In this document: piece by piece, positions 1-64,000 of the stretch
Position numbering within the stretch: the first letter of the stretch is position 1
How the letters are laid out: each line of letters starts with the position of its first letter
Origin: a virus
Lineage: Duplodnaviria > Caudoviricetes
Virus record (IMG/VR): IMGVR_UViG_3300037466_003648
Span: 32,001 to 96,000 of that record
Length of the DNA stretch: 64,000 bases
Direction: 5' to 3' (one strand)
Notes under the pieces: model-generated
The model's input: the letters and a program-made list of their open reading frames with translations, nothing else
Database searches by the model: none
Told to the model about the DNA's origin: nothing
Program-made: the position numbers and the translations under genes

Positions 1-137
1 TTGCTCTACTACAAGCACATGGCGCTCATGAGCGAGATACTGGGTCGCATCCGCCATGAGGTTAGCAGCGCCTCGCGCGCCGTCGAGACCGCTCGGGAAG
101 CTCGGCAACGCGACAAGAACCTGGAGGAGCCAAAGCC

Positions 138-368
138 GTGCACATCAACCTCATCGTCAACGCCTACTACACCTGCAACCTCGGCCGACAAACCGACATC
201 CAGGTCGAGAACGACAACGGCCAAGTCCGCCCGCTCTGGAGCGGCTACACCCAAGAGCGCAACGCCGTCGCCGCGGCGCAAGGCTGGGCAGACTTCTTCG
301 GCGTCGAAGTTAGGCGCCAGTCGCTGAACGCACCCTACCCGCCCGTAGCCGAAGGAGCGTCGTACTGA
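138..368 (+). CDS. hypothetical protein
   Basis: GGAGG upstream of GTG; stop overlaps next start (TGATG). Confidence 0.6.
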   Translation: MHINLIVNAYYTCNLGRQTDIQVENDNGQVRPLWSGYTQERNAVAAAQGWADFFGVEVRRQSLNAPYPPVAEGASY

Positions 369-583
369 TGCCGCTGCCATGTAAGCGCTGCGGCGGTGAG
401 ACGTTCAACCACTACCACCAAGTGCTCTGCCGGAAGTGCACGCAGTGTCAGAGCTGTGAGTGCTGTCCGTGCGAGCAGATTGGTTGCCCCGATTGTCCAG
501 CGGGTGGTCGCCGTGAAGGCGAAGACTCGCTGGACTACTTTGCACGTCGTATGTTCGGCGAGGAGACACAAGATGGCAAGTAA
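368..583 (+). CDS. Cys-rich hypothetical protein
   Basis: coupled start; several CxxC pairs. Confidence 0.6.
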   Translation: MPLPCKRCGGETFNHYHQVLCRKCTQCQSCECCPCEQIGCPDCPAGGRREGEDSLDYFARRMFGEETQDGK

Positions 584-797
584 ACGGTGTCTCCGGCGTA
601 AGTCCTGCGAGAGCAAGAAGCGCTTCGAGACGATGGAGATCGCCATCCAAATGAGCGGGCAGCGCATGCGGCAAACACAAGGTAAGTCCGGCACCCTGCA
701 CGCTTACAAGTGTCAGTTCTGCAGTGGCTACCACATGGGCCACCCACCGGGTTCGGCTAGCACCAAACCCAAACCCAAGATTTGGAGAACACGATGA
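573..797 (+). CDS. hypothetical protein, CxxC-H Zn-ribbon-like
   Basis: GGAG RBS before ATG573; YKCQFCSGYH motif; ATGA overlap with next gene. Confidence 0.6.
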   Translation: MASKRCLRRKSCESKKRFETMEIAIQMSGQRMRQTQGKSGTLHAYKCQFCSGYHMGHPPGSASTKPKPKIWRTR

Positions 798-1006
798 ACC
801 TGTGGATTCGCGTCTCACGCCTCTACAAGGAGCAGAATGACCTGGTCATGTTCGGACCTGGCGGCATCACCGCGTTGGAAAAGACCGACGACGGCGAGTT
901 GACCATCCTGCGTGGTAAGGACAGTCCTGCAGATGGGTGGGAAGTCGAGGATTCGATCAACACCCTGGAGGCCCATATCACCATCGCGATGAGGGGGAAG
1001 TCATGA
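794..1006 (+). CDS. hypothetical protein
   Basis: coupled ATGA overlaps at both ends. Confidence 0.6.
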   Translation: MNLWIRVSRLYKEQNDLVMFGPGGITALEKTDDGELTILRGKDSPADGWEVEDSINTLEAHITIAMRGKS

Positions 1007-1479
1007 GCACCGGGTTGCCCTGCCTCTATTGTCACGCCGACCCCTGCCGCGGCGCTCCCAACTGGTGTTGCCAGGCGCTCAAGGACGTCGTCGAAGCGAA
1101 CGAAGAGACCAACCGTCTCAAGAACACCGGCATCCCGACGATCCTGTTCTGCCCGGAGTGCAAGTACCAGCACGTCGACCGCGGCGAGTGGGCCACCAAG
1201 CCCCACCGTACACACCTGTGTGAGATCTGCGGTCATCTCTGGCGTCCCTTCGAGGTCGCCACCTACGGCACCACAACCCAAGACATCTTCGTGCCCGAGG
1301 TACTCGCCTCCGTCAAGAACACACCACCCTACAAGACTCTTGGCAAGTTCATGGCCGAGGGCTACTGCCCGCACAAGCTGTTCGGCGAGGCTTGGTGGAA
1401 GACCCGTACGGCCGAATACGTCAACACCCACGGCTGCGACATCTGCCGTGTGGCTTCACGGAGGGAGCGGCCCTTCTAG
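1003..1479 (+). CDS. hypothetical Zn-finger-rich protein
   Basis: ATG1003 coupled; FCPECKYQHVD and HLCEICGH motifs. Confidence 0.7.
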   Translation: MSTGLPCLYCHADPCRGAPNWCCQALKDVVEANEETNRLKNTGIPTILFCPECKYQHVDRGEWATKPHRTHLCEICGHLWRPFEVATYGTTTQDIFVPEVLASVKNTPPYKTLGKFMAEGYCPHKLFGEAWWKTRTAEYVNTHGCDICRVASRRERPF

Positions 1480-1487
1480 GAGATCCC

Positions 1488-1700
1488 ATGAGCACCGTTC
1501 TCAGTCCCACCCACCAGTGCGCCTACGTGGTCATGCAAGAGCCCGTGACCTCGTGCAACGCACCCTGCTTCTCGTGGAGCTTCACCGGCCCCAACGGTCC
1601 GTGGGTCTCCCTCTGCCTGGATCACATCCCGTTCTGGCCGTTCAAGGGATCGGGCGAGTTCGCGCCGCTGATTCGCCTCCCGGAGGACACCAAGTCATGA
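1488..1700 (+). CDS. hypothetical protein
   Basis: AGGAG RBS; GC3-biased codons. Confidence 0.6.
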   Translation: MSTVLSPTHQCAYVVMQEPVTSCNAPCFSWSFTGPNGPWVSLCLDHIPFWPFKGSGEFAPLIRLPEDTKS

Positions 1701-2071
1701 CCGGCACGCACACCCATCTCTACTGCCTGAACTGCAAGGCAGTCACACAACACGACGACGCGGGCGACTTCCAGTGGTCCTGTGTGGGCTGTCAGCGTCT
1801 CATCCACGCACCGGACGGCGCCCATCTGCAGGAGGTCTTCAGCGAGGTCAAGATCGCATTGATGATCGCTTGCGAGTTGCCGATCGCACGTCGCTACGAG
1901 CGCTGCCGTCTTCAGCAGCTGAATGACCCTGACGGGATCATCGCAGTCTGGAACGACATCATGCAGCCTGTCGTGTATGTCAACCGCCTGCGAGCAGAGT
2001 TGCTGCCCGATCGTGTCCTGCACACCCTCTTCACCAACGCGTTGATCGACATGGTCAACACCCGTCCGTGA
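1697..2071 (+). CDS. hypothetical protein with N-terminal Zn ribbon
   Basis: GGAGG RBS, ATGA overlap; CLNC...CVGC. Confidence 0.65.
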   Translation: MTGTHTHLYCLNCKAVTQHDDAGDFQWSCVGCQRLIHAPDGAHLQEVFSEVKIALMIACELPIARRYERCRLQQLNDPDGIIAVWNDIMQPVVYVNRLRAELLPDRVLHTLFTNALIDMVNTRP

Positions 2072-2292
2072 GCGCGGAGCAGGCACGCCGCGTCGGCGTT
2101 GGTTTGGTGGGCATCGTTGACACGCTCTTGGCGCTTGACGATGCCCGTTTTCTTGCCGCTCTCCAGGAACTGCCGGAGACCGCCCTAAACGGGCTGTTGA
2201 CTGGTTGGAGGGGCGGTGCATTCACCCGCCGTTACACCGATCTGGTTCTCGAAAGGAGCCCTTCCGCCCATGAGCACCCCCACCATCGTTGA
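2068..2292 (+). CDS. hypothetical protein
   Basis: GTGA overlap with upstream stop. Confidence 0.4.
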   Translation: MSAEQARRVGVGLVGIVDTLLALDDARFLAALQELPETALNGLLTGWRGGAFTRRYTDLVLERSPSAHEHPHHR

Positions 2293-3421
2293 CAACAAGG
2301 TCGAGGTCCGCGTCTGCTTCGACACGACGGGATCTATGTCCCCGTGCATCATGCAAGTGCGGCGCGTGGCCCGCGAGATGCTGACCCGCCTTGCCAAGGA
2401 CGTCCCCGGCATCCGCATGGGCATCACCGCGCACGGCGACTACTGCGACGATCCGGCGAGCGCCAGCGGTTACTACAGCCGTGGCAGCTACGTCACCAAG
2501 CACTCCGCCATGACCAGCGACATCAACTCGATCGTCAGCTTCATCGACAACGTGGGCAACACCGGCGGCGGCGACTCCGACGAGTGCTACGAGCTGGTGC
2601 TGAAGGAAGTCCAGGACCCCGCGATGGGCTGGACGCCTGGCTACAAGCACATCCTCGTCATGATCGGCGACGCCGAGCCGCACGAGCCGGGTTACCGCTA
2701 CGGCGGCAAGACCTACGACATCAACTGGCGCCACGAGGCCAAGAAGCTGGCCGACCAGGGCGTCAAGATCTACTCCGTCCAGGCGATGAGCTACAGCCGC
2801 TCGCGCAACTTCTGGTCGGAGATCGCGAAGATCGGTGGCGGCCACCACATCACGCTGGACCAGTTCGCCTACATCACGGACATGTTGCTCGCGATCTGCT
2901 ACCAGCAGCAAGGCCCCGAGGCGCTCTCCAAGTTCGAGACCGAGCTGCGTACGGCGGGTCGCTTGGGTCGCAACATGGCCACCGCGATCGGCACGCTCGC
3001 CGGGCGGTCGGTCGAGGCCATCAAGGAAGCCACCACCAAGACCTTCGGCGATCCCGGTAAGCTGCGTGCTTGCGACCCCAGCCGCTTCCAGGCGTTGGAG
3101 ATCGACGCGGATGTCCGCATCGACCAGTTCGTCGAGGGCAACGGCATCCCGTTCATCAAGGGCCGCGGCTTCTACGAGTTCATGAAGCGCGAGGAGATCC
3201 AGTCCTACAAGGAAGTCATCCTGATGGACAAGGCGTCCGGCGACCTCTTCGAGGGCGACGTGGCGCGCGAGATGCTGGGCCTCCCCAAGGACAAGACCGT
3301 CAAGCTCAGCCCGAAGGAAGTGGACCTGGGCAAGTACACGGCCTACATCCAGTCGACCAGCTACAACCGCAAGCTGATTGGCGGGACAAAGTTCCTGTAC
3401 GAGGTTGACCGCACGCGCTAA
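2270..3421 (+). CDS. vWA domain protein
   Basis: MIDAS-like FDTTGSM, GGGD-ECYE and LVMIGDAEPH motifs; GAAAGGAG RBS. Confidence 0.85.
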   Translation: MSTPTIVDNKVEVRVCFDTTGSMSPCIMQVRRVAREMLTRLAKDVPGIRMGITAHGDYCDDPASASGYYSRGSYVTKHSAMTSDINSIVSFIDNVGNTGGGDSDECYELVLKEVQDPAMGWTPGYKHILVMIGDAEPHEPGYRYGGKTYDINWRHEAKKLADQGVKIYSVQAMSYSRSRNFWSEIAKIGGGHHITLDQFAYITDMLLAICYQQQGPEALSKFETELRTAGRLGRNMATAIGTLAGRSVEAIKEATTKTFGDPGKLRACDPSRFQALEIDADVRIDQFVEGNGIPFIKGRGFYEFMKREEIQSYKEVILMDKASGDLFEGDVAREMLGLPKDKTVKLSPKEVDLGKYTAYIQSTSYNRKLIGGTKFLYEVDRTR

Positions 3422-3508
3422 GCGTCACCAACGTGTCGGCGGAGAGGCTTCTCCGTCGACACGTCCACACATCTTGTCGATCCCATCGACACGCCGAAAG
3501 GAGCCACC

Positions 3509-3802
3509 ATGCGATTAGGAGATACGACGGGTTCCAAGCCTGTCTACGTACACGATTGCAAACGTTGCGTCTACTTGGGTACCACACTGGTCCCACCCAA
3601 CAAAAGCGGCAAGGAAGGCTACACACCTGCCGACTGGTATGGCTGCAACAACCACGACAACGCGATCATCATCACGCGCCACAGCAGCGAGCCCAGCGAC
3701 AACCGGACGATCGATGCCCGTGACATCGGCCCCGCCTACGACTCGTTCAGCATGCTGCGGGCAGGTTTCGCGGCGCTGTACGCCGAACTGCGGGCATCCT
3801 AG
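3509..3802 (+). CDS. hypothetical protein
   Basis: GAAAGGAGCC RBS; HDCKRC motif. Confidence 0.7.
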   Translation: MRLGDTTGSKPVYVHDCKRCVYLGTTLVPPNKSGKEGYTPADWYGCNNHDNAIIITRHSSEPSDNRTIDARDIGPAYDSFSMLRAGFAALYAELRAS

Positions 3803-3914
3803 ATGCCCGGCCGCAGTCTGGAAGACATGGAAGAGCGCGCTCATGATGGGTACGCCGATCCCGAGGATGTTCTGACCCTGGTGGGCTGGATTCGCCAGCT
3901 CACGAAGCCGAAGG

Positions 3915-4403
3915 ATGATGCCCATGCAAGCGACGATTAACAAGCGCACGCCCTTGGTTCGGGTTCACATGGTACGCGAAACCATGGTAGAGTACCCCAT
4001 CGGCGAGCTGATGTCCGGTCCTCGCTACATCGGTCACGCTGCAAAGGTCATCCTCGACACCTACGACCGAGAAGCCTTCTTGGTTGCACACCTCAACGCC
4101 AAGCACAAGCTCATCTCGATGGAGGTGGTCGCGGTCGGCACCATCAATGCCACCCTGGTCCATCCTCGCGAGGTGTTCAAGGGAGCCGTGCTCGCCAATG
4201 CGGTCTCGGTCTGCCTGGTGCACAATCACCCCTCCGGTGATCCCACACCCAGCGCTGACGACATCGCACTCACAAAACAGCTCCTGGAAGCCGGGGAGAT
4301 CCTGGGTATCCGGGTCCTCGATCACCTCGTGTTGGGGTACGACCGTTCGGTCAGCCTCCGCGAAAACACCTCGCTGTGGCGAGAGCAATCCTTCCACCGC
4401 TAG
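3915..4403 (+). CDS. RadC-like JAB domain protein
   Basis: REAF...GTINATLVHPREVFK...HNHPSGDPTPSADD...LDHLV. Confidence 0.9.
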   Translation: MMPMQATINKRTPLVRVHMVRETMVEYPIGELMSGPRYIGHAAKVILDTYDREAFLVAHLNAKHKLISMEVVAVGTINATLVHPREVFKGAVLANAVSVCLVHNHPSGDPTPSADDIALTKQLLEAGEILGIRVLDHLVLGYDRSVSLRENTSLWREQSFHR

Positions 4404-4413
4404 GAGGTAGCCC

Positions 4414-4854
4414 ATGCAACTCGAACGCGTGAACATGTGGGACAGGCACCAGTGGGCGGGCGTCTACGTTGCCACCACGACCAACAGCATGATCAAGGCC
4501 AATGGTCGGGCGGCCATGGGCAAGGGCAACGCACTCGAAGCTTCCCAGCGCTTCCCCAAACTCGCCACCGGGCTGGCCGAATTGCTCAAGCTGCGGGGCA
4601 ACCACGTCTTCTACTTCCCGGACTACAAGCTCTTCACCTTCCCCACGAAGCACAACAACCCGTGGGCCAATTCGGACCTCGCGCTCATCGAGCAGTCCGC
4701 TCAAGAGCTGCGTATGTTCCTGGATGCCTACTCCCAGGTCAAGACCGTCTACCTACCCCAGCCGGGGTGTGGCAACGGTCGCCTCGACTGGAAGGACGTC
4801 GAACCCGTCCTGGATCGCCACCTCGATGACCGCGTGATCGTGGTCTACCAGTAA
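4414..4854 (+). CDS. macro domain protein (Poa1p/DarG-like ADP-ribose hydrolase fold)
   Basis: TTN...MGKGNA...FPTK...PGCGNGRLDW motifs. Confidence 0.8.
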   Translation: MQLERVNMWDRHQWAGVYVATTTNSMIKANGRAAMGKGNALEASQRFPKLATGLAELLKLRGNHVFYFPDYKLFTFPTKHNNPWANSDLALIEQSAQELRMFLDAYSQVKTVYLPQPGCGNGRLDWKDVEPVLDRHLDDRVIVVYQ

Positions 4855-4882
4855 CCCTCCCTCTGCTGAAAGGAGCCTCATC

Positions 4883-6937
4883 ATGGCCTCGATCTCCACG
4901 TCCCTGGACTTCCTGCCCTTCAAGCTCGCGGTCGCCGCCCAGTTCAAGAAGATGCAGGCGCACCCGATGCTCCGCATGACCGCCACCAAGGATGGCATGT
5001 GGGAGACCTACCTGGGCAGCTTCCCCGTGGGCACCGACCCGATCTTCCGCGAGCGCACGGAGCACAACTGCAACTGCTGCCGCTCGTTCATCCGCCACAT
5101 CGGCAACACCGTCGCCATCGTCGACGGTCAGCTCGTCTCGATCTGGGACAACCTCCAGAGCATCGACCCCGCCTACGCGACGGTCGCCGCCGCGATGTCG
5201 GCGTACGTGAAGGCCCAGGCGATCGACAACCTGTTCCTGCACAACGAGCACCGCATCGGCACGGACAAGAACTTCGAGCAGATCATGAACTCCGCGAAGG
5301 AGTGGCAGCACTTCTACGTGGACCTGCCGAAGGAGCTGGTCGTGGAGAAGGGCAAGACTGTCGAGGCGGCGCTGTCCGACCCGCGTGCCACCCACGACGT
5401 CATGCTGCGCGGCTTGAAGGAGCTGACCATGGACGCCGTGGACACGGTCCTGCAGCTGATGGCGCAGGGCTCGCTGTACCGTGGCGACGAGTTCAAGTGG
5501 GCGGTCGCCGAGTTCAAGAAGCTCAAGACCGACTTCGACAAGCTCACCACGGACCTGGATCGCGAGATCTTCGTCTGGTCGCGCGTCAAGAGCGTCAACC
5601 AGGCGGTCTCGCGCATCCGTAACTCCGCGATCGGCACCTTGCTCGTGGACCTGTCGGAGAACCCCGGTCTCCTGGAAGAGGCGGTGGGCTGCTACGAAGC
5701 CAAGGTTGCCCCGGTGAACTACAAGCGCACCACCGCGCTCGTGACGCCCAAGATGCTGGAGTTGGCGAAGCAGGAGATCGAGAAGTTGGGCCTCATGTCC
5801 GCTTTGGATCGCCGCTTCGCGCACTTGGAGGACATCACGATCAACAACGTGCTGTTCGCCGACCGCTCCAGCAAGGCCAAGATGGCGGGCAACATCTTCG
5901 ACGAGCTGGCCGCCAAGGCGAACACCACGCCGAAGAACCTCGACAAGGTCGAGGAGGTCACGATCGAGAAGTTCATGACCGACATCCTGCCCACGGCGCA
6001 GTCCCTGGAGATCATGGTGGAGAACCGCCATGTGCCCAACCTGATGACGCTGATCACCGCCGCCAACCCGACGGCCGGTCAGCTCTTCAAGTGGGGCAAC
6101 AACTTCTCCTGGGACTACAACGGTGGCGTCACCGACGCCATCAAGGAGCGCGTCAAGAAGGCGGGCGGCAACGTCGAGGGCGAGCTGTCCTGCCGCCTGG
6201 CGTGGAGCAACACGGACGACCTGGACTTCCACATGATCGAGCCGGGCGGCTACGAGATCGCGTTCCCCAACAAGGGTCGCAAGTCCCCTAACGGGGGCAT
6301 GCTCGACGTCGACATGAACGTGTCCGGCGAGAGCACGACCCCGGTGGAGAACATCTTCTACACCAACCGGAACCAGATGCGCGAAGGCGTCTACACGCTC
6401 AACGTGCACCAGTACACCCTCCGCAACCCGAACAAGAACGTCGGCTTCCAGGTGGACATCGACTTCTTGGGGACGGTCCACAGCTTCGTGTACCCCAAGA
6501 CGGTACGCCAAGGCGAGACCATCACCGTGGCGCGGATCGAGTACAGCAAGAAGGACGGCGTGAAGTTCCTGCCGGGTGGTCTGGACTCCAGCCAGGCGAC
6601 CAAGACGGTCTGGAACGTGCCGACCCAGACCTTCCAGAAGGTCAACGTCGTGTCGCTCTCGCCCAACCACTGGGACGGCGAGGGCATCGGGGCCAAGCAC
6701 TACTTCTTCTTCATCGATGGTTGCCTCCACGAGGGCGACGCGCGGGGCGTCTACAACGAGTTCTTGAAGAACGAGTTCACGCCGCACCGCAAGGCGTTCG
6801 ACCTGGTGGGCTCGAAGATGGTGACCGGCCAGTCCGATCGCCAGCTCTCCGGCCTGGGCTTCTCCAGCACCGTGCGCAACGACGTGCTCGTGCGCGTCGG
6901 CGGCGTGTTCACCCGGACCCTCAAGGTCACCTTCTAG
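4883..6937 (+). CDS. large conserved phage protein with YfaP/DUF2135-like module
   Basis: 684 aa; HNCNCC motif; DDLDFHMIEP-GGMLDVDMN-PVENIFY segment. Confidence 0.75.
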   Translation: MASISTSLDFLPFKLAVAAQFKKMQAHPMLRMTATKDGMWETYLGSFPVGTDPIFRERTEHNCNCCRSFIRHIGNTVAIVDGQLVSIWDNLQSIDPAYATVAAAMSAYVKAQAIDNLFLHNEHRIGTDKNFEQIMNSAKEWQHFYVDLPKELVVEKGKTVEAALSDPRATHDVMLRGLKELTMDAVDTVLQLMAQGSLYRGDEFKWAVAEFKKLKTDFDKLTTDLDREIFVWSRVKSVNQAVSRIRNSAIGTLLVDLSENPGLLEEAVGCYEAKVAPVNYKRTTALVTPKMLELAKQEIEKLGLMSALDRRFAHLEDITINNVLFADRSSKAKMAGNIFDELAAKANTTPKNLDKVEEVTIEKFMTDILPTAQSLEIMVENRHVPNLMTLITAANPTAGQLFKWGNNFSWDYNGGVTDAIKERVKKAGGNVEGELSCRLAWSNTDDLDFHMIEPGGYEIAFPNKGRKSPNGGMLDVDMNVSGESTTPVENIFYTNRNQMREGVYTLNVHQYTLRNPNKNVGFQVDIDFLGTVHSFVYPKTVRQGETITVARIEYSKKDGVKFLPGGLDSSQATKTVWNVPTQTFQKVNVVSLSPNHWDGEGIGAKHYFFFIDGCLHEGDARGVYNEFLKNEFTPHRKAFDLVGSKMVTGQSDRQLSGLGFSSTVRNDVLVRVGGVFTRTLKVTF

Positions 6938-6946
6938 GAGAATGTC

Positions 6947-7126
6947 ATGAGTGAGATCAACTTCCTGCTCACGGCGCACATCGAAGGTGACGTCGAGGAC
7001 ATTCCTACCTTGAAGGAGAACATCTTGGCAGCGTTGGAGCGGACCCGCTCCAACGATGGCATCTCCTCCGATAAGGAAGCCCATGGCTACGTCATGGGCT
7101 TCAGCGCCCGACACATCGACACGTAG
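6947..7126 (+). CDS. hypothetical protein
   Basis: AGGAG RBS; 59 aa ORF read by hand. Confidence 0.55.
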   Translation: MSEINFLLTAHIEGDVEDIPTLKENILAALERTRSNDGISSDKEAHGYVMGFSARHIDT

Positions 7127-7134
7127 GAGAATCC

Positions 7135-7542
7135 ATGGCTCAGACCATCATCCCGGCGGGGTACCGCATCCACGTCACGTCGTGGGAGAACGACGCTGAC
7201 AACTACCAAACCAAGACGCTCGAAGGGGTTGTGAAGGAGCACATCCCCTTCATCTTGGCTGCTTGTGATCTGCTGGACGACTCCTGCAACAACAGCAGCA
7301 AGTTTGGCAACATCTACGAGGGCAGCCTCGACGGGTTGCGCGAAGCTCTCGACGACCTCCTCAAGGAGTACCCCGACCGCCCAGCGGGGTGCGACTCTGG
7401 TGAAGCCATTGTCGAGGGTCTGTTGAGCAGCCTGGGACTCACCTACACAGGTGAGTTCACGACCCGTGTCTTCGATAACGTCAAGATCGAGTACGTTCCC
7501 CAGGAGATCCTCCTGGAAGACGTCACCTCCCAGTTCATCTAA
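7135..7542 (+). CDS. hypothetical protein
   Basis: AGGAG RBS, GC3 bias. Confidence 0.7.
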   Translation: MAQTIIPAGYRIHVTSWENDADNYQTKTLEGVVKEHIPFILAACDLLDDSCNNSSKFGNIYEGSLDGLREALDDLLKEYPDRPAGCDSGEAIVEGLLSSLGLTYTGEFTTRVFDNVKIEYVPQEILLEDVTSQFI

Positions 7543-7579
7543 TCCCCACCCCACGATCAGAAAGGATCGGTTCAACACC

Positions 7580-8002
7580 ATGGCCAACGAGAACATCTTC
7601 GAGCAGGCGTCCCGCATCAAGCTGCGTTTCGCCACGTCCAGCGCCAAGGGCTCTGGCGTCGTCTCCGTCGAGGACTTGTGGGATCTGCCCCTCAAGTCCG
7701 AGGCGGGTCGCCCCAACCTCTACGACATCGCCACCGCGCTGAACAAGCAGGTGCAGTCGGTGGGCGACGTGCCCGCCTTCCTGCAGGACGAAGCCAAGCC
7801 CGCCGACACCCAGGCGGCGCTGGCGCTGGACATCATCAAGCGCGTCATCGAGGTCCGCAAGGCCGAGGCGCTGGAGCGCAGCCAGGCTGCCGACAAGGCG
7901 GCCCAGAAGCAGAAGATCCTGGCGCTCATCAACGAGAAGGACGACGAGTCCCTCAAGACGAAGAGCAAGGAAGAGCTGATGCTGGAGCTGGCGAAGCTCT
8001 AG
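7580..8002 (+). CDS. conserved phage coiled-coil protein
   Basis: GAAAGGA RBS; FEQASR-KLRF...VEDLWDLPL; helical K/E-rich C-terminus. Confidence 0.75.
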   Translation: MANENIFEQASRIKLRFATSSAKGSGVVSVEDLWDLPLKSEAGRPNLYDIATALNKQVQSVGDVPAFLQDEAKPADTQAALALDIIKRVIEVRKAEALERSQAADKAAQKQKILALINEKDDESLKTKSKEELMLELAKL

Positions 8003-8009
8003 TCCGGTT

Positions 8010-8041
8010 GGGGCGGATGGCTTCGGCTGTCCGCCCCGCTT
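8010..8041 (+). terminator. intrinsic terminator-like hairpin
   Basis: GGGGCGGATGGC-TTCG-GCTGTCCGCCCC after a stop codon. Confidence 0.6.
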
Positions 8042-8062
8042 CATGTAGAAAGGAGCCGCCCC

Positions 8063-8284
8063 GTGGACGTCGCCAAAGACTTTGCTCGTGCCAAGAGGCA
8101 CTTGCAGGAAGCTTACAAACAAGTCATCCAGGACTGCCAGGCCAACTTGGAACGGCTGGAGTCTGCGCCTAAAGGTGACAAGCGTCCGTGGGATCTGATC
8201 CCGTTGGAGGGTAAGATCGGCAACGTGATCGTCTGTCAAGCCAAGTACCAGATTCTGGCAGAGGTCTCTACTACCAAGAACTAG
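8063..8284 (+). CDS. hypothetical protein
   Basis: GAAAGGAGCC RBS. Confidence 0.6.
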   Translation: MDVAKDFARAKRHLQEAYKQVIQDCQANLERLESAPKGDKRPWDLIPLEGKIGNVIVCQAKYQILAEVSTTKN

Positions 8285-8301
8285 CCGAAAGGAGCCGCCC
8301 C

Positions 8302-8505
8302 GTGGGTCTTTATCAATCCTTGTTCTTCAAGTCGTGGTCTGTGGTCGTGAAAGACGTCCGCGAGGCCAGCCAACCCCACATGCCGACCCACACGTTGCGG
8401 CGGATCGTTACCGCCAACACAGCCGAGGCGGCCATCGACAAAATGAAGCAGTACCTCACCAACGAGGGCTTCATGTTCGGTGTTGTCACGGCAGAGCTGG
8501 GCTAA
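8302..8505 (+). CDS. hypothetical protein
   Basis: GAAAGGAGCC RBS. Confidence 0.6.
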   Translation: MGLYQSLFFKSWSVVVKDVREASQPHMPTHTLRRIVTANTAEAAIDKMKQYLTNEGFMFGVVTAELG

Positions 8506-8507
8506 CC

Positions 8508-8678
8508 ATGCGTCCCAGCGAACTAAGAGACATGCAGGACTACCTGCAGATCGCGGTCGATGTACCGCTACCCGCTCGTGACGCCATGTACCGCCTCATC
8601 GATGAGGTGAAGCGTTTGGCGAACCGCCTGGCAAAAGTCCAAGGACTGCCAGAGCTACCCTATCCACCCAACAGCTGA
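8508..8678 (+). CDS. hypothetical protein
   Basis: short ORF filling the gap between flanking genes. Confidence 0.5.
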   Translation: MRPSELRDMQDYLQIAVDVPLPARDAMYRLIDEVKRLANRLAKVQGLPELPYPPNS

Positions 8679-8689
8679 AGGAGACTCCC

Positions 8690-9418
8690 GTGAGCAAGCC
8701 CATGATCAACCTCAAGAAGACCGAGGTTGAAGACCTTCGCAAGTTCTCCGTCGAACCTGTTCTCACCAACATGAAGGTGCTGGACGTAGTGTGCAACGTC
8801 GTGTTGGTGTTGGACGACTCCGGCTCGATGGAGCACGAGTACGAAGAGGGCCACGTCCAGCTCGTCGCCGAGCGTGCGCTCGCCCTGGCCATGGTCTGGG
8901 ACGCCGACCAGAAGGTCGACATCTTCACCCTCAACCGCGGCTTCATCGGCACGATGTCCCCCGACTCGTTCAAGGGCTGGGTCGGTCGCAATATCCGTGC
9001 ATTCGGCGGGACCCCGTACTCGACCGTCATCCGCCAGATCGTGGAGCGCTACGGTCAAGTCTTCCTAAAGGGCTTCTTCGCCAAGTTGCGCACCCTCTTC
9101 GGCGCCAAGGAAGCTCCCGTACTCCCCACCTACGTCCTCTTCGTGACGGACGGTGACTGTACCGACCAACCCGAAACGACCTCGATGATCGCCCAGCTCA
9201 TTGGCGGTCCCATCTTCATCCAGTTCGTGGGCTTGGGTGAAACCACCTTCTCGTACCTCAAGACCATGGACCGCCGCAACACCAGCTTCTTCATCCTCCC
9301 CTGCGAGGAAGAAGACGCGGTCGTGGACGATGGCTGGCTCTACCAGAACCTCGCCCGCGGCTTCAGCAACTGGCTGAAGAACCGTCAGGGCACGGGCAGT
9401 GTGGTCGGGAAGGACTAA
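8690..9418 (+). CDS. vWA-TerF-like domain protein
   Basis: LVLDDSGSM, GGTPY, YVLFVTDG and FIQFVGLG motifs. Confidence 0.85.
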   Translation: MSKPMINLKKTEVEDLRKFSVEPVLTNMKVLDVVCNVVLVLDDSGSMEHEYEEGHVQLVAERALALAMVWDADQKVDIFTLNRGFIGTMSPDSFKGWVGRNIRAFGGTPYSTVIRQIVERYGQVFLKGFFAKLRTLFGAKEAPVLPTYVLFVTDGDCTDQPETTSMIAQLIGGPIFIQFVGLGETTFSYLKTMDRRNTSFFILPCEEEDAVVDDGWLYQNLARGFSNWLKNRQGTGSVVGKD

Positions 9419-9421
9419 CCG

Positions 9422-9874
9422 ATGTCCGACCTGTCCCCCTCCTTGAACAACGTTCCTGCGGGTGGTGACGCACCCGCGCTGGGTTTCCGTCCGACCGATC
9501 TGCCCAAGCTGTGGGCGGAGGGTGACGAGCTACCGCACCGCGACGTCAAGCGGAGTCATCGTGACCCCGAACCCGAACCGAAGGTTGGCATGGGTGTCAC
9601 AATGGGCTACGGTTCCGACTGTTATCCCGGCACGATCGTCAAGGTGTCGCCGTCCGGCCACGCCGTCTGGGTGGTGGACGACCGGCACACCTATACGGGT
9701 CCGCCGCGGCCCTACGGCGATCCCGGCAAGGACGAGGACTGGCACTACTTCCGCACCGCCGACAACGAGGGCAAGAAGGCCACCCGTCGCCAGAATGGAC
9801 GCTACGCGTTCGTGGGCAGTCACCAAGCTCTCAACTTGGGTGCCCGCCGCTACTACCAAGATCCCCACTTCTAG
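9422..9874 (+). CDS. hypothetical protein
   Basis: GGAAGGA RBS, GC3 bias. Confidence 0.7.
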   Translation: MSDLSPSLNNVPAGGDAPALGFRPTDLPKLWAEGDELPHRDVKRSHRDPEPEPKVGMGVTMGYGSDCYPGTIVKVSPSGHAVWVVDDRHTYTGPPRPYGDPGKDEDWHYFRTADNEGKKATRRQNGRYAFVGSHQALNLGARRYYQDPHF

Positions 9875-9888
9875 CCGAAGGAGCTACC

Positions 9889-10290
9889 ATGTCCACCAAG
9901 ACCGTTACCGTCAGGGAAACTTACGTTGCCCGCTTCTTTACGGAGACCACTCGCACCGAGGTCGAGGGCCGCGACGTAGCTGCTGCCGTAGCTGCCTTGC
10001 AGCCCTACGAGATGGGCTTCTCGTTCTTCGACCAGCAGGTGGAGACCCACAAGACCACCTGGGGCGAAGAGAAGACGGACTATGGTCCCAGGCTCGATGA
10101 AACCGGCATCTACTACCCTGGCGGCACCCTCTACATGCGAGATCAAGTGCTCGATCCCACCGGTGAATTTGCTGGTGAGAGCTTCGACATCTTGCGTAGC
10201 AACGTCGAAAACAACAACGTCCAGGCACTCGTCAAGACGCGCTCTGGCAACCTCATCCAGTTCCACCCCGATCGCGACCACATCATCTAG
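9889..10290 (+). CDS. hypothetical protein
   Basis: GAAGGAG RBS. Confidence 0.7.
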   Translation: MSTKTVTVRETYVARFFTETTRTEVEGRDVAAAVAALQPYEMGFSFFDQQVETHKTTWGEEKTDYGPRLDETGIYYPGGTLYMRDQVLDPTGEFAGESFDILRSNVENNNVQALVKTRSGNLIQFHPDRDHII

Positions 10291-10304
10291 CCGAAGGAGC
10301 AACT

Positions 10305-10583
10305 ATGTCCTACCAACCGCCCCACAAGCGAGGTACCCACAGGTTCGACCGTCCCCGCTGCGTCGCGTGCAACGGTTCCGGTTATGCCGAGTTCCCACGC
10401 GCCGTCGAGCGGGTCGAGGTGATGTTGGGTGACAGTGGTCTCTCCGTCACGCGCACCGTCTACGAGGGCGTGCGTCAGATCGGCACGGGCGCCTACATCA
10501 AGTTCAGCGGCAAGCACGTCGCCGTGAAGAAGGTGGACGGCAAGTGGGTTACCGAAAACCCGGAAGAGGCGGTGGTCAGGTGA
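10305..10583 (+). CDS. hypothetical protein
   Basis: GAAGGAG RBS; CxxCxGxG motif. Confidence 0.65.
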
Positions 10584-11206
10584 GTCGCGCGTTCCTGAAC
10601 AACGAGATCTACATCAGCGTCGATGTCGAGACCGACGGCCCCATCCCCGGCCCCAACTCGATGTTGTCGCTGGGCGCCGCCGCGTATCGGATCGAGATCG
10701 TCAATGGCAAACTCGTGCCCGTGCTGCTGGACACCTTCAGCATGAACATCGAGCAGCTGTGGGATGCCAAGCCCGATCCCGAGACCGAAGCCTGGTGGAA
10801 GACCCAACCTGCTGCTTGGGAAGCTTGTCGCAAGGACCCACAGAAGCCTGGTGTCGTCATGAAGCTGTTCAGCCAGTGGGTCGAAGAGACCTCGAAGGAA
10901 GCTAATGCGAAGCCCGTCTTCGTGGGCTACCCTGCGGGCTTCGACTTCCTCTTCGTCTACTGGTACCTGATCCGCTTCGTGGGTAAGAGCCCCTTCTCGT
11001 TCTCCGCGCTGGACGTCAAGACGTTCGCCATGGCCGTGTTGGGCACCGAGTACCGCAACTCGACGAAGCGCAACATGCCCAAGGGATGGTTCCCCAAGGT
11101 CCGCCACAACCACATCGCGGTCGATGATGCCGTGGAGCAGGGCGAGTTGTTCTGCAACATGTTCATCGACAACTACCGCCGCCGTAAGCCCAACACGACC
11201 CTTTAG
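10580..11206 (+). CDS. DEDDh 3'-5' exonuclease (Rv2179c-like exoribonuclease family)
   Basis: SVDVETDGP...MLSLGA...FDFLF...HIAVDDA; GTGA overlap. Confidence 0.85.
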
Positions 11207-11215
11207 GAGGTCTCC

Positions 11216-12025
11216 ATGCTACTTGGTTGTCCCTACTGTCGGACCGTGCTCACCAAGCACTGGTTGTTCCGCACGCTGAAGTGCCCCACGCACGGCAAGA
11301 TCGAGCCGTACCGCGCGATCAACCTCGCGACCACGCCACCGCCCAAGCCGCCCGCGGCTCCGATCAGCAAGACGGCGCCTGTACCCACCCCGCGCCCGCC
11401 GCAGCCCTCGCGGACCCACCACAACCCGCCGCCCCCGGCTAGCCGCCCGGCTCCTCCTCGTGGTGTCCAGCATGTCCACCACGAGCACGAACACCACGAG
11501 CATCACCACCACACCTACATCCAGCCTTCGCCGCCACCCGTGGTCATCGAAGACCTCGGTGTTACGGCCAGCGGCAACTGGGGCACGGACACCCTGGCCC
11601 CTGCTGACAGCGGCGTGACCGCCAGTGATAGCTGGGGCACGACGGGTGCGGCAGGTGGTAACGGTGGTACGCCGGACAACTCTGGTTCTGGTGTGGACGC
11701 CAGCGGCAGCTGGGACACGGGCAACACGTACAGCCCGCCTCCCCCGCCTCCGCCGCCGTCCTACGAACCCAGCTACAGCCCGCCTACGCCGCCTCCTCCG
11801 GCTTCGGATTACAGCTACAGCCCGCCGCCTCCTCCCCCGCCTCCGCCGTCGTCGGACTACGGTTCGTCTTCGTCTTCCTACGACTCCGGCAGCTCCAGCA
11901 GCTCGTACGACTCCGGCAGCTCCAGCAGCTCGTACGACTCCGGCAGCTCCAGCAGCTCGTACGACTCCGGCAGCTCCAGCAGCTCGTACGACTCCGGCGG
12001 ATCGTCGGGCGGCGGGGACTGGTAA
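11216..12025 (+). CDS. low-complexity Pro/His/Ser/Gly-rich protein with N-terminal Zn ribbon
   Basis: AGGAGG RBS; CPYC...CPTH; SSSSSYDSG repeats; ends GGGDW. Confidence 0.75.
   Translation: MLLGCPYCRTVLTKHWLFRTLKCPTHGKIEPYRAINLATTPPPKPPAAPISKTAPVPTPRPPQPSRTHHNPPPPASRPAPPRGVQHVHHEHEHHEHHHHTYIQPSPPPVVIEDLGVTASGNWGTDTLAPADSGVTASDSWGTTGAAGGNGGTPDNSGSGVDASGSWDTGNTYSPPPPPPPPSYEPSYSPPTPPPPASDYSYSPPPPPPPPPSSDYGSSSSSYDSGSSSSSYDSGSSSSSYDSGSSSSSYDSGSSSSSYDSGGSSGGGDW
11879..11998 (+). repeat. 27-nt perfect tandem repeat, 4 copies plus 12 nt
   Basis: TACGACTCCGGCAGCTCCAGCAGCTCG at 11879, 11906, 11933, 11960; in-frame YDSGSSSSS. Confidence 0.95.
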
Positions 12026-12026
12026 G

Positions 12027-12353
12027 ATGCCGACCATCGTCAAGCAGCCTTGGGCTGAGTACGACGCGTGGTCGGGCTGCAAGCCGGATGGCTACTCGGT
12101 TCACCTCAGTGAGTCGGATCGAGTAGCCTTCGTTGATGGGTTCGACAAGACCTTCAACAACGAGGCGCAGGTCCCAGACAACTATGACAAGGCAGTTGGC
12201 AACCCCACGGTGATCGACGTTCCCGATCACGTACATCAGGCGCTGGTCGCGGTCCGGGAGGACAAGACGCACGACTACCCTTGGCGTGCATTTGGGATCT
12301 TCGTCCCCAACGACGCCGCGATCATGAAGTTGGGCATCAACCCCAACCCATAA
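12027..12353 (+). CDS. hypothetical protein
   Basis: ATG right after upstream stop; GC3 bias. Confidence 0.65.
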   Translation: MPTIVKQPWAEYDAWSGCKPDGYSVHLSESDRVAFVDGFDKTFNNEAQVPDNYDKAVGNPTVIDVPDHVHQALVAVREDKTHDYPWRAFGIFVPNDAAIMKLGINPNP

Positions 12354-12363
12354 GGAGTCCGCC

Positions 12364-12615
12364 ATGGACGCCGAATCCGCCTGGGCGATGGATCGTCACT
12401 GGGACGCGCCACCGCCCGAACCTCACTACAACTTGGGGATGTTGATCCTGTTCGTGGGTAGTTCGGTCCATCAAGCAGAGTCGCGATTGGCCGAAGCGAT
12501 TGCCAAGGCACCTGAAGGCGACATCAAGAACCGCCTTGCTGCTTGGGGCGAGCAGTTGAAGATCCTGGCTCAAGATCTTGACACCATACAATCCCTAGAA
12601 TCCCCCTTTAAATAA
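12364..12615 (+). CDS. hypothetical protein
   Basis: TAAGGAG RBS. Confidence 0.6.
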   Translation: MDAESAWAMDRHWDAPPPEPHYNLGMLILFVGSSVHQAESRLAEAIAKAPEGDIKNRLAAWGEQLKILAQDLDTIQSLESPFK

Positions 12616-12626
12616 GGAGCACCGCC

Positions 12627-13748
12627 ATGAGCACCGTCCGCACCACCATCGAGCGTCTGGTCAACGTCCGGCCGCACACCAACTCTGACAACCTGAACCT
12701 CGCCATCGTGCGTGGCTGGCAAATGGTCATGAACGACCGCAACGCGGAGAACCCGCGTAAGACCGGCGACCTGGTCGTTTACTTCGAGGCGGGCACCGTG
12801 CTTCCGTTGAAGTGGGCCGAGAAGTTCGAGGTCGTCAACTACCTCTCCAACAAGACGGACATCGAGGGCAACAAGGTCTTGGTGGTCGGCAAGGTCCGCT
12901 TGCGGGGCGAGCCCAGCTTCGGTCTCACGGTTCCCGTCGCCGAGGCGCTGGCCCTGATGGACGAGCCGGACACCGCGGTTCTGTTCGAGGGCGACGACGT
13001 GTCGCACCTCTTCGGCACCAGCAAGTACCGGCCGCCGGTCAAGGCGAGCGCGGGTGACGCCGAGGAGGATCACCCGCACTTCCAGCCCTACACCGACATC
13101 GAGAACCTGCGCAACTTCCCCAACATCATCGAGGAAGGCGAAGAGGTCACCTACCGCGAGAAGCTGCACGGCACGAACTGTCGCGTGGGCTTCGTGCGCT
13201 GTGACGAAGATCCCAACTGCATCGTCCGCATGGCGGGCTCGCGCGAACTGCGGCGCAAGGCGCCCAAGACCGACGACGAGATGGCCGCCAACACCTACTG
13301 GTTCCCGTGGACGCTGGAGTCGGTCAGCTTGATGCTCAGCCACCTGGGTATTCAAGGTAACCAGAGCGCGACGCTGTACGGTGAGGTCTACGGTGGTGGC
13401 GTCCAGAAGGGCTTCGACTACGGCCACAAGCGTCCGCAGTTCCGCGCCTTTGACCTGTCGGTCAACGGCAAGTACCTGGACGATCCCGAGTTCGAGGCGC
13501 TGTGCCAGGAGTTCGGTATCGAGGTGGCGCCGCTCGCGTACCGCGGTCCCCACAACATGGCCAAGCTCAAGGAGCTGGCTGAAGGCAAGACGGCCATCGA
13601 GGGTGCCACGCATATCAGCGAGGGCATCGTCGTAACCCCCACCAAGGAGCGTGTCCACCCGCAGGTGGGTCGCGTGATCCTCAAGTACGTGTCGGATGCC
13701 TACCTCTTCCGCAAGGGCGGGGATGACGACGACACGACCGACGTGTAA
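12627..13748 (+). CDS. ATP-dependent RNA ligase (DRB0094/Rnl5-type, N-terminal OB domain)
   Basis: HTNSDNL N-terminus; motif I EKLHGTN; YGEVYG, FRAFDL, EGIVV, LKYVS. Confidence 0.9.
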   Translation: MSTVRTTIERLVNVRPHTNSDNLNLAIVRGWQMVMNDRNAENPRKTGDLVVYFEAGTVLPLKWAEKFEVVNYLSNKTDIEGNKVLVVGKVRLRGEPSFGLTVPVAEALALMDEPDTAVLFEGDDVSHLFGTSKYRPPVKASAGDAEEDHPHFQPYTDIENLRNFPNIIEEGEEVTYREKLHGTNCRVGFVRCDEDPNCIVRMAGSRELRRKAPKTDDEMAANTYWFPWTLESVSLMLSHLGIQGNQSATLYGEVYGGGVQKGFDYGHKRPQFRAFDLSVNGKYLDDPEFEALCQEFGIEVAPLAYRGPHNMAKLKELAEGKTAIEGATHISEGIVVTPTKERVHPQVGRVILKYVSDAYLFRKGGDDDDTTDV

Positions 13749-13754
13749 TCACCA

Positions 13755-13780
13755 AGGGGCCAGCCTTCGGGTTGGCCCCT
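13755..13780 (+). terminator. stem-loop after RNA ligase
   Basis: AGGGGCCAGCC-TTCG-GGTTGGCCCCT; lacks a U tract. Confidence 0.5.
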
Positions 13781-13797
13781 CGCCGAAAGGAGCCACT

Positions 13798-14259
13798 ATG
13801 CCCCGCCCCAGCCGACGTACCCCGGAACGGGTCGTGGGTCGCGCCCACAAGGAACAATGCTTTGAACTGGCTCGGCAGCTGGCCACCGAGTTCAAGTTCA
13901 CGATGCCCTACTACAACGAGAAACAGTCTCTCTACCCGGAGACGTACTACGCCCAGCGGTTCATCGTGGTCAAGCGTCACACCATCTACAACAACGATGA
14001 CGACGGCCACGGCGCATCGGTCAAGGACGAGAACGCTTACGGCGAGTGGGCGGCTACTCCTGAAGACGCTGTCGAGAAGGTCCGTGAGGAGCTGAAGCAC
14101 TACGGCTACCGCCACGTCGAGGTCTACGATGTCGAGCGCCAAGAACAGTGCGACATCGACTTTGCCATCGTGTTGAAGTACAACGCGGTGGTGACCCAGG
14201 TGGCAGTGGCAGGCGGTGAGTACCTGGGCAACGCGCCCACAGTGAAAGGCAAAGACTAA
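13798..14259 (+). CDS. hypothetical protein
   Basis: GAAAGGAGCC RBS; TAATG coupling to next gene. Confidence 0.7.
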   Translation: MPRPSRRTPERVVGRAHKEQCFELARQLATEFKFTMPYYNEKQSLYPETYYAQRFIVVKRHTIYNNDDDGHGASVKDENAYGEWAATPEDAVEKVREELKHYGYRHVEVYDVERQEQCDIDFAIVLKYNAVVTQVAVAGGEYLGNAPTVKGKD

Positions 14260-14732
14260 TGGGCATGTTCGATTCGTTCTTCGCACCGATCACCTGCCCG
14301 CGCTGCAAGCAGCATTTCCCGAACGGCGAACTGCAGACCAAGCACGGTGTCTGCCACCTGGAGAAAGTGCGCATCGGCGAGTCCTCTCGCAAGATCGACA
14401 GCGGATTGCAGACCGGTGTGATCGACGACATTCTCTGGTTCTGTCCCAACGACGCGTGCCGCAAGGCCACCGCCTGGAAAGACACCCCGCGTGTCAAGGT
14501 CTTCATCCGCGACTTCGTGTTCATGGGAGCCAAGGTCGAGGACCAGACCAACCCCGACGACGACTTCGCAGACTCGCCGGTACCGTTCCGCGTAGAAGTT
14601 GCCCCGAAGGACAACTACGTGGAGCAGCTGGAGCAGGTCATCGCGCGCGTCAAGGACGCCTTCGAGAATGGCGACTACAGCAAGGTCTACGACGAGTTGA
14701 AGGACTACGGACACCTGTCCGTGAAGGAGTAA
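14259..14732 (+). CDS. hypothetical protein (MGMFD-CPxC phage family-like)
   Basis: coupled start; CPRC and CPNDAC motifs. Confidence 0.7.
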   Translation: MGMFDSFFAPITCPRCKQHFPNGELQTKHGVCHLEKVRIGESSRKIDSGLQTGVIDDILWFCPNDACRKATAWKDTPRVKVFIRDFVFMGAKVEDQTNPDDDFADSPVPFRVEVAPKDNYVEQLEQVIARVKDAFENGDYSKVYDELKDYGHLSVKE

Positions 14733-14734
14733 CG

Positions 14735-15193
14735 ATGCACACTCAGATCCGCGAACTGGCCGAAGCTCTGCTGAACCGCCGGAATGGTGGTGGCGGTGAA
14801 CTAGATGGCCCCGTGCGTAATCTGCTAGCAGCAATCGCCGAAGAGCACACGGAGTTCGCTGACATCATCTACGAGTACCTGCCGGACATTGTCACCGGTA
14901 CCTACGATCGTCGCTTCGAGCTGGTTGAGATCAAGGAGGGCGACTTGCCGCGGCTAACGGTCGCCACCAACCGCATTTCGCTCAAGATGCCCAAGGGGTC
15001 GTCTCAAGCGATGATCGACCATTACACCAGCTTGGCACATACCATTGCTGATCAGGTCGACAACCCGCACACGGTGCGCGGCACGTTCATCGGAACAGGT
15101 ATCCGCCTACGCGACGTTAAGAACAAGACGTACGGCCGCTTCGATGAGAACGGTCAGCGCAAGGTGCCCGATGTTCAACCCGACGAGGCGTGA
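14735..15193 (+). CDS. hypothetical protein
   Basis: GAAGGAG RBS. Confidence 0.65.
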   Translation: MHTQIRELAEALLNRRNGGGGELDGPVRNLLAAIAEEHTEFADIIYEYLPDIVTGTYDRRFELVEIKEGDLPRLTVATNRISLKMPKGSSQAMIDHYTSLAHTIADQVDNPHTVRGTFIGTGIRLRDVKNKTYGRFDENGQRKVPDVQPDEA

Positions 15194-15197
15194 CACG

Positions 15198-15842
15198 ATG
15201 CCGGACCGCATGCAAGACCTGGGGGACCTGCGAGACGCCTGCATGGGTTGTCGCAACTGCGATCTAGCAATTGCTAGAACCAACGTGGTCTTCGCTCGCG
15301 GCAACCCCTACGCACACGCGATGATCGTGGGCGAGGCGCCCGGCGCCGACGAAGACGCCACGGGCAAGCCCTTCGTCGGGCGCGCCGGTCAGCTCCTCGA
15401 CCGGATGTTCAAGTCCGTGGGGCTGGACACCGAGGAGCACTTCTACCTCACTAACACCGTGCGCTGCCGTCCGCCGGGGAACGCCAAGCCCACGCCCGAC
15501 CAAACTGCCGCCTGCAAGTACTGGCTCATCGACCAGATCCATCTGCTGCAGCCGCGCTTCATCGTGGCCGTCGGCGGCGTCGCCACAAGCTGGTTCAAGG
15601 GCGAGGAGGCCAAGATCACGCACCTCCGCGGACGCTGGTTCACCTGGAGCCCGCCGGACAGTTCGCTGGTCATCCCGGTCTTCCCCATCCTGCACCCCGC
15701 GTATCTGCTGCGCCAGAACGACCCACGTTGGGAAGACCCGACATCGCCGCACAGCTTGACCTTCCGGGACATGAAAGCCATCCGTCGTGCCTACCAGAAT
15801 CGCGGGCTCATCAACACCGCCGACCTTCCCGCAGAGGAGTGA
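15198..15842 (+). CDS. uracil-DNA glycosylase, family 4 (Fe-S)
   Basis: CxxCxxC N-terminus, GEAPG-ED-G-PFVG-AG, NTVRCRPPGN, HPAYLLR. Confidence 0.93.
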   Translation: MPDRMQDLGDLRDACMGCRNCDLAIARTNVVFARGNPYAHAMIVGEAPGADEDATGKPFVGRAGQLLDRMFKSVGLDTEEHFYLTNTVRCRPPGNAKPTPDQTAACKYWLIDQIHLLQPRFIVAVGGVATSWFKGEEAKITHLRGRWFTWSPPDSSLVIPVFPILHPAYLLRQNDPRWEDPTSPHSLTFRDMKAIRRAYQNRGLINTADLPAEE

Positions 15843-15845
15843 TCC

Positions 15846-16037
15846 ATGCAGAAACCCAACTACGACAACCTGACACCTAATGAGAAAGCAGCATTTCTCG
15901 CGGGCATGCAGTACGGCGCCGATCGCGTTGGTAGCGAGATCAGTGACAACGCTCTGCACTACTTCGATGCTGCCTACAAGCTCGTGGAGAACGAGATCGA
16001 GGAAAGTCAAGCCGAGCTGAACAAGGAGCAGAGGTAG
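15846..16037 (+). CDS. hypothetical protein
   Basis: GAGGAG RBS. Confidence 0.6.
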   Translation: MQKPNYDNLTPNEKAAFLAGMQYGADRVGSEISDNALHYFDAAYKLVENEIEESQAELNKEQR

Positions 16038-16039
16038 TC

Positions 16040-16498
16040 ATGGGTCAGAAACTGCAAGAGCACTGGATCGAGCCGCCCATCCAGATCGCCTCCGAGATGG
16101 CGTCCAGCGTCCACTGGTTCCAGGTGGGCATCGCCAAGGATAACCGCGACGAGAAGCCGTACCTCCGCATCAGCATCTGGCAGAAGGTCTTCCGCCTCGA
16201 CAACCACGAAGCGATCGCCGCCGTCGCCAAGGTCGCCTTGCGGTGGGTGGAACTGTACACCCCGAAGAAGGAAACGATCGGCGTCGACCTCTGGCGGGAA
16301 GGTTTCTCCATGACGGGGGAGTCCGGTACGGCCGAGTTTCTGGGGCACTACCCGGAAGCCAAGACCGTGCGGGAAGCAGCGGACGCTCACGCAGCGGCGA
16401 ACCCCCAATTCGCCAAGCTGTACAAGCCCGAGCACCTTACCTACTGGGGTTGCCGCTTGTACGACAACGAGGCCGATGCACGCAAGAGCTTCGGTTAG
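16040..16498 (+). CDS. hypothetical protein
   Basis: GAGG RBS, GC3 bias. Confidence 0.7.
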   Translation: MGQKLQEHWIEPPIQIASEMASSVHWFQVGIAKDNRDEKPYLRISIWQKVFRLDNHEAIAAVAKVALRWVELYTPKKETIGVDLWREGFSMTGESGTAEFLGHYPEAKTVREAADAHAAANPQFAKLYKPEHLTYWGCRLYDNEADARKSFG

Positions 16499-16559
16499 TT
16501 GACGACGTCCCGGTCTTTTGACCAGTTGGGTTGGTTGTCCACTGCTGAAAGGAGCCCCC

Positions 16560-17009
16560 ATGCACACGCTTACGGCTGCCCCGCTTACCATCACCTTCGG
16601 GAAGCATGCTGGCATCCCGATCACCCGCGTCCCGCCGGACTTCCTCGTCTGGCTTGCCAGCAAGAGCGAGTTCGTCATGGACGGCATCGAGTGGGTCGCG
16701 ATCGCCGAAGCCGAGTTAAAGCGCCGCGGCACCCGGCGGGAGGGTATCCTACCCAGCCACCACGCCATCGACCGCTTCAGCCAGCGACACCTGGACAAGT
16801 TCCTCCAGCGGGAGAACCCCGACGAGGGCTTGTCCAGCTTCGTCGGCCGCTTGGCAACCACCGCGTGGGAGCTGGGCGAGGTCATCAACTACGAGGAGAT
16901 CGGTGACATGATGACCGTCGTCAAGGCGCTGGGCAACATGGGCTTCGTGTTCGCCTGCACCTCCGAACCGCGACCGCTCACGGTCAAGACCGTCTTGGTT
17001 CTGGAGTAG
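16560..17009 (+). CDS. DUF3820-like domain protein
   Basis: ITFGKHAG-PI-RVP-DFL-WL motif; GAAAGGAG RBS. Confidence 0.7.
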   Translation: MHTLTAAPLTITFGKHAGIPITRVPPDFLVWLASKSEFVMDGIEWVAIAEAELKRRGTRREGILPSHHAIDRFSQRHLDKFLQRENPDEGLSSFVGRLATTAWELGEVINYEEIGDMMTVVKALGNMGFVFACTSEPRPLTVKTVLVLE

Positions 17010-17018
17010 GTGGCGTAG

Positions 17019-17231
17019 ATGGAAGTTTATGTCTACGCGGGCAATGCTCCGCTGGGTCAGGAGCCCTTGGGCACTGAAGGACGGCACATTTGGCGGGATC
17101 TCACCACCCTTAAGGGAGCCATTCAACGCGCCCGTGCGTTGTACCCCAGCGATGGGTTCATGGTCTACACCTTCACCAACTTCTTCAACGACGCGACGTT
17201 CAAGCTCCAGCACAGGGAGCCGGGCTTGTAG
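17019..17231 (+). CDS. hypothetical protein
   Basis: ORF in operon context. Confidence 0.55.
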   Translation: MEVYVYAGNAPLGQEPLGTEGRHIWRDLTTLKGAIQRARALYPSDGFMVYTFTNFFNDATFKLQHREPGL

Positions 17232-17278
17232 GATCGTTACATGCGTGGTAAGGTACATGTACTTCCAAGGAGGTACAT

Positions 17279-17572
17279 ATGGCTCCCCGTTGTCATCACT
17301 GCCTGTTGCTCGCCCAGGCAGTCATTGCGATCCCAGGTCAGAAGATCTACACCTGCCCACGGCACGGTAGGATCACAACCATCGTCGAGATGGACGCTCC
17401 CGAACCGGTCCCGGTAGAGGACGAAGGTGATGACGAGGAGCTGGGCGCCTACCGTCGTGTGGTTGCCCAAGCTTACCCGAACGCGCAGCCTGTCGCGAGC
17501 GACGAGCCCGAAGGTTACGAGACCTTCTCCCACATCCCTGGATACACCCGCTTTACGAGGAACAGTGCCTAA
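17279..17572 (+). CDS. hypothetical protein with N-terminal Zn ribbon
   Basis: AAGGAGG RBS; CHHC...CPRH. Confidence 0.6.
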   Translation: MAPRCHHCLLLAQAVIAIPGQKIYTCPRHGRITTIVEMDAPEPVPVEDEGDDEELGAYRRVVAQAYPNAQPVASDEPEGYETFSHIPGYTRFTRNSA

Positions 17573-18201
17573 TGGCTGGCAAGAAGCACACCGGGTTCGC
17601 CCACGAAGATCGCCGTGCCAAGAAGCACGAGTGGGGAACCCCTGCCACGATCTTCGAGTTGCTGAACATCATGTTCGATCTGGACCCGTGCCATCCCCAG
17701 ATCGCCTACTCCATTCCCATCGACAACTGGTGCCACGCCTGGTACACCAAGGAGGATGATGGGCTCAAGTCGCCGTGGTTCGGGCGGGTCTTCATGAACC
17801 CGCCCTACGGTGACGGCATCATCCACTGGATGGCGAAGATGCACGAGCACGCGAACGGCATCGCGCTCGTGTTCGCCCGCACAGACGTCAAGTGGTACCG
17901 ACAGTACGCGCTCCAGGCTGACGCGATCCTGTACCTCAAGACCCGCTTGAAGTTCATCGACATGAACGACGACAAGGACGAAGAGAAGGCGAAGAACGGC
18001 GCGGGCGCCGGGTCGATGCTCGTTGCCTGGGGCGACGACAACGTGGCTGCCCTTGCCAACCTCGCCCATTTGGGCGACTTTAGGGATCTCCGCATCGAGC
18101 GTCTGTTCAAGTCCTACGCCGGTAAGCCCCTCAACGCGCTCACGACCGCTGCTGCCAAGCTGTTGATCGGGGCGGCAGTCGAGAACTGCGTAGCCGCCTG
18201 A
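17572..18201 (+). CDS. phage DNA N6-adenine methyltransferase (Dam-like, PF05869-type)
   Basis: EWGTP, FDLDPC, DDGL--W-GRVFMNPPYG. Confidence 0.9.
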   Translation: MAGKKHTGFAHEDRRAKKHEWGTPATIFELLNIMFDLDPCHPQIAYSIPIDNWCHAWYTKEDDGLKSPWFGRVFMNPPYGDGIIHWMAKMHEHANGIALVFARTDVKWYRQYALQADAILYLKTRLKFIDMNDDKDEEKAKNGAGAGSMLVAWGDDNVAALANLAHLGDFRDLRIERLFKSYAGKPLNALTTAAAKLLIGAAVENCVAA

Positions 18202-18217
18202 CAGAAAGGAGCACCCC

Positions 18218-20431
18218 TTGTCCTGCGAGATTCGCCTTCGCACCGACATCTATGACGAGCCCATGGCCGCCTTCTTTAGGATGGTCCCGGCCGTTCACAA
18301 ACAGAACCTGCCAGATGGTCGGCTCATGTACACGTTCTACGGCGACGAGGGTTACCGGGTCTTCGTAGATACCGCCAACTGCCAGATCCAGGTCTGGGAG
18401 CAGTCACAAGAGTTCGATGATGACGACTTCGGCGCCCACATGAGGCGCAAAGACCCTTGGAGCTTCTCGTTCACCAGTATCTCGGCCGACGAGATCGTGA
18501 AGCGTCTGCGCAAGACGGCGCACGAGCTGATCTCCGACACCATCAAGAGCGAGCTGAACCTCGATCCCAAGTTGGGCACCGTCCAGATCACCATGGACAT
18601 CCCCTATGAAGTGGGGACCTGGCTCAAGCGCGGTATGGCGCCTTCCCTCGCAGGTCGCATGACGGGTGATGCTCGCAACGAGGACATCTACAGGTATCTG
18701 GTACCCAAGTGGGTGGCCGAAGGTGCCGTCAACTTCGCCCAGGAGATGCGACACTCGCGTTACAGCTACAGCCTGGCGGTCCTGAACTTCTACTGGGCGC
18801 ATCACGAGGTCATCAAGGAGATCAAGACCAAGTACCCTCGGCTCTACAAGTACCTGCCCGAGTACCTGTCCAACGGGCACGAACGCGCGGGTGTGACGCA
18901 GGCAGAGAAAGACGCTGCCCGCCAGAACTGGGACCGCAAGCGCAAGTCTCTGATCACGGAGCTGCGCAACTACGTGATGTGGAAGTGCAAGCTCACCAAG
19001 AGCGAGTTGGCCGAGTGGTTGGAGCTGGACGAGCAGAAGTTCGTCTGGATGACCAAGTACGGCGCCGACATGGGTTACGGCGTGGCGCTGGACGTGATCC
19101 GGGCAACCGGTCGCACTCCTGCCATGACGGGTCTCGATACCCTCAACCGCTTCTGGCGTGACGTGCACCACCGCTACACCATCGTGGACTCCGCTTTCTT
19201 GCGGCAGCTCTTCGTCGAGGCGCTGAAGCAGTCCATCAAGCGGCGCCACCGCATGGGCATCGCCCAGTGGCTGGAGCTGGAGTGGGGCCAGGTCGCCGAC
19301 TGGTACCGCGCGGCGGGACGGGCATTCCGTCCCGACAAGAACCAGAAGGGCGCCAAGTGGAGCTGGTTCGTCCGTCACTCCGAAGAGTGGCACGACCAGC
19401 AAGCCATCGCCAAGATGGACGCCAGCACGCCCACCGACGAGTGGACGTCGCTGATTCCCCAGCACGTCGCGGGCGACTTCCTGTTCGTGCCGATGCTCTC
19501 CAACAAGGATCTCCACATCGAGGGCGAATCGCAGGCGCACTGCGTCGGCGGATCGACCTACGTGGAAGGCTCCAAGCGAGGCGACATGTTGATCTGGTCG
19601 ATCCGCACGCGCGAGAACAACCGCGTCGCGACACTCCAGCTCAACAAGCGCGTCGACAAGGTCAAGGTGAAGGACGAGAACGGTCAGGACAAGGAGGTCG
19701 ACAAGATCGTCTGGCTCCGCGGCCAGTGCCTCGGTAAGCGCAACTCCCAGATCGAACCGGCTACCAGTGCGGCAGCCGACGACCTGATCAAGCGCTACAA
19801 CCAGCACCAGAGCATCGACTGGGAAGCCGAGCGCGAGCGCGATCAGCTTGCCTACGAAGCCAAGAAGAAGGCAGCCGTCGAGAAGGCACGCAAGGCGGCG
19901 AAGCACACCAAGCGCGTCGAGAAGCTGCTGAAAGAAAACCCGCTGATGCCGCTGGACCAGGCACGTCAGCTCGCAGCCGAGCAGATTGCCACGGAAGAGC
20001 GCGAGAAGGCGGAGAAGGAGCGCAAGAAGGTGGACGATCAGGGCCGTGTGCTCTCGATCGTGGACAGCGAGACCGACGAGGTTCCGCCGCCCATCACCGA
20101 CGCCGAGCCCGGTTGGGTTTGTCCCGGTGTCGAGCCTCCCGAACAGCTCACGCAAGCCGCCCAGGAGTTCCAGGAAGCCGTCGTGGCGCTCGAAGCTCCT
20201 CCGGCACCCCCGGAGGTCGAGGACACCCCGGACGACGTTCCTGACGGCTTTCAACGGCTAGTAGAACAGGCGTTGGGGGACGAGCCCGAACTCGAACTGC
20301 CGCCCGCGCCTGAACGGACCATGGACGAGATGATCGCCCGACACAACGAACAACTCGCCGAAGCGCTGGATGCGCCTACAGCATTGGTTAACCATCCCCA
20401 AGATCCCCAACCGGTTGATGCCGCGGCCTAG
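18218..20431 (+). CDS. PcfJ-like domain protein with acidic/Pro-rich tail
   Basis: L-IEG-SQAHCVG...IWSIR...ATLQL...QC-GKRN segment. Confidence 0.7.
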   Translation: MSCEIRLRTDIYDEPMAAFFRMVPAVHKQNLPDGRLMYTFYGDEGYRVFVDTANCQIQVWEQSQEFDDDDFGAHMRRKDPWSFSFTSISADEIVKRLRKTAHELISDTIKSELNLDPKLGTVQITMDIPYEVGTWLKRGMAPSLAGRMTGDARNEDIYRYLVPKWVAEGAVNFAQEMRHSRYSYSLAVLNFYWAHHEVIKEIKTKYPRLYKYLPEYLSNGHERAGVTQAEKDAARQNWDRKRKSLITELRNYVMWKCKLTKSELAEWLELDEQKFVWMTKYGADMGYGVALDVIRATGRTPAMTGLDTLNRFWRDVHHRYTIVDSAFLRQLFVEALKQSIKRRHRMGIAQWLELEWGQVADWYRAAGRAFRPDKNQKGAKWSWFVRHSEEWHDQQAIAKMDASTPTDEWTSLIPQHVAGDFLFVPMLSNKDLHIEGESQAHCVGGSTYVEGSKRGDMLIWSIRTRENNRVATLQLNKRVDKVKVKDENGQDKEVDKIVWLRGQCLGKRNSQIEPATSAAADDLIKRYNQHQSIDWEAERERDQLAYEAKKKAAVEKARKAAKHTKRVEKLLKENPLMPLDQARQLAAEQIATEEREKAEKERKKVDDQGRVLSIVDSETDEVPPPITDAEPGWVCPGVEPPEQLTQAAQEFQEAVVALEAPPAPPEVEDTPDDVPDGFQRLVEQALGDEPELELPPAPERTMDEMIARHNEQLAEALDAPTALVNHPQDPQPVDAAA

Positions 20432-20449
20432 CGGCGAGGAGGACCCACC

Positions 20450-21946
20450 ATGGCAAATGCCACGGACGAGAAGTACAAGCGAGCGCGTGACATCGTTGCC
20501 GCGTACCAGAAGGGCGGCATCTACCGCGCCAAGGACGCGATGACGCAGCAGAACCGTGACACGGAGCTGATGTTCGAGTACACCGCGCACCTGCAGTCCG
20601 AGCTGGACCAGCTGGAGCTGCAGGACGGCGACAGCGGCGGCAAGATCGTCGCCTTCACCGGCATCGCGCCTTCGGACAACAGCCCCGAGATCGCCGAGCT
20701 GCAGACCAAGCTCGACGAGGCGCAGGAGACCATCATGCAGCTTCAGCTGAAGCTGCAGGGTGAAGGCAACAGCGCCGAGACCGACGAGCTGAAGCAGAGG
20801 CTGGCCGATGCCGAGGCGGCGGCGGGCACCAGCGAGAACGCGGACATCTACGACATCCTCAAGACCACCCGTGTCTCGCTCAACAGCACCAAGATCGAGC
20901 TGGCTGGCGCCACGACGAACATCAAGGCGCTGCACGAGCAGCTGGAGACGGCTCGCCAGGAGCTGGACAAGACCATGACCGAGCTGTCGTCCACCAAGGG
21001 CGCCCTCGCGGCCAAGGAGACCCAGCTGACCGAAGCGCTCGACTCGGCCAACAAGTCGATCGGGGACCGCAACACCCAGATCGAGACGCTCACGGACACG
21101 ATCACGAAGCTGGAGTTCCAGCTGAACGAGGCCAAGTCCGCGGTGCCCACGGCTCCTGCGCCCCTCGCGACGCCGCATTCTCACGAGGTGTACCCGCGCG
21201 AAGTCTCGCCGACGCAGCTGCGCGAGATCTTGGCGCTGGTCAATCAGGGCCGCAAGATCGACGCGTTGAAGCTGCACCGCGAGATCACCGGTCTCGGTCT
21301 CAAGGAGGCGAAGGACTTCATCGACAAGCTGGTCTCGTCCAGCGAGATGCAGAACGCGGCCACCTTGGGCGTCGTTTCGCCAGACTCGATCCGGTTCATG
21401 CACGGCGGGACGGAGATGACCCTGACCGCCTGGATGAACGACGTCGACAACAAGCTCAACGGCTTGGGCAAGTACGGCGTGTCCGAGATCCAGGCGATCG
21501 TTCCTCCCAAGGAGGTTACGGGCATCGTCATCGCCGATGGGACCCTCGACTCGATGACGCTGGGTGTCGATCCCGCCGTTGAGAGCGGTGACACCACCAG
21601 CATCTCGATCGTGGACCGCATGCCCGAGGCGGTCTCCCAGCACTTGCCGGAAGCGGTGGAGTCCGTGGACGAAGACGAGGACGAGGTCGATGAAGCGCCC
21701 GAGCTGGCGGTGAAGGCGACCGAGCCCGAAGACAAGAAGCCGAAGACCGGCGACTGGCTCTTCACGTCGGACCTCTTCAAGGCGCTGGGCGGCGACCCCA
21801 AGGACACCTCGTCCAAGGTCACGTTCGGTGGCAAGACCCTGACGTACAAGGCGTTCCGCCAGCAGGAGAACTCCTTCTTCACGAAGGCTGGCCTGAAGGT
21901 GGACACCAAGCGTCAGAGCAAGAAGGAGCCCTGGCTGCAGCGCTAG
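20450..21946 (+). CDS. coiled-coil protein with ribosomal L7/L12 C-terminal-like domain
   Basis: long heptad region; GRKIDALKLHREITGLGLKEAKDFID. Confidence 0.7.
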   Translation: MANATDEKYKRARDIVAAYQKGGIYRAKDAMTQQNRDTELMFEYTAHLQSELDQLELQDGDSGGKIVAFTGIAPSDNSPEIAELQTKLDEAQETIMQLQLKLQGEGNSAETDELKQRLADAEAAAGTSENADIYDILKTTRVSLNSTKIELAGATTNIKALHEQLETARQELDKTMTELSSTKGALAAKETQLTEALDSANKSIGDRNTQIETLTDTITKLEFQLNEAKSAVPTAPAPLATPHSHEVYPREVSPTQLREILALVNQGRKIDALKLHREITGLGLKEAKDFIDKLVSSSEMQNAATLGVVSPDSIRFMHGGTEMTLTAWMNDVDNKLNGLGKYGVSEIQAIVPPKEVTGIVIADGTLDSMTLGVDPAVESGDTTSISIVDRMPEAVSQHLPEAVESVDEDEDEVDEAPELAVKATEPEDKKPKTGDWLFTSDLFKALGGDPKDTSSKVTFGGKTLTYKAFRQQENSFFTKAGLKVDTKRQSKKEPWLQR

Positions 21947-21964
21947 GGTAGTACACCCAACACA

Positions 21965-21993
21965 GGGGCGGGGCTTCGGCTCCGCCCTTGCTT
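21965..21993 (+). terminator. intrinsic terminator-like hairpin
   Basis: GGGGCGGGGC-TTCG-GCTCCGCCCT then TGCTT. Confidence 0.6.
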
Positions 21994-22011
21994 CAGCCGA
22001 AAGGAGCCAAC

Positions 22012-22416
22012 ATGACCGTCGAGTACAACGACGACCTCTCCCATGAGGACCAGGTCGACGCGGAAGAGGGCATTGCCCACATCATCCACGCGTTCGAGTA
22101 CGGCGAGAATGCCGAGATGCGTCCCTCCGAAGAGGACTGCGCCGAGTTGGGTCGCCAGATCCTCCTGTTCGTGCTGGAGAAGTTCCGGCCGGACTTGGTG
22201 GACGGTGGTGAAGAGCCCGTCGCCGAAGAATCCGAGGGCGGAAGCTTCGAGTGCAAGCGGTGCGAGACCGAGTTCCACTTCCCCGCGGAGGAGTACACGC
22301 CAGAAGAGGTTGATGACCAGCTTGCGCAGCATCTGTGCGATGCTCATGACATCAACCTCTCGACAAGCGCGTTCGAGTCGGAGCGGTCGCACTACTTTAA
22401 GCGGATCAACTCGTAG
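22012..22416 (+). CDS. acidic hypothetical protein
   Basis: GAAAGGAGCC RBS; CxxC...HxxxxH. Confidence 0.7.
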   Translation: MTVEYNDDLSHEDQVDAEEGIAHIIHAFEYGENAEMRPSEEDCAELGRQILLFVLEKFRPDLVDGGEEPVAEESEGGSFECKRCETEFHFPAEEYTPEEVDDQLAQHLCDAHDINLSTSAFESERSHYFKRINS

Positions 22417-22418
22417 GG

Positions 22419-22447
22419 TTGCGATCCTGTACCACATCTGGTACACT
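22419..22447 (+). promoter_or_regulatory. sigma70-type promoter
   Basis: TTGCGA-17-TACACT with extended TG. Confidence 0.55.
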
Positions 22448-22490
22448 CCTACCTGCTAAGGAACAACTACGCCGGGGCAAGAGGAGCACC

Positions 22491-23084
22491 ATGACCCAAC
22501 CCATCGAGTCCGAGCTGTACCTGCTCGTCGGCCCCAGTGGTGCCGGTAAGACGTCCGTGATGGACGAGTTGTACCGCGAGGGCACCCTGATCAAGGCGAC
22601 CTCTCACGCCACGCGCCCCATGCGGGAAGGCGAGTCCCAGGGCAACCCGTACCACTTCATCTCGGTGAACGAGTACAAGGGGTTGGATCTCGAAGGCCAG
22701 TTCATCGAGAAGATCGAGTACAACGGCAACCACTACGGCTTCACCCGCGGCGAAGTGCTGAACGCGTTGGAGCGGGGTGACGTTGGTCTGATCGTCGAGG
22801 GTCACGGTGCGGCGCAAATTCGCAAGCTCTTCCCCGGCCGGGTCACCACCATCTTCCTGGACCCGCCACCCCGCGAAGAGCTGGTGCGTCGGATGCGTCA
22901 GCGCAAGAACACCCAGGCGGAGATCGAAGAGCGTCTAGCGCTCATGGTGGACGAGATGAAGTTCGGTCCCGAGGCCGACTACCACGTCGACACCAACGAC
23001 TCGTTCGACCACGTTCTTACCAAGGTGCGCACGATCATCAAGATCACCCGTGCTCGCCGTCAGAACAAGGCGGAGGGTCTGTAA
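22491..23084 (+). CDS. gmk: guanylate kinase
   Basis: GPSGAGKT, SHATRPMR-GE--G--YHF, Y-GNHYG. Confidence 0.93.
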   Translation: MTQPIESELYLLVGPSGAGKTSVMDELYREGTLIKATSHATRPMREGESQGNPYHFISVNEYKGLDLEGQFIEKIEYNGNHYGFTRGEVLNALERGDVGLIVEGHGAAQIRKLFPGRVTTIFLDPPPREELVRRMRQRKNTQAEIEERLALMVDEMKFGPEADYHVDTNDSFDHVLTKVRTIIKITRARRQNKAEGL

Positions 23085-23085
23085 G

Positions 23086-23526
23086 ATGACGTCGCCCAAG
23101 CTCATCTTCGTCGCCTCGCCCCTGCGCCCCTTCATCCCGCCACACGTCCTGCAGATGTTCCCCGACCCGGATTGTTGGCAGCGTCAACAGTACTACCACG
23201 AGGTGTTGCAGAAGAACCTGCAGCACGCACGGGAGTGCTGTCAGAAGGTGCTGGCCGAGGGCCACACACCCATCGCGCCGCACCTGATCCTGCCGCAGCT
23301 TCTGGACGACGCCGACCCCGCCCAGCGCGAGCAAGGCATCAACGGTGGTTTGGTCTACCTGACCCGTGCCGACGAGCTGTGGTACTGGGACGACCCCACG
23401 GAAGGGATGATCAAGGAGATCCAGACGGCGTACCGCTTGGGCATTCCGGTGGTCTATATGGGCAACGTCCCCCTCACCCGCGTCATCCCCCAGGCCACTT
23501 CTACCGGCCAACTCAAGGAGTCCTAG
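23086..23526 (+). CDS. DUF4406/nucleoside deoxyribosyltransferase-like protein
   Basis: IFVASP...GHTPIAPHL...GL-YL--ADELW...EGM--EI--A---GIPV. Confidence 0.7.
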   Translation: MTSPKLIFVASPLRPFIPPHVLQMFPDPDCWQRQQYYHEVLQKNLQHARECCQKVLAEGHTPIAPHLILPQLLDDADPAQREQGINGGLVYLTRADELWYWDDPTEGMIKEIQTAYRLGIPVVYMGNVPLTRVIPQATSTGQLKES

Positions 23527-24468
23527 ATGTTCGAGCGGTACACCGAGAACGCCATTAAGGCGATCATGCTCGCCCAGGAAGAGGCTCGCCGTCTCGGCCA
23601 CAACTACGTCAGCACGGAGTTTGTCCTGTTGGGATTGATCGGTTTGGGTGAGAACAGCCCGGTCTACCGCGCCTTGGTGAAGTTGGGCGTCAGCTCGCCT
23701 CTCAAGACTGCGCGTCTTTTGGTCGAGCAGAGGGTCGGCAAGGGCTCCGGCTTCGTTGGGGTCGAGCTGCCCTTCACGCCACGCATGAAGCGCTCGATCG
23801 AAGTCTCGTGGAACACCGCCCGCGAGCTGGGCCACAACTACATCGCGCCGTTCCACGTCCTGTTCGCCATCATCGCGGAGGAAGAGAGTACAGCGCGTGC
23901 CGTGCTGTTCGATATGGGCATCATCGACCTGGAGACGTTCAAGTCGCTGGTCGTGGACGAGGCTTCGCGTGCTGCAGTTGCCAAGACCGACAGCATCTTG
24001 CAGGCGGTCAACGAGAAGCGTACCGCCGACGAGCGTCGGAACGAGAAGCAGCGTGCGTGGGACAAGAGCTACATGGCGATGGCCCATATCATCGCTGGTC
24101 ACTCTCACGACCCCAAGTTCAAGGTCGGTGCCATCGTCGTCAACGACCTCAACGGCGCCATCGTCGGTCTCGGCTACAACGGTCGCGGCAAGGGTCGTCC
24201 CAACGACCGTCTCTCGATGGAAACGGGCCAGAGCGGCTTCGTCCATGCCGAGATGAATGCCATTGCCCGTGTCTCGTGGGAGATGACGTGTACCTACACG
24301 CTCTACACCACCCTGGCGCCCTGCATGGTCTGCGCGGGTCTGGTTCTGAACAACCCCATCAAGCGGGTCGTCTACGGCCAGATCTACAACGATGACAAGA
24401 CCGGCGTCGAAGAGCTGATTGGCGGCTTGGGGGCGCATCTCGTCCACCATTGTCCGCACCATTCCTAA
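23527..24468 (+). CDS. ClpC-type Clp-N domain fused to dCMP/cytidine deaminase
   Basis: [28 protein letters not shown]...PFTPR; C-terminal KVGA, GYNG, HAEMNA, PCMVC. Confidence 0.88.
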   Translation: [313 protein letters not shown]

Positions 24469-24480
24469 AGGAGCACTCCC

Positions 24481-24591
24481 ATGAAAGTTTGGCATGTTCT
24501 CGCTGGTATGGCGGGTTTGTTTACCGCCGGTCTCGCTGTTTGGGATGGTATCGGCTATGTGGCCTGGCACTTCATTCACAAGCTGTGGTAG
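24481..24591 (+). CDS. small membrane protein (36 aa)
   Basis: AAGGAG RBS; hydrophobic run. Confidence 0.55.
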   Translation: MKVWHVLAGMAGLFTAGLAVWDGIGYVAWHFIHKLW

Positions 24592-24627
24592 TCAGCTGAA
24601 GCACACGCTGCTTCATTTCTTCCACCG

Positions 24628-25263
24628 TTGGCAGTGGGCGCTGGCCGCCCTCTTGGATGCGCTGTGCTAGAACCGATCATCATCGACCATGACGCGAGCA
24701 TCTCGTTCACCGGCTACTGGCAGGCGGACGAGATGTACCGGCTCGTGATCGCGCGTAAGCCGGTCACCGGACCGGTCCTTGCGAGCTTGTTGATGGGATC
24801 GACTGGCACGCGCCGTTCCAACTTCCAGGTGCTCAAGACCCCACCAGGCACCAGCCCGGTAGTTCAAGCGATGGGGCTCAACCGGATGTTTGCGATGCCC
24901 CTGGAAGCGCCTGGTGAGCGCAAACCCACCAAGGCGTTCTCGGTGTACGTGTTCGACGGGAACGACACCGAGGGTAGGGGCCGCTTTTCGTGGCTGACGA
25001 GTCTGAACGTCTACCGCTGTGATTGGATGCTAGATGTCCAAAAACAGCGGATGCTCGATCAGATGGATGAAGCCTACGATCGCTGGTTCGTCATGATCGA
25101 CCACCAACTGCACAAGTTGCCGTTTGGGCGCGAAGAGGTCGGATTGTCCAAAGCGTGCGAAAACTGCCCACACCAGTTTTCGTGCATGGCGGGCAATACG
25201 CCCGGTTACCTCATTGGCGACGATCTGCCCGAAAGTGCCCGTCCGCCCCAAAAGCAGGTTTAG
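24628..25263 (+). CDS. hypothetical protein with C-terminal CX2CX5C motif
   Basis: ACENCPHQFSCMAG; start codon uncertain. Confidence 0.6.
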   Translation: MAVGAGRPLGCAVLEPIIIDHDASISFTGYWQADEMYRLVIARKPVTGPVLASLLMGSTGTRRSNFQVLKTPPGTSPVVQAMGLNRMFAMPLEAPGERKPTKAFSVYVFDGNDTEGRGRFSWLTSLNVYRCDWMLDVQKQRMLDQMDEAYDRWFVMIDHQLHKLPFGREEVGLSKACENCPHQFSCMAGNTPGYLIGDDLPESARPPQKQV

Positions 25264-25268
25264 CCAAC

Positions 25269-25958
25269 ATGGACTTTGACGCCCTTTTTGACGCCCAAGC
25301 CAAAGGCACCGTGAACGTCAATGTGAACACCACGCGCCCCGAGGGCTTCTGGTTCGAGCCAGACCCCGAGTGGGACGGTGAGTGGTTGTTGTGGTTCAAG
25401 TGCGGCACCGATGTCGCCTTCCAGCTCATGAGCGACGCGAAGGGCAACCAGCTCGACTACACGGTCACGCTCAAGATGCGCACCAAGACAGGCAAAGACG
25501 CTCCTCGCCGAGCGGTCGTCCGTACGATCGAGAAGACCAACGACAGGGGTGAAACGCAGCAAGTGGCCTACCCCACAATCGTCAACTACTTCGATGTTTC
25601 GTTGATGGAGTCGATTCGGGAGGTCATCGTACGCCAACCCGGTCTGGGCGGCGCCATTCTGTCTCGTGGAAGCGACTACGAGATCGAAGGTACGACGCTG
25701 GTCACGCTCCAGGAGCTGAACGACGAAGCGTACCTGGAGATCGAAGGCAAGGGTTGGGGCTTCGAGCGGGCCATGACGCACAACGGCAAGATGCCGTCTA
25801 ACTTCTCATTCCCCACCACCGAGGTCAAGCGCGGCACCAAGGCCATCTGCGATGTCTGCCCGAACCAGTTCGCCTGCCTCGCCGGACAGCAGAAGATGTT
25901 CGGCATGGAGGAGTACAAGGTGGCGAAATTGATGAAGGGTGGCGATCCCTTCAAGTAG
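25269..25958 (+). CDS. hypothetical protein with C-terminal CX2CX5C motif
   Basis: ICDVCPNQFACLAG. Confidence 0.7.
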   Translation: MDFDALFDAQAKGTVNVNVNTTRPEGFWFEPDPEWDGEWLLWFKCGTDVAFQLMSDAKGNQLDYTVTLKMRTKTGKDAPRRAVVRTIEKTNDRGETQQVAYPTIVNYFDVSLMESIREVIVRQPGLGGAILSRGSDYEIEGTTLVTLQELNDEAYLEIEGKGWGFERAMTHNGKMPSNFSFPTTEVKRGTKAICDVCPNQFACLAGQQKMFGMEEYKVAKLMKGGDPFK

Positions 25959-26044
25959 GTGCAAGTACACCTACTTTGGATCTCAGTTTTTCGTCGTCGT
26001 AATTTTTCAAATTCGAGATCCGTGTTTCACAAGGGGCAAGGCCA

Positions 26045-26380
26045 ATGACAACCGACGACGAGACCACACCCGACCCGCTGACCTTGTGGCAGCCGGTCGT
26101 CGAGAACCCCAACGTCCTTCCGTCCAAAGTCAACTACAAGGCGAAGGGCCGTGTCCAGGAATGGCCGTGCTACAAGTACGCCAACTGGGCGCTCGGCAAC
26201 GACGCGGCCTACGTCCGCATCCGTCAGGGTTACAGCCGTGACAGCTTCGTCAAGGTCCCCACAAAAGCCGATCAGATCGGTACTTCGGAGGTCTGCAACC
26301 ACTGCTCTCAGCAGTTCGCGTGCCTGGCAGGCAATGTCACGTCGTTGACGTCTCGCACCCTCCTCTTACCTCCCCCTTAG
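26045..26380 (+). CDS. hypothetical protein with C-terminal CX2CX5C motif
   Basis: VCNHCSQQFACLAG. Confidence 0.7.
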   Translation: MTTDDETTPDPLTLWQPVVENPNVLPSKVNYKAKGRVQEWPCYKYANWALGNDAAYVRIRQGYSRDSFVKVPTKADQIGTSEVCNHCSQQFACLAGNVTSLTSRTLLLPPP

Positions 26381-26381
26381 C

Positions 26382-26410
26382 TTGTCCACGGACGAGGTTC
26401 GTGGTATAAC
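26382..26410 (+). promoter_or_regulatory. sigma70-type promoter
   Basis: TTGTCC-17-TATAAC with extended TG. Confidence 0.65.
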
Positions 26411-26426
26411 CCATAAGGATCAAACC

Positions 26427-26840
26427 ATGAGCAAGCGTTCAGTAGATCCCGTGAAGCCGATTGACGGGTACCAGACCCTTCCGGCGGACCCCGGACCCGG
26501 CACCTACGAGGTGGACATCGAGGTCACACACCGTATTGATGATGTCGTGACTCCCCTGCACAAGGAGACCGTCACCGTCGAGACTGCCTACGGGCGACCC
26601 CAAGCCAGCGCCAGCGCCCAGCTCCAGCTGTGTAAGACGCACCCCGAATTTGCCCGTGAACACGTCTACACCCAAGTAATGGAGGCTCGTCATGTCGCTG
26701 GACCCGCTCAACCCGTCCCCGCTGCAGCCGTCGAGCCAGGCAGTGCTGGAGAACCTGTGGTCGATCCTGAACGCCTCGAAGACGGAGACGAGCACCCCGA
26801 CTACGACTACAACTTCGACAAGCCCTTCGACATCTACTGA
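26427..26840 (+). CDS. hypothetical protein
   Basis: TAAGGA RBS downstream of promoter. Confidence 0.65.
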   Translation: MSKRSVDPVKPIDGYQTLPADPGPGTYEVDIEVTHRIDDVVTPLHKETVTVETAYGRPQASASAQLQLCKTHPEFAREHVYTQVMEARHVAGPAQPVPAAAVEPGSAGEPVVDPERLEDGDEHPDYDYNFDKPFDIY

Positions 26841-27354
26841 CGAAGGGTCGGTTAGCTACGCGATCACTGTCGGCCCGCCACCTACGGTCGAGGGTTTCAG
26901 GAACGAGATCCTGATGCGCCAGGCGGAGGTGCTGGGCACGGTCGAGGTGTTGACGTCGCAGGTTCATAACCTGCTCGAATCCGTCAGCCGTGAAGTCAGC
27001 TTCCGCACCCAGATGCCCAAGACACTCGCGTTCGGCGACCCTTTGGACCTGCCCGTCACACCGCCTTCGCGGGTACCGGCAGAGTTCATGCGTCCCACCT
27101 CCGCGGCGCACTTCCTGGCGGCACACACGGGCCACAAGTGGACCAACCCCAAGCTGCACGACCTCGCCAAGCGTCTGGGATGGCGGCCCGCCGATGTCAA
27201 GTACGACATGGAGCGCTCCGACCATCGCTACTTCACTGTGGTCACAACGCGTGAAGGGTTCGACTTCGGTGTCTATACCCCCAACGCGCTCGACTACGTC
27301 CTGGATCGGCCTGACGAGTGCTGGCAGATCGCAACCAGCAAGGAGACTCGATGA
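26692..27354 (+). CDS. hypothetical protein (149-nt overlap with upstream gene)
   Basis: GGAGG 6 nt before ATG26692; ATGA coupling at 3' end. Confidence 0.65.
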   Translation: MSLDPLNPSPLQPSSQAVLENLWSILNASKTETSTPTTTTTSTSPSTSTDEGSVSYAITVGPPPTVEGFRNEILMRQAEVLGTVEVLTSQVHNLLESVSREVSFRTQMPKTLAFGDPLDLPVTPPSRVPAEFMRPTSAAHFLAAHTGHKWTNPKLHDLAKRLGWRPADVKYDMERSDHRYFTVVTTREGFDFGVYTPNALDYVLDRPDECWQIATSKETR

Positions 27355-28427
27355 GCATGTCTACCACCCCCAACACCACGGCGCTGACCACCCGCTCGGC
27401 CGTCGGCTGGACGGGTGAGCATGCTCGCGTGCGTGTCAAGCAGTACTACGAGGCGACCGGTTTCTTCCCGGAGACGGCCGGTAAGCCCTGGTGGAACGAC
27501 TACACCCGTGCGATGGCCGACCGCCATGGCATCGTGCTTCCGCCCTACCAGGTCGTGCTCACGACCGGCGGGTTGCTGCAACTCAAGAACACCATCCTCG
27601 CAGAAGTGGCCGCGATGCCCCGTGTCGAAGACGAAGTGCTCGCGACCACGACGGCACCGCTCGTGACCGATGCCAGCGTGCCGATTGCCCCGTGCGGGAT
27701 GGTTCACCGACAGAAGGCTATCGAGGCGTACGCGCACATCTCCGAGCGCATCCTGCGGGCGGTCGACCAGGAGCATCGCACGCTGTCAAGTGTGGCGGTC
27801 GAATTGAACGGAGAGGGCATGACAACCCGCACGGGCAGCAAGTTCACCTCCAAAACGATCGGCAACATCTACCGGCGCGCCAAGGGTCTGCCCTCCTATG
27901 AGCAGCTGTTGCTTGCCCGTGTTGGTACACCCCTGCCTACGCTCCCCGACGCCGTGCGCGAGCCGCAGGCGGTCGAGGCGGAGCTGGTCACGGACGACGA
28001 CACGCCGACGAGCATCTTGACCCAGGCGCCCGACTACTCGCACAGCCCACCGCAGATGATCGAAGACGAGCCCCCTGCGTCCCCAGCACCAGTGCTTTCT
28101 GGTCGTCTCGTCGAGGTGCCCGCCGACCAGTTGCAACAGGCGTTGGAACTGGCCTCTCAGGCAGCCGCGGCTCAGGCGAAGGTCGCCCAGTACGAAGCGG
28201 TGATCGCCCAGTACGACGAGAAGTCCAAGGCACTGCTCACCCAGGTCGAGCGCGCTCAGACCATCGTGCAGGAGAACGTCAACCTGCGTGTTCAGGTCCA
28301 GGATCTGAAAGATCAGCTCCAGCAGCTGGAGTTCCGTAACGCGCACTGGCTCAACACCAAGGAGTTGATCCAGGAAGCGTTGAAGAGTGCCCCTTACCCC
28401 CTCCCCCTCCAGAAGAAGGAGTCCTAG
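27351..28427 (+). CDS. protein with recombinase-family HTH-like segment and C-terminal coiled coil
   Basis: TLSSVAVELNGEGMTTRTGSKFTSKTIGNIYRR; AAGGAG RBS. Confidence 0.65.
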   Translation: MSMSTTPNTTALTTRSAVGWTGEHARVRVKQYYEATGFFPETAGKPWWNDYTRAMADRHGIVLPPYQVVLTTGGLLQLKNTILAEVAAMPRVEDEVLATTTAPLVTDASVPIAPCGMVHRQKAIEAYAHISERILRAVDQEHRTLSSVAVELNGEGMTTRTGSKFTSKTIGNIYRRAKGLPSYEQLLLARVGTPLPTLPDAVREPQAVEAELVTDDDTPTSILTQAPDYSHSPPQMIEDEPPASPAPVLSGRLVEVPADQLQQALELASQAAAAQAKVAQYEAVIAQYDEKSKALLTQVERAQTIVQENVNLRVQVQDLKDQLQQLEFRNAHWLNTKELIQEALKSAPYPLPLQKKES

Positions 28428-28429
28428 TC

Positions 28430-29299
28430 TTGCCCGAGTCTGCTATCGTTCTTGCCGACAGCATCAGCCCCAACGGTGTGCGTTTGACCACCTTGCAGGT
28501 CACCTTCGCGCGCATCGTGTTGGCGGAGGTCAACACGCACCGCCAGTTCACCCGCAGCTCGGCCAGCTCGCGAGCTATCCCCGTCGAGAAGATGATCCAG
28601 CGCTGCATCGACGACCCCTTCATCCCCGATGCGTTCGGTAAGAACCGGGCGGGCATGCAAGCCAGCGAGAACCTGAACGACCGGGACGCGCAGGTGGCCC
28701 AGCAGATCTGGCTTGAAGCGCGCGACCAAGCCGTGCGTTCGGCGAGGGCGCTGCTCAACACCGGTGTGCATAAACAGATCACCAACCGTCTGTTGGAGCC
28801 CTTCATGTGGCACACCGCGATCATCACCGCCACGGAGTTCTCCAACTTCTTCGCGCTGCGCTGTCACCCCGACGCCCAGCCCCAGATCCGGGCAGCAGCG
28901 GAGTTGATGCGTGAGGCGATGGCGAACTCGACACCCGTGCACGTCAACCATGGCGAGTGGCACTTGCCTTTGGTTAGTGGTGTCGATCTGCACGAGCTGT
29001 TGGCGGAGGGCTACGCGATGGAGCAGATCGTGCGCATCAGCGCCGGTCGCTGCGCGCGGGTCAGCTACCTCACCCACGACGGCAAGCGCGAGCCCGTCAA
29101 GGACATCGAGCTGTGCGACCGCCTGGTTACGAGCGGTCACATGTCTCCGTTGGAGCATGTCGCCACGCCGGGTGTCTTCCACAACAACGGGGAGACGAAC
29201 GAGCAGGTGCCTTTCATCGGCAACTTCAAGGGCTGGCTCCAGTTGCGCAAGACCATCCCCAACGAGCACGACTTCAGCCTGATCAAGTCGGCTGTGTAG
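28430..29299 (+). CDS. thyX: FAD-dependent thymidylate synthase
   Basis: RIVLAEVNTHRQFTRSSASSRAIP; EFSNFFALRC; HMSPLEH. Confidence 0.92.
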   Translation: MPESAIVLADSISPNGVRLTTLQVTFARIVLAEVNTHRQFTRSSASSRAIPVEKMIQRCIDDPFIPDAFGKNRAGMQASENLNDRDAQVAQQIWLEARDQAVRSARALLNTGVHKQITNRLLEPFMWHTAIITATEFSNFFALRCHPDAQPQIRAAAELMREAMANSTPVHVNHGEWHLPLVSGVDLHELLAEGYAMEQIVRISAGRCARVSYLTHDGKREPVKDIELCDRLVTSGHMSPLEHVATPGVFHNNGETNEQVPFIGNFKGWLQLRKTIPNEHDFSLIKSAV

Positions 29300-29327
29300 T
29301 AGGAGGCGCGGCTTCCGAGGAGTTCTT

Positions 29328-30353
29328 ATGGCCGCACACCTCTCGCGCACGGCGATCGCACTGACCCAGGTACCCACCCCCGACCAGCGTAGTCACATCA
29401 TGGCGACGCTGGACGTGGTGTTCCGTCAGGAGCTGGGCATCTACGTCAGCACGGAGATCAGCCGGATGGCGTGCCACCCCAACATCAACGTCGCGCTGAC
29501 CAAGGCGGGACGGGTGCCCTGGTCCTACGAGTTCACCATTTACAAGATGGGCTTGGAGATCAAGGGCATCTTCAGCCCGTTGTGGGAGCCCACCCAGGTA
29601 ACGGGTAAGCGCGGTGGTGTAAAGGTCGAGCACTTCCTGGTTGATTGGCTCGTCACGGTCTACACGGTCAGCTCCAGCTGGACGGACTTCACCCCGTCCG
29701 ACATGGCCTGGGCCAGCGGTTCGCTGCTGCGCCACATCGAATCCGATCGGCTCAAAGGCTTCGAGTTCGAGTTGACCACCGAGAAGGAGCGGGACGCGCA
29801 AGGTCGAGAGATCAGTGTCCCCCGCTACCGGATCAAGAAGGTGTTCCAGTTCCAGCTGGGGCACCTGCTGAAGGCCGACAGCGAAGAGCCGGACCCCGAC
29901 CTCCAGAACATCGACCACTGGATCTGGTCGCTGGGGTCGCGTGCTGACTCGTTCGTCGTGGACGACCTGATCGATGTCTCGCCCGAGGTGCAGCTCTTGC
30001 TGCCCAGCAAGTTCATGCTTCAGCATCGCACCCAGCGCGTGACCTACAAGGACACGAACGGCAAGGATGCCGAGGAGAACGTGGACTTCACCTTGGTCTG
30101 GATGAAAGACAACTTGACCACTTGGCGCAACAAGCTGTCCACCCCTTGTCCTTACGCTCACCAAGGGGGCTTCCACGACATGAACACCACGCTTACCGAG
30201 GCGATCCTGTTCTGGAATAACAAAGTGTTGGGCAACCGCGAGCTGTGTGCGGGTTGTACCAACGAGTTCACCTGTATGGCACGGGAGTACCGTGGCGGTG
30301 GTAGCAAGTTGGAGTACCCATTGCAACTTCTGGAGCCACCCTTGGCACAGTAG
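29328..30353 (+). CDS. hypothetical protein with C-terminal CX2CX5C motif
   Basis: GAGGAG RBS; LCAGCTNEFTCMAR. Confidence 0.7.
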   Translation: MAAHLSRTAIALTQVPTPDQRSHIMATLDVVFRQELGIYVSTEISRMACHPNINVALTKAGRVPWSYEFTIYKMGLEIKGIFSPLWEPTQVTGKRGGVKVEHFLVDWLVTVYTVSSSWTDFTPSDMAWASGSLLRHIESDRLKGFEFELTTEKERDAQGREISVPRYRIKKVFQFQLGHLLKADSEEPDPDLQNIDHWIWSLGSRADSFVVDDLIDVSPEVQLLLPSKFMLQHRTQRVTYKDTNGKDAEENVDFTLVWMKDNLTTWRNKLSTPCPYAHQGGFHDMNTTLTEAILFWNNKVLGNRELCAGCTNEFTCMAREYRGGGSKLEYPLQLLEPPLAQ

Positions 30354-30406
30354 GTCCCTTGTGGTAATGTAGGATCGTCACCCACCTCAGAGGGAGAAGC
30401 GATCCA

Positions 30407-30775
30407 ATGAGCCAGAAGAACAACAAGAAGACCTACAGCCCCGGCGATCCGAACTTCGACGCCTTCAAGTTCGGGCCGACGGCCCAGCCCCTGACTCCCA
30501 TGGTGTTCCACGGTGACTGCGTCTGCGGCCAGCGCATCTTCACCGTCAGCGGCTTCGGCATGGCCATCGACGTGCCCATCGGCATGGATCTGGTCTGTCG
30601 CTGCAAGTGCGGTCGCGAGTACTCTGCCAACCTGCAGAGCGCCGCGGCGCTGGAGAAGCTGAAGGCCCAGCAGGCCGGTCAGGCGCCTGCCGAAGGACAG
30701 CCCCCGGTGGACAGTGCGCCTGCTGCACCGGCCGAGGCTCCCGTCGACCCGCAGGCTGCGAACAAGACGATGTAG
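30407..30775 (+). CDS. hypothetical Zn-ribbon protein
   Basis: CVCG...CRCKCG; TAGGAT -10-like box upstream. Confidence 0.65.
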   Translation: MSQKNNKKTYSPGDPNFDAFKFGPTAQPLTPMVFHGDCVCGQRIFTVSGFGMAIDVPIGMDLVCRCKCGREYSANLQSAAALEKLKAQQAGQAPAEGQPPVDSAPAAPAEAPVDPQAANKTM

Positions 30776-30777
30776 CC

Positions 30778-31200
30778 ATGGCAGAGGGGCGGTGCCAAGC
30801 CTGCCCTCACGAAGGTAAACTGACCAAGCACCACATCATCCCCCGTAAGGTGGGTGGACCGGATCGGCGGTGGAACATCGCCTACCTGTGCATGGACTGT
30901 CACGCCCTCGTCGAGCGCTACTACTGGCGTCAGCTCTCTCGCCGTCAACCGCTGGCAGCACGCACGATCAAGGAGATCGCCAACGCCTTCAAGGCCAAGC
31001 GCATTCCCATCGAGTGTGTTGCCGAAGCGCAGAACCGGCAGCAGCGAGCCTGGCGCAAGATCCTGGAACGACCGGCCCCTTGGGTCGACTGGTACAAGGA
31101 AGCTTGCGCTTGGATCACAACGGTCGAGATCACCGAACACAAGCACGTCGCGGACGCCATCACGAGCAAGCCGTGGTGGCATGACAAGAAAGAGGCATAG
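30778..31200 (+). CDS. HNH endonuclease-like protein
   Basis: CQAC...HHIIP--VGG----NIAYLCMDCH. Confidence 0.8.
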   Translation: MAEGRCQACPHEGKLTKHHIIPRKVGGPDRRWNIAYLCMDCHALVERYYWRQLSRRQPLAARTIKEIANAFKAKRIPIECVAEAQNRQQRAWRKILERPAPWVDWYKEACAWITTVEITEHKHVADAITSKPWWHDKKEA

Positions 31201-31201
31201 C

Positions 31202-32326
31202 GTGGGACTCCTGGTACAAGCCGTCATCTTTGATCTGGATGACACCTTGATCGAGACGGCGGTCGTCTACCAGGCCACGCTGCGCGAGGCCATCGCCTTG
31301 TGCGCCTCGGCGGGGTTGGACATCAGCACCGCCCACGATGTGTTCCGGGACATCGAGATCGAGATGATCGACCAGTTGGGCTTCGCCAAGGAGCGCTACC
31401 CGCTCTCCTTGGCGCGGCTCGGCACGACGCTGGCCGAGCAACAGAACAAGACCCTCGACCCCGCGCTGGTCAAGCGCCTGGGGCAGCTGGGTTGGGACCT
31501 TTACGAGTTTGACCACGAGGTGAAGGTAGGTGCCGAGCGAGTGCTGCGTGTGCTGCGCTTCGCCGACTACCGGCTTATCCTGGTGACCAAGGGAGACGAA
31601 GAGATCCAGCGTGCCAAGCTGATCCGCAGTGGCCTGGCCGAACTCTTCCACGAAGTCTACGTGCTGGCCGACAAGACGCCCGAGACCTGGGCGGAGGTCG
31701 CCCGCGTCGCCGAACTGCGACCCCACGAGTGCTTCGTGATTGGCGACTCCGTGCGCAGCGACATCAACGCCTCGATCGCCGCGGGCTTCAACGCCATCCA
31801 TATTCCACCGCCCAGCGAGTGGTTCTTCGAGAAGGCCGAACCGCACGCCGCTGCAGTCGTGAAGACCCACCTCGACGATCTGTTGGACGTGTTCCGCGTG
31901 CAGCACCTGGTCCGTGCCGAATGGACCTATCGCAACCAGCCCGAGCGCGATCTCATGCGCGCCACCAACGACGACCGCATGACGATGGTGCAGCATCATC
32001 ATCTGCGCACCGTGATGCCGGACTGTCCGGGGTTGCCGTACCTGTTCTCTTTCGAGGAACCGAACGGCGCGCTGCGCGAGATCCACGCGGTGTTCCAGAA
32101 GAACTTCATCGCGTTGCCTGGTCTGGGCGAATCGCACCCGTCGGAACTACCAGGCGATGAGCTGACGCGGGTAGCCACGCGCTGGTTCGCCAGCAACACG
32201 TCGACCGAGGCGATTCAGAAGCATCGAGCCGACCTGCCGACCGCGCTCTGCAAGAAGTGCAGTAACCGGGACGAGTGCAAGCAGCGGATGATCCGCGCTG
32301 GCGTTCGCTCTGGAGCTACTCCTTGA
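31202..32326 (+). CDS. HAD-superfamily hydrolase with C-terminal extension
   Basis: IFDLDDTL, VTKGD, KTP, IGDS-RSDI; C-terminal CKKCSNRDEC. Confidence 0.85.
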   Translation: MGLLVQAVIFDLDDTLIETAVVYQATLREAIALCASAGLDISTAHDVFRDIEIEMIDQLGFAKERYPLSLARLGTTLAEQQNKTLDPALVKRLGQLGWDLYEFDHEVKVGAERVLRVLRFADYRLILVTKGDEEIQRAKLIRSGLAELFHEVYVLADKTPETWAEVARVAELRPHECFVIGDSVRSDINASIAAGFNAIHIPPPSEWFFEKAEPHAAAVVKTHLDDLLDVFRVQHLVRAEWTYRNQPERDLMRATNDDRMTMVQHHHLRTVMPDCPGLPYLFSFEEPNGALREIHAVFQKNFIALPGLGESHPSELPGDELTRVATRWFASNTSTEAIQKHRADLPTALCKKCSNRDECKQRMIRAGVRSGATP

Positions 32327-32351
32327 TCCCTGGCTACTCCTGTGTTATGCT
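32323..32351 (+). promoter_or_regulatory. sigma70-type promoter
   Basis: TTGATC-17-TATGCT with TG. Confidence 0.5.
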
Positions 32352-32387
32352 GGCGATGCTAGCCCTGCGATCCACAAGGAGCCTCCT

Positions 32388-32663
32388 GTGAAGACCGTCA
32401 ACAACACCACCGTCCTGGAAGCCGGAGACATCGACAAGGTCGAGTACCGCGCCGCTGCCAAGGCTGCTCTGCTCAACGGCGGCAGCGTGTCGATCCCGCA
32501 CCTGGGGCTGTCGCTCCACATGGTCAACACGACCACCGTGGAAGTCGTGGACCTCGCCAAGGGCGAACCCAAGCAGTACCCCGGCAAGACGGCCGAGGCG
32601 GTCATGGACTGCATCGCCAGCTACAAGACGACGGATCGGATCCTCGCCTTCCTGGGCGCCTAG
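32388..32663 (+). CDS. hypothetical protein
   Basis: AAGGAG RBS. Confidence 0.65.
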   Translation: MKTVNNTTVLEAGDIDKVEYRAAAKAALLNGGSVSIPHLGLSLHMVNTTTVEVVDLAKGEPKQYPGKTAEAVMDCIASYKTTDRILAFLGA

Positions 32664-32672
32664 GTCACGACC

Positions 32673-32972
32673 ATGAGCGACGCCGCAGAAGCTCTCTGGG
32701 TTGAAGTCGAAGGTGCCAACGGCACCGAGAACTACTTCGTCGACGAGACCTTCGAGTTGGAGTGGAGCGGCGTCGCTTACACCTACGCCGTGCTGGTGCG
32801 CGAAGAAGACTTCTCCGCATACGCCGAGGGCGAAGAGGTCATTCCAGACGTCCTGCGCTTCTCCGAGGACAAGCAGACTCTGGAGGAGATCGAGGACGAC
32901 GACGAGAAGGCATACGTCATCGACACCATCGACGCGTTCTACCGTGCCGATGCGGAGTCCTCGCCAAGCTAG
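32673..32972 (+). CDS. acidic hypothetical protein
   Basis: strong D/E bias, GC3 bias. Confidence 0.65.
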   Translation: MSDAAEALWVEVEGANGTENYFVDETFELEWSGVAYTYAVLVREEDFSAYAEGEEVIPDVLRFSEDKQTLEEIEDDDEKAYVIDTIDAFYRADAESSPS

Positions 32973-33041
32973 GGTGCCCAGACTTCACCGTCGCCCTCCC
33001 CTACGCTGGTGGTGAGCCCCTTCCAGCCTAGGAGGTCCGCC

Positions 33042-33272
33042 ATGTTCATCATCGTTGGGTCGCAGCTCGCCTACCGCCAGCTCCTCACGGTCGATCCTAA
33101 CAACATGGACCCTTCGGAGATGCTGAACCTGGTCGACCTGGCTCGCCAGGAAGCCCGGCGCTCTACCGATCCGGCCACCGCCGAACAGGTCGAGGCCAAG
33201 TGTCGCTCGATCGAGCTGGACGTCCATCTGACCTACACTCCGCCCAGCCTTGCCTTGGTCTGCTGCGAGTAA
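33042..33272 (+). CDS. hypothetical protein
   Basis: AGGAGG RBS. Confidence 0.6.
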   Translation: MFIIVGSQLAYRQLLTVDPNNMDPSEMLNLVDLARQEARRSTDPATAEQVEAKCRSIELDVHLTYTPPSLALVCCE

Positions 33273-33275
33273 GTC

Positions 33276-33593
33276 ATGCGGTCCATCCTGATCAAACGGT
33301 GCGAGGCTTGTGGGGAAACCCGCGGGCTGACCAAGCACCATGTCTATCCGAAGAGCCTGTCCGAAGTATGGGGGCACAAGGTCAAGCAGGTGATGGCACT
33401 GTTGTGCCGCACCTGCCACGACGTCGTGCACTACCGGGGAGGTCGTCGGGTAGCGCGGCTGCAAGGTAAGCACGAGTACGTGCGCCGCTTCTGTGACCCA
33501 CAGATGCAGGCGGTTATAGGATCGTACCGTTTGATCATTCGGCAGTTGGAGCGCGAGTCCCGCGCCCTGCACATCGGGGAGTTGTTGAACTAG
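33276..33593 (+). CDS. HNH-like protein
   Basis: CEAC...LTKHHVYP...LLCRTCHDVVH; similar to 30778. Confidence 0.7.
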   Translation: MRSILIKRCEACGETRGLTKHHVYPKSLSEVWGHKVKQVMALLCRTCHDVVHYRGGRRVARLQGKHEYVRRFCDPQMQAVIGSYRLIIRQLERESRALHIGELLN

Positions 33594-33620
33594 ACAACCT
33601 ACCCTTAACCCTTGTATGAT
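33591..33620 (+). promoter_or_regulatory. sigma70-type promoter
   Basis: TAGACA-18-TATGAT with TG. Confidence 0.55.
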
Positions 33621-33626
33621 AGGAGC

Positions 33627-34133
33627 ATGATGAAGAAGCTGATCCCCACCATCCTCGCCCTTGCCTTGATCGCGCTCCCTGCCAGCGCCGCGGAGCAACC
33701 TCTGCACCAGTACATCCGCACCCAGTGCGAACTGGAGTTCGGCTCCAAGGCAATCGCCAAGGAGAAGGCCGACTACTACGCGCCCCTGATCACGAAGTAC
33801 GCCACGCGCTATGGGCTGCCGCCCGAGGTCGTGGCCGCCGTCGTCTGGCACGAGAGCAACTTCCGCCCGCGCTGTACGTCCAGCTGCAATGCACAAGGCT
33901 TGATGCAGGTGATCCCGTTCGCCGGTCGGTTCCCCGCCGGGTCGGACCACTACGATCCCGATGTCAACTTGAATGCCGGGTGCAAGTTGCTCAAGGGTTA
34001 CCTGTTGGAGTTCCATGGCGACTGGCCGCGTGCCCTCGCCGCCTACAACTGGGGACCGGCCAACGTCTCTCGCGGTACCTACCGCCTCGACTACTCACGC
34101 GCGGTGTTGAAGAGCGCTGGTCACGCTCGTTAA
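33627..34133 (+). CDS. lytic transglycosylase (SLT) with signal peptide
   Basis: MMKKLIPTILALALIALPASAA; WHESNF, GLMQV, ALAAYNWG. Confidence 0.9.
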   Translation: MMKKLIPTILALALIALPASAAEQPLHQYIRTQCELEFGSKAIAKEKADYYAPLITKYATRYGLPPEVVAAVVWHESNFRPRCTSSCNAQGLMQVIPFAGRFPAGSDHYDPDVNLNAGCKLLKGYLLEFHGDWPRALAAYNWGPANVSRGTYRLDYSRAVLKSAGHAR

Positions 34134-34588
34134 GGTTTCTTCTTGGGCCAGGTCTTGCCTTCCGGCTCGCGACCCGTCTTGAGGTCCCACTTGAGCGGGT
34201 GGAGTTGGAAGTGCCGCTCCAGGTGGCGCAGGCCATCCTCGAAGTCGGGAGCCATCAAGACCGGTTCGGGGTCACCCGGCTGCGTCTCGGGGCAGGTCAT
34301 CGAGCGTACGTAGCAAGACGCCAACTCCTTTTGCTTCGTGCGCAGCTGCTCCAGTCGCCACTCCACGTACTTCGCGAGGTTCTCGTCCTCGGTGTACATT
34401 TCCCAGACCTGCTGCTTCTTCACCTCGAAGATGCGCAAGGTCAGGCGGGTGCCGAACTCCAGGACCAGCTCGCGCAGCGTGTGCATCTCGCCCAGTCCCA
34501 TCGTACGCGGCTGGACCGTGTAGCGTTGGGGCTTGGCGCCGCCAACGGGTTTCTTGTCATTGGGTTCACGGTCATGTGTCGCGGACAC
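34130..34588 (-). CDS. hypothetical protein
   Basis: GAGGAGG RBS before GTG34588. Confidence 0.65.
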   Translation of the reverse strand: MSATHDREPNDKKPVGGAKPQRYTVQPRTMGLGEMHTLRELVLEFGTRLTLRIFEVKKQQVWEMYTEDENLAKYVEWRLEQLRTKQKELASCYVRSMTCPETQPGDPEPVLMAPDFEDGLRHLERHFQLHPLKWDLKTGREPEGKTWPKKKP

Positions 34589-34607
34589 GAGAGACCTCCT
34601 CAAGCGA

Positions 34608-34639
34608 GATGGGCCGTCCCCATGGTGGGGCGGCCCATC
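34608..34639 (-). terminator. stem-loop between inverted-block genes
   Basis: GATGGGCCG...CGGCCCATC inverted repeat. Confidence 0.5.
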
Positions 34640-34657
34640 GTGCATCATCTGGGTGGC

Positions 34658-36184
34658 TTAGGTCCAGCTCATCTGGGTTGGGAGGTAGACCTCATCCGGC
34701 CGACGGTAGTAGTACTTGCCGCCCACCGCCGCGAAGTCGCCCTGGATCAGGACCGGCTCCGGCACCACGATGCCCGTCTCGGGCATGACGTGGAAGATCG
34801 CGAAGCCGCGGTCGCTCTTGTCGAAGCCGTCCGTGTACTCCGCGTTGCCCCGGCACGCCGAGGGCGTGATGGTCCAACTGTAGGGAGCCGGGGTACCCTT
34901 GTTGAGGACGCTGCCCGTGTAGAGCTGCTGCTTGTGGATGTGACCGCTGGTGCCCGGCATGCCGAACTTGTCGTTGCGGATGTGCATCGCCACAAAGCTG
35001 TCCCAGAACACCACCCAGTTGTTCTTGATCTCTTCCTGCTCGTCCGCCTTGTTGAAGGCGCCCAGGTCCCACTTGCAGTTGACGTTGATCTGCAGATCGC
35101 GAATGCCGAAGAAGTCCGCCCACGTCCAACCGTGGAAGTCGGCCAGCACGGACCCCGTGTAGGGGCTGGCGATCGCCATGTGCTTCTGTACGCGCCACTC
35201 GTGATTGCCCAGGTTCCAAACGATCTCGCTGTCCGGGCAGACCTCACGCGCCGCACGGAAGATCTTGTCCCGCAGGAAGAACATCGACTTCACGATCTCC
35301 GCGTTGCGCGGGTCGACCGTGTACTTGCTGAACTCGTAGCAGTCCGCCTGGTCGCCGTTGAACAGGACGACGTCGGGCTGCATGTCCCGAAGCACTTCCA
35401 GGAACACCCGGTAGACGAAGGGGTCCTGCATCCGGTCGTGGTTGTCGCTGATGTCAACGATTGTGTTGATGGCCGCCTTCGCCGCGCGGGGGTAGAGCAT
35501 CTGGATGGGCTCGATGTCCCGGCGGTAGTACTGACGGAAGTCATCGAGGCTTGCGTGCTTCGCGATCTGCTTCTCGATCATGTGCTGGCTGCGGTGCAGC
35601 TGCAGCCCCGCCTGCCGACGGAACTCCAGGAACGTACCGAAGTGACGGCTCCAGGTGGCCTCGGAGTACTTGCCCTGATGCTGGTACATCGTGCGGCTGA
35701 CGAAGGAGTACTTGTTCTCGCGCTGAACGCGGCGCAAGTCTTCCCGACAGTCGTCCGGCGTAGCATTCGGGTCGAACTTCTTGCCCTCTTCGCTCATGAG
35801 GGCCAGCTGGCGCTGCGTTGGCTTGGGTTCCTTGGGAGGCTTCTCCTCCGTCGAGGGATCCGTGGGCGGCTCCTGATCCAACTGCTGGTACACGGGTTGG
35901 CCGCCAGGAATGTCCAGCTTGGCGTAGTTACCACGCTTCGTCGCGGGCTCGCCTTCACGGGCGATCGGCTGACGGGTGCGCTCGCTTGCGGACTTGCGGT
36001 AGTCGGGATCGATGACCGCGCGCACCGCGTTGCGCTTGATACCCAGTGTATCCTGGATCTGGTTGATCGACTGACCCACCTTCCAGCGCTGGATGATCTC
36101 CACCCGTGTCGCACGGTCGAGCGCCGATCCGTTGGAGGGCTCCAGCTCCTCGTTCGAGACCGCAATGTGCCGGAACTGCAGCAT
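34658..36184 (-). CDS. calcineurin-like metallophosphoesterase with N-terminal HTH and homing-endonuclease-associated-repeat-like segment
   Basis: SDNH, NGDQAD, GNHE and GHIH motifs; GGAGG RBS before ATG36184. Confidence 0.85.
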   Translation of the reverse strand: MLQFRHIAVSNEELEPSNGSALDRATRVEIIQRWKVGQSINQIQDTLGIKRNAVRAVIDPDYRKSASERTRQPIAREGEPATKRGNYAKLDIPGGQPVYQQLDQEPPTDPSTEEKPPKEPKPTQRQLALMSEEGKKFDPNATPDDCREDLRRVQRENKYSFVSRTMYQHQGKYSEATWSRHFGTFLEFRRQAGLQLHRSQHMIEKQIAKHASLDDFRQYYRRDIEPIQMLYPRAAKAAINTIVDISDNHDRMQDPFVYRVFLEVLRDMQPDVVLFNGDQADCYEFSKYTVDPRNAEIVKSMFFLRDKIFRAAREVCPDSEIVWNLGNHEWRVQKHMAIASPYTGSVLADFHGWTWADFFGIRDLQINVNCKWDLGAFNKADEQEEIKNNWVVFWDSFVAMHIRNDKFGMPGTSGHIHKQQLYTGSVLNKGTPAPYSWTITPSACRGNAEYTDGFDKSDRGFAIFHVMPETGIVVPEPVLIQGDFAAVGGKYYYRRPDEVYLPTQMSWT

Positions 36185-36300
36185 GTTCAACCTCCTGGAA
36201 CCACGCCTTATCACAGGCCATGCTCCCAGGACAGATCCACCAAAAACTGCGCAAGCCTAGGTGGGTTGGGACGGTTGGGGTAGTTGGTCGGGCTGTTGCC

Positions 36301-36585
36301 CTACCTGGAGTGGAACACGCTGGCGAACACGGAGGCCAGGTGACACGCACGGCGCAGGTCCACCAACATGACCCAGCCTCCATCGAACTCGTGGAACGTG
36401 AAGGTGAACAACTCCGCTGGAGACGCAAGCTTCTCGATGACGATGTCGCGTGCTCGGTCCCAGCTCATGCTCTTGGTGATCGGGATGGCAAACACGAAGC
36501 CGTTGTCTACCGCTTCCGGTGGGTAGAGCTGGCGCACCAAGGGCTGCAACCGTGCGACCAGCTCGTCAGAGTAGGGCAACTCCAC
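36301..36585 (-). CDS. hypothetical protein
   Basis: ORF in minus-strand operon. Confidence 0.55.
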   Translation of the reverse strand: MELPYSDELVARLQPLVRQLYPPEAVDNGFVFAIPITKSMSWDRARDIVIEKLASPAELFTFTFHEFDGGWVMLVDLRRACHLASVFASVFHSR

Positions 36586-36588
36586 GGA

Positions 36589-36834
36589 CTACCCCTTCAC
36601 CTGATTGGGCACCACGAACGCGTGCTCGAAGCCGAGCTTCGCGATGTAATTGCCGTACGCCATGAGCCCGTTCACCTCTACCAACCCGGCCTCGCCGTGC
36701 ATCTGATGGTACAGTCGTCCCATGGCGTCGACCCCCAACACCAGCACCGTACGACTGGGCGGCAGGGCCAGGTTGACTTGTTGAGGCGCGTTCGTCGCCT
36801 CGTTCTTCGGCTTCCGTTCCTTGCTACGTGACAT
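36589..36834 (-). CDS. hypothetical protein
   Basis: AGGAGG RBS before ATG36834. Confidence 0.65.
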   Translation of the reverse strand: MSRSKERKPKNEATNAPQQVNLALPPSRTVLVLGVDAMGRLYHQMHGEAGLVEVNGLMAYGNYIAKLGFEHAFVVPNQVKG

Positions 36835-36949
36835 AACAACTTCCTCCTGTGGGTCGTCTTGCATGACGGACCTCAGTCTACCAGATCCAACAGCCCCAGG
36901 GAACACGGCAGTACATCTTACTCACCCAGGCAACCGTAAGAATTAACTG

Positions 36950-36979
36950 TTGACACTTCTACATTAACCAATGTAAAGT
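36950..36979 (+). promoter_or_regulatory. sigma70-type promoter in AT-rich divergent region
   Basis: TTGACA-18-TAAAGT with TG. Confidence 0.65.
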
Positions 36980-37020
36980 GAACTCCAGTTGTTCCCTATC
37001 CGCTATGGAGGTACCCTCGA

Positions 37021-37644
37021 ATGTTTCAGCCGGTTCAACCCCACGTCTTCAAGAACAAGGATCAGCGGCGCCTCCTCGGCGAGAAGCTGGCTCTGGCCCG
37101 CTTGACCAAGGGCTACTCGCAGGCAGAAGCCCTGCGTGCGTCGGGCCTGCTCAACCCCGACGCCAGCCACACCACCCACGAAGGTGGTGTGACCCGCGGC
37201 TTCCTGACCTACGTGGAGGCCGGTACCCGCGGCGTCACGAAGGACCAGCTCTCCGCGCTCGCCAAGCTCTACGGCGTTAGCTATAAGAGCTTGATCGATC
37301 CCGCAGCCCTGACCGCTTCCCAGGTCAAGATGCTCAAGACCCTGCAGCTTGGGATGAAGCATCGGACCGCGCCGACCGGCACCAAGAAGTCCACGTCCAT
37401 CGGGGCGGGACGTACCCACAAGGTGATGGCGACCGCCAACGGGCGTCGCACCCAGCGCCAGGCGACGGTACCCCAAGCAGCGCCGCAGCATGGCATCACC
37501 CCGGCGGACATCGCCATGCTCGATGTGGTCCGCGACTGCTCTGAGCCCGAGAAGGTTTGGTTGCGGGATGGGCTGATCAAGCTCAAGGACCGCATGCGGT
37601 CGACGGTCGCGTCACCCACCAAGCAGTTGGTCGGCACCCGCTAA
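37021..37644 (+). CDS. XRE-family HTH transcriptional regulator
   Basis: LGEKLALARLTKGYSQ...FLTYVEAG-R...LSALAKLYGVS; GGAGG RBS. Confidence 0.8.
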   Translation: MFQPVQPHVFKNKDQRRLLGEKLALARLTKGYSQAEALRASGLLNPDASHTTHEGGVTRGFLTYVEAGTRGVTKDQLSALAKLYGVSYKSLIDPAALTASQVKMLKTLQLGMKHRTAPTGTKKSTSIGAGRTHKVMATANGRRTQRQATVPQAAPQHGITPADIAMLDVVRDCSEPEKVWLRDGLIKLKDRMRSTVASPTKQLVGTR

Positions 37645-37649
37645 TCCAC

Positions 37650-37684
37650 CGGGCTCGGGAGAGAATCCCGAGCCCTTCTTCTTA
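37650..37684 (+). terminator. intrinsic terminator
   Basis: GGGCTCGGGA-GAGAA-TCCCGAGCCC followed by TTCTTCTT. Confidence 0.75.
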
Positions 37685-37693
37685 GGAGGCTTC

Positions 37694-38038
37694 ATGACGC
37701 AGACCTTACAGTTCAAGCGTCTCGAAGTCGTAGGGGCACGGTTCCAGGCTGGGGTTGACTGGGCAGCGCTCCGAACGGGTGACCGGTTGGAGTTGATCCC
37801 GGAACCAACCAACGAGGTTGACAGCACAGCCGTGGCGGTCTATGCTGGCGCGACCCGGATCGGTTACCTGGCTCGGGAACGTGCCGAGATGTTCAGTCCT
37901 CTGTTGATTCACGGCTACATCAAAGCACGCGTCCAGCTTGTTCAGATCGATCCGTGGGTCGAGCGGCGACGCTTCACCCCCATCTTGATCGACTGTGAGA
38001 TCGAGAAAGTTGCTACGCCTACCCCCTTACCTGGCTAA
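37694..38038 (+). CDS. HIRAN domain protein
   Basis: VVG..F...GDRLELIPEP-NEVDSTAVAV....IGYL. Confidence 0.85.
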   Translation: MTQTLQFKRLEVVGARFQAGVDWAALRTGDRLELIPEPTNEVDSTAVAVYAGATRIGYLARERAEMFSPLLIHGYIKARVQLVQIDPWVERRRFTPILIDCEIEKVATPTPLPG

Positions 38039-38233
38039 GCGCATCCTGCTGGCCTTGATGCGATTCTGGTACCGCCGCGCCCACCAGGCGATCGCATCCA
38101 CCCTGACCCTGTTTGGCCTCGACCGCGTGTCATCCGACAAGCTGGCCGAAGGCTTCTTGCTGCGTGCCCTCACCCGGTACCGCGCTTCCCTGTCACAATC
38201 CCCAAGCAAGTCACCCAAGGAGGAGACCATCCC

Positions 38234-39160
38234 ATGGCTGAAGAGTTGAAGCTGCCCACGAACCTGCCGAAGGACATCGCGGAGTTCATGTCCTCGCAGA
38301 AGTACGCGAACGGCATGTGCATCCGCAACGTCAACAACTTGGCAGCGACCATCGCCAACAACGCCGCGATCACCGACGAGGTCTTCGCGGACATCCTCTC
38401 GAAGACCAACAAGACCTCGATGGAGACCCTGCCCGACATCTACGCGGTGCGCAACGAGATCAACGCGCGCTACGGCGATGGCAAGGGTGCTGCGCCTGCC
38501 CCCGCTGCCGCGGCGCCGACCCCGGCCCCCACCCCGGAGCCCGAGGCCGCTCCGGCTCCCACCCCCGAGCCCGCGGCTGCTCCGGCGCCGTTGCTCGAAG
38601 GCTTCGGCGCGCCTCCCACTTCGACCCCGACTCCCACGCCGGAGCCCGAGGTCGCTCCGGCTGCCGCTCCCGCGCCCAAGAAGCTGTCCGCTGCCGGTAA
38701 CAATCCGGTCGTGAGCAGCGCTGCTGCCGCGCCCCCGGTGGACGACATCGCGGCGGCGTTTGCCGCGGCGCCGACCGCGGTCACGGCCCAGCTGGAGACG
38801 GCGGTGGACGAGATCATGGACGAGCTGCCCGAGCCCCCGGCGGCGGAGGAAGAAGGTCCGGTGATCGACACGGAAGCGGAGACGGTCACTTCGGCACCCA
38901 CGCCGAAGCCCGAGACGCCTGCCCCGTCGGCTACCACGACCGAGGAAGCTCCCAAGCCGATCAAGGCTGGTGGTCGGGGTGCCAAGGTTGTCGCGGCCGG
39001 TCCCGAGAACGTGGTCAAGCAGCTGCTCGACAAGATCGACGAGCGCGACAAGCGGATCGAAGAGCTGGAGAAGGCGCTCACCGAGGCCAGCGCCAGCTCG
39101 ATGAAGCTGTCGGCTTCCATCGCCAAGCGCCTGGAGGCGGTGGGCGTCTCCGTCGAGTAG
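38234..39160 (+). CDS. Ala/Pro-rich linker protein with coiled-coil C-terminus
   Basis: AAGGAGGAG RBS; PTPEPE repeats. Confidence 0.8.
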   Translation: MAEELKLPTNLPKDIAEFMSSQKYANGMCIRNVNNLAATIANNAAITDEVFADILSKTNKTSMETLPDIYAVRNEINARYGDGKGAAPAPAAAAPTPAPTPEPEAAPAPTPEPAAAPAPLLEGFGAPPTSTPTPTPEPEVAPAAAPAPKKLSAAGNNPVVSSAAAAPPVDDIAAAFAAAPTAVTAQLETAVDEIMDELPEPPAAEEEGPVIDTEAETVTSAPTPKPETPAPSATTTEEAPKPIKAGGRGAKVVAAGPENVVKQLLDKIDERDKRIEELEKALTEASASSMKLSASIAKRLEAVGVSVE

Positions 39161-39164
39161 ATCC

Positions 39165-39193
39165 TTGTAAGCGGGGCTTCTTCATGGTAGGAT
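39165..39193 (+). promoter_or_regulatory. sigma70-type promoter
   Basis: TTGTAA-17-TAGGAT with TG. Confidence 0.6.
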
Positions 39194-39214
39194 CACTGCC
39201 ATTGGAGGAGCCCC

Positions 39215-40000
39215 GTGAACTGGGATCACCCTGACCACGAAGTATTCAAAGAGCGGCGGGACGAGAGCCAGATTCTCACGAGCTGGTACGTCGCCCGCCC
39301 TCTTGTTCAGAAGCAGCTCGACGGTCATCCACTAACCGAAGCCGAGCGGATGTACGTTCGACGCTTCTACGGCTCGAACGTCAACCAGGAGTTCTTCTGC
39401 CGCCTGGGGCTGACCTTCGCCAACAACAGCGAGTGTTGGCTGCCGGGCATCCCCACAGAGGAGCAGTGCCAGCGCTGCTCGCTGCATTACGCCTCGACCC
39501 ACGTCGTGAACTTCGGTCGCGATGAAGTCCCGAACGCGCCACCCGATCGTACCAACGTGAGCATGGTGGCAACCAAGGACGAGCAGGGCATCACCCGCAT
39601 CACCTGGATTCCCGTGAAGGACGCGCCAGCTGGAATGAACGGCCAGTTCATCGCGGGGGTGCAGCACGCGTTCAGCTCGTCGCTGACCCGCATCTTTCCC
39701 GTTTGCCTGCCTGGCCTGAGCCCCAGCTTCGACAAGTCCTGTGACGGGAACTGTGCGAAGTGTCCTGGCTATGGGTATTATGATGCTACACAAGAAACAA
39801 CCACGACCAACCTTGGGAACGTGAAGCTGACCAATGCCACCCTGCACCCTCGCATCGCCGAGCGGTTGAAGGTGATAGGCACGCAGCATGAGGAGCCACC
39901 TCTTGACGAACGAATCGAAGTACGATCCAATGATACCGATGGACTTTCACCAAGCGGAGATCCGAGTCGTACCGAGCTACCGCCGCCGGAAGGGTCGTGA
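39215..40000 (+). CDS. Cys-rich hypothetical protein
   Basis: GGAGGAG RBS before GTG. Confidence 0.65.
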   Translation: MNWDHPDHEVFKERRDESQILTSWYVARPLVQKQLDGHPLTEAERMYVRRFYGSNVNQEFFCRLGLTFANNSECWLPGIPTEEQCQRCSLHYASTHVVNFGRDEVPNAPPDRTNVSMVATKDEQGITRITWIPVKDAPAGMNGQFIAGVQHAFSSSLTRIFPVCLPGLSPSFDKSCDGNCAKCPGYGYYDATQETTTTNLGNVKLTNATLHPRIAERLKVIGTQHEEPPLDERIEVRSNDTDGLSPSGDPSRTELPPPEGS

Positions 40001-40166
40001 GCTGATCGGCTCTCGGTACGCTGGTCGCAAGGGGACCATCGAGGTCCGTCCCGCCATCCACGGCGCCTACGCCTCCGCCTTTGTGATGCCCAACGGCTAC
40101 CGTGCTGGCAAAACCGACGAGGTCGTCACCATCCCCGTGGACATCTCGTCCGCCACCCTAATCTAG
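39930..40166 (+). CDS. hypothetical protein
   Basis: GC3 bias; overlaps upstream gene end; start uncertain. Confidence 0.45.
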   Translation: MIPMDFHQAEIRVVPSYRRRKGRELIGSRYAGRKGTIEVRPAIHGAYASAFVMPNGYRAGKTDEVVTIPVDISSATLI

Positions 40167-40175
40167 GAGATCCAG

Positions 40176-40496
40176 ATGCTCAAGAAGACCCTGCTCGCTG
40201 TCGTCGCTGCGCTGTTCATGACGGGCTGTGCCAACGCCTTCAACCGCGTTGACCGTACGTTCTTCCAGAACTCGGCGGGCGACTACCACCTCGTCCAGTA
40301 CACCCTGGCAGGAAATGTGGACTACTGGGTCCACAACATCAAGGTGACCCAGGAGCACGAGACCGATGGCGTGTTCTTCTTCCTCGCCGACGGTACGATG
40401 GTGGAGATCCAGGGTCCGGTGACCAGCGTCCGCCTCAAGCACGGCTTCGACGGCCCCGATCGGTTGCCCGCGAACCTGCTGGCTCCGGCCAAGTAG
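40176..40496 (+). CDS. putative lipoprotein
   Basis: MLKKTLLAVVAALFMTGC lipobox. Confidence 0.75.
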   Translation: MLKKTLLAVVAALFMTGCANAFNRVDRTFFQNSAGDYHLVQYTLAGNVDYWVHNIKVTQEHETDGVFFFLADGTMVEIQGPVTSVRLKHGFDGPDRLPANLLAPAK

Positions 40497-40504
40497 GCGC
40501 ACCC

Positions 40505-41611
40505 ATGAGCGCCAGCTACCCCGAGAACCTCGTCGAGCTTGAAGCCTGGTTGAAGGACCGGGACCGCGAGTACTACGAGAAGGATGCCCCTACTGTCAGC
40601 GACGCGGTCTACGACGCCGCCACCAGCTACTGGGAGCGCATGGCGGGCAAGACCTGGGAGGTGCTGGGCAAGCCCTCCGAGCAGTTGACCCGCATCCCGC
40701 ACGTCGTGCCGATGCTCTCGCTCTCGAAAGAGACGGAGATCGAAGGCGTCGTCGCTTGGATTCCCGACCCCGACGAAGTCTACGTGCTGCTGCCCAAGAT
40801 CGACGGCATGGCAGGTCGCCTCAAGTACGATGCGGGTCAGCTCGCCAACGCGGTGTCTCGTGGTGACGGGTCCGTGGGTGAGAGCATCCTGCACAGCCTC
40901 AAGCTGCCGCTTGCCTCGGGTCACATCCCCGACGTGCTGCCCGACCCGCCACCGGGCGATCTCTACCCCGGTGGTGAGGTCTACCTGCCCAAGGAGCTGT
41001 TCAAGCTCGTGGGTGGTGCCAACCCCCGCAACGTGGGCGCTGGTCTGGTCCGTCGTCAGACACCGCACCCGCACCAGGCGCATCTGCGCTTCGTCGCCTA
41101 CCACCTGGTGGACCCGACCGGTCATGCGGGCGAGACGTACCTGGAGCAGCTGGAGTGGCTGCGCTGCCAGGGCTTCGAGATTCCCCCGCACGCGACCATC
41201 CATGGGGCGGACTTCCAGCACCTGACGCTCGACGCGCTGCACCCCGACCAGTGGCTCAACCCCGGCGAAGTGCTGCCCTACGAGATCGACGGCGTCGTCA
41301 TCACCTTGAACAACCTCGCCAAGCGCGCGGCGTTGGGCGAGACGGGCCACCACCCGCGCTGGGCGTGTGCCGTCAAGTTCGCGACGGAGATCGCCGTGAC
41401 CAAGCTGATCACCGTAGAGTGGAGCGCCACCCGTACGGGTGTCGTGGTCCCCACCGCGGTGTTCGAGGCGGTCAACTTGTGCGGCACCATCGTGACCCGT
41501 GCCACATTGCACAACCTGGAGCACTACCAGAAGTTGGGTGTGCGTCCGGGGGATATGGTGAAGGTCAGGAAGGCGAACGACATCATACCCGAGCTGATTG
41601 GCAAGGCGTGA
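40505..41611 (+). CDS. ligA: NAD-dependent DNA ligase, N-terminal part (Ia, adenylation, OB domains)
   Basis: PMLSL, KIDG, SRGDG, IDGVV, PRWA-AVKF, RTG, TRATLHN, IIPE; stops after OB fold. Confidence 0.9.
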   Translation: MSASYPENLVELEAWLKDRDREYYEKDAPTVSDAVYDAATSYWERMAGKTWEVLGKPSEQLTRIPHVVPMLSLSKETEIEGVVAWIPDPDEVYVLLPKIDGMAGRLKYDAGQLANAVSRGDGSVGESILHSLKLPLASGHIPDVLPDPPPGDLYPGGEVYLPKELFKLVGGANPRNVGAGLVRRQTPHPHQAHLRFVAYHLVDPTGHAGETYLEQLEWLRCQGFEIPPHATIHGADFQHLTLDALHPDQWLNPGEVLPYEIDGVVITLNNLAKRAALGETGHHPRWACAVKFATEIAVTKLITVEWSATRTGVVVPTAVFEAVNLCGTIVTRATLHNLEHYQKLGVRPGDMVKVRKANDIIPELIGKA

Positions 41612-41766
41612 TGGGTGTGGTCCTTTGTTTCTTCGGGTTCGTCTTGCTGCTGGCCGACCTCGACAACATCCTACAGCATGACTACTTCTGGGGCTTGGTT
41701 GGCCTGGGTGTGATGATCGTGGGCTACGTCATCGACGCCTACGAAGATTGGAGTATGACCTCGTGA
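41611..41766 (+). CDS. small membrane protein (51 aa) between ligase halves
   Basis: TGATG and GTGA couplings; two hydrophobic segments. Confidence 0.65.
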   Translation: MGVVLCFFGFVLLLADLDNILQHDYFWGLVGLGVMIVGYVIDAYEDWSMTS

Positions 41767-42641
41767 CCGTTTCGTTGGATCTCCCCTATCCGCCGACCTG
41801 CCCCAGCTGCAAGCACCCGACCGTCGTGTCGCTGCCGCACCTGGTCTGCCCCAACCCCTCGTGCCGGGCCAAGCTCGTGTTCCTGTTGGCACACGTCGCC
41901 AAGCGCCCGAACTTCGACATCGGCACGCTGGGCGAAGAGGTGGCCGAAGCCCTTGTCGCGTCGGGCTTGGTCAAGAACCTGTACGATCTCTTCACCCTCG
42001 AAGAGGCCAAGGTTGCGTCGATCCCCTTCGGCAAGGGCACGTACGGCAGCGTGCGGGCCAAGAAGTTGGTCGACAACATCGACAAAGCACGCGAGAAGCC
42101 CTGGAACGTGGTGCTGCACTCGCTGGGCATCCCCGGTCTGGGCGAGCCCGAGTGCGACATCATCGCCGCCAAGTACTCGCTCTGGGATCTCGCAGTCGCG
42201 ATGAACCCCGCGCAGCTCAAGGTCGAGCTGATGACCCTCAAGGGCATGGGCGAGAAGACCGCGGTGGCACTGGCCGAGTGGTTGAAGATCAACCGGGACT
42301 GGCTCGTCCAGTACGAACTGACGGAGGCTGGTGGACGCGCAACGGGTGGTCTCATCACGCTGCTCAACACGCGTCCCGAGGTCATCGACAGTCGCACACA
42401 GCCCTTGCTGGGCTACAAGATCGTGCTGACCGGCAGTTTCAGCACCAAGAGCGCTCGCAGCGACTACGAGAAGCGCCTGAAGAAGCTGGGTGCCGAGGTG
42501 CCCGGCAGCGTCAGCGTCAACACCACCTACCTCGTGGCCGGTGCCAACGTCGGCGCCAACAAGACCGACGCGGCCAAGAAGCACGGCGTCAACATCATCG
42601 ACGAGGCGACGCTGGTCGCCCTGCTGAAGGAGCACGAGTAA
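41763..42641 (+). CDS. ligA: NAD-dependent DNA ligase, C-terminal part (Zn finger, HhH, BRCT)
   Basis: CPSC...CPNPSC; LGIPGLG; BRCT IVLTG...GSVS-NT-YLVAG; GGAG RBS before GTG41763. Confidence 0.88.
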   Translation: MTVSLDLPYPPTCPSCKHPTVVSLPHLVCPNPSCRAKLVFLLAHVAKRPNFDIGTLGEEVAEALVASGLVKNLYDLFTLEEAKVASIPFGKGTYGSVRAKKLVDNIDKAREKPWNVVLHSLGIPGLGEPECDIIAAKYSLWDLAVAMNPAQLKVELMTLKGMGEKTAVALAEWLKINRDWLVQYELTEAGGRATGGLITLLNTRPEVIDSRTQPLLGYKIVLTGSFSTKSARSDYEKRLKKLGAEVPGSVSVNTTYLVAGANVGANKTDAAKKHGVNIIDEATLVALLKEHE

Positions 42642-42850
42642 TGCCCACCAACAAAGCCGAGACGCCCGAACCGAAGCCGACTCACGGCACACCGGTTGTG
42701 CGGATCTTCCGCGAGAAGCAGACCCTGATCGTCGAGGCCAACGAGATGCTCGTCGACCGCGATGCCTTGGGCCAGCTCGCGGGCAAGATGCCCGACCTCT
42801 ACCGACACCTGTCGTCCTACGGGATCGACACCGTCGAGCTGCGGGTGTAA
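42641..42850 (+). CDS. hypothetical protein
   Basis: TAATG coupling. Confidence 0.65.
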   Translation: MPTNKAETPEPKPTHGTPVVRIFREKQTLIVEANEMLVDRDALGQLAGKMPDLYRHLSSYGIDTVELRV

Positions 42851-42852
42851 CC

Positions 42853-43425
42853 ATGGCCGAAGTCGAAGCCAAGTTCCATCTGACGGACATCCAGGTTGGC
42901 GAGATCACCCGCATCCTGGGCCGACCCAAGGCTCATCTTGTCCAGACGGACACCTACTTCGACACGCCGAAGGGCTTGAGCTTGCGCATCCGCGAGGAGC
43001 GTAACCTCGCGCTGGGCAGCCACACCGCCTACCTTACCGCCAAGAGCGTGAGCGACCACACCGGCGGCATCCGTGCCGTCGAGGAGATCGAACCCGTCAT
43101 CGACCCCGACGACATCGACGTGTGGACCCGCATGTTCACGAACCTGATGGGCTTTCCTAAGGACGTGACGGTGGAGAAGCAGCGTGCGGAGTACGAGATC
43201 GACCGCGAGAGCGGTGGCATTGCCAAGCTCGTGCTCGACTTCATCTCCCAGCTGGGCCACTTCTGCGAGATCGAGATCGTCACCGAGGCATCCGACACGT
43301 TGTCGTGCGAAGCAGCCACTACCGAGCTGCAGAAGCTCATCAAGGAGCTGGGGCTGAGTCACCTGACCCCTGCCACGGGCTCGTACCGCTACATGCTCAA
43401 GCAGAAGGTGAAGGAGGGTGCATGA
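42853..43425 (+). CDS. CYTH (triphosphate tunnel metalloenzyme) protein
   Basis: EVEAKF, QTDTYFD, LRIR, EEIE, EKQR, EIEI. Confidence 0.85.
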   Translation: MAEVEAKFHLTDIQVGEITRILGRPKAHLVQTDTYFDTPKGLSLRIREERNLALGSHTAYLTAKSVSDHTGGIRAVEEIEPVIDPDDIDVWTRMFTNLMGFPKDVTVEKQRAEYEIDRESGGIAKLVLDFISQLGHFCEIEIVTEASDTLSCEAATTELQKLIKELGLSHLTPATGSYRYMLKQKVKEGA

Positions 43426-43763
43426 CGTCTCTCCGCTTCGGTGTGGCGTTCGCCGTGACGTTGCTGGTCAGCCAGCTGCTCCTCTCGGCCTCGGTCGGCG
43501 CCCGTCAGCCGTACCATCCTGATGTTTCGATGCCGGGTTGGACACTCAACAACCACCCCGGCGGTGGTCCCTACGTCTCGATCTTCGAGCAGTGCCCGAA
43601 CTTCGACCTGTTGCTGGTACACGATCGCTTCGGCATCGTCGAGCCCCGACCGGGTTGGTGGTACGCGGGTCAGGACGAACACGTCCCTGGTTACTTGATC
43701 TACCGCCGACCGCAGAACAAGAGCTTCCAACAGATCTGGACGGTCGATCCGTCCCCGCACTAG
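43422..43763 (+). CDS. hypothetical secreted/membrane protein
   Basis: GGAGG RBS; N-terminal hydrophobic segment. Confidence 0.6.
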   Translation: MTSLRFGVAFAVTLLVSQLLLSASVGARQPYHPDVSMPGWTLNNHPGGGPYVSIFEQCPNFDLLLVHDRFGIVEPRPGWWYAGQDEHVPGYLIYRRPQNKSFQQIWTVDPSPH

Positions 43764-43771
43764 GAGATCCA

Positions 43772-44314
43772 ATGCCCGACACGAACTACAGCGGCTACTA
43801 CCAGCACTACAAGGGTGGCTACTACCAGCGGCAGCTCTGCGGTAACAGCTGGACGGTGCTCGACACCACCTCCGGGAAGGAGCTGGCGATCTACAGCGCC
43901 GTTAACGAGGACGAGTACAAGCACGCCGCGTTCGCTCGTCCCGTCGAAGAGTTCGAAGGCACGGTCGAGGTGGATGGCAAGACCGTCCCGCGCTTCCGTC
44001 TGATCGGAGCCGACGAGAAGGTCCGCGTCGTCTGGTACACCTACATGTGCCCGATGTGCGGAGACCAAGCGCTGCCGGGCAAGTTCAGCTCGAAGCAGAT
44101 CTTGCTTGACTCTCGCGAGGCGCTCACTCTCGACGAGTTCTCGTGCTACAGCTGCCGCATGGACTTCGAAGAGTCCGTTGGCGAGGGCTGGCGCGAAGCC
44201 CAGTCGTTCTCGCGCAACATCCGCGAGAACTCGATCAGCGTCGTGCCTCCCCTGGTGGCACGCTGGCGCAAGGACATCGAGACCGTCGCCCGTGTAGCAC
44301 CGACCGACGAGTAG
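43772..44314 (+). CDS. DUF1653-like domain protein with C-terminal Zn ribbon
   Basis: YQHYKGG-Y...RPVEEFEG-V-VDG--VPRF; CPMC...CYSC. Confidence 0.7.
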   Translation: MPDTNYSGYYQHYKGGYYQRQLCGNSWTVLDTTSGKELAIYSAVNEDEYKHAAFARPVEEFEGTVEVDGKTVPRFRLIGADEKVRVVWYTYMCPMCGDQALPGKFSSKQILLDSREALTLDEFSCYSCRMDFEESVGEGWREAQSFSRNIRENSISVVPPLVARWRKDIETVARVAPTDE

Positions 44315-44392
44315 CCTACCGGGTGTCCGGTTGGGGCGGTTGGTCCGTTTTGATCCTGCCCCATCCGGGAACACGCCCGCAAGGAGAACCTG

Positions 44393-46111
44393 ATGCCCCC
44401 GACCAAGTCCCTCGATTGCTACGACCACTACCAGGAGAGCCTGTGCGGACTGCTGTCGCGGTTCCCGTTCTTCTACGCGTTCACGAACCAGTCGCCCTAC
44501 ACGGAGTCCCGGCAGGTTCCCATCGCGGAGATGTCTTTCGACGAGACCTCCAACAACATGAAGCTCGTTCTCAACCCGGACGAGTTCCCGCGCTACAACC
44601 TCAAGGACCAGATGTTCCACCTGGGTAAGCAGACGATCCACCAGATCCGTCTGCACCCGATCAGCCCCTTCGCCAAGCACGATCTCTGGCCCCTGGCCGC
44701 CAACATGGATGCGGTCAGCACGATGCTGGCCATGCAAGGACCAGACGGCAAGCCCTTCTTCACCATGCCCGAGGACCCCGATGACCCCGGCCATGGTGTC
44801 TACGTCACCCTGGATGGCGTGGCACGTCAGATCGAAGCGATGTGGGCGGCCAAGGGACAGCTCAAGCAGATCACCGCGCCCGAGCCCGAGCTGGGTGCGC
44901 TCGACTACTTCAACTGGCTGCTGGAGAACGTCCCCGCGGAGGCCAAGGAACCGGGCAAGGACAGCCAACCCAACCCGGAGGGCAAGCCCCAGAAGCAGAA
45001 GAACGACAATCCCGAGCCCGACGACGAGACCGAGCCCGAGCAGGAGCCCGAGGAGGAAGACGACGAGTCCGACCAGCCCGACAAGGGCGAGGGTGAAGAC
45101 GGCGACGGCGAATCCGACGACGACAGCCAAGGTGGCGGTGAAGAAGACAGCGACGACGAGGGCGACAGCGGGGAAGGCAAGGACGACCCCAAGGAAGACC
45201 CCAACGGCGAGGACGGCGACGGCAACGAAGACGATCCCGACACCGACAGCTCCGGTGACGACGGCGACGGCGAAGGTCAGGACGGCAAGTCTGGTGGCGC
45301 GCCACAAAACAAACCCGGCAAGGGTGGCGGTAGTCCCCGCGAGCTGATGCAGGAACTGCTGGACAAGTGCCAGCAGGACTGGCCTGACATGAACCCCGAT
45401 GAAAAGGAGATCATGAAGCAGGTCATCGCCGACCAGGTCGTGCAGGCGATGGCACAAGCCAACCCACCCGGCTCGTTGTCCGGCTCGTGTGCCGAGCTGA
45501 TCGAGAGCCTGAAGGACAAGGAAAGCTGGGAGCGTCACCTCAACAAGTTCACGGGTATGTCGGGTGGCCTCGATGGCCGCACCACGATGGCCCGTCGCAA
45601 CAAGTACGGTTCTTTCCCGCGCTACGTCTGGCGTCCCACCAAGAAGATCCTCATCATGATCGACACCTCCGGGTCGATGGATTCGCGCTGGATTGCTCGC
45701 GCCATTGGCGCCTGCGACAAGATCGCGAAGCACGCCGACGTGGACGTGATGTGGATCGATTGCGAGGTCCACGAGATCATCTCGTTCGCGGAAGCCAAGC
45801 GTCGCTCCAAGAAGCCGCGCGAGGACGGTCGCACTGGTTACGAGGCCAAGGGTCGGGGTGGTACCAGCATGCGTGCTGGCTTCCGTCACGTCCGCGATCA
45901 CAAGCTCAAGTACGACGCCCGCCTGGTCTTCAGCGATCTGGAGCTGGGCGATGCGAAATGGGGCGACAACTTCGGCTTCCCGCCCAAGACGGAGCAAGCT
46001 GGAATCCGTACCCTCTGGATCGGCGTCAAGGGTGATGCCAAGTCCCACCCCGTCCCGCGTGAAGCGGGTCCTGCCATCTACATCCCCGAGAGCGACCTGC
46101 TCGCTGCCTAA
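44393..46111 (+). CDS. DUF2201-type peptidase-like/vWA protein with long acidic linker
   Basis: C-terminal IDTSGSM...DCEV...GRGGT; D/E/G/P-rich middle; expected HExxH absent. Confidence 0.8.
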   Translation: MPPTKSLDCYDHYQESLCGLLSRFPFFYAFTNQSPYTESRQVPIAEMSFDETSNNMKLVLNPDEFPRYNLKDQMFHLGKQTIHQIRLHPISPFAKHDLWPLAANMDAVSTMLAMQGPDGKPFFTMPEDPDDPGHGVYVTLDGVARQIEAMWAAKGQLKQITAPEPELGALDYFNWLLENVPAEAKEPGKDSQPNPEGKPQKQKNDNPEPDDETEPEQEPEEEDDESDQPDKGEGEDGDGESDDDSQGGGEEDSDDEGDSGEGKDDPKEDPNGEDGDGNEDDPDTDSSGDDGDGEGQDGKSGGAPQNKPGKGGGSPRELMQELLDKCQQDWPDMNPDEKEIMKQVIADQVVQAMAQANPPGSLSGSCAELIESLKDKESWERHLNKFTGMSGGLDGRTTMARRNKYGSFPRYVWRPTKKILIMIDTSGSMDSRWIARAIGACDKIAKHADVDVMWIDCEVHEIISFAEAKRRSKKPREDGRTGYEAKGRGGTSMRAGFRHVRDHKLKYDARLVFSDLELGDAKWGDNFGFPPKTEQAGIRTLWIGVKGDAKSHPVPREAGPAIYIPESDLLAA

Positions 46112-46123
46112 AGGAGAACCACC

Positions 46124-47455
46124 GTGTCCGACACCACCATCGACCAGGTCGTCGATCAGCAGATGGCCGAGCACGCCATCCCCGCCCCGTCCCAGGCACC
46201 CGTTTACCGGGCGCTGAGTCAGACGGAGGTAGCCGAGAAGCGTTTGGAGCGTGTCCTCGCCACCGTCGAACGTGCCATGAAGTACTTCCCCGAGAACCCG
46301 TACATGCGGGCGGGCTTGTACTGCCACGCGGCGACGTTGGAGGGGCGCGACAACCCCAAGCTGTCGCCACGTATCATCACCCCGATGATCGTGGGCAAGG
46401 CAGGCTACGGCAAGACGTCCGTGCTTCGTCAGCTGGCGCGCGACACCGGCATCGGCTACCGCGAGATCCAGCTGGGCGGCATCACCGACATCGCCGAGGT
46501 CTTCGGTCTCGTCGAGAAGATCGTCATGGCGCCTGGTGAGCGGCCCAAGACCGTGCTGGCGCTGCCCGAGTGGTGGCCCGACCCGGACACCAACCCGCAG
46601 GAAGCGGAAGGCATCATCGTCTTCGACGACGCCACCCGCGCGCTGCCGCACATCCTGCAGGCCATCATGCAGTTCGTCATCAACGGCGAGTACAACGGCC
46701 TGCGCCTGCCCGAGGGCTGGAGCTGCCAGGTGACCGCCAACCCCGCGGACGGCGAGTACAACGTGGCAGAGCTGGACCCCGCGCAGTCCTCGCGCATGCT
46801 CGTGATGGGCTACAACCGCGCGCCGGAGACCTTCCACCACCAGTGCGAGGTGCAGGAAGTCGACGAAGACATGAAGGCTTACTGGGCTTCGCACCCGGAA
46901 GAGCTGGAGGTCGCGCCGGTCGAGGTTCCGCGCCCCGACAACAACGACCGTACCAAGATGATCTGGAACCGCATCTTCACCTACATGAAGCACGACCTCA
47001 TCGTGCTCAAGATGGTGGGCAACACGATGTTCGGTTCCGCCTGGGTGACGTCCTTCCTGGCGTCGCTCAAGAAGGATCAGCCCATCGACCCGGTGTCGAT
47101 CCTGTACAACTGGGATGGCGTGAAGGAACGGATGCAGAAGTACGTCGACGCTCGTCGCACGGACCTTGTTTCCGCCACCGTCGTTCGCCTGGTGACCTGG
47201 GTCAACACGCGCGAGCTGAAGGACTTGGAAGACGAGTGCTTCTCGAACCTCGCGCACCTGGGTGCGATGCTCCCCACCAGCGACGCGCACAACCTCATCG
47301 AGCGTCTGTGCGGTAACGGTGACCGCGGCGTCCAGATCTCGATGCGGATCAAGATGCGCACCGATGGTACGCCGCGTACCGAGGAGCACATCCAGGCGTT
47401 CGGCAAGAAGATGCGCGAGGTCATCTTGAGCATCAAGACCAAACTCGGCATGTAA
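46124..47455 (+). CDS. MoxR-like AAA+ ATPase
   Basis: Walker A GKAGYGKT; IVFDDATRA; VTANP; adjacent to vWA gene. Confidence 0.85.
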   Translation: MSDTTIDQVVDQQMAEHAIPAPSQAPVYRALSQTEVAEKRLERVLATVERAMKYFPENPYMRAGLYCHAATLEGRDNPKLSPRIITPMIVGKAGYGKTSVLRQLARDTGIGYREIQLGGITDIAEVFGLVEKIVMAPGERPKTVLALPEWWPDPDTNPQEAEGIIVFDDATRALPHILQAIMQFVINGEYNGLRLPEGWSCQVTANPADGEYNVAELDPAQSSRMLVMGYNRAPETFHHQCEVQEVDEDMKAYWASHPEELEVAPVEVPRPDNNDRTKMIWNRIFTYMKHDLIVLKMVGNTMFGSAWVTSFLASLKKDQPIDPVSILYNWDGVKERMQKYVDARRTDLVSATVVRLVTWVNTRELKDLEDECFSNLAHLGAMLPTSDAHNLIERLCGNGDRGVQISMRIKMRTDGTPRTEEHIQAFGKKMREVILSIKTKLGM

Positions 47456-47650
47456 ATGTCCGAGCCGCTCCATCGGTTCGTCGACCTCCCGCTGGATGTC
47501 CAGCGGGAGGTCGCTCGTTCTTGGGCACGCGCTGCCCAAGACCTCGTGGACACCGACCACGAACCCAGTGAAAGCGCGCTCATCTATGCGTGGGAGTGTC
47601 TGCGCACGGAACCCGAAGCGAAGTTTACGGCCGACGGCCGGGAGGTTTGA
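47456..47650 (+). CDS. hypothetical protein
   Basis: coupled at both ends. Confidence 0.55.
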   Translation: MSEPLHRFVDLPLDVQREVARSWARAAQDLVDTDHEPSESALIYAWECLRTEPEAKFTADGREV

Positions 47651-47829
47651 TGCAGAGTGCTCTGGAAGACTGGGCGTGCCGCCAACTCCAAAAGGCGCAG
47701 AGTATCCTCGAAGAGTTCGCCAATGACGTTGAAGCCGTTGGTGTGCTTGATGTCGATCGAGACTGGCCGGACCTTAGCCAAACCTACCGGAAGGCACGCG
47801 CCTTCCTCGATCAGAACAAGGACAAGTAA
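47650..47829 (+). CDS. hypothetical protein
   Basis: GGAGG RBS; TGATG coupling. Confidence 0.55.
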   Translation: MQSALEDWACRQLQKAQSILEEFANDVEAVGVLDVDRDWPDLSQTYRKARAFLDQNKDK

Positions 47830-47831
47830 CA

Positions 47832-48026
47832 ATGCCGAAGACTGACAACATGGAGATGTTCCGCGAGGGTGACATCCTCACGATCTCCATCGACCTCTCC
47901 AAGCGCTACGGCGACAGTAGCACGGGCAAGACCACCACGGTCGCCAGTAGCGGCGGCTTCATGGACGTGCCGGATTCTCCCGGTATGATCCTGAGTCTCA
48001 ACCTGGCCGAGAAGAAGCCCAAGTAG
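47832..48026 (+). CDS. small conserved hypothetical protein
   Basis: LTISIDLSK-YG-SSTGKT--VASSGG. Confidence 0.7.
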   Translation: MPKTDNMEMFREGDILTISIDLSKRYGDSSTGKTTTVASSGGFMDVPDSPGMILSLNLAEKKPK

Positions 48027-48027
48027 G

Positions 48028-48056
48028 TTGACGATGCGGATCGTCTCCTGTAGGAT
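48028..48056 (+). promoter_or_regulatory. sigma70-type promoter
   Basis: TTGACG-17-TAGGAT with TG. Confidence 0.65.
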
Positions 48057-48094
48057 TGGATCATTAGATCCCTATCCGATAAGGAGACGATCCC

Positions 48095-48553
48095 ATGTCC
48101 GACGACCGCCTGGGTACCGCCCAGCTCAACCCGATCACCCCGCTGGGCAACACCGCGGGTGTGCCCGAGGCCAACCTTCCGCCCGCGACGCCGACCTACT
48201 CGGCCGACTACATCGCCGAGGCCGCGCGCCAGGCGCACGAGATCAACCGTGCCTACTCCAAGGGGTTGGGTGACCACTCCCACCTGCCGTGGGACGAGGC
48301 GCCCCAGTGGCAGAAGGACTCCGCCATCAAGGGTGTCGAGGCCGTCATTGCTGACCCCGACGTGACCCCCAAGCAGCTGCACGAATCTTGGTTGGGCGTC
48401 AAGCTCGCCGCTGGCTGGGTCTACGGCGAGGTCAAGGACGAAGACAAGAAGACCCACCCGTGCATGCTCCCGTACGAGGACTTGCCCGAAGCGCAGCGCG
48501 TCAAGGACGAGCTGTTCGGTGGCACCGTCCGTCGTGCACTGGGGATGGTGTAG
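48095..48553 (+). CDS. RyR-domain protein
   Basis: LHESW---K---GW-YG-VKD---KTHPCMLPY-DLP. Confidence 0.8.
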   Translation: MSDDRLGTAQLNPITPLGNTAGVPEANLPPATPTYSADYIAEAARQAHEINRAYSKGLGDHSHLPWDEAPQWQKDSAIKGVEAVIADPDVTPKQLHESWLGVKLAAGWVYGEVKDEDKKTHPCMLPYEDLPEAQRVKDELFGGTVRRALGMV

Positions 48554-48555
48554 CT

Positions 48556-49329
48556 GTGGAGCGCCGCATCCTCAACGTCAAGCTCACACCGCCCTCGCCC
48601 GAGAAGATCGAGGGGCTGCACAAACAGCTGGACCTGCGCATCGCGAGTCCTGCCCTGTCGGTCGACCTGCGCTCCAAGTGCCCGGCGATCTATGACCAGG
48701 GCTACCTGGGCAGCTGCACCGGCTTCGCGTCGGCCAAGGGCTTGCGCGAGATCCTGGACTTGATCGAAGGTCGCCCGCACACCGAGTTCTCCGCGCTCTT
48801 CGCGTACTGGAACGAGCGGTCGGCCGAGAAGACCATCGACCACGATGCGGGCGCCCAGATCGTGGACGCCGTGGCGGTACTCCTGCACGAGGGCGCTTGC
48901 CCCGAGGCGCTGGACCCGTACGAGATCGGTGCCTTCCGTACCGCGCCGTCGCGGGAAGCCTTCGAGGCGGCCAAGGCGCACAAGGTGACCGACGCCACGC
49001 ACTTGCGGTCGGTCTCGACCCTCATCGATTGCCTCGCCAAGGGTTACCCGGTGATCGGTGGCATCCCGGTGTACGACGGTGACAACGGGTTGGAGAGTTC
49101 CCAAGCGCTGGTCTCCGGCAACGTGGGGATGCCCAACCCCGGCGACAACATCGCTGGTGGTCACGCTGTCGTGCTCGTGGGCTACGACCTGCGGTCGCGG
49201 ACCTTCTTGGTGCGCAATAGCTGGGGTAGCAACTGGGGTGACCGCGGCTACTTCCGTCTGCCTTTCGACTACGTCGAGCAGCTGGCGAACCCGGCCACCG
49301 GCGACTGGTGGACCGTCCGCATCTACTAG
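48556..49329 (+). CDS. C1 (papain-family) cysteine peptidase
   Basis: DQG-LGSC, GGHAV-LVGY, RNSWG--WG--GYF. Confidence 0.9.
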   Translation: MERRILNVKLTPPSPEKIEGLHKQLDLRIASPALSVDLRSKCPAIYDQGYLGSCTGFASAKGLREILDLIEGRPHTEFSALFAYWNERSAEKTIDHDAGAQIVDAVAVLLHEGACPEALDPYEIGAFRTAPSREAFEAAKAHKVTDATHLRSVSTLIDCLAKGYPVIGGIPVYDGDNGLESSQALVSGNVGMPNPGDNIAGGHAVVLVGYDLRSRTFLVRNSWGSNWGDRGYFRLPFDYVEQLANPATGDWWTVRIY

Positions 49330-49512
49330 ATGCTGGTCTGCTGCGAGACGCACGGAGTTCCCCTCCTGGACGGTGGTCCAGGAGGGCTCTTCTGTCCTGC
49401 CTGTGAGTACGAAGACGCACAGGCAGCCGAGTACGTGCCGTCCGACTTCAGCACCGTCCACCCCATCACCATGGAGACAAGTTTCAAGTATGCCATCATC
49501 GTCCGAGGCTGA
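49330..49512 (+). CDS. hypothetical Zn-ribbon protein
   Basis: CETH...CPAC. Confidence 0.55.
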   Translation: MLVCCETHGVPLLDGGPGGLFCPACEYEDAQAAEYVPSDFSTVHPITMETSFKYAIIVRG

Positions 49513-49789
49513 GTGCCAACACAACTGGGTCTCGTCGGGCGAAGCCTTCATGACGAGTGACCCCGTGCACACGGTGTTCTGCACCAAGTGCGATGCACTA
49601 GATAACCGCTATCGTCAGAGCCTGGGCAACTTCACGATAGATATGTCCGCCACGGTAACCGAGATGCGTAAGCGCGGTGGCGTCTGGACGAGCACCGCGG
49701 ACTACCTGGAGAACAACCTGAAGCTGAAGCGACCCTCGCTGTGGGAGTACCGCCGCTGGGTCGAGCCCGGCACCCGGAGCTTGTCATGA
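49490..49789 (+). CDS. hypothetical protein
   Basis: CQH...CTKC; ATGA coupling; start uncertain. Confidence 0.5.
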   Translation: MPSSSEAECQHNWVSSGEAFMTSDPVHTVFCTKCDALDNRYRQSLGNFTIDMSATVTEMRKRGGVWTSTADYLENNLKLKRPSLWEYRRWVEPGTRSLS

Positions 49790-50538
49790 GCCGCCCGCTG
49801 TTCTCCACGACCGACCTGCACGGCTGCTACGACGAGACCCTGCGCGCCTTCAACCAGGCAGGGTTGGTGGTCGGTGATCGCTGGGTAGCACCTGATGTTG
49901 ACCTGGTACTGCTGGGCGACTACATCGACCGTGGCCCCAAGTCCGCGCAGCTCATCGACATGCTGATCCGCTGGGAGGCAGAGGCCCAAGCTCTGGGTTC
50001 CATCTTCACCAAGCTCATGGGCAATCATGAGATGATGATGCTGACGGCGCCGCGGCAGGTGGAGATGGCCCAGCTCTGGCTGCAGCCACATGTGGGCGGT
50101 GTCGACACCCTGGAGTCCTACGGTGTCAAGCTGAGCTACCACCTCCGACCGTTCTACGAGCCGCGCTACACCAAGGCGATCATGAAGCGGCACAAGGAGT
50201 TCTTCCTGAGCCTCAAGAGCTATCACGTCCAGAACGACATTCTGTTCGTGCACGCGGGGCTGCCACCGGGGACGACCCGCGCGCAGATGGACATCGGTGT
50301 AGGCCACCTGTGGGTTCCCCGCAACCAGTGGGTCCACAACATCGACTACACCCGGTTGATCCAGGACTTTGGGGCTCACCGCATCGCGTTTGGTCACAGC
50401 ATCCTGTTCGAGGGTCCCGTCGAGTTCTACGGTATCGCCTTGAGCACGGACACCGGTAGCTACGAGCCCGAGGGCTGCGTCACCGTCGTTCACTACCCTT
50501 CCTCCGGCGGCTTCGTCGTCGCCGGTACCTCTCGATAG
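49786..50538 (+). CDS. metallophosphoesterase (lambda phosphatase/ApaH-like)
   Basis: DLHG, GDYIDRG, GNHE, HAG, FGHS. Confidence 0.9.
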   Translation: MSRPLFSTTDLHGCYDETLRAFNQAGLVVGDRWVAPDVDLVLLGDYIDRGPKSAQLIDMLIRWEAEAQALGSIFTKLMGNHEMMMLTAPRQVEMAQLWLQPHVGGVDTLESYGVKLSYHLRPFYEPRYTKAIMKRHKEFFLSLKSYHVQNDILFVHAGLPPGTTRAQMDIGVGHLWVPRNQWVHNIDYTRLIQDFGAHRIAFGHSILFEGPVEFYGIALSTDTGSYEPEGCVTVVHYPSSGGFVVAGTSR

Positions 50539-50546
50539 GAGACTTC

Positions 50547-51215
50547 ATGAACATCCAAGAGTACCAGCTTGCCGCCGAGAAGACCTCGCCCGCCTATGGG
50601 TTGGTGGCGACGCCCTTGTCGCGTGAAGTTGACGGTGTCATGGTCCTGCACTACGGCATCGTTCCTCGGGACCAGGGTGCGAGCCGCGCTGCCTGGCGTC
50701 TGGCGAACGGCATTGCCGGGCTGGGCTCCGAGTCCTGCGAGCTGGTTGCCTTGACCCTCGACTGGGACAACCAGTTCCCGGACCTGTCGACGATCACCGC
50801 GGCCGACGAGGAAGAGCTGGTCAACCTGGTCAAGAAGGAGTTGGGGGACATCGCCTGGTACATCGCGGAGTCCGCGAGCGCCATGGGCTTCAACCTCGGC
50901 GGCATCACGAACTGGTCGAACGTCCTCGTGGACCACTGTGACTGGGGTCTCAACGCCCTGCAGGTCGCCAAGTACGCGGGTGGGGCGGCCGACTACTTCA
51001 AGAAGCTGGCGTGGCACGACAAGACCATCGACTGGGCCACGGTCGAGAGCCACTTCGCCTGTGCGCTGGGGGCCATCGCCATCCTCGCGAAGACGCTGGG
51101 CTTCACGATCGAGGACGTCCTCGACGCCAACATCGCGAAGTTGTCCGTCCGCTACGAGAAGGGCTTCTCCGGCACCACTTCGGAAGCGCGAGTCGATCTC
51201 GCCGCGGGGGCTTGA
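50547..51215 (+). CDS. MazG-like NTP pyrophosphohydrolase (internally duplicated)
   Basis: EYQ-AA-KT, KKELGDIAWY, NIAKL-VRY. Confidence 0.8.
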   Translation: MNIQEYQLAAEKTSPAYGLVATPLSREVDGVMVLHYGIVPRDQGASRAAWRLANGIAGLGSESCELVALTLDWDNQFPDLSTITAADEEELVNLVKKELGDIAWYIAESASAMGFNLGGITNWSNVLVDHCDWGLNALQVAKYAGGAADYFKKLAWHDKTIDWATVESHFACALGAIAILAKTLGFTIEDVLDANIAKLSVRYEKGFSGTTSEARVDLAAGA

Positions 51216-51241
51216 CAACCAAGGGCACTTCCGCTTAGGAT
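51212..51241 (+). promoter_or_regulatory. sigma70-type promoter for small RNA 1
   Basis: TTGACA-18-TAGGAT. Confidence 0.7.
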
Positions 51242-51247
51242 GGACTT

Positions 51248-51352
51248 GCCCGTGCCAACTGGCGTCTGTGAGGGGTGTTCCCTGTCCCCAACAGTCCACC
51301 CCGTACACAGACGAGAATCGAGCCCCCGATGTCGCGATCGGGGGCTCTTCTC
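51248..51352 (+). ncRNA. candidate antisense sRNA (about 105 nt)
   Basis: own promoter; CGTCTGTG/CACAGACG hairpin with C-rich loop; terminator 51320-51352. Confidence 0.55.
51320..51352 (+). terminator. intrinsic terminator
   Basis: GAGCCCCCGAT-GTCGCG-ATCGGGGGCTC then TTCTC. Confidence 0.65.
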
Positions 51353-51373
51353 ATGGTGATCGATCCTAACCTC

Positions 51374-51403
51374 TTGACGGACGAGCCGGGGTCATGTTAG
51401 GGT
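51374..51403 (+). promoter_or_regulatory. sigma70-type promoter for RNA 2
   Basis: TTGACG-18-TAGGGT with TG. Confidence 0.6.
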
Positions 51404-51408
51404 AGGAT

Positions 51409-51635
51409 CATCTTGGCTCTGGTGGACTGTGGGGACAGGGAGACCAACCGAGATGAAGTCGAAGGGGCTTTATACGCCAGTTCTGCTTCCAGCGTAGGTA
51501 GCGCGTTACCTGCCGTGAACCTCCCCCTGCCTCACTCCGCTGTCGCCTCCGGGTCGATGGCTCTCCTGTGTTGTCTTAGTAAGACACCATTGGATCGGCA
51601 CGAGTGAACTAGGGGTAGGGGGACACGGTTGTTTT
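51409..51635 (+). ncRNA. structured RNA 2 with 14-codon mini-ORF (51453-51497) and long 3' rod
   Basis: rod CCGTG 51513/CACGG 51628 with nested helices, followed by TTGTTTT. Confidence 0.5.
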
Positions 51636-51686
51636 GGAAGTCTCAGCTAACATTACCGCCAGTTTGCGGGCGCGCGAAGAAAGTGC

Positions 51687-51716
51687 TTGACAGATCCGTT
51701 AGGGTCATGCTACTGT
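51687..51716 (+). promoter_or_regulatory. sigma70-type promoter of the tRNA array
   Basis: TTGACA-18-TACTGT with TG. Confidence 0.7.
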
Positions 51717-51722
51717 CACTTT

Positions 51723-51941
51723 CACCGGCTGAAAGAGCCGATCGACCGAAGGAGTTTCCTGTGTTTACGATGGGCAACCAGATTGAAGGAGCCGCCAGCG
51801 GCTCGAATCAGGTCTCGATCGTGACGGTCGATCCGAGCAACGCCGGGCGCCACCCGAAGTGAGTGGCAAGTAGGTCCAAGCCTACAAGGTTCCCGCCCGG
51901 CACCCAGGTCCAAGTGACCAACGGATGCCGGGCTTCTTCTT
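51723..51941 (+). promoter_or_regulatory. structured leader, candidate attenuator with 33-codon leader ORF (51761-51862)
   Basis: GAAGGAG SD; mutually exclusive helices 51842-49/51894-901 vs 51895-902/51926-33 plus TTCTTCTT. Confidence 0.5.
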
Positions 51942-51957
51942 GGGACAACAAGTTTGT

Positions 51958-52030
51958 GGCGGAGTGGGCCAGCGGCTACGCCGGGAGTCTCATAAGCTCC
52001 AGATCGAGGGTTCGAGTCCCTCCTCCGCCC
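51958..52030 (+). tRNA. tRNA-Met or Ile2 (CAT)
   Basis: cloverleaf; GGAGT-CTCATAA-GCTCC; TTCGAGT T-loop. Confidence 0.85.
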
Positions 52031-52061
52031 CCTAATCGTACCTTGACAACCTAACACACTA

Positions 52062-52153
52062 GGGCAGATGGTCGAGAGGCCGATGGCACCTGTTTCGAAA
52101 ACAGGAGGCCGGTGTAACAAGCCGGTCCGGGGGTTCGAATCCCTCTCTGCCCG
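52062..52153 (+). tRNA. tRNA-Ser (CGA)
   Basis: CCTGT-TTCGAAA-ACAGG; long V-arm; G73. Confidence 0.9.
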
Positions 52154-52161
52154 CTTAACTT

Positions 52162-52247
52162 GGGTGGTTGGCAGAGAGGCCGATCGCGCGACTTTGCTAA
52201 AGTCGTGACCTCTATGGGGTCCGTGGGTTCGACTCCCACACCACCCG
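52162..52247 (+). tRNA. tRNA-Ser (GCT)
   Basis: CGACT-TTGCTAA-AGTCG; long V-arm. Confidence 0.9.
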
Positions 52248-52250
52248 CCT

Positions 52251-52326
52251 TGGTCTGTAGCTCAACTAGCAGAGTGCTGGATTCTGACTCCAGAGGTTGC
52301 GGGTGCGAGTCCCGTCAGACCTGCCA
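52251..52326 (+). tRNA. tRNA-Gln (CTG)
   Basis: CTGGA-TTCTGAC-TCCAG; encoded CCA. Confidence 0.85.
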
Positions 52327-52331
52327 TCAAT

Positions 52332-52404
52332 GGTCCTATCGTTCAGAGGCCAAGGACGCCGCATTGTCAATGCGGTAACACGGGTTCGAATCCCGTTAGG
52401 ACCG
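52332..52404 (+). tRNA. tRNA-Asp (GTC)
   Basis: CCGCA-TTGTCAA-TGCGG. Confidence 0.9.
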
Positions 52405-52408
52405 CCTC

Positions 52409-52467
52409 GGGCATCGCCTACCCAGACCGTGGTGACGCGGCGTAAGTAGGAGCAACGGTGTCCACCA
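52409..52467 (+). ncRNA. armless tRNA-like minihelix with G3:U70 and ACCA end
   Basis: GGGCATC/GGTGTCC 7-bp stem plus A73 and CCA; no D or T arm. Confidence 0.6.
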
Positions 52468-52471
52468 ATAT

Positions 52472-52544
52472 GCGCGTGGAGCTGGGTTGGTTCAGCGCCG
52501 CCTTGCCAAGGCGGAGTCCACGGGTTCGATCCCCGTTACGCGCT
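52472..52544 (+). tRNA. tRNA-Gly (GCC)
   Basis: CCGCC-TTGCCAA-GGCGG; U73. Confidence 0.9.
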
Positions 52545-52549
52545 CTCAT

Positions 52550-52621
52550 TGCTACGTAGCACAGCGGTAGTGCGGCGCACTGTTAATGCGAAGGTCGCTG
52601 GTTCGATCCCAGCCGTAGCAG
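52550..52621 (+). tRNA. tRNA-Asn (GTT)
   Basis: CGCA-CTGTTAA-TGCG; G73. Confidence 0.9.
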
Positions 52622-52626
52622 CCTAT

Positions 52627-52698
52627 GCCCCAGTAGCTCAATGGCAGAGCGTCTGCCTTTGGAGCAGATGGTTGTCCGTTCAAGTCGGACCTGGGGTT
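52627..52698 (+). tRNA. tRNA-Gln (TTG)
   Basis: TCTGC-CTTTGGA-GCAGA. Confidence 0.85.
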
Positions 52699-52709
52699 CT
52701 CAAGTTCCT

Positions 52710-52782
52710 GGTGATGTAGCTCAACAGGTAGAGCAAGCTCTTGATAAGGGCTAGGTCGGAGGTTCGAGTCCTCCCGTCACCA
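52710..52782 (+). tRNA. tRNA-Ile (GAT)
   Basis: AGCTC-TTGATAA-GGGCT; A73. Confidence 0.9.
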
Positions 52783-52792
52783 CCTCAAGACG

Positions 52793-52925
52793 GTCGCGGG
52801 TAGCCAAATGGGTTTAAAAGTACCCGGCGGACGAGCGGCTGGTGTTCCTACGGGACCCGGTCATCCGCCTCGACGGTCTGATCTAGCGGAAGGACGCTCC
52901 GCAAGTGGGTGAGAATCCCACACCC
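52793..52925 (+). ncRNA. unassigned structured RNA (junction plus T-arm-like hairpin)
   Basis: GTCG/CGAC, GGGTA/TACCC and GGCGGA/TCCGCC helices; GTGGG-TGAGAAT-CCCAC. Confidence 0.45.
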
Positions 52926-52928
52926 TTT

Positions 52929-52999
52929 GGGTCTATAGCTCAATGGCAGAGCTGCCGACTCTTAATCGGTAGATCAGAGTTCGACTCTCTGTGGACCCA
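52929..52999 (+). tRNA. tRNA-Lys (CTT)
   Basis: GCCGA-CTCTTAA-TCGGT. Confidence 0.9.
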
Positions 53000-53003
53000 C
53001 TCC

Positions 53004-53075
53004 GCCGGTGTGGCTCAATGGTACAGCAGTTGATTTGTAATCAACCACCTCTCGGTTCAAGTCCGGGTACCGGCA
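53004..53075 (+). tRNA. tRNA-Thr (TGT)
   Basis: GTTGA-TTTGTAA-TCAAC. Confidence 0.9.
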
Positions 53076-53088
53076 TCGCACAGTTCTC

Positions 53089-53161
53089 GCTGGTGTAGCT
53101 CAGTTGGTAGAGCGGCTGCTTCGTAAGCAGCGGGTCACGAGTTCGATTCTTGTCACCAGCA
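53089..53161 (+). tRNA. tRNA-Thr (CGT)
   Basis: GCTGC-TTCGTAA-GCAGC. Confidence 0.9.
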
Positions 53162-53166
53162 CCTAC

Positions 53167-53238
53167 GGTCGTCTGGCGCAACGGTGGCGCGGCTCCTTTA
53201 CACGGAGAGGGTTCAGGGTTCGAGTCCCTGGATGACCA
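53167..53238 (+). tRNA. tRNA-Val (TAC)
   Basis: CTCC-TTTACAC-GGAG. Confidence 0.88.
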
Positions 53239-53242
53239 CTAA

Positions 53243-53314
53243 CGGAATGTACGCAAGGGGTATGCGGTCTGCTTTGGGAGCAGGAAGTCGGGGGTTCAAA
53301 TCCCTCCATTCCGA
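53243..53314 (+). tRNA. tRNA-Pro (TGG)
   Basis: TCTGC-TTTGGGA-GCAGG; CGG start, A73. Confidence 0.9.
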
Positions 53315-53319
53315 CCTTT

Positions 53320-53401
53320 GGGGGTATAAGGGCTGTCGATTCGGTGAAAGCCCCATGCGGGAACGCCGAAGACCTGGGTTCAATTCCCAGTACCTCCACC
53401 A
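53320..53401 (+). ncRNA. ssrA-like: tmRNA tRNA-like domain only (no mRNA-like domain), 82 nt
   Basis: GGGGGTA/TACCTCC with G3:U70, A73-CCA; stemless D-loop ending TCGA; helix TTCGGT/GCCGAA; GAC linker; CTGGG-TTCAATT-CCCAG T-arm. Confidence 0.8.
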
Positions 53402-53545
53402 ACGACAGGGGCAACAAGGTGACCTGACCTTCCCCTACGCACCGCTCAAGGCCGTGTGGTTACAGGTGACGCTCGGGAGAGGACACCCGCTGATGGCTTG
53501 CCTCGCGGACACCGGGTGACAGTCGGGAATAGACCGGCACCTTTC
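53402..53545 (+). ncRNA. unassigned structured RNA downstream of mini-tmRNA
   Basis: AGGGG/CCCCT and AAGGT/ACCTT hairpin; 3' GGTG-GTC-GGGAATA-GAC-CACC hairpin. Confidence 0.35.
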
Positions 53546-53547
53546 AC

Positions 53548-53619
53548 GCCCGTTCAGCTCGTCGGTCGAGCATCTCCTTGACATGGAGAAGGCGGCTGGT
53601 TCAACTCCAGCAACGGGCT
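53548..53619 (+). tRNA. tRNA-Val (GAC)
   Basis: TCTCC-TTGACAT-GGAGA. Confidence 0.88.
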
Positions 53620-53625
53620 CTACAC

Positions 53626-53701
53626 GCCGTGACAGTCTGACTGGACAGATCTCTGGCCTTCATCCAGAGGGAAGCGGGTTCGAGTCCCGCACGCGGCACC
53701 A
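53626..53701 (+). tRNA. tRNA-Glu (TTC), C33 variant
   Basis: TCTGG-CCTTCAT-CCAGA; encoded CCA. Confidence 0.75.
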
Positions 53702-53713
53702 TCAACAAATCAT

Positions 53714-53788
53714 GCCCCGGCAGACTGCTCGGCAGGGTCGCCAGGTTCTCAACCTGGAGGTAGGTGGGTTCGAATCCCCCGCGGGGTG
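53714..53788 (+). tRNA. tRNA-Glu (CTC)
   Basis: CCAGG-TTCTCAA-CCTGG. Confidence 0.8.
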
Positions 53789-53793
53789 CCTTA

Positions 53794-53924
53794 GTCCTAC
53801 GTTAGCTTCAAGCCGTATCGAGAGGTGCGGACACCGCCTGGGTGACCAGGATAGTCGGTGGGTTAGAGCGACCCAGGATTCTGTGCCTGGGGAGGTTGTC
53901 GGTTCGAGTCCGGGGCGTAGGATA
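53794..53924 (+). ncRNA. tRNA-like RNA with 57-nt branched D-loop and 8-nt anticodon loop
   Basis: GTCCTACG/CGTAGGAT acceptor; GCTT/GAGC D-stem; CCCAGG-ATTCTGTG-CCTGGG; TTCGAGT T-loop. Confidence 0.7.
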
Positions 53925-53929
53925 CTAAC

Positions 53930-53996
53930 GGGAGATGGCAGATCCTTCCGATAGGCTGCAGGGCGGGCAACCGCCGTAAGTGCAAAACTGCCACCC
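53930..53996 (+). ncRNA. unassigned small structured RNA
   Basis: TGGCAG/CTGCCA, TGCA/TGCA, GGCGG-GCAA-CCGCC. Confidence 0.4.
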
Positions 53997-54002
53997 TTCA
54001 AT

Positions 54003-54075
54003 GCGGTAGTAGCTCAGTTGGCAGAGCGCGTGCCTTCCAAGCATGATGTCGCAGGTTCGAAGCCTGTCTACCGCA
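54003..54075 (+). tRNA. tRNA-Gly (TCC)
   Basis: CGTGC-CTTCCAA-GCATG. Confidence 0.9.
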
Positions 54076-54104
54076 CCTGGTCGTAGCAAGAGAAGGAGAT
54101 CGCC

Positions 54105-54266
54105 ATGGCACATTACAAGCGGAAGAAGCAGAAGGAACGGGTTCGTCGGACCAGCGGCTACGACACGGAGAAGGTCCGAGCCTCTTACCACGGATGGCAC
54201 GCCTTGCTGCCTGCCATCCGTCTGCAGATGATCAAGGTCAAGGAAGAGCTGCGCGACGCAGCGTAA
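54105..54266 (+). CDS. small basic protein (53 aa) inside tRNA array
   Basis: GAAGGAG RBS; MAHYKRKKQKERVRR... Confidence 0.65.
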   Translation: MAHYKRKKQKERVRRTSGYDTEKVRASYHGWHALLPAIRLQMIKVKEELRDAA

Positions 54267-54271
54267 GTTAT

Positions 54272-54411
54272 GGCCGGGTAGCTCAAGAGTAGAGCGCGAG
54301 CCTGATAAGCTCGTCTTCGTTGCGTAGTGGACACTGATCAACCACGGTAGCAACGAAGCGGTTGGAGGTCGCTCCTTCAACTGATGCCGGTGACGACTCC
54401 GGCCCTGGCCG
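54272..54411 (+). tRNA. tRNA-Ile(GAT)-like with 72-nt two-hairpin variable region
   Basis: CGAGC-CTGATAA-GCTCG; insert 54314-54385; 8-nt T-loop; G73. Confidence 0.7.
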
Positions 54412-54426
54412 CCCTTCACAACATCT

Positions 54427-54499
54427 GGGCCTGTAGCTCCAATGGTAGAGCAGCTCCTTTGCAAGGAAAGGGTTGGCGGTTCGAGTCCGCCCAGGTCCA
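54427..54499 (+). tRNA. tRNA-Ala (TGC)
   Basis: TTTGCAA loop; G3:U70; A73. Confidence 0.9.
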
Positions 54500-54501
54500 C
54501 T

Positions 54502-54607
54502 GGTTCTCACGACGTCCCGTGAACCTTGTTCGAACTGTTGCAACAGTTCGAACAAGGGTAGATGACAGGGATCAAAGCGCTGAAAGGTAAGCCGCGTCGT
54601 GAGAACC
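54502..54607 (+). repeat. element bounded by 13-bp inverted repeats, containing a perfect 34-bp palindrome (54524-54557)
   Basis: GGTTCTCACGACG/CGTCGTGAGAACC; CCTTGTTCGAACTGTTGCAACAGTTCGAACAAGG. Confidence 0.85.
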
Positions 54608-54613
54608 GCCCTT

Positions 54614-54686
54614 GGTCGGGTAGCTCCAACGGTAGAGCAGGCGCCTGAAAAGTGCCGTGTTGTCGGTTCGAGTCCGACCCCGACCA
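54614..54686 (+). tRNA. tRNA-Phe (GAA)
   Basis: GGCGC-CTGAAAA-GTGCC. Confidence 0.9.
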
Positions 54687-54703
54687 CTCTTTTGATCCAG
54701 GGG

Positions 54704-54733
54704 TTGACAGATCCCATCTATGTGTGTTAGGGT
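54704..54733 (+). promoter_or_regulatory. internal sigma70-type promoter in tRNA array
   Basis: TTGACA-18-TAGGGT with TG. Confidence 0.65.
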
Positions 54734-54742
54734 TGTCCAACT

Positions 54743-54850
54743 ATGAACGCCGTGATCGCCAACTTGCTGTTGCTAGCCCTGCCGGTTGCAGGGTATCGAC
54801 GCTGGCGACATTCTTCTTGCGGCGGTCGACTTACCCTGCATCTGGCGTAA
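54743..54850 (+). CDS. possible leaderless 35-aa hydrophobic peptide (or structured RNA)
   Basis: MNAVIANLLLLALPVAGYRRWRH...; ATG at predicted TSS; also a strong hairpin. Confidence 0.35.
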   Translation: MNAVIANLLLLALPVAGYRRWRHSSCGGRLTLHLA

Positions 54851-54867
54851 CCTCTTCACTCCTTTCT

Positions 54868-54950
54868 CGGGACGTGGCGAAATGGCAGATGCGCCTGGCT
54901 CAGAACCAGGTGGGCGAAAGCCCGTGGGAGTTCGACTCTCCCCGTCCCGA
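54868..54950 (+). tRNA. tRNA-Leu (CAG)
   Basis: CCTGG-CTCAGAA-CCAGG; V-arm. Confidence 0.9.
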
Positions 54951-54954
54951 CTCT

Positions 54955-55037
54955 GCGGATGTGGCGTAATGGCAGATGCGCACGCCTGAGTAGCGTGTGA
55001 GCGTAAGCTCGTGTGAGTTCGAGTCTCACCGTCCGCA
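54955..55037 (+). tRNA. tRNA-Leu (GAG)
   Basis: CACGC-CTGAGTA-GCGTG; V-arm. Confidence 0.9.
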
Positions 55038-55043
55038 CTACAA

Positions 55044-55126
55044 GTCGGGATGATGAAATGGCAGCCTTGGTGGTCTCAAAAACCGCTGTCCGTAAGGACG
55101 TGGGGGTTCGACTCCCCCTCCCGGCA
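55044..55126 (+). tRNA. tRNA-Leu (CAA)
   Basis: GTGGT-CTCAAAA-ACCGC; V-arm. Confidence 0.9.
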
Positions 55127-55149
55127 CTCTTCCAGTACCTTGACAATCT

Positions 55150-55224
55150 GTGCCCGCAGCTCGATGGACGAGCACTCCCCTCCGAAGGGAGCGGTTGCGC
55201 GTTCGAGTCGCGCCGGGCACGCCA
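55150..55224 (+). tRNA. tRNA-Arg (CCG)
   Basis: CTCCC-CTCCGAA-GGGAG; encoded CCA. Confidence 0.9.
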
Positions 55225-55225
55225 T

Positions 55226-55298
55226 GTGCGTGTAGTTCAAACGGAAGAACGTCGGCCTCCTAAGCTGACGGTTGCTGGTTCGAGTCCAGCCGCGCACT
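55226..55298 (+). tRNA. tRNA-Arg (CCT)
   Basis: TCGGC-CTCCTAA-GCTGA. Confidence 0.9.
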
Positions 55299-55302
55299 CT
55301 AA

Positions 55303-55375
55303 GCCCGCATAGCTCAATTGGACAGAGCACTGGTCTACGAAGCCGGGGACGTAGGTTCGACTCCTACTGTGGGTG
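55303..55375 (+). tRNA. tRNA-Arg (ACG)
   Basis: CTGGT-CTACGAA-GCCGG. Confidence 0.9.
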
Positions 55376-55379
55376 CTGT

Positions 55380-55451
55380 GGTGACTGTAGGCTAACGGTA
55401 AGCCGCCTGATTGTGGATCAGGTGATGCGGGTTCGATCCCCGTCAGTCACA
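55380..55451 (+). tRNA. tRNA-His (GTG)
   Basis: CCTGA-TTGTGGA-TCAGG; G at -1. Confidence 0.88.
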
Positions 55452-55456
55452 CCTAT

Positions 55457-55537
55457 GCCAGTATGGGTGAGTAGCAATACCGGCTGCCTGTAAAGCAGCT
55501 CCCTCTGGGTTCCCTGGTGCAAGTCCAGGTGCTGGCA
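55457..55537 (+). tRNA. tRNA-Tyr (GTA)
   Basis: GCTGC-CTGTAAA-GCAGC; V-arm. Confidence 0.88.
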
Positions 55538-55543
55538 CTCCAT

Positions 55544-55614
55544 CTACCGGTAGCCAAGTAGTAAGGTAGCGGTCTGCAAAACCGCCAGCGTGGGTGCGAT
55601 TCCCACCCGGTAGT
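55544..55614 (+). tRNA. tRNA-Cys (GCA)
   Basis: GCGGT-CTGCAAA-ACCGC; U73. Confidence 0.9.
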
Positions 55615-55618
55615 CTCT

Positions 55619-55690
55619 GCGTCGTAAAGATTACGGTAGTCGGCTGGTCTCCAAAACCAGCAGCGGTGGGTTCGACTCCCCCACGATGCG
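55619..55690 (+). tRNA. tRNA-Trp (CCA)
   Basis: CTGGT-CTCCAAA-ACCAG; G73. Confidence 0.9.
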
Positions 55691-55697
55691 CTCTCTT

Positions 55698-55781
55698 GGT
55701 TGGTAGGGTTCAGTGGTGAGCACCACCGTCGGAAGCGGTGGCCGGGTGTCACAGCCTTCGGTTCGACTCCGATGCCAACCG
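55698..55781 (+). tRNA. tRNA-Ser (GGA), C33 variant
   Basis: CACCG-TCGGAAG-CGGTG; V-arm; G73. Confidence 0.8.
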
Positions 55782-55791
55782 CCTCATCCCC

Positions 55792-55821
55792 TTGCACAAG
55801 CTCCTATGGATCGGGTACAGT
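55792..55821 (+). promoter_or_regulatory. sigma70-type promoter
   Basis: TTGCAC-18-TACAGT. Confidence 0.5.
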
Positions 55822-55849
55822 AGTGCCATAATCCATAGGAGCTTTTGCT

Positions 55850-56155
55850 ATGTCAACACTCAGTCCCGAAGTCCAACGCGTGATGCGCAAGATTGCAACC
55901 GACTTGGCGATCGCCGCCCAGGCGTTCAGCAAGCCAGCCGATCCTAAGGTTACCCGCGAGACGTACGCCCTGATGTACTTCCGCTACCATTTCCCGGAGA
56001 TCACCCTGCAGGACATTCGTGATCCGCGAGTGACCCTCACCGACAGTACCATCTCGTACGACAGCGACTGGCTCAACGAGCTGCGCGTGCGTCACGGGAT
56101 GCCGCCGTTCGAGTTCCAGCCACCTGCTGTGTGGGCGGAGTTCAAAGTCAACTAG
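55850..56155 (+). CDS. hypothetical protein
   Basis: AGGAG RBS. Confidence 0.7.
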   Translation: MSTLSPEVQRVMRKIATDLAIAAQAFSKPADPKVTRETYALMYFRYHFPEITLQDIRDPRVTLTDSTISYDSDWLNELRVRHGMPPFEFQPPAVWAEFKVN

Positions 56156-56163
56156 GAGGACCC

Positions 56164-56508
56164 ATGGACATCGGCGGGTATAGCCACCCCAAAGCTCGCA
56201 AGCAGCACGTCTGCTACATCTGTAGCACGTTCATCGAGGTGGGTGAGACCTACACCCGCTGTAAAGGTCTCTGGCAGGGTGAGTGGCAGAACTGGTGTGC
56301 CCACAAGATCTGTCTTGCCATCGAAGATGCCAGCCGCGACTGTTGCGACGACGAGTTGTCCCAGTTGGGGTGGTCGGAGTTGGTCGAGCTGTGTACCACG
56401 GAAGCCCATCTCTGCACCTTCCTCGAACGTTTCCCTCCCGAAGATGAGGAGCAAGCCAAGCTCGCTCACTTCCAAGCCAAGCATTTAGGAGCACGTCAGC
56501 ATGCCTAG
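56164..56508 (+). CDS. hypothetical protein (KARK-H-C-IC phage family-like)
   Basis: AGGAGG RBS; ARKQHVCYIC...I-VGETY. Confidence 0.7.
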   Translation: MDIGGYSHPKARKQHVCYICSTFIEVGETYTRCKGLWQGEWQNWCAHKICLAIEDASRDCCDDELSQLGWSELVELCTTEAHLCTFLERFPPEDEEQAKLAHFQAKHLGARQHA

Positions 56509-56932
56509 CGCCCTTCTCCCCATCAAGAACGACTACCACATCATGGGTCTGCGGGGCATCTTCCGCACCGAGATCAAGTTCGAGGAGAACCACGTCAACC
56601 TCACGATCAACAACGTCGAGGTCCAGCTGGCGCATCAAGGGCTGCAGGACATGCGCGCCATGGAGATGCGCTACCAGCTCGTGCGTGCCATCCACCAGAA
56701 CCAGGAGTTCACGATGTGCTACACGACGCCGGGCACCAAGAAGGTGGCCTCCACGGATGTCGTCGTGCGCGTGCTGCCCATCAAGCTCGGCTTCATCGAG
56801 ACGCCGCTTGCCAAGGCCAAGTCCTGGGTGCTGACTGCCTCCGTGGACGGCAAGGAGCAGGACTTCCTGGTGGAGAACATCCGGGGCACCTGGAACTACC
56901 TGATGCACGTCAAGCAGGAGGCCACCGCGTGA
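56501..56932 (+). CDS. hypothetical protein
   Basis: AGGAG RBS; strong GC3 bias. Confidence 0.7.
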   Translation: MPSALLPIKNDYHIMGLRGIFRTEIKFEENHVNLTINNVEVQLAHQGLQDMRAMEMRYQLVRAIHQNQEFTMCYTTPGTKKVASTDVVVRVLPIKLGFIETPLAKAKSWVLTASVDGKEQDFLVENIRGTWNYLMHVKQEATA

Positions 56933-57150
56933 CCGGCGCCTGGTGCAAGCACCCGCTCAGCTTGATCGAACACTATGTCCCCGACGCTGGCATGAAGCGC
57001 AAGAAGCTCAAGTCTCTTTGCAAAGAGGCAGAAGCTAACAACTGGCTGCTTGACGAGCAAGGCGCGGCACATTGCCGCGCTTGCGTCGACCTGATCACCA
57101 CCCACTACCAACAGCTCGACGCGCAGGCGTCGGAAAGGACTACCCCATGA
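56929..57150 (+). CDS. hypothetical Zn-binding protein
   Basis: GTGA coupling; CKH...HCRAC. Confidence 0.55.
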   Translation: MTGAWCKHPLSLIEHYVPDAGMKRKKLKSLCKEAEANNWLLDEQGAAHCRACVDLITTHYQQLDAQASERTTP

Positions 57151-57689
57151 GCGACGCGCTCGGCAACATCGACCTCACCGCCCTCGTCCAGATGCTCAAC
57201 AGCTGCGACGAGATCCAGCTGCAGGGCACCCCGCGCCTGAAGATCGAGAAGATCACCTGGAGTTCTGCTGACGGCGAGCCGCGCTTCGTCATCACCGGTC
57301 CCTACTCCAAGGTCGGTAGCGACCTGCGTGCCGTCTGGACCGGCGAGACCTGGCTCTTCCAGGAGGAGGGCTCCTCGCGCCTCAACACCAGCCACGGCAA
57401 GGCGTACGACAGCATCACGGACGCCTACAAGGACGTCGACACTGCCCGCCAGGCGCACCCGCGCTACAAGGCACCCAAGCCGGTTGCCCCGGCGCCGATC
57501 GATGCGGAGAAGCTGGGCGAGATCGGCTACGCGCGCATGGCCGAGGTCGGCCGCACGCTGGGCATCGAAGGCTTCGCCGGCTGGGGCAGCATCTCGCCGG
57601 AGATCCGCGGGATGTGGGCCGAAGTGGCGCGCCAGGTCGTGCAGGCGGAGCGGGACAGCGCGGCTGCTCCTGCACCTGCCAGCGTGTAG
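57147..57689 (+). CDS. hypothetical protein
   Basis: GAAAGGA RBS; ATGA coupling. Confidence 0.7.
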   Translation: MSDALGNIDLTALVQMLNSCDEIQLQGTPRLKIEKITWSSADGEPRFVITGPYSKVGSDLRAVWTGETWLFQEEGSSRLNTSHGKAYDSITDAYKDVDTARQAHPRYKAPKPVAPAPIDAEKLGEIGYARMAEVGRTLGIEGFAGWGSISPEIRGMWAEVARQVVQAERDSAAAPAPASV

Positions 57690-57956
57690 ATGTACTGCCC
57701 TCACTGCAAGCGGGTCGCCCCTCGGGGCGGTCCGCGCTTCTGTCGTTGCTCCGGTGCGCTGGAAGCACGGCGCAAGGAGAGACTCTTGTCAGATCCTCAG
57801 GTGCGCATTGCCGCACTCGAAGCAGCTCTTCGCGAGCTGATCGACATCAAGGCGCTCAAGGACAGTGAGGGCAACGACACCCGCGACTACATCGACCGTG
57901 AAGTCAAGGCGTGGGAGACCGCGCGCCAGCTACTCAAGAAGGAGCACATGCAGTGA
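57690..57956 (+). CDS. hypothetical protein
   Basis: CPHC...CRC; coiled-coil C-terminus. Confidence 0.6.
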   Translation: MYCPHCKRVAPRGGPRFCRCSGALEARRKERLLSDPQVRIAALEAALRELIDIKALKDSEGNDTRDYIDREVKAWETARQLLKKEHMQ

Positions 57957-58384
57957 GTGACAACAAAGACAAGGGCATCTTACCCAAGTACAACGTGAGC
58001 CGTACGGACGGCAAGCCCACTGGCTTCTGCTTCGTCCTCGACGTGTCGCGCGACCCGATCGCGATTGAAGCGCTCTCGGCTTACGCGATGCACGCACGTC
58101 ATGCAGGCTACACCAAGCTCGCTGACGAGTTGGCCGTTCAGGTCTCGGCAGCTCGCGACGCTCATCTCATGGTGACGCTGAAGCAAGATCTGGTCCGTGG
58201 GCAGGAGCTGCTACGAGAGTTGACTGCGGACCTTTTGTTCTTGGAACCCTTGAGCAATCACCCCAACGAGCTGCGTGGGAAGGTCAAGCTGGTGCGCGAC
58301 GTCATTCGCAAGCTGATTGGTCCCGACCCGATCCAATCCAACCAGCTTTTGGTGGAAGCCCAGCGGTACGCGAGCGGGGACTAG
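57953..58384 (+). CDS. hypothetical protein
   Basis: GTGA coupling; KYNVSRTDG...FVLD--RDP-A--AL--YA. Confidence 0.65.
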   Translation: MSDNKDKGILPKYNVSRTDGKPTGFCFVLDVSRDPIAIEALSAYAMHARHAGYTKLADELAVQVSAARDAHLMVTLKQDLVRGQELLRELTADLLFLEPLSNHPNELRGKVKLVRDVIRKLIGPDPIQSNQLLVEAQRYASGD

Positions 58385-58704
58385 GCGTAACTGTCCAACG
58401 AGCACAGCGGCAGGATGGTTCCCGTCCCGCCGCAGTGTGTCGTCTGGTCGCCCGACCGCGCCGCGGCGTAGTCCTCGACGTACAGCACCGGCGACCCCGA
58501 CGAGGGGTAGAAGGTGTTGGGTCCGGCACACGCGGCGTGCGTGCTCTTGTGGTTGGGATTGGTCGTGGCCGTCGCCCGGTCGTTCGTGTAGTCCGACTGC
58601 GCACCCACCTGGATCAACCCCGTCACGGGCACCGGCCAGCCGAAGGGATGGCCGTCGGCCGGACAGAAGACGGCGTCACCGACGCGCGCGATGGGGTTTC
58701 CCAT
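58381..58704 (-). CDS. PAAR-like baseplate spike tip protein
   Basis: IARVGD-V-C, V-VE--AAAR-GD-T-CGG. Confidence 0.8.
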   Translation of the reverse strand: MGNPIARVGDAVFCPADGHPFGWPVPVTGLIQVGAQSDYTNDRATATTNPNHKSTHAACAGPNTFYPSSGSPVLYVEDYAAARSGDQTTHCGGTGTILPLCSLDSYA

Positions 58705-58858
58705 GGTACAGCTCCTTCGGAGGGCTCAGACGCACGAGCATCGGACGCAAGATTCCATCGTCGTGCTTGGGGTTCGACCAGCAGACGCCCAAGTAGGTGG
58801 CGTCGTCCGCCTTCATAACCACGATGGCCTGCAGCGCGGTGTAGTCACTGGTGATCAT
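58676..58858 (-). CDS. hypothetical protein
   Basis: AAGGG RBS before ATG58858. Confidence 0.45.
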   Translation of the reverse strand: MITSDYTALQAIVVMKADDATYLGVCWSNPKHDDGILRPMLVRLSPPKELYHGKPHRARR

Positions 58859-59060
58859 GCAGTTTCCCTTGATAGCGGAATGCCAACCCGCATCCGCACT
58901 CGACGATGCCCCAGTAGTGGTTCTGGAAGTCCTTGAAGGCGGGTCCCTTGAGGCGCCGCACGAGACGACACTTCGGACAGCGCGAGCCATCCGGGGTGGT
59001 CGGAAAGACCAGCTCCCAGAGCCAGTGGCTCAGCGCATCCAGCACCCAACGTCCTGACAT
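58845..59060 (-). CDS. hypothetical Zn-ribbon protein
   Basis: CPKC...CGCG. Confidence 0.55.
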   Translation of the reverse strand: MSGRWVLDALSHWLWELVFPTTPDGSRCPKCRLVRRLKGPAFKDFQNHYWGIVECGCGLAFRYQGKLHDHQ

Positions 59061-59061
59061 C

Positions 59062-59694
59062 TCACCACCCCGTCAGGGACGAGCGAATTGCGTAATCGTA
59101 ATCAATTGTGACATCACTCAAGTCAGCGAGATTAGTCAAGACACGCACGGTACCGTCTTCGTTGATCACGTAGTCATCGCCCAGAACCAACCGGCGTCGA
59201 GACGTCCCTGTGAAGGGATAAGTGTCGCCGTTCATGATGCCCGACGGCTCGATGCCCATCGCGTAGACGTGGACCTCCGGTCCGATGCGGTACTCCCACG
59301 GCAGCGCGCCCAGCGTGCTCGTGATCTTGTTCACGGACGCCGTACCCGCAGGCATCGCGATCGGGGTCAACCCCGTGCGGGTGAAGCTCTGCGTGGTGGT
59401 GACCCCTAGCGTGTCCGTCAGCTCGACGTCGAACGTGTTGGGCAGCTGGTCGGCATCCGTCAGCGCCCAGTCCACGAACCACAACCGCAACGGATAGTCA
59501 CCCGCACTGGGCTTCTTCGCGATGAGATCCACGCTGCTAGGACCGATACGCACGACGTTGAAGGCGAACGCCTCCGTCGCGACGATGTGGGTGACCGCGA
59601 TCACCTTCTTGGTGGTTGTGAAGATGTTGCCCGTCCCTGCGACCGCCGTAAAGCTCTCGATCGCCGCGCCGGGAATTTGGGGAATGTTACTCAC
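59062..59694 (-). CDS. putative virion structural protein (beta-rich)
   Basis: T/G/V-rich; in PAAR operon; GGGAGG RBS. Confidence 0.6.
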   Translation of the reverse strand: MSNIPQIPGAAIESFTAVAGTGNIFTTTKKVIAVTHIVATEAFAFNVVRIGPSSVDLIAKKPSAGDYPLRLWFVDWALTDADQLPNTFDVELTDTLGVTTTQSFTRTGLTPIAMPAGTASVNKITSTLGALPWEYRIGPEVHVYAMGIEPSGIMNGDTYPFTGTSRRRLVLGDDYVINEDGTVRVLTNLADLSDVTIDYDYAIRSSLTGW

Positions 59695-59815
59695 GCTTCC
59701 CTCCCAGTGAGCAGGCGCCCAAGAGCAGCGTCAGCAACAACGAAGCCACCTCGATCATGGTCGGGTTGATCCGGCTCGCCGCGGCCTTCGTCTTGGTCCA
59801 GAGGGTCTTGAACAT
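59687..59815 (-). CDS. 42-aa membrane peptide with LGAC lipobox-like motif
   Basis: MFKTLWTKTKAAASRINPTMIEVASLLLTLLLGACSLGGKRE; GGAGAG upstream. Confidence 0.55.
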   Translation of the reverse strand: MFKTLWTKTKAAASRINPTMIEVASLLLTLLLGACSLGGKRE

Positions 59816-60385
59816 CTACTCGCTCTCCTTGTGGTCCGGTGGTAGCAGGGTGGCCGCGACGACGATGCGCTCGCCGCCCGGTGCCAGGGTGAACTCCCAG
59901 GTCTTGAGACCGGTGACCCCTGGGTTGGGGACGACCGTGAAGTCGATGGTGTAGCGGTTGCCGGGCGTCGCAAAGCAGTCCAGGATGCCAGGACCACCGC
60001 CGGGTTGAACAGTGGGCAACGGCAGCCCGACGAGCATCCCGGCCGTGATGACCACGGGACTGGGTGAGGCGCTTACAGGCGGTGGTCCGATCACCAACGG
60101 CAAGAACCCGAACCCCACGGGGGTCCAGGTCGGCATCGTGGCGCCCGCGGGCAAGACGCCCTGCGTGGACACCACACACCCATGAATCATCAGGGTGATC
60201 TGTGCCCAGTCGCAGGGAGGGAAGACCGCCGGGAGGCTAAGAAACGGGATGGGCGGCCCGCCATCCTGGACGATAGTCAAGGTATCGTGGAACATCTGTG
60301 TCCCGTCGTTCTTGACTGTGCCCAGCATGATCGAGCCGAGGTTCTGTGTCAGGTCCGCCCGAATGCGGAGAATGTCCGCTGGCAT
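59816..60385 (-). CDS. putative virion structural protein (Pro-rich)
   Basis: GAAGGAGGAG RBS; in PAAR operon. Confidence 0.65.
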   Translation of the reverse strand: MPADILRIRADLTQNLGSIMLGTVKNDGTQMFHDTLTIVQDGGPPIPFLSLPAVFPPCDWAQITLMIHGCVVSTQGVLPAGATMPTWTPVGFGFLPLVIGPPPVSASPSPVVITAGMLVGLPLPTVQPGGGPGILDCFATPGNRYTIDFTVVPNPGVTGLKTWEFTLAPGGERIVVAATLLPPDHKESE

Positions 60386-60677
60386 CCCGCTCCTCCTTCA
60401 AGCCATGCAGCTTGGCATGCGCGGCGGCGATGTCGTCGCGTGTGCCATAGTTGTCGAGCACCTTGCAGTTGTTCAGCACCGCACCGTGCAGGTTCGTCCA
60501 GGTGGTGTTGCGCACCGCGTAGACGTCCACGTTCCCGTCCGCCCGGAAGCGGACGAACGATCCTGTTGGCGTGTGCTCGATGCGCACGCTGCCGTCTTGC
60601 CCGACGTTGACGGCCACTACCTGGCTCAACCGAACCAGGAGCTTCACCCCACGAAATACGGATCGCAGTAGTTGCAT
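60237..60677 (-). CDS. possible spike (gp5/gpV-like) beta-repeat fragment
   Basis: RIEHTPTGSFVRFRADGNVDV; start and end uncertain. Confidence 0.4.
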   Translation of the reverse strand: MQLLRSVFRGVKLLVRLSQVVAVNVGQDGSVRIEHTPTGSFVRFRADGNVDVYAVRNTTWTNLHGAVLNNCKVLDNYGTRDDIAAAHAKLHGLKEERDASGHSPHSGGPDTEPRLDHAGHSQERRDTDVPRYLDYRPGWRAAHPVS

Positions 60678-60715
60678 GAGGCGAGTGTAACACGGTACCA
60701 CATAGGAGTAAACCC

Positions 60716-60913
60716 ATGGCCCTTCAGGATGTCATCGAGCAGTTTAACGAGCGCGTGAAAGACACGCGGTACAACCACCGGCAGGCACCCGCGGGGATGT
60801 CTCAGAAGGATCTGGTCCTCCACATCGCCGATCTAATCGACGACCTCCACACGTTGGAAAGCGATCTTCGGATGGATCTCCAGATCCTCCTCGCCGACGC
60901 GCGTAAGTGTTGA
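60716..60913 (+). CDS. hypothetical protein
   Basis: AGGAG RBS. Confidence 0.6.
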   Translation: MALQDVIEQFNERVKDTRYNHRQAPAGMSQKDLVLHIADLIDDLHTLESDLRMDLQILLADARKC

Positions 60914-60931
60914 CCGGTTGGGCTGGCGGCT

Positions 60932-61135
60932 ATGTTTGAGCATGCCCAAGATGTCTGCGCGGTGACGATCGGCGATGGGGAACTGTACTTCCACCTCGTC
61001 CGCCCCGACCAGACCCTCAAGATCCAACGAACCGCCCGCACCATTCAGGTGGAGGGTCCCCTTGTCATCACAATCGACGAAGGATCGCAAGGTCCCGTCG
61101 GTGTCCACCTGGTTTTCCCGAAGGAGAAGTCATGA
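60932..61135 (+). CDS. hypothetical protein
   Basis: ATGA coupling to next gene. Confidence 0.55.
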   Translation: MFEHAQDVCAVTIGDGELYFHLVRPDQTLKIQRTARTIQVEGPLVITIDEGSQGPVGVHLVFPKEKS

Positions 61136-61650
61136 GCACCTACCGCCACTTCTACAAGCAGGCCAAGGCGGCCAGCCCCAAGCAGTGGGCCAAGATCAAG
61201 ACCGACGTCGAGAAGTTGCTTGCGAGCCTGCCACCCAACTCGGAGAGCGCGGGTGGTACCTTCCGCCAGTGGACCTTGATGATCGGTGACGCGTCCGGTG
61301 CGGTGGGTAGCAAGCCCACCGTGACCGATGACGAGATCGCGCTGAACGGCGTCCACGGCAAGGTCGACCTCTCCCATGAGACCTTCTGGATCACCCGCAG
61401 CAAGAACACGGAGCCCGATGCCGACTACTGCAAGACGGCGCGCAAGCCCTACGACCTGGTCGTCTGCGGCATCCTGATCGTCTTGCAGCACCACGCGCCC
61501 GGCGTCTGGAAGATCTCCACCAACGGCACGCTGGAGGACTGGGACCCGGCTCGCGAGTGGGTGGAGTCGATCCTGGGCTACGCAGGCTTCGATGAGGTGC
61601 TGCACATCTGCGGGGAGGTAGAGGATGCAAGCGACAAACGCGCCTCTTGA
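61132..61650 (+). CDS. conserved phage hypothetical protein
   Basis: IALNG...HETF...YCKTARKPYD-VV. Confidence 0.75.
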   Translation: MSTYRHFYKQAKAASPKQWAKIKTDVEKLLASLPPNSESAGGTFRQWTLMIGDASGAVGSKPTVTDDEIALNGVHGKVDLSHETFWITRSKNTEPDADYCKTARKPYDLVVCGILIVLQHHAPGVWKISTNGTLEDWDPAREWVESILGYAGFDEVLHICGEVEDASDKRAS

Positions 61651-63778
61651 CCAGAGGCAGATCCGTGGTACGATGGTCTCCGCCTCGCCCATAGCACCTC
61701 CAGGGATCAGCGTGAGTACGACCCTTCGCCAAGCTCCGACGCACCACCCCTACACGTTGGTGGAGACCGACCAGGATGCCCAGGACGTCTGCGAGTACCT
61801 GCTGACTCAAGACCTGCTGGCCCTGGACACGGAGACCCACGCCAACGGCAAGGAAGGCCCCAAAGCGCTCGACCCGAAGAAGGCGTTTACCGACCCCTTC
61901 ATCAACACGGTCCGGTTGTTACAGGTGCGCTCGCGCGATAGCGAGAGTTTCATCTTCGACCTCCGCAAGATGGGCGTCGCGGGCACCTTCGCCATTAAGA
62001 ACCTGCTGTCCCAGGAGCACATCACCTGGGTCGGCCACAACCTGAAGTTCGACTACAAGATGCTCGCCACGAGTCTGGACGTGTACCTCAAGAAGGTGTA
62101 CGACACCATGATCGCGGCCAACTGTGTCGGCTTCGCGGTGGGTGACCAGGCAGCGTTGGCGCGTGGCTACAGCTTGAAGGACGTGGTGCGGGACTACCTG
62201 GGTCACTACCTGGACAAGACTGAGCAGTCGTCCAACTGGAGCGCGCGGGAGCTGACCGAAAGCCAGTTCCAGTACGCTGCCGACGACCTGCTCTACCTGT
62301 TCGATCTCTACGACCTGCTGACCTACACGGTCCGGCACGAGTACGGGATGGAAGGGGGCGTCCAGCTGGAGATGGACGTGATGCCGGTCGTCGCCAAGAT
62401 CGAGCTGAACGGCATGGCGCTGGACCCGGTCATGTTCGAGATCGTGCAGAGGTCCGCCGCTGCGTACATGCCAGCGCTCGAAGAAGAGCTGTGCAAGTAC
62501 ATCAACTGGCCGATGATCGCCTGTCCTCCGCTGGTCAAGCTGAAGACGAAGCGTAACTTCATGCCGAAGCCGGTCAGCTTCGACGGCAAGTCCGGCTCGC
62601 CGCTCATGTCCAACTCGGTCATGCTCAAGGCGTTCCACGAAAAGGGCTTGCCGCTGGAGAACCTGCAAGGCGACTACCTGGAGGAGCTGGCGAAGTCGAG
62701 CGGCAACGAGATCCTGAAGAAGTTCGTCTTCTACCGTGACCTTGCCAAGCAACTCTCTACCAACTATCTGGACTGGGTGCATCCGGTCACGGGTCGCATC
62801 CACCCCAACCTGAACCAGATGGGCGCGTCTACCGGTCGCTTCAGCGGCAGCGATCCCAACCCCCAGAACGTCCCGACCTTGAGTGTCGAGGTTCCTCCTG
62901 ACCTGTTCGAGTTGTACAAGGAGTTCCTGCAGGAGTACATCGACGCGAAGACGGGTAAGTGTCTGGTCAACTACCGCTACTGCTTCGTGCCTGCCAAGGG
63001 TAAGAAGATGGCGTCGGCCGACTACAGCGGGCAAGAGGTCCGCATGATGGTGGCGCTGTCCAAGGACCCGGAGCTGATCCGCATTCACCTCGAACCTGCC
63101 AAGGTCGAGCGCGACGGCAAGATGGTCAAGAACATGGCCGCCGACGTTCACGCCAAGACCGCGGAGCTGATGTGGGGCAAGTCGCACGGCGTCACCTGTT
63201 GGAACGCTGACGAGCTGGTCATGCCGGGTGTGGGCAAGAAGTTCCGCGCCGTTGCCAAGGTGATCGTGTTCGGTCTGGCCTACGGCAAGACCGCGGCAGG
63301 TATGGCACTCGACTGGGGCATCTCCCAGGAGGATGCCCAGGTCATCATCGACGAGTTCTTCCGCGCGTACCCCGTGCTGAAGAAGTGGCTCGACAGCAAG
63401 GGACGCGAAGCCAACGACACCCGCATGTCGTGGTACGGTTGTCGCGAGGCGGGCATCATCCGTTGGCGCATGGTCAACTCCGCTCGCCACGCAGATCGTG
63501 GTGCTCTGGAGCGCGCGGGCAAGAACACGCCCATCCAGGGCGGCTCTGCCTTGCAGATGAAGCTGGCTCTGGTTATGCTGGACAAGGCCCTTGCCGGGAC
63601 CGGCATCTTGATGACCGGGACCGTGCACGACGAAGCGCTGTTCGAGTTCTACGAGGCGGAAGAGAAGCTGGCCGTGACCACCATCGATCGCTGCATGACC
63701 GCGGCAGGTGATGTCTTCCTGCAGCACGTCATCCCCAGTACCTGCGGTGTCGGTGTCGGCACCCACTGGTTCCACTAG
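61625..63778 (+). CDS. polA: DNA polymerase family A with 3'-5' exonuclease
   Basis: LDTET, HNLKFD, YAADD, TGR-S-SDPN-QN, ADYSGQE-R, K-IVFGLAYG, PIQG, VHDE. Confidence 0.95.
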   Translation: MQATNAPLDQRQIRGTMVSASPIAPPGISVSTTLRQAPTHHPYTLVETDQDAQDVCEYLLTQDLLALDTETHANGKEGPKALDPKKAFTDPFINTVRLLQVRSRDSESFIFDLRKMGVAGTFAIKNLLSQEHITWVGHNLKFDYKMLATSLDVYLKKVYDTMIAANCVGFAVGDQAALARGYSLKDVVRDYLGHYLDKTEQSSNWSARELTESQFQYAADDLLYLFDLYDLLTYTVRHEYGMEGGVQLEMDVMPVVAKIELNGMALDPVMFEIVQRSAAAYMPALEEELCKYINWPMIACPPLVKLKTKRNFMPKPVSFDGKSGSPLMSNSVMLKAFHEKGLPLENLQGDYLEELAKSSGNEILKKFVFYRDLAKQLSTNYLDWVHPVTGRIHPNLNQMGASTGRFSGSDPNPQNVPTLSVEVPPDLFELYKEFLQEYIDAKTGKCLVNYRYCFVPAKGKKMASADYSGQEVRMMVALSKDPELIRIHLEPAKVERDGKMVKNMAADVHAKTAELMWGKSHGVTCWNADELVMPGVGKKFRAVAKVIVFGLAYGKTAAGMALDWGISQEDAQVIIDEFFRAYPVLKKWLDSKGREANDTRMSWYGCREAGIIRWRMVNSARHADRGALERAGKNTPIQGGSALQMKLALVMLDKALAGTGILMTGTVHDEALFEFYEAEEKLAVTTIDRCMTAAGDVFLQHVIPSTCGVGVGTHWFH

Positions 63779-63790
63779 AAGGAGAGGTCC

Positions 63791-64000
63791 ATGACCGATA
63801 ACGTTCCCTACATCAACGGCTTCAACAGCCACGTCATTGGCGGCATGGTCGGCCTGACCAGCTTCCTGGGCGGCATGTCCCCGAAGGTTCAGAACGAGCA
63901 GTCCATGGTCATGACACCGGGCGATGCCGTGGACATGGGCCGCGTGCTCATGCAGATGGCGGTCACCGCGATGATCCAGAGCAGCGCTGACCGCGGCACC
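63791..64000 (+). CDS. hypothetical protein (runs off window)
   Basis: GGAGAGG RBS; open to window end. Confidence 0.55.
   Translation, partial: MTDNVPYINGFNSHVIGGMVGLTSFLGGMSPKVQNEQSMVMTPGDAVDMGRVLMQMAVTAMIQSSADRGT

Follow-up and report, generated by a model that had tools for sequence, protein, structure and literature searches.

NAD-dependent DNA ligases encoded as two polypeptides are known from phages. The T5 ligase is the product of two genes, ligA and ligB (AAU05253/AAU05254) (PMC3632103; also PMC4319617), and hundreds of annotations across the Demerecviridae name it; in records with a subunit A and B, the two genes lie adjacent or with three ORFs between them. A T5-like enzyme has been solved as a two-chain ligase (PDB 9HU3/9I5I; chain A 339 aa, chain B 248 aa). 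Other genes occur divided in phages as well. In T4-like "genes in pieces", such as Aeh1 nrdA-a/mobE/nrdA-b and T4 gene 39/mobA/60, an essential DNA-metabolism gene is expressed as two polypeptides that need reassembly (Edgell et al. 2010, PMC2988022), and the same article, citing Friedrich et al. 2007, describes a gene 43A/43B split in phages 25 and 44RR. So-called fractured genes, in which split inteins flank an endonuclease gene, are also described (PMC2677866). Here, we describe a two-gene ligA from a soil jumbo phage. It is a further example of a NAD-dependent ligase split at an already known cut and adds no new mechanism, because the T5-type heterodimer has already been solved structurally; it does add an independent soil jumbo phage lineage to the known two-subunit NAD+-dependent ligases. 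We consider it highly likely that the sole recognisable ligase of this phage consists of two subunits forming a heterodimer, and that a 51-aa ORF lying between their genes is a passenger and not a component of the enzyme.

The locus lies in a 64,000-nt stretch of viral DNA (henceforth termed the window) that belongs to a complete 205-kb phage genome from soil with direct terminal repeats. Three ORFs, each in a different frame, occupy positions 40505-42641:

40505..41611, + strand: ligA-N, predicted catalytic subunit of 368 aa (domain Ia, nucleotidyltransferase with KxDG lysine K98, OB fold)
41609..41613, + strand: TGATG stop/start overlap between ligA-N and the 51-aa ORF, read in the sequence (putative translational coupling)
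41611..41766, + strand: 51-aa ORFan with ATG start and hydrophobic segments at residues ~1-15 and ~26-41
41750..41753, + strand: GGAG Shine-Dalgarno-like motif, 9 nt upstream of the ligA-C GTG, read in the sequence
41763..42641, + strand: ligA-C, predicted DNA-clamping subunit of 292 aa with GTG start (4-Cys zinc finger, HhH region, BRCT)

This layout, including the TGATG and GTGA overlaps and the GGAG ribosome-binding site, had been reported in a preliminary description of the DNA and is confirmed by ORF reading and Pfam matches. LigA-N, which ends in ...NDIIPELIGKA*, matches DNA_ligase_aden (PF01653, 1.2e-33) and DNA_ligase_OB (PF03120, 4.7e-22); LigA-C, which starts with (M)TVSLDL..., contains a CxxC...CxxxxC zinc finger (C13/C16/C29/C34), an HhH region and a BRCT domain (PF00533, 1.4e-08). 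The GTGA at the ligA-C start constitutes the overlap with the stop of the 51-aa ORF, and this GTG agrees with the N-termini of homologues (MTVA.../MINT...); TTG 41748 is an alternative start. A scan of positions 39800-43600 yielded no promoter-like site and terminator-like matches only at chance level. The complete genome contains a single LigA locus, and a search of it for a second ligase found none and no ATP-dependent ligase domain.

Aligned to E. coli LigA (PDB 2OWO), LigA-N covers residues 4-388 and LigA-C residues 404-669, the latter also mapping to residues 400-660 of T. filiformis LigA (1DGS) across the Zn, HhH and BRCT regions. The cut therefore falls in the linker between OB fold and zinc finger, the chain break being equivalent to E. 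coli residues ~391-403. The N-half extends 3 residues beyond the last E. coli-aligned residue and the C-half begins ~8 residues before the zinc finger, with no extra domains. Apart from the broken chain, the arrangement resembles that of the single-chain bacterial enzymes 2OWO and 1DGS, with six domains in identical order and the domain Ia pattern YxxxxD...YD retained. The precomputed Pfam match of domain Ia to Nlig-Ia is faint to weak; its pattern Y..D....SD..YD (residues 22-37) is conserved in the phage family and in bacterial LigAs. Residues of this domain bind NMN and so confer NAD+ specificity, and the enzyme is predicted to use NAD+.

The likeness to T5-type ligases extends to the cut itself. 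Profiles built from the window family cover residues 10-338 of 339 in 9HU3 chain A and 2-237 of 248 in chain B. Both systems comprise two genes in the same order, A encoding Ia, NTase and OB and B encoding Zn, HhH and BRCT. The cut residues are the same, A ending in ...(I/V)IPxIVxx* and B starting with M..IPTxCPxCG at the zinc finger, and in both the gap between the halves is empty or holds unrelated ORFs. Unlike the window, however, T5-like phages have no 51-aa hydrophobic ORF, and in the T5-like record examined a non-coding stretch containing a promoter-like site precedes subunit B, whereas the window ORFs overlap. Identity to the window halves is only ~25%. Moreover, fused bacterial LigAs and a fused ~640-aa LigA clade stand between the two groups on the tree, so that the split probably originated independently, although the long T5-like branch weakens this argument. 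Rather than sharing descent with the Demerecviridae split, the window arrangement would, to judge from these sequences, most simply be the product of convergence on one and the same permissive linker.

A related-locus search of viral contigs with the N-half returned no relatives; those discussed here were obtained by protein search with the N-half. The nearest, at 44-59% identity, mostly have their cut in this OB|Zn linker as well, which answers the question raised in the preliminary description of whether related phages share the split. Of the ten closest N-half relatives found, nine measure 356-373 aa, their C-termini, where the sequence was read, lie within a few residues of ...IIPxV, and the C-halves start at the zinc finger. 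Stand-alone C-halves have lengths of about 257-300 aa. Wherever a relative's contig extends far enough, the order of the two halves is kept and they lie close together. What lies between them changes. In two relatives (L004 and L008) the halves overlap by ATGA with no sequence in between. In L002/L003 four ORFs intervene, the first of which (144 aa, directly after the N-half) matches endonuclease VII/HNH PHROGs (3.4e-10) and carries a ...SIDHIKGGG..H motif. Other relatives have one unrelated ORF of 182-196 aa between the halves; the 196-aa insert of L009 shows a weak HNH PHROG match (0.002), has only Cys-rich/zinc-ribbon look-alikes below 0.9 in the ESM Atlas, and is followed by a 33-aa hydrophobic mini-ORF. 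The inserts share no relationship with one another. Two close relatives, P0008 (634 aa) and P0122 (658 aa), are fused; they show 56% and 60% identity and the same CYTH synteny, and both are nested among split relatives on the tree, where the split/fused state changes at least 3 times; a single split clade is rejected by the AU test (p = 1e-4).

The linker between OB fold and zinc finger thus emerges as a recurrent permissive break point, with a single phage family containing fused forms, empty splits and splits with unrelated cargo. We envisage that this flexible site has repeatedly gained and lost foreign ORFs, free-standing HNH-type endonuclease genes among them, which would make the family useful for studying gene fission caused by selfish endonucleases. 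The position of the HNH/endonuclease VII-like ORF in L002/L003, right after the N-half, recalls the T4-like genes in pieces, and the presence of an endonuclease gene in one phage and of other content at the same cut in a related phage parallels gene 43. In contrast to the T4-like cases, the window gap has no nuclease gene, its 51-aa ORF having neither a nuclease motif nor a nuclease match. A free-standing candidate endonuclease gene between the halves, as expected of a gene split by a putative homing endonuclease, is thus absent from the window but present in L002/L003.

The 51-aa ORF itself behaves statistically like a gene. Its in-frame GC3 is 0.80 and its GC2 0.275, and its codon log-likelihood equals the mean of the real genes of this phage, a value reached by 0 of 3000 off-frame chunks; it is very probably translated, as judged by these codon statistics. 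Searches among 5.8 billion proteins and in its own genome found no homologue, none of the Pfam and PHROGs families matched, and the ESM Atlas returned only sub-threshold look-alikes (0.84). Comparison of the window insert with the inserts of the relatives by tblastx and blastn revealed no similarity, and the ORF can therefore not be demonstrated to be the remnant of a decayed endonuclease gene. A search for a target-site duplication or terminal repeats around the insert gave only 8-16-nt repeats at chance level. As a side observation, its tight two-sided coupling and adapted codon usage would also suit a functional partner.

A mid-gene stop combined with a frame change usually points to a pseudogene or to an indel error of assembly or sequencing, and a phage with such a ligA would have to rely on the LigA of its host. 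The identical layout nevertheless recurs in independent metagenomes of soil and rhizosphere, where at least 10 contigs from several JGI and Logan samples show it. The whole three-ORF stretch is covered with zero indels by contigs of 43 kb and 14 kb that stem from other runs, in a check that used Logan assembled contigs and in which X6 and X7 cover the stretch only partly; the 'phages' collection contained no match of near-identical DNA. Over 2137 nt, a second strain shows 23 substitutions and again 0 indels. The recurrent layout and the indel-free second strain rule out the assembly error that the preliminary description had named as a possible undoing of its claim. With each half read in its own frame, the strain substitutions are synonymous in 10 of 10 cases in the N-half and 11 of 13 in the C-half (21 of 23 overall), and dN/dS is ~0.06 in both halves when the split relatives L004 and L008 are compared; strong purifying selection acts on the two halves in their respective frames. 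The break also coincides with a domain linker, the second half is equipped with a proper start and ribosome-binding site, and the cut is conserved in relatives as distant as 44-59% identity. Decay or error is effectively refuted as an explanation and retains next to no probability. In phages, genes interrupted by endonuclease-bearing group I introns or inteins are common. The two halves could accordingly be joined post-transcriptionally or post-translationally, through an intron, a split intein like those of the fractured genes mentioned above, or ribosomal bypassing, in which case there would be no true heterodimer. The anatomy of the locus speaks against this. Each half has its own start and the C-half its own ribosome-binding site, the E. 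coli alignment runs to residue 388 and resumes at 404, leaving no room for intein halves (~100 and 35 aa), the halves of L004 and L008 overlap with nothing intervening, and the solved T5-like enzyme is made of two chains. A split intein and ribosomal bypassing are rejected on the alignment ends and the ATGA overlap in relatives. A group I/II intron is likewise rejected, given that overlap, a gap of only 155 nt with coding-type codon usage and a search of positions 41300-42100 against Rfam that matched no family at E <= 1. Taken together, joining of the halves is extremely improbable.

The 51-aa product might be a working third part of the enzyme, tethering the split ligase to the membrane, regulating it or bridging its halves. 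The ORF lies precisely between the two halves and overlaps each by start and stop codons, has the coding statistics of a real gene and is identical in the two strains, although only ~1.7 changes would be expected; a hydrophobic mini-ORF is found in L009, too. If such a role were true, a dedicated third subunit would anchor or gate the assembly, e.g., at a membrane or replication compartment, giving a three-component LigA without known counterpart. Against this stand the lack of any homologue, the absence of the ORF from every relative, and the fact that relatives with nothing or unrelated ORFs at the cut keep both halves under selection. The corresponding site in T5-like phages is a non-coding gap or holds unrelated genes, and the hydrophobic segments span only ~15 residues. 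A complex prediction for LigA-N, LigA-C and the 51-aa partner (score 0.00, partner pLDDT <50) is neutral as evidence. We therefore regard a third component as very unlikely; most likely, the ORF is a lineage-specific passenger lodged in the gap and no part of the ligase. The earlier proposals that an inserted membrane-protein gene had split ligA and that its product might tether or regulate the enzyme find no support: relatives carry the same cut with nothing or with unrelated ORFs, including an HNH-like gene, and the membrane role is assigned to an ORFan that these relatives lack.

The suggestion of a natural heterodimeric ligase, in contrast, gained support from the selection on both halves, the conserved split, the absence of a further ligase and the T5-like chain ends, while the novelty implied by treating LigA as normally one polypeptide was superseded by the two-gene ligase of T5 (PMC3632103). 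In the two-subunit enzyme that we favour, LigA-N would bind NAD+, self-adenylylate on Lys98 and carry the nick-sealing chemistry, and LigA-C, with its zinc finger, HhH and BRCT domains, would serve as the DNA-binding clamp. The three ORFs are presumably co-transcribed and translationally coupled; given co-transcription and the TGATG/GTGA coupling, both subunits should be made together. Based on the solved T5-like two-chain entries 9HU3/9I5I, we infer that LigA-N and LigA-C would assemble into a heterodimer encircling nicked DNA, by analogy with these ligases. For annotation, half-size ligA ORFs should not be labelled pseudogenes, and protein engineers are offered a natural LigA split site.

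At the residue level, the preliminary description had considered all catalytic motifs intact. This holds for K98/D100/G101, R119, E158, D262 and K291 of LigA-N, which align to E. coli K115/D117/G118, R136, E173, D285 and K314 and, like the four zinc cysteines of LigA-C, are invariant in the family alignment. It does not hold for the second motif IV lysine (E. coli K290), which is replaced by T267; the basic residue of motif IV is Arg in T5-like phages. This lysine contributes to catalysis, as known from LigA mutagenesis, and T267 could mean reduced activity or compensation elsewhere in the enzyme. No member of the phage clade, whether split or fused, has a basic residue at this position, so the change is not linked to the split.

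The virus record is complete (205,180 bp, direct terminal repeats; the window corresponds to its bases 32001-96000); G+C content is ca. 62%. At 40505-42641, three ORFs follow one another head to tail, each in another frame:

ORF 1 (LigA-N), 40505..41611, + strand: 368 aa; Pfam matches to the NAD-dependent ligase adenylation (1.2e-33) and OB (4.7e-22) domains
ORF 2 (51-aa ORF), ATG 41611..41766, + strand: 51 aa; start within the ORF 1 stop (TGATG)
ORF 3 (LigA-C), GTG 41763..42641, + strand: 292 aa; start within the ORF 2 stop (GTGA)

ORF 1 ends in GDMVKVRKANDIIPELIGKA directly before its stop codon, ORF 2 contains two hydrophobic stretches of ~15 residues each, and ORF 3 comprises a CPSC...CPNPSC zinc finger, an HhH region, and a BRCT domain (Pfam, 1.4e-08). 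A GGAG lies 9 nt upstream of GTG 41763, which is a better ORF 3 start than TTG 41748 because the resulting N-terminus, (M)TVSLDLPYPPTCPSC, agrees with those of stand-alone C-half homologues (MTVATLPFPATCPDC, MINTLPYPTACPTC). Alignment to solved structures placed ORF 1 on residues 4-388 and ORF 3 on residues 404-669 of E. coli LigA, i.e., the break falls in the linker between OB fold and zinc finger, with no part of LigA lost and none added.

The preliminary description of a LigA split into two genes around a 51-aa ORF was confirmed. At least ten contigs, from several JGI and Logan assemblies of soil and rhizosphere material, encode an identical 51-aa protein, always in the order N-half, 51-aa ORF, and C-half. 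Two further runs gave contigs (43 kb and 14 kb) that span the whole stretch with zero insertions or deletions. Two strains differ at 23 of 2137 positions; synonymous changes, scored in the respective frames, make up 10 of 10 differences in ORF 1 and 11 of 13 in ORF 3. Such a pattern is not expected unless both ORFs are translated in these frames and are under purifying selection. The lack of indels across contigs and the almost exclusively synonymous strain differences exclude an assembly error or a pseudogene for practical purposes. Between two split relatives (contigs L004 and L008), dN/dS is ~0.06 in each half.

The same split recurs in related phages. Among ten close relatives retrieved in a protein search with the N-half (44-59% identity), nine are N-halves only (356-373 aa). 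Their contigs retain the synteny HIRAN ... ligase ... DUF2201 or CYTH and are cut at the same site as the window, with diverse gap contents:

Content of the gap between ligase halves in relatives
L004/L005 and L008: empty; the two ORFs overlap by ATGA
L007: 182-aa ORF
Contig of ligase protein P0003: 191-aa ORF
L002/L003: four ORFs (144, 93, 63, and 92 aa)
L009: 196-aa Cys-rich ORF after the N-half, then a 33-aa hydrophobic mini-ORF; contig stops before any C-half

No relatedness was apparent among these inserts or between them and the 51-aa ORF of the window. On L009 (2530-2742), whose N-half P0002 is the nearest to the window by identity, the mini-ORF (MMKEVLLETFWTLSGIFTGLFIVFFAYTHYLK) is followed by an ORF with an N-terminus that we take to resemble ClpP and not LigA-C. 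Since the contig ends there, the C-half is either further away or missing. For the first ORF of L002/L003 (144 aa), PHROG matches are to endonuclease VII/HNH families (3.4e-10), and its sequence includes an HNH-like ...SIDHIKGGG..H motif. A broader pattern of this sort has been described in T4-like phages, where essential genes are divided into two functional polypeptides and a given cut can harbor a free-standing endonuclease gene in some phages but other content in related ones (Aeh1 nrdA/mobE, T4 39/mobA/60, and gene 43A/43B of phages 25 and 44RR; PMC2988022).

Fused forms also occur in two close relatives: P0008 (contig L006) is a LigA of 634 aa, and P0122 (658 aa; 56% and 60% identical to the N- and C-half of the window) has the same CYTH gene downstream. 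A maximum-likelihood tree groups the twelve phage sequences in a single clade with good support, and fused forms are nested among split ones in it, with the topology (window, (P0122 fused, (P0002, P0003))). At least three changes between the split and fused states are needed on this tree, and a tree uniting all split forms was rejected (AU p = 1e-4, for a group chosen after the tree was seen).

A two-gene LigA is not new, as it is known from T5 (ligA/ligB; PMC3632103) and other T5-like phages (Demerecviridae), whose genome reports carry this annotation (PMC4319617, PMC6813398). In GenBank records, ligase genes A and B adjoin in a Salmonella phage (L016) and lie three ORFs apart in Vibrio phage Chazly21 (L017). 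One of the latter ORFs encodes a DprA-like recombination mediator (L017, 4127-4687; PHROG 768, 8.7e-49), again unrelated cargo at this position. The 202-nt gap of the Salmonella phage (L016, 3337-3540) is non-coding, without a 51-aa ORF, and contains a promoter-like TTGACA-N17-TATACT; judged from this site, subunit B may be transcribed separately, in contrast to the window, where the ORFs overlap. The cut itself is the same: subunit A ends in GVIPCIVERVYD and subunit B starts with MKIEIPTQCPSCG. In PDB 9HU3 and 9I5I, a T5-like 'DNA ligase (NAD(+))' chain (339 aa) is accompanied by a 'DNA ligase subunit B' chain (248 aa), and profiles of the two window families match these chains nearly end to end (A 10-338, B 2-237). 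T5-like and window halves are only ~25% identical, and in the tree the T5-like halves fall outside fused bacterial LigAs plus a clade of fused ~640-aa LigAs, a placement that may reflect long-branch effects. Identity and tree position are most simply explained by an independent split at the same permissive linker. An exhaustive C-half search yielded more than 12 further stand-alone proteins (257-300 aa) starting at the zinc finger, some of which may be contig-end fragments. To the two-gene LigAs already known, the window adds an independent soil-jumbo-phage lineage, marked by a dynamic split/fused site and, in its gap, an ORFan mini-gene.

By codon usage, this mini-gene is very probably real: its in-frame GC1/GC2/GC3 is 0.57/0.28/0.80, its log-likelihood per codon is 0.80 versus a mean of 0.79 for real genes of this phage, and none of 3000 off-frame 51-codon chunks attained its value. 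The preliminary description had suggested that its product may tether the ligase to the membrane or regulate it. This found no support, as the ORF has zero homologues in any database searched or in its own genome and is missing from every relative; we regard such a role as highly improbable. With gap contents interchangeable across the family and both ligase halves conserved, the ORF is most simply seen as a passenger that has taken up an intergenic position where insertions are tolerated.

The two ligase halves retain the catalytic inventory of a working LigA. K98/D100/G101 of KxDG align to E. coli K115/D117/G118, and R119, E158, D262, and K291 to R136, E173, D285, and K314; the Y...D...YD pattern of domain Ia is present in LigA-N, and the four zinc cysteines are invariant. 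The earlier view that all catalytic motifs look intact fails at one position: Thr267 (41303-41305) takes the place of the second lysine of motif IV (E. coli K290, DGVVxK). In the family alignment (A3), this position is T/S/A/V in all 12 phage-clade members, split and fused; the nine LigAs closest to bacterial LigA have Lys, the two ~640-aa outgroup rows P0022 and P0026 have Met, and T5-like subunit A has Arg. As fused members share a non-basic residue, Thr267 is a clade trait and not a consequence of the split, possibly representing a compensated active-site change. Neither a further LigA nor an ATP-dependent ligase domain was detected in the complete 205,180-bp genome, so the pair is the only recognizable DNA ligase of this phage. 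Complete halves, purifying selection on both, and the shared cut support the suggested natural heterodimer, a kind already known from T5-like phages. In the most probable mechanism of such an enzyme, LigA-N would perform adenylylation and phosphodiester formation, LigA-C would provide the Zn/HhH/BRCT clamp, and the two chains would assemble, with overlapping stops and starts linking translation of the ORFs.

Directly upstream of ligA-N, a 106-aa ORF (40176-40496, + strand) without a PHROG match starts with MLKKTLLAVVAALFMTGC, which resembles a lipoprotein signal peptide that includes a lipobox cysteine. The second gene after ligA-C encodes a CYTH-domain protein (PF01928, 190 aa; 42853-43425, + strand); it keeps its position in a fused-ligase relative (L018, 4137-4706) and is followed in the window phage by a DUF1653 gene.

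Follow-up and report, generated by a model that had tools for sequence, protein, structure and literature searches.

Two predicted tandem non-coding RNA genes lie on the + strand before the tRNA genes of a soil phage with a 205,180-bp (205 kb) genome, the first (RNA1) a small RNA whose C-rich hairpin loop is complementary to the 5′-terminal hairpin of the second (RNA2). On comparative sequence evidence, the pairing of the RNA1 loop with this target, here called X1, is under selection, while RNA2 is, judging from its alignments, a member of an undescribed structured phage RNA family. Five RNA2 members were found: locus A, the copy in the 51410 region; locus B, its paralogue in the same genome, 49 kb further downstream; and loci C, D and E from uncultured relatives, each 3′ of the same MazG-like gene. 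The antisense RNA is present in A, B and C, and RNA2 occurs without it in D and E. The phage is large and probably lytic, and occurs at soil and rhizosphere sites. Contigs from four DNA runs represent a single population with two SNPs, both outside the RNA1–RNA2 duplex, and the duplex region is identical across seven population contigs. Coordinates refer to the window, that is, the whole 64,000-nt stretch of DNA analysed, unless stated otherwise.

Layout and promoters of the two RNA genes

The features of locus A are as follows.

51212–51241, + strand: promoter P1 (-35 TTGACA, 18-nt spacer, -10 TAGGAT)
about 51248–51352, + strand: RNA1, antisense small RNA of ~105 nt, with ends placed from the promoter and the hairpin
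51278–51300, + strand: antisense segment UUCCCUGUCCCCAACAGUCCACC, mostly in a 19-nt hairpin loop
51320–51348, + strand: T1, the 3′-terminal hairpin of RNA1, with 11 G+C-rich bp and UUCUCAU after it
51374–51403, + strand: promoter P2 of RNA2 (-35 TTGACG, 18-nt spacer, -10 TAGGGT)
51410–about 51680, + strand: RNA2, structured non-coding RNA of ~270 nt, delimited by P2 and by conservation across loci
51412–51452 (H1), 51455–51489 (H2), 51494–51513 (H3) and 51513–51628 (rod H4), + strand: RNA2 domains, followed by a conserved 3′ tail
51421–51442, + strand: X1, the RNA1 target, which takes up two-thirds of the 5′ hairpin H1 from the apex down (GGUGGACUGU GGGGACAGGGAG)
51453–51497, + strand: 14-codon ORF (MKSKGLYTPVLLPA), which we do not regard as a gene, with a start codon in A only
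51513–51533, + strand: X′, an internal C-rich strand resembling the antisense loop, which pairs with X2 at the rod base
51612–51630, + strand: X2, block GGGGUAGGGGGACACGGUU, identical in A and B
51642–51677, + strand: 3′ tail of RNA2 (alignments A1, A2 and A3)

P1 agrees with the promoter consensus at 10 of 12 positions (promoter scan), and its -35 TTGACA shares bases with the TGA that ends the MazG-like gene; relative C shows the identical -35/stop overlap and the same -10 TAGGAT (L112 783–812). P2 matches the motif class TTGACR-N16-19-TANNNT, which occurs 12 times on the + strand of the genome and 0 times on the - strand compared with 1.2 ± 1.1 in shuffled genomes, a 10-fold and + strand-specific enrichment that bears on P1 as well. 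Its TTGAC and the TA of its -10 are invariant or nearly so in loci A–D (alignment A3), and locus E also carries P2 elements (L116 3613–3641), so that P2 is kept in all five loci; as E has no upstream RNA unit of any kind, RNA2 there requires its own promoter. From these sequences we infer that RNA1 and RNA2 are separately promoted tandem units with host-type promoters.

RNA1 consists of a small 5′ hairpin, an antisense hairpin (51264–51312) and a terminator-like hairpin, and its predicted fold in locus A has a minimum free energy (MFE) of -59.3 kcal/mol (z -6.4). As an earlier note on this DNA had described, the antisense stretch lies mostly in a hairpin loop, which spans 19 nt (51278–51296) and holds a mini-stem, CUGU/ACAG, around CCCCA. 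The two-hairpin layout recurs in the RNA1 of paralogue B (z -6.3), the antisense loop there likewise being 19 nt long and agreeing with that of A at 16 of 19 positions even as the stem sequences are unrelated, and the RNA1 of locus C combines a smaller antisense hairpin with a canonical terminator (z -5.9). The 3′ hairpin T1 is stable in A (-24.5 kcal/mol, z -4.9) and was left uncalled by the terminator scan because its U tract is short; the U tract is poor in A and absent in B, and the counterpart in C is a 16-bp stem followed by UUUU. An intrinsic terminator after RNA2 was sought in locus A and none was seen. Of the two promoter–terminator units of the earlier note, the two promoters and the two tandem RNAs are supported. 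RNA2 also continues past the end that had been placed at 51635, with conserved sequence extending to about 51680.

Covariation of the RNA1 loop with its target

The complementary arms are exactly as first noticed: TCCCTGTCCCCAACAGTCCACC (51279–51300) is the reverse complement of GGTGGACTGTGGGGACAGGGA (51421–51441) save for one bulged A, giving a duplex of 22 bp that includes the U:G pair 51278/51442. When the complete 205,180-bp genome is compared with its own minus strand by BLAST, with arms 40–400 nt apart, this duplex ranks as the top spaced inverted repeat (34.5 bits; next, 27.1); a gapless inverted-repeat finder omits the pair on account of the bulge. Pairing between RNA1 and H1 exceeds that of shuffled sequences in each locus that has the antisense RNA, with z -5.0 in A, -3.4 in B and -4.5 in C, and with 0, 2 and 3 of 1000 shuffles, respectively, pairing as well (for A, 1000 dinucleotide shuffles of the RNA1 segment against the target hairpin). 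The duplex measures 22 bp in A and 18 bp in both B and C, and taken alone that of B barely exceeds the background that a G+C-rich loop reaches across the genome (-29.3 vs -27.2 kcal/mol).

Five duplex columns are altered on both sides yet still paired; in two of these, matching bases have been inserted in both RNAs. Column 3 changes from C:G to A:U, column 5 from C:G to G:C, and column 20 is G:C in A, U:G in B and C:G in C; at columns 8 and 16 the entire pair is co-inserted in C. A model that places as many substitutions as B has at random positions gives duplexes averaging -14.1 ± 4.4 kcal/mol, compared with an observed -28.6 (P about 0.003). The net cofold gain of the cognate pairs of A and B (-14.6 and -18.9 kcal/mol) likewise surpasses that of the cross pairs (-4.7 and -9.3 kcal/mol), so that A and B represent natural partner pairs with a partial preference for their own target. 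The duplex is kept with compensatory changes in B and C, the comparison with relatives that the earlier note had proposed, and complementarity above chance together with compensatory changes is what a trans-acting antisense small RNA would show; as the antisense RNA occurs in only three loci, all of uncultured phages, the covariation amounts to few independent events. A second match of 9 nt (51257–51265 with 51474–51482), which the earlier note had pointed out, does exist but one of that length is found in 6.5% of shuffles (P 0.065), and it is not kept in the other loci, being absent from B and C.

The target sequence recurs within RNA2. X2 repeats the X1 core GGGACA[C/G]GG at the base of the 116-nt rod, which is present at 51513–51628 as the earlier note had it, and is complementary to the antisense loops; the core motif is concentrated in two loci of the genome, A and B. 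In locus C, X1 and X2 have both become GGGGAACACGU, RNA1 has become ACGUGUUCCCC and X′ has changed too. Across these alignments the RNA1 loop, X1, X′ and X2 covary together, which constitutes unusually clear comparative support for an RNA–RNA contact. X′:X2 pairing features in the full-length MFE structure of five of five loci (13–17 pairs), with X2 buried in the rod base of each, and X′:X1 pairing appears in the MFE of a transcript ending before X2 only in A, B and D (three of five). The X′:X1 duplex energy is -34.4 kcal/mol in D vs about -21 to -23 kcal/mol in A–C, and that of E is no stronger than in A–C. RNA1:X2 complementarity stays within the genome background in A and B, and the loop of C is predicted to pair with X2 at -40.4 and with X1 at -33.5 kcal/mol.

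RNA2 as a structured RNA family

All five loci share one order of blocks, namely H1/X1, GAAGGGGC...AUACGCC, X2, CUCAGCUAAC and ACCGCC, and so define a new RNA family of ~270 nt with a set domain layout and five diverged members (46–59% pairwise identity). The 3′ tail comprises CUCAGCUAAC (51642–51651), a small hairpin CCGC/GCGG (51656–51669) and GCGGGCGCGCGA (51666–51677), of which CUCAGCUAAC and ACCGCC are present, slightly altered, in five of five loci. H1 has an identical three-tier shape throughout, with several both-sided changes, and at pairs in H1, H2, H3 and the rod base two to four standard pair types occur among the five sequences, a set below the size for R-scape-type statistics and aligned by sequence, with the mid-rod poorly aligned. 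The predicted stability of RNA2 alone is close to that of shuffles (z -1.3 and -1.9). RNA2 directly adjoins the tRNA array, upstream, in A and C, and lies downstream of the MazG-like gene in A, C, D and E. Since it is conserved in D and E without the antisense RNA, RNA2 would have its own function, to which RNA1 is accessory, and lineages with and without the trans-acting partner can be compared.

Paralogue B was recovered as an nhmmer match (E 5e-9) and orthologue C via its MazG protein (48% identity), and both share with A the order P1, antisense hairpin, terminator hairpin, P2 and RNA2. A profile built from the five RNA2 sequences retrieved loci A–E only (E 1e-50 to 1e-72). Searches elsewhere gave no useful blastn match to the locus or its conserved 3′ domain among 50,697 phage records, a single viral-contig fragment identical to copy B (L016) for exact loop and 3′-block patterns, and chance matches only in metagenome-contig and genome-contig scans. 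Viral-contig scans with the MazG gene and with ORF L103:187-2040, chosen as a candidate RNA polymerase subunit, yielded no relatives, and those with the Metallophos and DNA polymerase genes and the phrog_1735 protein only distant ones (20–55% identity). Protein word searches with MazG, the protein upstream of B and Metallophos gave no close homologue, the five closest DNA-polymerase relatives gave no match to a sequence-only model of the 3′ domain, and the contigs of the weaker MazG matches P0068, P0071 and P0077 are non-syntenic and lack the RNA. An apparent third copy at genome position 127201 is merely a protein-gene promoter.

No match to RNA2 was obtained in a cmscan of loci A–E against the 4227 families of Rfam at E limits of 1 to 10, which led us to set aside T-box, 6S, RNase P, ROOL, GOLLD and Y-RNA-like identities, as well as a tmRNA or two-piece tmRNA whose tag would be the mini-ORF and is unconserved. 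A CsrA-type sponge was likewise rejected, as GGA motifs are not enriched relative to base composition (hand estimate) and the X1 of C has no GGA. A conserved reading frame was sought in the alignments of A–E and none was found: the lengths of the gaps between copies across RNA2 are not divisible by three, the position homologous to 51453 has neither ATG nor GTG nor TTG in B, C, D or E, and the region of the 14-codon ORF folds as the conserved hairpin H2 (GAAGGGGC...AUACGCC). The 14-codon ORF on which the earlier note had built is present in A as a reading frame, but no mini-gene is conserved.

Proposed action of RNA1 on RNA2 and its alternatives

Sequence comparison makes it probable that RNA1 is an antisense RNA acting on RNA2 itself through pairing of its loop with X1 in H1. 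Because H1 is kept in five loci and the ORF is unconserved, the target would be an RNA structure rather than a ribosome-binding site, and RNA1 would act on RNA2, not on translation. Contact probably starts as a CCCC/GGGG loop–loop interaction between two mirror-image hairpins. We postulate that RNA1, once on X1, would decide whether X′ has access to X1, the pairing predicted while the RNA is still nascent, or to X2 only, the pairing in the finished rod; RNA1 binding might also, or instead, build a long duplex at the 5′ end that could serve as a substrate for a double-strand-specific RNase. The net outcome would be an RNA2 whose fold, maturation or lifetime is set by RNA1, an effect on folding or decay that is conjecture. 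A bolder extension, which we regard as possible but rather unlikely, makes RNA2 a bistable RNA of a new class in which X′ pairs with either X1 or X2, an RNA-only strand-exchange switch. Loci D and E would then choose their fold intramolecularly, and in A, B and C an X′-like strand, duplicated into a small RNA of its own, would set the fold in trans by occupying X1; such a switch at the head of the tRNA array may gate the array or another activity of RNA2.

Two improbable alternatives retain the pairing and change its meaning. In one, a single read-through transcript starts at P1 and the arms form a long-range stem in its leader, with no trans-acting small RNA. The poor U tract of the RNA1 hairpin in A, followed by UUCUCAU only and uncalled by the terminator scan, leaves room for read-through and cis pairing; the 401-nt stretch folds with its arms paired (z -5.7), the 9-nt match is nested outside the main duplex, and c4 and CI RNAs are excised from target-bearing transcripts (PMC8198154, PMC4825925). 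Set against this are the conservation of P2 in all five loci, including E with no upstream unit, the canonical terminator of C, and the poor significance and absence from B and C of the 9-nt match; the question is, moreover, one of topology only, as cis and trans pairing can coexist. In the other, which we consider no more probable, RNA2 is a decoy or sponge that titrates RNA1 away from genuine targets in host or phage mRNAs. Both RNA2 sites covary with the RNA1 loop, and the loop of C favours X2 over X1. However, a scan of the whole phage genome, to which that search was limited, found no other site above background, D and E keep RNA2 while lacking the antisense RNA, and X2 is buried in the rod base in the MFE of every locus.

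The remaining two readings appear very improbable. Arms acting at the DNA level, as inverted protein-binding sites that flank P2 and mediate looping or repression with RNA pairing incidental, would agree with their placement at about -130 and +12 to +32 from the P2 start and with the palindrome GATCGATC beside or within P2 in A and B, and inverted sites for one protein would covary as well. Yet the change of column 20 from G:C to U:G and the U:G of column 1 keep RNA pairing while breaking DNA symmetry, both arms sit within RNA hairpins that have compensatory changes of their own, the motif recurs as X′ and X2 in RNA2, distant from the promoter and covarying with the arms, and all elements lie on one strand behind promoters. 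At least as hard to sustain is a type I or CreT-like toxin–antitoxin locus, proposed in the earlier note, in which RNA2 would be toxic through its 14-codon ORF and RNA1 would block translation. The duplex in A does cover AGGGAG (51437–51442), 10 nt before the ATG at 51453, and IstR-1/tisB offers a parallel for ~20-nt pairing by a neighbouring small RNA that does not overlap its target. With a start codon in A only and a 9-nt match that is not conserved, however, both the type I and the CreT readings are unsupported: the 14-residue peptide has too little hydrophobicity for a membrane span and is not of the membrane-toxin type, its coding region is H2, and D and E have RNA2 but no antidote. For a CreTA system in particular, neither a CRISPR-type repeat in RNA1 nor a cas gene was seen among the neighbouring genes examined. 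Of the earlier formula, an RNA-only toxin–antitoxin or regulatory switch, the first half falls and 'regulatory switch' is a fair description.

For the preferred reading, antisense control of RNA2 by RNA1, tandem-encoded antisense RNAs of phages are to our knowledge restricted to a few temperate elements (c4 of P1/P7, CI of P4), where they control immunity protein genes; here the same antisense logic would apply to a structured non-coding RNA of no known family. The c4 RNA of the P1 and P7 immI operon (Rfam C4, RF01695) is encoded upstream of its target, adjacent to it and on the same strand (Citron and Schuster 1990, as cited in PMC8198154). Like RNA1, it is phage-encoded and uses loops to pair with a short target on a neighbouring RNA (PMC8198154). 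It shares one operon and one transcript with its target, the translation start region of downstream protein genes, and blocks the expression of icd and ant for prophage immunity. RNA1, by contrast, has a putative promoter and a terminator-like hairpin of its own, and would target a non-coding RNA at its 5′ hairpin, with no conserved ORF after it; the Rfam C4 model (RF01695) gave no match to loci A–E. In satellite phage P4, the neighbouring untranslated transcript offers the immunity RNA CI two similar sites, seqA and seqC, for pairing (PMC4825925), which parallels X1 and X2. CI, however, is processed from a leader with targets on either side and brings about premature termination before the replication genes, whereas both sites for RNA1 lie downstream in one structured RNA with no terminator placed to respond.

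Among bacterial systems, IstR-1/tisB and OhsC/shoB use ~20-nt pairing by an adjacent small RNA gene, but their targets are mRNAs for small hydrophobic toxins, unlike RNA2, which does not look like an mRNA and whose ORF is unconserved, with a peptide not of the toxin type. Like RNA1 and H1, CopA/CopT of R1 and RNAI/RNAII of ColE1 pair as two fully complementary hairpins whose G/C-rich loops can nucleate the contact, the antisense RNA of those plasmids being small, strongly folded and equipped with its own terminator. Such plasmid partners arise from the two strands of one DNA segment, which makes complementarity automatic; RNA1 and RNA2 are separate tandem genes, so their complementarity must be maintained by selection, as the comparison of loci shows it to be. 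Phage tRNA clusters contain other stable RNAs of unassigned role, such as rnaC and rnaD of T4, and ROOL and GOLLD are large phage-associated RNAs; RNA2 is likewise structured and beside a tRNA cluster, but has no sequence or model similarity to any of them, and we know of no dedicated antisense partner for rnaC, rnaD, ROOL or GOLLD. If RNA2 acts on tRNA expression or translation, phages would have a further, new level at which to control the decoding machinery of their hosts.

A putative small RNA and its proposed target beside the tRNA array

The IMG/VR phage record, recovered from soil and rhizosphere metagenomes, spans 205,180 bp with direct terminal repeats; the window covers its bases 32001–96000, and gene callers predicted no genes in the interval 51216–51700. 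Promoter-like TTGACR-N16–19-TANNNT sites number 12 on the plus strand and none on the minus strand, against 1.2 ± 1.1 in shuffled genomes, and 3 of the 12 fall at 51212, 51374 and 51687. RNA1, the proposed antisense small RNA (51248–51352), folds at −59.3 kcal/mol (z −6.4), with most of the antisense stretch held in a 19-nt loop. The features of this locus (A) and of a paralogue in the same genome (B) are as follows, in window positions unless labelled.

50547–51215: MazG-like pyrophosphatase gene, 5′ flank of A
P1, promoter of RNA1 in A: TTGACA, 18 nt, TAGGAT (called by promoter scan)
RNA1 of A: small 5′ hairpin; hairpin with 19-nt loop; 11-bp G+C-rich hairpin
From 51958: array of 32 tRNA genes, 3′ flank of A
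Promoter 1 of B (on L014): TTGACA, 17 nt, GATGAT
Antisense unit of B: hairpin with 19-nt loop, then 14-bp G+C-rich hairpin
Promoter 2 of B: TTGACA, 17 nt, TAACTT
RNA2 of B: 260 nt, canonical terminator at its end
Neighbours of B: B closes a plus-strand block; 3′ of RNA2 come a terminator of its own, then an ORF of possibly 93 codons, and the 3′ end of a minus-strand gene
Genome 132704–138436 (L111 4205–9937), minus strand: gene of 1910 codons, glucosaminidase domain (PF01832), converging on B

As the earlier note had described, 51279–51300 in RNA1 and 51421–51441 in RNA2, a predicted structured RNA of about 270 nt, are reverse complements save one bulged A; the duplex reaches 22 bp once the U:G pair 51278/51442 is counted. 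This pair is the top-scoring inverted repeat genome-wide for arms 40–400 nt apart (34.5 bits, against 27.1 for the next). The second, 9-nt match described with it is real but at chance level, arising in 6.5% of shuffles. Seven population contigs differ at only two positions within 51150–52040: 51669 (G>A), in the small hairpin of the RNA2 tail, and 51718 (A>G), immediately 3′ of the third promoter's −10. Three of these contigs carry both changes, among them the variant contig of run X4, and neither change falls in RNA1, in the 5′ hairpin H1 of RNA2 that carries the target (X1), or in X2, an X1-like block.

A family of RNAs at five loci

An nhmmer self-search aligned 51278–51678 to genome positions 132010–132369 (copy B, E 5e-9), with the parts in the same order. 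The antisense loops of A and B agree at 16 of 19 positions and their stems have no sequence in common. Blocks common to the two RNA2 copies are CAUC..GGCUCUG, the target region, GAAGGGGC..ACGCC, GGGGUAGGGGGACACGGUU (19/19 identical), CUCAGCUAAC and GCGGGCGCGCGA; because these are shared, RNA2 of A extends to about 51680, beyond the end at 51635 that had been proposed. The alignment gaps are 1, 1, 5, 7, 2 and 2 long, which argues against a coding region. The 1910-codon gene probably encodes a virion-associated protein, either a cell-wall hydrolase or a tail protein, and an overlapping 1520-codon plus-strand ORF, which had no family match, is probably spurious.

Pattern scans and word-indexed protein searches yielded no relatives; these came from an exhaustive search by phmmer, with the MazG-like protein as query, which matched P0065 (48% identity), P0066 (40%) and P0067 (42%). 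Their contigs share the gene order RyR-domain protein, C1 peptidase, MazG, with an RNA directly 3′ of MazG: locus C on L112, D on L113, L114 and L115, and E on L116. A five-sequence RNA2 profile matched exactly loci A–E (E from 1e-50 to 1e-72) and no further member in the phage genome or any other DNA examined. Pairwise identity is 46–59%, with D and E at 76%; no Rfam family matched A–E, and by these comparisons RNA2 represents a new RNA family.

Locus C resembles A, its P1 −35 overlapping the MazG stop codon and its −10 being TAGGAT, and a tRNA-Met gene lies 3′ of RNA2 in both; protein genes follow RNA2 in E. Since the downstream contexts of the copies differ, RNA2 is best read as a stand-alone gene, not one gene's leader. 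In D, a promoter, a small RNA and a strong hairpin persist upstream of RNA2 (L114 628–694), but that small RNA has no antisense loop (z −0.5 against H1), and E lacks the upstream RNA unit altogether; the antisense module has thus been gained or lost between lineages.

In the same orientation, the RNA2 tail motif (C)AGCUAAC (51642–51651) also stands at the 5′ end of the small RNA upstream of RNA2 in two relatives: in C as UGCUAACAA, which matches the tail over 9 identical nt (L112 813–821 and 1171–1179), and in D as GGCUAAC (L114 630–637 and about 951–958). It is a candidate shared site for protein binding or processing. After RNA2, D (L114 1035–1066) and E (L116 3960–3990) have an A+T-rich stretch, a TATAAT box and a CG/CA-rich alternating run (ACGCGCGCGTGCGCGTGAGCGCACGCGCGCGT). 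A group I intron (Rfam Intron_gpI, 79 bits, E 3e-19) lies at L116 339–626, about 2.4 kb upstream of MazG.

Covariation and a predicted choice of partners

At locus C, ACGUGUUCCCCAAACACUCC in RNA1 pairs with GAAGUGUUGGGGAACACGU in H1 as 11 bp, a bulged A and 6 bp, the layout of A in a different sequence; in the aligned pair table the duplexes are 22 (A), 18 (B) and 18 bp (C). Both sides change with the pair kept at column 3 (C:G to A:U), column 5 (C:G to G:C) and column 20 (G:C, U:G, C:G), and at each of columns 8 and 16 C has gained an entire pair by insertion on both sides. None of 1,000 RNA1 shuffles in A paired with H1 as well as the native sequence (z −5.0; −3.4 in B, −4.5 in C). When the numbers of substitutions by which B differs from A were placed randomly, the mean duplex energy was −14.1 ± 4.4 kcal/mol, compared with −28.6 observed (P about 0.003), and net gains after unfolding cost were −14.6 (A) and −18.9 kcal/mol (B) for cognate pairs, compared with −4.7 and −9.3 for cross pairs. 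RNA-level pairing of the RNA1 loop with H1 is well supported by sequence evidence, drawn from five loci that all belong to uncultured phages, and the small-RNA-and-target reading is supported and backed by covariation across A, B and C.

The X1 core, GGGACA[C/G]GG, recurs as X2 at the 3′ base of a 116-nt rod; it occurs six times on the genome plus strand, four of them within A and B. X′, the C-rich 5′ strand of the rod base, is similar to the RNA1 loop. All four elements have changed in C: to GGGGAACACGU at X1 and at X2, to ACGUGUUCCCC in RNA1 and to ACGUGCUUCCCC in X′.

Predicted duplex energies (kcal/mol)
A: RNA1–X1 −55; RNA1–X2 −32; X′–X1 −21; X′–X2 −34
B: RNA1–X1 −37; RNA1–X2 −32; X′–X1 −23; X′–X2 −34
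C: RNA1–X1 −34; RNA1–X2 −40; X′–X1 −21; X′–X2 −38
D: RNA1, no antisense; X′–X1 −34; X′–X2 −32
E (narrower segments than A–D): X′–X1 −22.1; X′–X2 −20.2

The RNA1–X2 energies in A and B are unexceptional against the genome-wide background for G+C-rich loops. X′:X2 forms in the full-length minimum free energy fold of all five loci; when the RNA is truncated immediately 5′ of X2, the minimum free energy folds of A, B and D contain X1:X′. These folds suggest that X′ would be offered X1 first and X2 later, with RNA1, as an X′ mimic, competing for X1.

Transcripts, target structure and known systems

P2, the RNA2 promoter, is kept in 5 of 5 loci (TTGAC + N, 17–18 nt, TA + four variable bases), and in E, where any upstream unit is missing, RNA2 must accordingly have its own promoter. 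Behind the hairpin that closes RNA1, C has UUUU whereas the U tracts of A and B are poor, so that some read-through in A, with pairing in cis, is possible; P2 at all five loci, E without an upstream unit and the UUUU terminator of C argue for two units as the conserved design.

A GATCGATC-centred palindrome adjoins or sits inside P2: CATGGTGATCGATCC in A (51353–51367, just upstream of the −35), and a perfect 16-nt CATGGATCGATCCATG in B (L014 383–398, genome 132082–132097), filling the −35/−10 spacer. It could be an operator or methylation site. AGATCCGTT lies 3′ of RNA2 in both copies (51686–51701; L014 719–728), within the third-promoter spacer in A, whereas in B it is flanked by a GGAGGAG ribosome-binding site and a TTG start. 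The promoter at 54704 also begins with TTGACAGATCC; this may reflect an extended −35 motif or coincidence.

The three-tier shape of H1 is common to all five loci, with several pairs altered on both sides. Its apex in A, CUGU-GGGG-ACAG, mirrors a CUGU-CCCCA-ACAG mini-stem/loop within the RNA1 loop, a predicted kissing-hairpin geometry. The 14-codon ORF that had prompted a toxin–antitoxin or CreT-like reading has an ATG with no counterpart in B, C, D or E, and its region is a conserved hairpin, H2; for these reasons neither reading is supported. Nor is a ribosome-binding site supported as the target, the H1 structure being conserved and the ORF start present in A only. Among known systems, P1/P7 c4 and P4 CI come nearest in their logic (PMC8198154, PMC4825925), but the locus belongs to neither family.

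Follow-up and report, generated by a model that had tools for sequence, protein, structure and literature searches.

A candidate leader-peptide transcription attenuator ahead of the first tRNA block in a phiCbK-like phage from soil

Introduction

In amino-acid operons, transcription is attenuated by leader peptides in systems such as trpL, hisL, leuL, thrL and the multivalent ilvGMEDA, and runs of regulatory codons typify trpL and hisL. T-box riboswitches, which control synthetase or amino-acid genes, bind uncharged tRNA directly and need no open reading frame (ORF). In E. coli pyrBI the leader ORF runs through the terminator hairpin, which is blocked by a close-following ribosome, and UTP is sensed via polymerase pausing. 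Most work on phage tRNAs has dealt with the reasons why they are carried, for instance codon bias or evasion of defences that cut tRNAs. The control of phages' own tRNA genes is, to our knowledge, largely unknown, and our full-text search of the literature turned up no report of phage tRNA genes being attenuated.

The nearest published regulated accessory tRNA array is the trn operon of Anabaena, which works by a different mechanism: its 26 tRNA genes are repressed by TrcR and induced by translational stress (PMC10272220). For Caulobacter phage phiCbK, the genome paper predicted terminators with TransTermHP, and Rfam found only tRNAs.

Here we describe a locus in a 205,180-bp virus record with direct terminal repeats, of which we analysed bases 32001-96000 (64,000 nt, termed here the window). 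On balance, we favour the reading that the sequence upstream of the first tRNA block of this phiCbK-like soil phage encodes a ribosome-mediated (leader-peptide) transcription attenuator, an arrangement that would probably let the phage make tRNAs when ribosomes read slowly.

This putative attenuator, denoted here leader 1, resembles those of amino-acid operons in having a mini-ORF close behind the promoter, a putative antiterminator arm within the 3' end of that ORF and a mutually exclusive terminator-like hairpin with a U-rich tail, with the position of the ribosome as the proposed selector. Like the ilv and thr leaders, it would sense several amino acids in one leader. It differs from amino-acid operon attenuators in that it is phage-borne, would regulate tRNAs rather than biosynthetic enzymes, and lacks runs of regulatory codons. 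Like T-box riboswitches, leader 1 would report the status of tRNA through transcription attenuation; a T-box covariance model found no match in 49000-57000 (E up to 1) or in 51200-51960 (E up to 10). With the Anabaena trn operon the window has in common a long accessory tRNA array and, as we propose for the window, more transcription when translation is impaired; in Anabaena, however, the regulator is a ribbon-helix-helix DNA-binding repressor at the promoter, and not a leader ORF with a terminator (PMC10272220).

Results

A distant relative of phiCbK with a two-block tRNA array

The virus record comes from soil and rhizosphere metagenomes, and the phage has a GC content of about 62%. One conserved protein of 684 residues is 52% identical to its counterpart in phiCbK and relatives, and no closer relative was found in the viral contig collection, where the best match is 55%. 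On these grounds we regard the phage as a distant relative of the phiCbK group, the Dolichocephalovirinae; its host is probably an alphaproteobacterium.

Between 51958 and 55783, ARAGORN identified 32 tRNA genes, which together serve all 20 amino acids; these genes, like all the features of the locus described below, lie on the plus strand of the window. A second promoter inside the array, at 54704, splits it into two blocks. Block 1 (51958-54687), presumed to be the regulated unit, contains 21 tRNAs for 15 amino acids (ARAGORN; Rfam), namely Met, Ser, Gln, Asp, Gly, Asn, Ile, Lys, Thr, Val, Pro, Glu, Leu(TAG), Ala and Phe, and also carries non-canonical RNAs and a 53-codon ORF. Block 2 (54868-55783) contains 11 tRNAs by ARAGORN: three each for Leu and Arg, and those for His, Tyr, Cys, Trp and Ser(GGA). 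Behind it lies the array-end terminator (55799-55852), a strong hairpin of -28 kcal/mol with a T-rich tail.

The 53-codon ORF (54105-54266) was considered as a third leader and ruled out: it has neither promoter nor terminator, does not match the tRNAs behind it, and its codon use is that of an ordinary gene. No run registered as RNA contains the leader, and four runs that were compared with the region cover no part of 51528-51978. One sequencing run labelled RNA-Seq, although probably of DNA, contains a contig identical to 52178-52375, and this bears on expression neither way.

Promoter and leader ORF

The last promoter ahead of block 1, which we denote P1 (51687-51716), consists of TTGACA (51687-92), an 18-nt spacer and TACTGT (51711-16), and would start transcription near 51723. 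Promoters of this class are rare: a scan for TTGAC(A/G/C)-N16-19-TAnnnT returned only 14 sites in the 205-kb genome, 13 of them on the coding strand. P1 and the promoter inside the array (P2) have the start TTGACAGATCC in common, and both are among the several of the 14 promoters in which GATC follows the -35 hexamer. Neither by eye nor in the scan could we recognise a promoter between the terminator-like hairpin described below and tRNA-Met.

The predicted 5' untranslated region (51723-51760) contains the Shine-Dalgarno sequence GAAGGAG at 51748-54, 6 nt before a GTG codon at 51761. This heptamer occurs 71 times in the genome and is followed at 4-9 nt by a start codon in 34 of these cases, 31 of which open a long ORF with gene-like codon use. 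The start site of the leader ORF therefore resembles those of genuine genes of the phage, which suggests that the ORF is translated. A perfect 9-bp long-range helix (51740-48 with 51825-33), found with a repeat/complement finder and by folding, surrounds the ribosome-binding site and most of the ORF.

The leader 1 ORF itself (51761-51862) has 33 codons from GTG to the TGA stop at 51860-62; public gene callers choose an alternative ATG at 51770 as its start. Its GC3 is 0.82 and its codon log-likelihood +9 bits, as compared with -20 to -70 for neighbouring non-coding frames. The promoter and the ORF thus agree with the initial annotation, which had described a near-consensus promoter followed by a 33-codon frame behind GAAGGAG. 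The encoded peptide has no relatives among 1.8 billion representative proteins and belongs to no protein family, which would fit a leader peptide as well as an orphan gene.

The initial annotation had also spoken of "diverse codons" in this ORF. The codons are indeed varied, but they are better described as codons for the tRNAs that follow: 28 of the 33 are read by block-1 tRNAs, and 18 of the 21 block-1 tRNAs are represented. Such coverage has P = 0.03 relative to 33-codon windows of real genes and 0.005 relative to short ORFs, a suggestive match, qualified by the share of block 1 in all codon use (68%). At the amino-acid level, P is 0.015-0.04 for either leader (against phage protein windows and random draws), and about 0.03 for leader 1. 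Leu, Tyr, Cys and Trp are entirely missing from leader 1. Only two of its codons belong to block 2, a single Arg and a single His; they are codons 30-31, outside the zone in which a stall would favour read-through. Codons 1-22 are all for amino acids served by block 1. Altogether the leader samples about 14 amino acids, each with one to four codons that do not form runs.

Mutually exclusive helices and a terminator-like hairpin

The 3' part of the leader contains three segments with two alternative pairings. Segment 2, GCCGGGCG (51842-51849), lies inside the ORF, 11-18 nt before the stop, and would serve as the 5' arm of an antiterminator; it is a perfect 8-bp complement of segment 3, CGCCCGGC at 51894-901. 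Shifted by one position, GCCCGGCA (51895-902) can instead pair with segment 4, TGCCGGGC (51926-33), to give a terminator-like hairpin (51894-51933) of -24 kcal/mol. At its base this hairpin has 8 bp rich in GC, topped by a structured apical part of 23 nt, and it is followed by the U-rich tail TTCTTCTT (51934-51941), 16 nt before tRNA-Met. Segment 2 is a near-copy of segment 4, and its pairing with segment 3 (51842-49/51894-901) excludes hairpin 3:4.

Between segments 2 and 3, folding places two small hairpins that are possible pause hairpins: one (51849-67) spans the stop codon, and the other (51870-85) carries the first copy of the 9-mer AGGTCCAAG. The two copies of this 9-mer in the leader, at 51872-80 in the loop of hairpin 51870-85 and at 51906-14 in the apical part of hairpin 3:4, are part of a 16-nt direct repeat spaced 34 nt; in the whole genome the 9-mer occurs four times. 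Both pairings are located exactly where the initial annotation had placed them, and the 9-mer does occur twice, as it had stated.

Two features of hairpin 3:4 count against the attenuator, namely its long 23-nt apical part and the C-interrupted U tract. A consensus terminator scan omits it because the apical part exceeds the 8-nt loop limit of the tool. An identical TTCTTCTT tail is found behind the tight hairpin 37651-75 at the end of a 207-codon gene, and other clear terminators of this phage likewise have short, C-interrupted T tracts. These individual terminators were picked from a loose hairpin-plus-T scan, which was used for this purpose only since its matches were equally frequent on the two strands (40 and 41).

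When the 133 nt upstream are shuffled with their dinucleotides preserved, an 8-nt complement to the 5' arm of the hairpin arises in 2% of cases and a duplex as stable as 2:3 in 5%. Folding z-scores are unremarkable (-2.66 for the whole leader, -1.46 for its 3' part), and Rfam scans placed no family on the leader (49000-57000, E up to 1; 51200-51960, E up to 10). The leader 1 statistics are each modest (P 0.005-0.05) and partly post hoc.

Ribosome position in folding models of leader 1

The 2:3 domain alone (51842-51901), which encloses the two small hairpins, folds with -29.7 kcal/mol. To mimic a ribosome, the transcript from the predicted start was folded, using the partition function, with a 28-nt stretch kept single-stranded. 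In an RNA that ends at 51925, where segment 4 is still absent, 2:3 formed with a probability of 0.81-0.88 if the ribosome was absent or had its P-site at codons 1-22, and of 0.00-0.01 for a P-site at codons 24-32. Once the RNA extends to 51941, however, hairpin 3:4 wins at equilibrium in every ribosome state. Any switch in leader 1 must therefore work only kinetically in these models, as in classical attenuators.

These results bear on the initial annotation. That the ribosome selects the helix is borne out in the masked folding, where 2:3 is lost at codons 24-32 and kept at 1-22, but not at equilibrium, where the terminator always prevails. Folding of both conformers, a check that it had suggested, gives -42.9 kcal/mol for the terminator conformer of the whole 3' region and -37.3 kcal/mol for a forced antiterminator.

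A 1:2 pairing of the kind that would give superattenuation (51725-29/51842-46) appears in the minimum-energy fold, but it has an ensemble probability of 0.00 and was dropped. Since no 1:2 pairing is predicted, the default of leader 1 in the absence of translation would be read-through, unlike in trpL.

A second promoter and candidate leader inside the array

Promoter P2 (54704-54733), recovered in the promoter scan inside the array, consists of TTGACA, an 18-nt spacer and TAGGGT. An ATG only 9 nt past it suggests that the P2 message, with a predicted 5' end at about 54741, is leaderless. This ATG opens the ORF of candidate leader 2 (54743-54850), with 35 codons, which ends 17 nt before tRNA-Leu. 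Block-2 tRNAs read 18 of its 35 codons, and 9 of the 11 tRNAs and all 7 amino acids of block 2 are represented in it. For the tRNA coverage P is 0.009 against windows of real genes and 0.046 against short ORFs; for the number of block-2 codons it is 0.0006 against windows of real genes. Codon use in leader 2 is not gene-like (score -12.7, GC3 0.63, 13 rare codons), and this could be either a design for sensitivity or a sign that the frame is not translated.

A long hairpin (54781-54846, -38.8 kcal/mol) lies inside the leader 2 ORF, whose stop codon is beyond it, and competes with a small hairpin at 54777-93. This is the ORF-through-hairpin geometry of pyrBI (for 54743-54850 as a whole), and if leader 2 worked in the pyrBI manner, slow decoding might mean less, not more, read-through. 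The evidence for leader 2 is weaker than that for leader 1.

The initial annotation had assigned control of the phage tRNA array to leader 1. The tRNAs do follow this leader, but with a second promoter at 54704 it probably governs block 1 only.

Attenuator-like cassettes in related phages

Searches for relatives of the leader itself returned little. There were none in megablast or blastn against phage records; protein-seeded scans of viral contigs with three flanking genes gave distant matches or none, a metagenome scan gave only distant MazG-like matches, and a protein word search found only the protein itself. A DNA search for the leader in five distant relatives hit only chance matches inside coding regions. 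Eight contigs represent strain variants that are identical or 0.5% diverged, with the only SNPs in the region at 51669 and 51718. In the 0.5%-diverged strain the ORF and helices of leader 1 are unchanged, and thus there is no covariation for leader 1.

As the leader has no close relative, we looked for the same architecture in distant ones. In phiCbK, predicted terminators are annotated directly ahead of tRNA blocks. In the cassette that we denote C, a TTGACA promoter, a 45-codon ORF and a terminator precede tRNAs for Pro (two), Lys (two), Leu (three) and Ser (two), and 23 of the 45 residues of the peptide are Pro, Lys, Leu or Ser (binomial P = 0.0002). Cassette D has a TTGACA-N17-TAGGGT promoter, an ATG 7 nt later, a 32-codon ORF that harbours a near-copy of the terminator's 3' arm, and the terminator; the ORF core reads Gln-Phe-Val-Arg-Gln-Ile-Gln-Val-Val, and the tRNAs behind the terminator are Phe, Val, Ile, Ile, Val, Gln and Gln. 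In cassette B the layout is present and the amino-acid enrichment absent (3 of 20, P = 0.39). In an uncultured 214-kb relative, only one terminator, a canonical one, precedes tRNAs, namely those for Asn, Met and Trp; it follows a 20-codon ORF whose peptide includes Trp, Asn twice and an internal Met.

A distant blastn search found the DNA of cassette D conserved in 48 records of Caulobacter and Brevundimonas phages, and in no other phages. We aligned it across ten diverse members of the Dolichocephalovirinae. Throughout this alignment the ORF stays open, with indels in multiples of three. In helices 1:2 and 3:4, pairing reaches 94% and 99%, and six pairs show changes in both partners; in helix 2:3 it reaches 97%, and three pairs show such changes. 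Pairing drops to 23-62% when the partners are slid by one to three columns. With an open ORF and compensatory changes in its helices, a four-segment leader-peptide attenuator ahead of tRNA genes is well supported in the phiCbK lineage.

The leaders of the window have no sequence homology to cassette D, with its Tyr-Arg-Gln-Phe-Val-type peptide and GGCCCGCC-based helices. The Dolichocephalovirinae cassettes (phiCbK, Rogue, CcrSC, Colossus and Brevundimonas phages) nevertheless have the same genomic role and layout as the window and also TTGACA-type promoters. As in leader 1, segment 2 of these cassettes lies within the ORF and nearly duplicates the 3' arm of the terminator, and P2 of the window shares with phiCbK cassette D both promoter hexamers and the leaderless geometry. 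Leader 1 differs from cassette D in having an untranslated region of 37 nt with a Shine-Dalgarno sequence in place of a leaderless start, and in that its helices lack the sequence variants needed for covariation; its block of 21 tRNAs is also much larger than those behind the Dolichocephalovirinae cassettes.

Discussion

We propose that host RNA polymerase would initiate at P1 and that the nascent leader would be translated from GTG 51761. Segments 2 (51842-49) and 3 (51894-901) are made ahead of segment 4 (51926-33), and they would pair first unless a ribosome covers segment 2. When decoding is fast, the ribosome would have arrived at codons 24-33 or at the stop while the polymerase is still within the hairpin region; segment 2 would then be masked, hairpin 3:4 would form, and transcription would end at the TTCTTCTT tract near 51941. 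With the ribosome absent, or lagging at codons 1-22, the 2:3 helix would persist and the polymerase would proceed into tRNA-Met and the 20 further tRNAs. As a result, tRNA supply would feed back negatively on transcription of the tRNA genes. What the analysis shows directly are the sequence elements, their energetics, the codon content and the conserved analogues in relatives; translation of the ORF, termination at 51941, the kinetic competition between helices and the physiological signal are steps that we infer.

Several observations argue for this attenuator. P1 belongs to a rare, strand-biased promoter class and is the last promoter before the tRNAs. Ahead of block 2 there is a second unit of promoter and mini-ORF, which is enriched in block-2 codons (P 0.0006-0.05). 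By analogy, relatives with the same layout also point to it, including a cassette whose three helices are backed by compensatory changes. Against it stands the fact that each amino acid would be sensed through one to four codons scattered along the leader.

The main rival, which we consider unlikely but a serious competitor, is an ordinary small transcription unit in which P1 drives a gene of 30-33 codons or an sRNA that ends at a leaky terminator; the tRNAs would then be transcribed by constitutive read-through, and the pairing and codon content of the leader would be coincidental. The phage does have other short promoter-to-terminator units, one just upstream (51212-51352) and one for a paralogous RNA at 132.1 kb of the genome. 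A gene-end hairpin also lies directly ahead of the other small tRNA cluster, at 11.3 kb of the genome, and terminators with the next gene immediately behind occur elsewhere, for example at 37651-83. The statistics for the 2:3 pairing and the codon match, with P of only 0.005-0.05, leave room for coincidence. Against this rival stand the peptide without relatives in 1.8 billion representative proteins, a segment 2 that near-copies segment 4 exactly where a terminating ribosome would cover it, and the recurrence of the layout at P2 and, with covariation, in relatives.

Two further readings dispense with the ribosome as selector. It is improbable that no termination takes place at all, the hairpins being structure in the 5' leader of a tRNA precursor that is removed by RNase P and the ORF a chance frame in GC-rich DNA. 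At 62% GC, open frames of this size abound, with 659 ORFs of 28-45 codons, the 3' part has a folding z-score of only -1.46, and the hairpin is missing from the consensus terminator scan; yet the strong, correctly spaced Shine-Dalgarno sequence and the gene-like GC3 speak for a translated frame, and the tail is common to the real terminator 37651-75, with analogues in relatives. Still less probable is factor-dependent antitermination, by which the two AGGUCCAAG copies would bind a phage or host RNA-binding protein or a small RNA, and the choice between hairpin 3:4 and read-through would be independent of the ribosome. This idea draws on the rarity of the 9-mer, with two of only four genomic copies in leader 1, in the loop of 51870-85 and in the apical part of hairpin 3:4. 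Such a repeat may, however, be no more than a remnant of the local duplication from which segments 3 and 4 arose; the motif is absent from the P2 leader, no candidate factor is known, and no complementary 9-mer was found in the neighbouring small RNAs.

The leader-peptide attenuator, which we prefer for leader 1, can be extended to a wider proposal: that the phiCbK lineage and its distant soil relatives control their tRNA blocks by leader-peptide attenuation, with the leader ORF as a test message made up of the codons that the downstream tRNAs read, so that tRNA transcription would follow the speed at which ribosomes decode. We see this general statement as evenly poised between right and wrong. 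In that reading the window would be the broadest example, with a 33-codon leader that samples 18 of 21 tRNAs and a second cassette for the other 11. That the purpose is to counter cleavage of host tRNAs is speculation.

If the attenuator is real, the phage would gauge decoding capacity directly and adjust its tRNA output to it, by means of a compact, portable sensor of tRNA availability; the classic logic of amino-acid control would then extend to the decoding machinery itself. For genome annotation, the lesson is not to write off as noise the tiny ORFs and "terminators" that sit oddly ahead of phage tRNA blocks.

RNA genes upstream of the tRNA array

Upstream of P1, the TTGACA-type promoter that precedes the leader ORF and the first block of tRNAs, we found an RNA gene of about 280 nt (positions 51374−51682) that has a TTGAC-type promoter of its own. 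A second copy, a diverged paralogue, is present outside the window at genome coordinates 132,076−132,400 (numbered on the whole phage record), 48 kb from the local copy. A consensus fold is common to the two copies, and 15 of its 57 base pairs differ on both sides. At the distant site, a clean terminator closes the RNA gene and a membrane-protein gene comes next; the local copy lacks a terminator and continues directly into P1. The RNA gene had no match in Rfam.

This RNA gene is preceded by a short promoter-to-terminator unit located directly 3' of the MazG-like gene (51212−51352), with the promoter TTGACA-N18-TAGGAT and a terminator composed of a hairpin (51320−51347) and a TTCTC tail. The unit harbours a C-rich loop (51279−51300) that is complementary to positions 51421−51441, near the 5' end of the RNA transcribed from the next gene (51374−51682); the two segments form the inverted repeats I1 and I2.

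Non-tRNA elements within the tRNA array

The tRNA array itself contains several elements that are not tRNAs. An 82-nt RNA at 53320−53401 matches the Rfam tmRNA model from end to end with 43 bits, a score just below the cut-off of that model. It has an acceptor stem with G3:U70 and an encoded CCA, and lacks the tag-coding part; judged by these features, it looks like a mini-tmRNA comprising the tRNA-like domain only. Further downstream, a 53-codon ORF (54105−54266) that has a strong AGGAG site and the codon use of a gene encodes a small, very basic protein, and 5 nt after it lies a weak tRNA-like match (54272−54350, 24.5 bits). The spacer between tRNA-Ala and tRNA-Phe (54503−54608) forms a single long nested hairpin that is nearly perfect. 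This spacer is the sole site in the region where the variant strain, which is 0.5% diverged, shows an indel or rearrangement, all other differences being point changes.

Other tRNA-associated sequences

A small additional tRNA cluster, with Phe, Asn and several tRNA-like stretches, is found 3' of a protein gene outside the window, at genome coordinates 11,250−12,100. Immediately 5' of its first tRNA there is a gene-end hairpin of 10 bp whose tail is TCCTCTTC, and the last ten codons of the preceding gene include two for Phe and one for Asn.

In cassette D, the promoter, mini-ORF and terminator unit of phiCbK-group phages, eight of the ten aligned phages carry AGGAG or a close variant just 3' of the terminator and, after a short spacer, an ATG at which another ORF begins. 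In six of these phages the ORF is tiny and comprises only four or five sense codons, as in Met-Asn-Asn-Gly-Gly; it is located upstream of the tRNAs and may be translated as a second element of the cassette.

We also noted that one unbroken 18-nt stretch of tRNA-Met (51968−51985), covering the D-arm and the first part of the anticodon stem, recurs as two pieces within the 33-codon leader ORF, at 51794−51803 and 51837−51847. The order of the pieces is kept, one being an exact 10-mer and the other identical at 10 of 11 positions. These repeats may reflect descent from a tRNA copy or may have arisen by chance.
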